Source: Eledone cirrhosa (taxonomy: Eukaryota). From it: a DNA stretch of 64,000 nt. Below the pieces are notes generated by a model. The model did no database searches. It had not been told where the DNA came from and saw only the letters and a program-made list of their open reading frames with translations. The position numbers were made by a program, and so were the translations under genes. Numbering within the stretch: the first letter of the stretch is position 1; each line of letters starts with the position of its first letter. Shown here piece after piece: positions 1 through 64,000 of this stretch. The stretch is taken from the NCBI GenBank assembly GCA_964016885.1, contig OZ024759.1, positions 9,548,001 to 9,612,000 of the forward strand. The letters run 5' to 3'.

Positions 1-37769: not shown

Positions 37770-38770
37770 TTGGTAAATAATATACTTGTTCTTCTCTTCA
37801 TCATATCCTCGTGTTGGAGGACTTTCTCTTTGTCAACATGTCCCAGTCAGTCGTTGGAGTGTCATACTAGATGTGCAGTCGTGCTTTACAATCATGAGTT
37901 CGATTCTCGTAGCAAGCTTCTGAAGGACTTGTGCTTGATTCTGATAGTTACTTTACCGTGGCAGAATCTCCTTTGGCCCTGCTAGATTCTGGTTATTAAT
38001 ATTAACCAGAATCTTTTGAGAACTGTTGTCTTTGGTCAGAGTGAATATTTCACCCGTCTCCGTAACACACACACACACACACTTAATATGCATTTTTAGT
38101 TTAATATTCTTTTTATTGATAATGTACGTAAATGACTTTCATTTCTTTTTACAGATGTCCAGCCATCAAGATCATATGCTGTGTTGTTTGCCGTAACAAG
38201 TGGGAATGTCGTAGTTTCTTTTAATAAATATACGAGAAAACTAATCGCTATACACACACACACACATCTTTTAATAAAGAAAGTTTACATCATATATACG
38301 AATTGTACTCAGTTTATTTTGAGAAAAATGAATAAAGAAAGTTTACATATTATATACGAATTGTGTTCACTTAATGTTGACAAAAATGAATAAAGAAATC
38401 AAGAGTCTAGAAGAAACCGAGTTCGCCGTGATATAAAGAACGTAAGTGTTTATGAAGTTTCTAAATAAAGAAACTAAGAGTTAGATAAAGTTTCTTGTAA
38501 GAAACTGAGAATGAAGAAGTTTCTAAATAAAGAAACTAAGAGGTAGATAAAGTTTCTTGAAAGAAACTGAGATTAATGAAGTTTCTAAATAAAGAAACTA
38601 AGAATGTTTTTGAAATTATCGAAAAAAAAATCTATGAAATAAGACCTCGTTTTAATTTTTTTATTAAAGGGAGGTAACTCTGTAATATTTTGAACCGAAT
38701 TACCTCCCTTTGAAACACCTTCGTCACCGTCGTTACCACCGTCGGCACCTTCGTAACCGTCGTCACCATT

Positions 38771-39020
38771 ACCGCCGCCGCCTGGTGGCGGAGGTAAAGG
38801 TACCGACGAAGACGAAGGTGCACCGTCGTCTTCGTCGGTACTTTTACCTCCGCCACCAGGTGGCGGCGGTAAAGACACCGACGACGACGAAGGTGCACCG
38901 TCGTCTTCGTCGGTGTCTTTACCGCCGCCACCTGGTGGCGGAGGTAAAAGTACCGACGAAGACGACGGTGCACCTTCGTCTTCGTCGGTACCTTTACCTC
39001 CGCCACCAGGCGGCGGCGGT
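38771..39020. repeat. GC-rich apex of alternating hairpin modules A (25 bp) and B (50 bp): A-B-A-B-A-B-A, 75-bp period
   Basis: A = ACCKCCGCCACCWGGTGGCGGMGGT at 38771, 38846, 38921 and 38996. B = AAAGGTACCGACGAAGACGAAGGTGCACCGTCGTCTTCGTCGGTACTTTT-like at 38796, 38871 and 38946. Confidence 0.95.
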
Positions 39021-42000
39021 AATGGTGACGACGGTTACGAAGGTGCCGACGGTGGTAACGACGGTGACGAAGGTGTTTCAAAGGGAGGTAATTCGGTTCA
39101 AAATATTACAGAGTTACCTCCCTTTAATAAAAAAATTAAAACGAGGTCTTATTTCATAGATTTTTTTTTCGATAATTTCAAAAACATTCTTAGTTTCTTT
39201 ATTTAGAAACTTCATTAATCTCAGTTTCTTTCAAGAAACTTTATCTACCTCTTAGTTTCTTTATTTAGAAACTTCTTCATTCTCAGTTTCTTACAAGAAA
39301 CTTTATCTAACTCTTAGTTTCTTTATTTAGAAACTTCATAAACACTTACGTTCTTTATATCACGGCGAACTCGGTTTCTTCTAGACTCTTGATTTCTTTA
39401 TTCATTTTTGTCAACATTAAGTGAACACAATTCGTATATAATATGTAAACTTTCTTTATTCATTTTTCTCAAAATAAACTGAGTACAATTCGTATATATG
39501 ATGTAAACTTTCTTTATTAAAAGATGTGTGTGTGTGTGTATAGCGATTAGTTTTCTCGTATATTTATTAAAAGAAAGTACGACATTCCCACTTATTACGG
39601 CAAACAACACAGCATATGATCTTGATGGCTGGACATCTGTAAAAAGAAATGAAAGTCATTTACGTACATTATCAATAAAAATAATATTAAACTAAAAATG
39701 CATATTAAGTGTGTGTGTGTGTGTGTGTTACGTAGACGGTGAAATATTCACTCTGACCAAAGACAACAGTTCTCAAAAGATTCTGGTTAATATTAATAAC
39801 CAGAATCTAGCAGGGCCAAAGGAGATTCTGCCACGGTAAAGTAACTATCAGAATCAAGCACAAGTCCTTCAGAAGGTTGCTACGAGAATCGAACTCATGA
39901 TTGTAAAGCACGACTGCACATCTAGTATGACACTCCAACGACTGACTGGGACATGTTGACAAAGAGAAAGTCCTCCAACACGAGGATATGATGAAGAGAA
40001 GAACAAGTATATTATTTACCAACTGTATATATATATATATATAAGTGTGCGTGTGTGTGTGTATATATATATATATGTGTATATATATATATGTGTGTTT
40101 ATATATATGTCTGTGTGTGTGTATATATATGTCTGTGTGTGTGTATATATATATATATGTCTGTCTCTGTGTGTGTATATATATATATATATGTCTGTCT
40201 CTGTGTGTGTATATATATACATATAAATGAAGTAATTCCGTCGGACAAGTCCAGGTAAAAAGAGTGCTCTATGTAGGTAACAGAGCTTAACAGTTATAGA
40301 TTGCATTTTTGTTTTTAGAATCCAATATCAATAAAGACACCAGGATTTTTTCATTCTGATGATTGAAAGCAACATTTTTTGCTTTTAAGAAACCACTGGT
40401 AAATGGAATAATTGCTTTATGTTGTTTATTACATAACTATATATACATATATATAAATATATGTCTGTGTGTGTATATAAATAGCGACGAGTTTATATAT
40501 ATATTAGAAAGCGAACAACACAAACTACTCCATTACCAAAGGTTTCTGGATCATAGACAATAGTAAACGTCTGGATCGGTCGTCAGACAGAGATGTTATC
40601 TTATTTGCCAACTTAAATAATATAGAAATACGCTAAATTCTATTTGATATGACCGAGAAATGTGTGAGGTGACATTACATTGGAAATACAACACGTGGAG
40701 GTGGGGCAGCAGCTAAACAAAACTATTGGTTAATTATTGCTGACATTATGGAGGGAAATAAACGGAAAATGTTTAAGTGAAACTCTTCAATATAAAATAA
40801 AGATTTACTAGCGTTGTCTCACGTTTCTCTAGATCAGTCTGTAGAAATGAGTTGGACAACATCAGTGGCGTGGGGAGGGAAGACTGCTGGTCTTCCACAA
40901 ACAACGTTGCCCGGTCTCGGAGGGGAACTTTTTAGATGAAAATCCCATGGTCAATCGTGAGGGTCTTTACCCTTATATATATATATGTGTGTGTGTATGT
41001 GTGTGTAAGATTGAAGAATAACATGGTCGGCTGCACAAAAAGGTTTTATTTCTAGTATTATCAAAAGTTTCATTGATCAGGTGAGTCTAAAGGCCGCTAA
41101 TCACTCGACCTTAAATACAGTGTTTACCTCTGATCAGAGGTAAACACTATAAAATGTCGAGAAAGATTCTATATGAAACGTGTTTTCTGAAAAGTGTGTA
41201 TCTAAGAGAATGTATGTGTATAGAAAACTATATCCGTTATTGACATAAAGTGTATATATTAGTCCTAGTAGCAAAGAAAACATTACATACCTCTTTACAT
41301 GAAAGTAATATCCAAAATGGTTCTCTTCCAAAGAACCGGAAGTCACTTAAAAAAAAAGAAGAGTTTAAAAAAAGGGAGATAAATACATTAAAATTTTAGA
41401 GCAAAAATCGAGTTAAGTTCGAATGTAGTAAGAAGTAACTAAGGTTCTATTCCAACTGTCTTCTTAGAACCCTTGAAAGTTACTTACATTCTTGGAAGAC
41501 AGTTAGATTAGAACCTTAGCTACTTCTTACTACATTCTTGACTCACTTAGATTCGAACCTTTGATACTTCAAGGTTCTTGGAAGACAGTTGGATTCGAAC
41601 CTTCAATACTTTCTTTATATACTTGAAGGTTCTTGATACTTAGATGGTTACATTCTTGGACGACTATTGGATTCGAACCCTTAATGATACTTTTTACATT
41701 ATTGATTTTTATTGATACTTTTCATTCTCTTTATGTTACTTACTACTTTTGGACGACTGTTACATTCGAACCCTTGATGGTTCTTTCTCTGATATTTCTT
41801 TCCTTTTCACATTATTGATATTTCTATTCTCTTTCCTTAGATTGTAACCATTGGTGATACTGTCTATTTTTGGAGCGACTGTTTGATTTGAAACCTTGAT
41901 GAGGCTGTTTAAACATTCTTAGTGTCTTTGTCAAAATAAACTGAACACAATTCGTATATAATATGTAAACTTTATTCATTTTTGTCAAAATAAACTGAAC

Positions 42001-42158
42001 ACGATTCGTATATATGTAAGCTTTCTTAACAGAGAGTTCGCCATTCTTTACAGCTTGAAGGCTGGATATCTAAAAGTAATAAAAGTCATTTACATACGTT
42101 ATCAATGAAAAGAATATTAAACTTTATAGAATTCTTCCAAGTTTGTTTTTTATTAGAT

Positions 42159-42712
42159 ACTAGCAGAATGGCCCGACGTTGTTCGGGATTTGCTCTAGGG
42201 TTCTTATATATTTATCCTTATCGAGCCTCGCGAAATAAATACGTTTGTTTATATTTTGCTATTGTATATGCAAAAATATCTGTACACGAATATATAATTA
42301 TATATATTAAAATAACAGATTAATTTTTAAGCAAAGAATCGCTGCTTTTACCCTTAACGGGATCTTCTGAAACTAAAAAAATCAATCTGTGAACGCAGAA
42401 GTAAATATTTCGAAAAACGTTGCAATCGAAGGAAAACAGGAAGACTATTTGCAGACAGTTAGGCATACAGACAGATATTATAAGGGCGTGACGTTATATG
42501 TATGTATCTATCTAAAAAGAGAAAGACTAAGAATTATAGAGAGAGATCGCTAAATCGCCTAATGCATTGAAAATTTGAAATTTATTTTGCTCAAAACACC
42601 ACTCACGGGACCATAAGTACTACATGTGTAAAGTTTGAATAAAACTCGGTTGGGTGGTTCTCGAGTTTTAGTAATCTTATGCTATATACTACATTTCTAG
42701 AAATGTAGATAT
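42159..42712 (+). mobile_element. Non-autonomous Helitron-like element; truncated mirror copy at 34649-35066
   Basis: 5' end TACTAGCAGAATGGCCCGACGTTGTTCGGG, internal TGTGTAAAGTTTGAATAAAACTCGGTTGGGTGGTTCTCGAG, and 3' hairpin CTACATTTCTAGAAATGTAG. The empty site is seen at ~48515. Confidence 0.6.
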
Positions 42713-42719
42713 ATCATAA

Positions 42720-43030
42720 GATGTACTGAAGGACAATGTAAAGATAAGAATATAGTGTACATAGGTGAGACAGCTCGTAGTATAGGAGAACGGTTAAATG
42801 AACACTGGCGAGAGCTTCAAGATAAAAAAGAATCATCAATACTCCACCAACATGCTAAAATAGAACATAAGGGCATATTAGAGAACATAGAAATAAAAAT
42901 AGAATCTACACACAGAAAAGACGCAATGTTTAGTCAAATCACAGAGGCAATAAACATAAATGAACTCCAACCAAAATTAAATAGAAAACATGAATGGAAT
43001 AGCAACATCACAACTTACAGTTAAGGACAA
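42720..43030 (+). mobile_element. Penelope-like GIY-YIG endonuclease C-terminal fragment
   Basis: YIGETARSIGERLNEH...SILHQH...ITEAININELQPKLNRKHEW. A related remnant lies at 57940-58640. Confidence 0.85.
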
Positions 43031-43714
43031 AATGAAAACACACACACACATAGAACAAACAACCAACCAGTAGCATTTAAATAAACAAATAAAAACACAC
43101 ACAGACACCCGGATGTAACACATGCGCAAACTAAGTACACAACACACACAAAAACAAGATGGCGTAGGACAGAACAAAGGAGAGGCACAAAAACAAAGAA
43201 AAGAATCCCCAATCACTGAAAAGGTCACAGAATTTGTGGCGAAAGAACTTTGACAATATATGAACAACCGTCCGGTTGTGGAACCAACCAACCAGCCAAC
43301 CAGAAATTTATAAAATCCTAAATTTATAAATTTAATTTATAATAAATTGGAGTGAAAGCAACTGGTGCGTGTGTTTCTTATTGACAACATGACCCTCCCA
43401 AAGTATAACAAAATTAGTATACTTATAGGTAAAATTTTATTCATTTAAAAAAAAATATAGAAACGGAAAAGGAGGTAACACGTCTCAAAATATATTTCAT
43501 GTGTTATCTCACATTCCGTTTCGATATTTAAATTAATTTAGAATCTACAAGTATTTTGTACATATATACAGAACAATTATTATGGAGATAAAAATATGTA
43601 CACATATGTGTGGGTGTGTGTATATATATACATAAGTTTATGAATAATTATATATGTGTATATATACATATACAAAGTGTCTTGCTCAAGGAAACAACAC
43701 ATCACCCAATTCTC

Positions 43715-43986
43715 AGACCGAGTGATGTGTTGTTTCCTTGAGCAAGACACTTTATTTCACATTGCTCCAGTTTACTCAGCTGTAGAAATGAGATTATAGG
43801 GACTGGGATCCCTATCATTCCACTGTAAAGTGGTCGTGGAGGTGCCACGGCAAAAAAGCACCCAGCACTCACTGTAAATGAGGTTGGTGTTAGGAAGGGC
43901 ATCCAGCTGTAGAAATCAAGCCAGAATCAGTTCCCGTCCCACCCTTGCAAGCAGGTAAAAAGCGGACGTAAAATGAAATGATGATG
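43715..43986 (+). mobile_element. CORE-type SINE, 5'-truncated, preceded by a short inverted duplication (43674-43752)
   Basis: AAAGTGTCTTGCTCAAGGAAACAACACATCAC pairs with GTGATGTGTTGTTTCCTTGAGCAAGACACTTT. Confidence 0.85.
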
Positions 43987-46900
43987 AAATGAAATTATAC
44001 AGACATATGTATATGTTTCAAGGAAGATGATAAGCTACAGGAGAGGTTCACAGTAGAAGTGAGGAACAGGTTCAGTGCTCAGAGGAGAGAGAGATTGGAG
44101 GGACTAAGGAGAGTGTGACGGGGAGGTACCGGTACTTCACCAATGCAAGTGAGACCCTGGTGCCGAGGAAAGAGAAGAAGAGGAAGCATCGTCAGCTCTG
44201 ATAGAGAAGATCAGAAGTGTGGAGAGAGCGGTTGACAGGTCTAGGTGTAAGGAGAGCTGGATGATCATCAACGAGATCACAGGGAGGAAGAGAGGGGGTT
44301 CGAGTCAGATCCAGGGAACAGGGCCCGAGAATATGAAGAGGAAATAGCTGAGGGCCCTGTTCCCTGGATCTGACTCGAACCCTTTCTCTTCCTCGTTGAT
44401 GATCATCCAGCTCTCCTTATATATATAGAAACTTCAAAGGTTCATTTACATATTAATAACATTTCGAAAAGAAACGCCAGCCACCTATACTGGAAGTCCG
44501 AGACTCAGTTCGCATGCCACCGCGAAGGCCGCAATTCTACTGAGTAAATTAATGGTACTTATGGCTACTTGGGAAATATTTTGATAAAAAAAAAATAGTA
44601 TATGCAAAGGGAACAAATATTTTTTTCATAAGACAATTATTAACGCATTGGTGGTGTTGTGAAGATGGGGTTTTCAATGTCTGCCAACGGAGTGTTTAGG
44701 GGGTTTAATTGTGGAGGTTTATCGAAGTTTGATGGTGACCGTGTTCTACAATTGAGGATCCTTTGATGACTGCAAGACCTTATGATGGAGATGCAAATTA
44801 GACATGTCTCTAAATCTTTGTTTACAGTCAAGCGATAGCCACAGAAGATTATATAGGTTAGACATGTCTTTTAACCGCTCTTTTGGCGTACATGCGTTGG
44901 CCACAAAATATTACAGGACATTGAGCCTTCGAGATGGAAAGAGACTGAGGTGGGAAAGACACTTCCACTGAAATATCTACTGCCTGTACAGTCACCAAAG
45001 GAAGTATAGACTGACATTGACAACCACAAGTGCACCCCGTAACAACACACACATATCACCAGCAATGCATCAACAATTTACAAATGAAAAATATATTAAT
45101 ACCTGAATTACAATCGATACAAATGTGACTAATACGTACCTTGATGTATTCCAGGTTTAAGGACACATGACCCCAGTTCTTGTGATGTTAAAATACAGGT
45201 CAACCTTTTATAAGCTGCCTTAGATGTAAACGGTAAGGAGGGACTGTATATCAGGGACACATCCTTACATGTAATTGTAGGCCGTATGGAGGTACAGCTA
45301 CCATAATAGACTATAAAGGGGACGTTAGATGCAACTGTAGGCCGCGTGGAAGGACAGAATACTGTATATCAGTGACGTTAAAAGACAGACCCATCCTTAG
45401 ATGTAACTGTGGACGGTAAGGAGGGACAGCTACCACAATATGCTGGAAGACAAACACAACCTTACAGCTGCCGTGTGGGGGGACAGCTACCACAGTATAC
45501 TGTATAACAGGGACGTTACAAGACAGACACAAACTTATATTACGTTTAACTGTGGTTCTTATGGAGGGAGAGCTACCACAATATACTGTAAATAAAGGAC
45601 GTTTAAAGGACAAACACAACCTTAGATGTAACAGTATATCACGTTAAAAGGCAGGCCCGGCTCTCTAGACTGTAAGTAAACTTAAAGATGGAGGTATTCC
45701 ACCAGCCTACACCCATATCACCATTGGCGAGACTGAACTAAACAGTCCATCATATCAGCTGCCTGGGCAGCATCTTCACATCACATGCCAAGATTGAGAG
45801 GGAAATCCGCAACAGACTGGCAAAGGTGACCAGTGGATTTGATAGACTGTACTAACGTGTGGAAGATTAAACATGAAGCTGGACAGTAAGAAGTTGTGTA
45901 GGAGAAAGGTTCGTAGGTATGGCTATTTCCAGTCGAGGTGGGCTGCAGGGAATCATCGGCTTAATCAGTATGGAGGATGCTCACAATCATTGGAATGACA
46001 GGACGAGAGAAGAAGGCTGCAGTTCGCAGGATGAGGGAGGCTTTGGAGAAGGAGAGAGGGGATTGAGGGTAAATATTCCCAATGAACGAAGGGCACGGAT
46101 ATCAACCTCAAGGCTATGTCCATCGAAGGCGAATGAACCCGAGGACATAATTATGCCTATATATCATCATCAACGTTTAATGTCTATCTTCCACGCTAGA
46201 ATGGATTAGACGAGTCTGTCCCATTTAGAGGCAAGTTCGGTGGGGTGACCGCTCATATATATATAAGCAGGATCGAAGTCAATTGCAGCATATATATAAA
46301 CTTTATTGGCATATTGCAATCGTATCAATATCGATCATCTCAGGGTACAATCATAATTACGGACTTACGTAACATATGTGTGTGGGAGTGGCGATTGAAT
46401 AACTGGAATAGTTAAAACACCCGAGAAAACCTCTCCAGAATACAAAATTAATTTACAACAGTTTCAGAAAATGTTTAGCACTGTTGAAGAATTGAATCAA
46501 CAATTTAAGGTCTTTGATCTCAATCTTGAAAGAAGCATTTAAATACACTGAAATATTAACAACTAGGAAGAGTTTTAAAGAAATACACTCGACATATTTT
46601 CTGTGAATAAAAAAGAAACATGTTGAATTTTATTGTTTATTTTCAGCATGAATTGGATCACGTGGTCTGTGTATTTCATTAGGAATATGGTAAGAGACTT
46701 CCCCTGGATAGGACGCCAGTCGATTGCAAGATTAAAGTCTGTCTCAAATCCGGAGCCTCATTAGACCGGTGTTTATCCGAATCAGTTAGTCGGCTGAAAA
46801 TACAGGAACCTCACCTGGACAGAACGCCAGTCTATCACAGAGTTACACCCCATGATACTACTGGTACTCATTTTCACCTAAGTATACTGGAGCCACGTGA

Positions 46901-48374
46901 AATGAAGTGTTTTGCTCAAGAACACAACACGATCAAGAATCGACCTTATGACATTATGATCGTAAGTCCAACACTGTAACCACTATGCGAAGAAATACTG
47001 AAGTTCCACACGGTGTGTGACAAGACTGACTCAATTACAGGTACAGGCTTCCAGAATAGATGCTGTCTACTAAATTTCCCTCATGGGTCAACTAAAGTTT
47101 ATGATGACCCTTGCCCAAGATGTCATTCTCTCACCTAATGATTGAGAATTCACGTGGGGAAAGTTAATCGATATCGATCTATTAACACTGATCAATACTT
47201 CAACCATGATCACCAGAAAAACAGACGTACACTGTTCTTGGACTATTAAAGGCGAAAACAAAACTTAGGTGTATAGAACTAAATTTACGACATTACAAGA
47301 CGGAAGATAAGATTCCCCCATCGACAAAGTCAAATGGGAGAAAAAGGGTTTAAAACATAGATGGTGAACAGCTGGACTTATTGTGTGTAACTCGGAAAGA
47401 TCGCAAGAGGTGGGCAACAATCGAAACGACCACGTTAGATTGTTAATTGGGAATGAGTTAGAATACGTAAACAAGAGAACTAGAAGGTGTAAATAGTATA
47501 TCATACGAAAGAGACTAAGAGGGAAAGATTTACAAACCTCAACATAATATAGAAATCTACGTTACCTTTCGGAAAGCTGCTATTGTCCATTGTTAAACCA
47601 TTTAGCAAGAGTTTTTGTAAAGCTTGTAAAATTCTACAAGCTGACGGCCATTTTTTTTCTTGTTTTGAATGCGCAAGCGCGAGATTTAGAAATCTAGTGC
47701 GCATGTTTCAATTATACTGACCATGCTACAGCACCCTCTAAGATCCTTGGGCATGCTACAGCACCTTCTAAGATGCCTGGCCATGCTACAGCACTAGTTA
47801 ATCTATAATTACATGCGTAATTCCCAGGGAAATTCAGTATTATAAGACTGGCCATTGTCAATTACAGATGAGACACAGTTTCTGTTTACCCAGTTTCACA
47901 TGGGGTGTGATCGAATCTGGGACTTAAAGATGGCGAAATAAACCCACAAGTTAGTCGATATCGATCTTTACAAACACTGATAGACAGTTAACCAATGATT
48001 AGTATACAGCGGAAGAAAGTGATCGAAAAATGAAATGAATTTACAATTGTTTTAGGTTTACGTATGACTCAAGAGCACCAGCAATAAGTGGGGGGTTAAC
48101 CCTGTGATGGACTTACGTTCGGGGGGGGGGGGGGAGTCTTGTACTCTCAGTCACTTTAGGGGATAAGCTTTTCGCGACAGACCAGAGAATCCGGGGCAAT
48201 CTTGATTGTATGCCCCTAAGACTCAAGTATAAGGCTTCATATACTGAGAAAGGAAAACATTTTCAATATATAAACGCTTTATTCGATTTTAATATAAATC
48301 AATCGAATTTATTAAGTTACTTTCCCCAAAGGATGTCCCCTCTTCACATACTTTGGAGATTCAAGACAATCGGC

Positions 48375-50040
48375 CCATTTTTTTTTTAGATATCATGACC
48401 GTGTTAACTGGATCGATATCACTTTAACATAGAACCATTTACATTCTTAGTTTCCTTCGTTAGTTACCTCCCTTGATGTAGGAAAAGGTTTTCTTGTTTC
48501 CTCTTTTTAAATGTATATATAATAAAAAACAAACTTGGAAGAATTTTATAAAGTTTAATAATCTTTTTATTGATAACGTATGTAAATGTCTTTTATTTTT
48601 TTTTTACAGATGTCCAGCCTTCAAGGTGATATGCTGTGTTGCCGTAAAAAATGGCGAACTCTCTGTTAAGAAAGTTTACATATATACGAATCGTGTTCAG
48701 TTTATTTTGACAAAAATGAATAAAGTTTACATATTATATACGAATTGTGTTCAGTTTATTTTGACAAAGACACTAAGAATGTTTAAACAGCCTCATCAAG
48801 GTTTCAAATCCAACAGTCGCTCCAAAAATAGACAGTATCACCAATGGTTACAATCTAAGGAAAGAGAATAGAAAATATCAATAATGTGAAAAGGAAAGAA
48901 ATAGAGAAAGAACCATCAAGGGTTCGAATGTAACAGTCGTCCAAAAGTAGTAAGTAACAGAAAGGGAATGAAAAGTGACTATCAATAAAAGGCAACAATA
49001 TAAAAAGTGTCATTAAGGGTTTGAATCCAACAGTCGTCCAAGAATGTAGTAACCATCAAGGGTTCCAAGTATCAAGAACCTTCAAGTATGTAAAGAAAAT
49101 ATTGAAGGTTCGAATCCAACTGTCTTCCAAGAACCTTGAAGTATCAAAGGTTTGAATCTAAGTAAGTCAAGAATGTAGTAAGAAGTATCTAAGGTTCGAA
49201 TCCTACTGTCTTCCAAGAATGTAAATAACCTTCAAGGGTTCTAAGAAAGTAGTAAGAAGTATCTAAGAAGACAGTTAGATACTTCTTACTACATTCTTGA
49301 CTTACTTAGATTCGAACCTTTGATACTTCAAGGTTCTTGGAAGACAGTTGGATTCGAACCTTCAATACTTTCTTTACATACTTGAAGTTTCTTGATACTT
49401 AGAACCCTTGATGGTTACTACATTCTTGGACGACTGTTGGATTCGAAGCCTTAATGACACTTTTTACATTGTTCACTTTTATTGATACTTACTTTTACCC
49501 TTTATGTTACTTACTATTTTAGACGACTGCTACATTCGAACCCTTGATGGTTCTTTCTCTAATTTTCTTTCCTTTTCACATTATTGATATTTTCTATTCT
49601 CTTTCCTTAGATTGGAACCATTGGTGATACTGTCTACATTGTTTATTGGACAACCATTTTCGGTCGAAACCTTGATGAGGCTGTTTAAACATTCTTAGTG
49701 TTTTTGTCATTCATTTTTATCAAAATAAACTGAGCACGATTCGTATATATGTATTGTTACGGCAACACAGCATATGACCTTGAAGGCTGGACATCTGCAA
49801 AAAGAAATAAAAGACATTTACATATGTTATCAATAAAAAGAATATTAAACTTTATAAATTCTTCCAAGTTTGTTTTTTATTATATATACATTTAAAAAGA
49901 GGAAACAAGAAAACCTTTTCCTACATCAAGGGAGGTAACTAACGAAATAAACTAAGAATGTAAATGGTTCTATGTTACGTCGGTTAAAGTGATATCGATC
50001 TAGTTAACACGATCATGATATCTATAAAAAAAAAAATGGG
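48375..50040. repeat. 1.66-kb imperfect foldback built from the same module as the arms of the giant palindrome, axis ~49270
   Basis: CCCATTTTTTTTTTAGATATCATGACCGTGTTAACT pairs with AGTTAACACGATCATGATATCTATAAAAAAAAAAATGGG. 48515-49250 is highly similar to 35066-35700. Confidence 0.9.

Positions 50041-64000: not shown

What the first reader, a model, noticed from the sequence alone, without database searches (positions are those of the whole stretch)
38454..39337. GC-rich multi-hairpin apex with flip/flop modules, resembling the fused hairpin telomere of a linear replicon
Seen: in otherwise AT-rich DNA, a ~360-bp GC-rich island (38715-39076) sits exactly on the axis of the 7.9-kb palindrome. 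Its core is A-B-A-B-A-B-A, where A (25 bp) and B (50 bp) are each imperfect self-complementary hairpins. Successive A modules alternate orientation (ACCGCC..CCTGG..GGAGGT vs ACCTCC..CCAGG..GGCGGT). The B modules occur as GACGAAGGTGCACCGTCGTC and its flip GACGACGGTGCACCTTCGTC, and the central B keeps two unpaired positions. On each side come ~110 bp of unique AT-rich DNA and then 62-bp tandem repeats (38454, 38516, 38578). Established: imperfect terminal hairpins in flip/flop forms with adjacent tandem repeats describe parvoviral rolling-hairpin termini and poxvirus/asfarvirus concatemer junctions. Inference: this could be an integrated head-to-head junction of an unknown hairpin-ended linear element, or a hairpin-primed origin that drove repeated fold-back synthesis. 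No replication protein gene is visible nearby.
Basis: partly seen in the sequence, partly recalled or inferred. Interest (0 to 1): 0.8.

Follow-up and report, generated by a model that had tools for sequence, protein, structure and literature searches.

The report
Nested fold-back palindrome in host repeats
The GC-rich multi-hairpin centre is real, but it is eight 37-base copies of one simple repeat in alternating directions at the axis of a palindrome built from a local multi-copy repeat family with no viral gene found nearby, so it is likely a scar of repeated fold-back DNA copying in the animal's own chromosome rather than a virus end, and it may be read into a long hairpin RNA.

Summary
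Observation confirmed with corrections. The 362-bp island (61% GC) lies on the axis 38895/6, but A and B are only the two junction types between eight alternately inverted 37.5-bp half-units, and most of the 'flip/flop' is forced by the big mirror. The informative order (A, B, A', B, A, B', A') fits two rounds of hairpin-primed doubling, not plain tandem duplication. The '7.9-kb palindrome' is a patchwork: 1.15-kb inner arms 99.1% alike, outer arms 95.7%, unrelated inserts between. The arms come from a local repeat family that forms further foldbacks (axes ~36247, ~41479, ~49270) without this apex, each with inward-pointing splice-acceptor-like sites. Contigs of one public study show apex, spacer and 62-bp unit in several diverged versions. 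Poxvirus and parvovirus membership fail: GC-rich tip, resolution-site-like motif far off and reversed, no Rep, polymerase, resolvase or capsid hit. No target-site duplication for a foldback transposon. Best reading: chromosomal fold-back inversion with a self-amplified apex; it works like rolling-hairpin synthesis in miniature. Open and more interesting: a cluster of spliced long-hairpin RNA units in a probable mollusc. Interest 0.35.

The parts
38715..39076 (.). GC-rich island (61.3% GC) on the palindrome axis 38895/38896
38746..39045 (.). eight alternately inverted 37/38-bp half-units (h0' h1 h2' h3 | h3'' h2 h1' h0) of a GGN/GAN triplet-like repeat; seven mirror axes at 38783, 38820.5, 38858, 38895.5, 38933, 38970.5, 39008
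38896..38914 (+). 19 bases right of the main axis identical to the 19 bases right of the B1 axis (38821-38839); they carry both central mismatches; inferred slipped fold-back primer
38716..38770 (.). degenerate 9/21-bp triplet repeat leading into the outermost half-unit (mirror 39021-39075); inferred ancestral seed of the apex
38604..38714 (.). AT-rich spacer with a 12-bp-stem hairpin at 38666-38711 (mirror 39077-39187)
38454..38603 (.). 62-bp tandem array, 2.4 copies, 31-bp subperiod (mirror 39188-39337); partial relative at 50234-50258
38273..38398 (.). 58-bp tandem array, 2.2 copies (mirror 39393-39518), shared with the other family members
38098..38170 (+). family 'F' start: T-rich tract and AG at 38153-38154, splice-acceptor-like, pointing at the axis (mirror AG at 39637-39638, minus strand)
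   Evidence: function inferred
37749..40043 (.). inner palindrome, arms 1.15 kb, 99.1% (7 mismatches, 2 gaps); no mismatch between 38215 and 38884
34649..35745 (+). left outer arm (95.7% to 41484-42575): truncated Helitron-like piece 34649-35066, then family F copy F1
   Evidence: Helitron label recalled from end motifs, no tool
41484..42575 (-). right outer arm; the Helitron-like piece runs on beyond the mirror to about 42673
36077..36413 (.). short foldback of F1 (axis ~36247, AT-rich apex, 19-nt loop); mirrored at axis ~41479
48374..50040 (.). separate foldback of family F (arms 48374-49192/49275-50040, 95.6%), different AT-rich apex, two inward-pointing acceptor-like pairs

Best explanation
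The island is the axis of a spacer-less palindrome built from a local non-coding repeat family, and it likely arose in the host chromosome by repeated fold-back copying: a broken or stalled strand in a GGN/GAN triplet repeat would snap back on a short imperfect hairpin and prime its own mirror copy, several times over. Shown: eight alternately inverted half-units; junction order A, B, A', B, A, B', A'; both central mismatches lie in 19 bases that copy the previous junction directly; the two inner arms share private letters; the same family makes other foldbacks with other apexes. Inferred: first fold at A, second at B1, then a 75-bp slip that re-used the B1 primer for a third fold at the main axis, which copied the whole 1.15-kb arm; later arm-to-arm conversion kept the centre identical while microsatellites and inserts eroded the outer parts; segmental copying spread apex-bearing units elsewhere in the genome. 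No viral protein is needed. If the inward-pointing acceptor-like sites are used, a transcript would form a hairpin of about 740 bp; that is untested.
For: Half-unit parse and seven axes. A2 differs from A1 at 4 positions read directly and at 1 read inverted, so it is a mirror copy, against plain tandem duplication; B2's 20-base core equals B1's in direct orientation and its right half matches B1's for 19 bases. A symbolic simulation of two hairpin-primed doublings gives exactly the observed junction order. 17 of 21 informative substitution columns among six family arms join the two inner arms (1.0% apart; 14-19% from the other four), node 100/100. Both F1 arms share the Helitron-like flank and a 20-base gap, both F3 arms share another flank. 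Three further fold axes in the family with different apexes. In run X3 a 121-base contig with 9 other letters bridges an A and a B axis with 31 or more letters on each side, and a 197-base contig links 62-bp unit, spacer and island start at depth 93, while other contigs of the same run lie at depth 6-14; 127 of 268 contigs laid from X1 are under 95% alike. Fold-back inversions primed by short single-strand hairpins are established (PMC7467729, PMC7999016; passages read).
Against: The junction order is one of four patterns that the big mirror allows, so the match has chance 1 in 4. The outermost half-unit differs from the inner ones at 8-10 of 37 positions while these differ at 2-6; a strict three-fold history predicts h0 close to h3, so extra conversion must be assumed. 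Substitutions do not resolve the F1 and F3 arm pairs (fork open); their pairing rests on flanks and gaps. No piece spans the apex together with a unique flank; X1 and X3 are one sample of one study, kind not on record, and they lack the window's letters at several sites, so this copy itself was not checked, and summed depth is no copy number. Long spacer-less palindromes are the least stable kind (PMC7999016), so persistence of this one is not explained by a neutral scar alone. Close inverted repeats are also common outside the family: 8 of 19 hairpin axes in the window-wide census lie outside the family's foldbacks and one more (41133) is unassigned.
Confidence: 0.58

Rival explanations
1. 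The foldbacks are kept by selection as a cluster of spliced long-hairpin RNA genes: each unit is entered through the acceptor-like site, runs through the apex and pairs with itself, giving double-stranded RNA for ADAR editing, Dicer or piRNA processing. Same origin as the best explanation, but functional.
For: All 8 matches of the acceptor-like motif in the window (0.99 expected) lie in palindrome arms and point at an axis, as 4 mirrored pairs; 6 of the 15 strongest acceptor-like sites of the 64-kb window are of this family; invariant columns among the six arms cluster around this site; 38155-39640 folds as one RNA rod of -1322 kcal/mol. Lead only: in run X4 (kind not on record, 88 million letters of contigs) two records start to match at 38153, the AG itself, with other sequence before it, and the apex bins have depth 0. 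Fly hairpin-RNA loci arise repeatedly, come in clusters, can be spliced and lack RNA-seq signal in the duplex (PMC10317233, passages).
Against: The eight motifs are copies of one ancestor, so they are not independent; read on the other strand they resemble A-rich tails. No promoter, donor site or poly(A) site was shown. Contigs cannot show strand, start or level of an RNA, and diverged DNA paralogues could give the same loose end. Molluscs are reported to lack siRNA-type Dicer and Argonaute (PMC12479628, passages). No target gene: five protein searches and one Atlas look-up with the apex frames found nothing.
Confidence: 0.2
2. A non-autonomous foldback transposon (FB, Tetris or Galileo type) whose long terminal inverted repeats hold internal tandem repeats, here nested and clustered.
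For: Long inverted arms with 58-, 62- and 76-bp internal tandem arrays; several versions in the genome; variable centres. These match the description of foldback elements in PMC4079207 (passages).
Against: No target-site duplication above chance at any of four candidate boundaries (6 of 100 random pairs reach 8 bases or more). The three palindromes start at three different points; the outer left end lies inside a Helitron-like piece that abuts a reverse-transcriptase fragment. The inner arms are each other's closest relatives. No transposase hit.
Confidence: 0.1
3. One reading: an integrated head-to-head junction of an unknown hairpin-ended linear virus or plasmid.
For: Imperfect central hairpin, alternating orientations as in unresolved rolling-hairpin concatemers (PMC8195378, passages), tandem repeats further out, raised depth over apex and spacer in X1/X3, one degenerate resolution-site-like match on each arm.
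Against: Repeat unit only 37.5 bp; GC-rich tip; motif reversed and 268 bp away; no replication or capsid family in 133 ORFs; arms share modules with foldbacks that lack the apex; 0 matches in viral and metagenome contigs and phages, 1 low-complexity 64-base match in an archaeal plasmid gene. These collections hold few animal viruses, so their blank is weak.
Confidence: 0.05
4. The inner palindrome is an artefact of fold-back long reads or was made more perfect by consensus polishing.
For: 670 bp on each side of the centre are identical; fold-back reads make up about 0.55-0.6% of nanopore genomic reads (PMC12870357, passages); no piece spans apex plus unique flank.
Against: Arm differences grow outward and include separate inserts, such as 40212-40457, which matches a palindromic repeat at 8911-9203; the flanks on the two sides are different; a contig of run X3 bridges two fold axes; other family foldbacks are 4-5% diverged between arms.
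Confidence: 0.07

Closest known systems
Fold-back inversions (hairpin-primed inverted duplications; yeast GCRs, PMC7467729; review PMC7999016)
   Same: Inverted duplication centred on a short imperfect hairpin; arms copied from each other.
   Different: Here folding was iterated at 37.5-bp spacing, leaving seven nested axes; it stands in a genome assembly and recurs in several paralogues.
Rolling-hairpin replication concatemers of parvoviruses such as AAV (PMC8195378)
   Same: Self-priming hairpins, alternating orientation of units, flipped junction copies.
   Different: Unit is 37.5 bp of simple repeat, not a genome; no Rep/NS1 or capsid gene found; embedded in host repeats.
Poxvirus concatemer junction (PMC8956199, PMC13668194)
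   Same: Imperfect hairpin on the axis, tandem repeats further out.
   Different: GC-rich instead of 84-93% A+T; resolution-site-like motif not adjacent and in the opposite direction; no viral genes.
Foldback transposons (FB, Tetris, Galileo; PMC4079207)
   Same: Long inverted arms with internal tandem arrays, several copies, variable centre.
   Different: No target-site duplication, no common termini, no middle domain, inner arms are sisters.
Drosophila hairpin-RNA (hpRNA) loci (PMC10317233)
   Same: Clustered, repeatedly born long inverted repeats, acceptor-like entry sites.
   Different: Transcription, small RNAs and a target are not shown; molluscs are reported to lack the siRNA pathway (PMC12479628).

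Membership tests
Poxvirus concatemer junction | AT-rich incompletely paired hairpin at the axis (84-93% A+T) | tested here: not met
   61-63% GC; PMC8956199 passages
Poxvirus concatemer junction | Concatemer resolution site adjacent to the hairpin, T-run distal | tested here: not met
   Recalled degenerate pattern matches 38608-38627(-)/39164-39183(+), 268 bp from the axis with the T-run proximal; 7 matches at 5 sites in the window; orientation compared with PMC13668194
Poxvirus concatemer junction | Tandem repeats outside the hairpin | tested here: met
   62- and 58-bp arrays, but shared with local paralogues
Poxvirus concatemer junction | Viral genes and resolvase in the arms | tested here: not met
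   no such Pfam hit in 133 ORFs of 62 aa or more, 23.9-60.7 kb
Parvovirus terminal hairpin / rolling-hairpin junction | Self-annealing palindrome able to prime, alternating-orientation units | tested here: met
   (structure only; priming inferred)
Parvovirus terminal hairpin / rolling-hairpin junction | Rep/NS1 and capsid genes inside a genome-length unit | tested here: not met
   unit is 37.5 bp
Parvovirus terminal hairpin / rolling-hairpin junction | Rep-binding repeats and nick site | tested here: inconclusive
   two recalled motifs have 0 matches in 37.7-40.1 kb; motifs of unknown viruses cannot be tested
Parvovirus terminal hairpin / rolling-hairpin junction | Flip and flop forms among molecules, hairpin-ended DNA | not testable with these tools
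   only contigs and a RAD-seq run without depth over the apex
Foldback transposon | Long inverted arms with internal tandem repeats | tested here: met
Foldback transposon | 8-10-bp target-site duplication | tested here: not met
   four boundaries, offsets of 15 bases either way
Foldback transposon | Common termini among copies | tested here: not met
   three palindromes, three starts; window only, no genome held
hpRNA gene | Long inverted repeat, often clustered | tested here: met
hpRNA gene | Capped, spliced transcript through both arms | tested here: inconclusive
   acceptor-like motifs; loose end at 38153 in X4, kind not on record
hpRNA gene | Dicer-2-dependent 21-nt siRNAs against a target gene | not testable with these tools
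   no small-RNA data; PMC12479628 reports no siRNA pathway in molluscs
Fold-back inversion | Short imperfect hairpin at the junction | tested here: met
   two mismatched pairs within 11 bases of the axis
Fold-back inversion | Arms descend from each other | tested here: met
   17 of 21 informative columns
Fold-back inversion | Unfolded ancestral allele or second junction identifiable | not testable with these tools
   no genome or spanning reads

The most novel reading that the evidence does not exclude
A cluster of spliced long-hairpin RNA genes in a probable cephalopod, born again and again by fold-back from one non-coding exon module, one of which grew its apex by host-driven rolling-hairpin-like doubling; since molluscs are reported to lack the siRNA pathway, the double-stranded RNA would feed another route (ADAR hyper-editing, Dicer-1 or piRNA).
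Probability: 0.2. Interest if true: 0.72.

Novelty: new variant of a known kind. Interest (0 to 1): 0.35.

Why it matters
As a structure it is a compact fossil of iterated hairpin-primed synthesis: seven nested axes whose flip order can be read, inside a spacer-less palindrome of a kind that is normally unstable. With paralogues in hand it allows a test of how such apexes grow and how palindrome arms are homogenised in an animal genome. If the inward-pointing acceptor-like sites are used, it would be a hairpin-RNA cluster in a lineage reported to have no siRNA pathway, which makes the fate of long endogenous double-stranded RNA in molluscs testable. It is not evidence of a new linear virus.

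Tried and rejected
No genome is held for this window, so the genome-wide survey could not be run. Sequencing-run search: 4 of 7 listed runs hold part of 37770-40020 (shares 0.14-0.43, one study); no RNA holder listed, which says nothing on expression. RAD-seq run X5 has no depth over the apex. Exact patterns: 0 in viral contigs, 0 in metagenome contigs. blastn of 38400-39400: no phage match; one 64-base low-complexity match in an archaeal plasmid gene, rejected as chance. Coding reading of the apex: two open frames of 149 and 157 aa on each strand, the first without a start codon; no Pfam family, no homologue in three word searches, a full HMMER search of the last 65 aa, the Atlas or viral contigs; most differences among inner half-units fall on third triplet positions, but a triplet repeat gives that by itself, so a coding origin stays unshown. 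Rfam on 30-56 kb: 30 matches, none at the gathering score; the miRNA matches on the apex are generic hairpins. Target-site duplications: none. Earlier findings: nothing by place or sequence, nothing for one word search, eight prokaryotic nested palindromes for another, none bearing on this locus. Ten literature searches listed no paper on such a locus in a cephalopod; the library lacks most subscription journals and I read no supplement or repeat library.
Full report
Setting. The window is repeat-rich animal DNA: microsatellites, minisatellites, reverse-transcriptase, GIY-YIG and PHD fragments.

The observation. The island 38715-39076 is 61.3% GC between 25.7% flanks and sits on a spacer-less axis at 38895/38896. 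The A/B parse is correct letter for letter, but a simpler one exists: eight half-units of 37/38 bp in alternating orientation, with seven mirror axes 37.5 bp apart; A is the one junction type, B the other. A4, A3 and B3 are exact reverse complements of A1, A2 and B1, which any palindrome forces. The 62-bp array has 2.4 copies. The larger palindrome is a patchwork: inner arms 37749-38895/38896-40043 at 99.1% with no mismatch from 38215 to 38884, outer arms 34649-35745/41484-42575 at 95.7%, and short mirrored blocks among unrelated inserts between them. One insert, 40212-40457, is on the right arm only and matches a palindromic repeat at 8911-9203.

What the apex records. Two facts are not forced by the mirror. 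A2 is the inverted copy of A1 (1 difference inverted, 4 direct), which speaks against plain tandem duplication of a 75-bp unit. B2 has B1's 20-base core in the same orientation, and the 19 bases right of the main axis equal the 19 bases right of the B1 axis, including both central mismatches. The resulting order A, B, A', B, A, B', A' is the order that two rounds of hairpin-primed doubling give in a symbolic simulation. This is one of four orders that the mirror allows, so it is mild support. Against a strict history, the outermost half-unit differs from the inner ones at 8-10 of 37 positions and these from each other at 2-6; later conversion among the inner units must be assumed. The seed is a GGN/GAN triplet repeat (38716-38770 and mirror) in which short complementary stretches are frequent (inference).

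What the arms are. They are built from a local family that starts with a T-rich tract and AG and goes on into AT-rich tandem units of 58, 62 or 76 bp. The family forms other foldbacks with different, AT-rich apexes: axis ~36247 and its mirror ~41479, and 48374-50040 with arms 95.6% alike. Further shuffled pieces lie at 50069-52553. Among six aligned arms, 17 of 21 informative substitution columns join the two inner arms, which are 1.0% apart and 14-19% from the rest. The other two pairs are not resolved by substitutions but share flanks and gaps pairwise. So fold-back, or arm-to-arm conversion, happened repeatedly in this family. The outer ends are not element ends: the left one lies inside a Helitron-like piece (label from recalled end motifs) that runs on beyond the mirror on the right, and no target-site duplication stands out at four tested boundaries. 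Close hairpins are not private to the family: 8 of 19 axes in a window-wide census lie outside it and one more is unassigned.

Outside data. Four of seven listed runs hold part of 37770-40020, all from one study. I laid four of the seven. X1 and X3 are one sample, kind not on record; 16-17 million contigs and 1.4 billion letters suggest genomic DNA (inference). 127 of 268 contigs laid from X1 are under 95% alike, several sites carry two letters at high depth, and the 62-bp unit loops back on itself at depth 208-240, so the modules exist in several versions. In X3 a 121-base contig with 9 other letters bridges an A and a B axis, and a 197-base contig at depth 93 joins 62-bp unit, spacer and island start. 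The alternating architecture is therefore not peculiar to this assembly. Limits: no piece spans apex plus unique flank, summed depth is no copy number, and these contigs lack the window's letters at several sites (such as 38695 and its mirror 39096), so this copy itself was not checked. In X4 (88 million letters, kind not on record) two records begin to match at 38153, the AG of the acceptor-like site, and the apex has no depth; this would fit spliced RNA from paralogues but is only a lead.

Comparison. Poxvirus hairpins are 84-93% A+T and the resolution site adjoins them (PMC8956199, passages), T-run distal (PMC13668194, passages); here the tip is GC-rich and a recalled degenerate pattern matches 268 bp away in the opposite direction. 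AAV-type rolling-hairpin replication gives alternating concatemers and flip/flop ends but needs Rep and a nick site (PMC8195378, passages); 133 stop-to-stop frames of 62 aa or more between 23.9 and 60.7 kb (low-complexity frames and the rest of the window left out) gave no Rep, polymerase, resolvase, capsid or transposase family. Foldback transposons have long arms with internal arrays and 8-10-bp duplications (PMC4079207, passages); only the first is met. Fold-back inversions primed by single-strand hairpins (PMC7467729 and PMC7999016, passages) fit both tests I could run. Fly hpRNA clusters (PMC10317233, passages) fit in anatomy: all 8 acceptor-like motif matches in the window point at an axis and the unit would fold into one rod; but expression is not shown and molluscs are reported to lack siRNA machinery (PMC12479628, passages). 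Nanopore fold-back artefacts exist (PMC12870357, passages), but the graded arm differences and the X3 contig argue against them. I also read the first third of an octopus repeat annotation (PMC13282606) and the abstract of a fungal inverted-triplication preprint (10.1101/2025.01.14.632981); neither describes this locus in what I saw. No supplements were read; curated repeat libraries there may already hold this family.

Verdict. It works like rolling-hairpin synthesis in miniature but is not a member of any hairpin-telomere family. Best reading: host chromosomal nested fold-back, 0.58; selected hairpin-RNA cluster 0.20; foldback transposon 0.10; artefact 0.07; integrated linear-replicon junction 0.05. 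New variant of a known kind; interest 0.35.

Noticed in passing
window:48374-50040: A separate 1.67-kb foldback of the same family, arms 95.6% alike, about 80-base central region with its own small hairpin, two inward-pointing pairs of acceptor-like sites.
   Followed up: partly
window:50069-52553: Shuffled, diverged pieces of the palindrome arms (matches to 36589-36664, 36813-36852, 37124-37173, 37980-38060, 40603-40809); the piece at 52200-52292 and its paralogue at 39946-40044 read as similar 30-aa frames with an 18-base in-frame gap, perhaps a decayed exon.
   Followed up: partly
window:35500-36260, 41480-41700, 48900-49480: 76-bp and related tandem units carry a tRNA B-box-like motif (15 of 21 window matches lie in 34.6-52.6 kb, two of them outside the family) and a STAT-site-like 9-mer (14 of 15); both labels recalled from memory.
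   Followed up: no
window:42674-43250: Penelope-like GIY-YIG fragment (Pfam hit) whose truncated 5' end forms a short hairpin (42674-42722); a hammerhead-like stretch near 43215-43250 by eye, not found by Rfam.
   Followed up: no
window:34649-35066 and 42157-42673: Helitron-like non-coding piece shared by both outer arms and absent from the other family copies.
   Followed up: partly
window:30-228, 6575-6695, 8046-8116, 8653-8833, 8992-9183, 43674-43753, 44284-44394: Other palindromic repeats of 70-200 bp outside the family, MITE-like in size.
   Followed up: no
window:31182-33050 and 59780-60688: Two inverted copies (94-97%) of a LINE with reverse transcriptase and an embedded PHD finger, 27 kb apart.
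   Followed up: no
window:27109-27519: DUF7041 frame (E 2e-19) followed by a 42-bp minisatellite.
   Followed up: no
window:12723-15495: 2.8-kb trinucleotide (CAC) array, about 930 copies.
   Followed up: no
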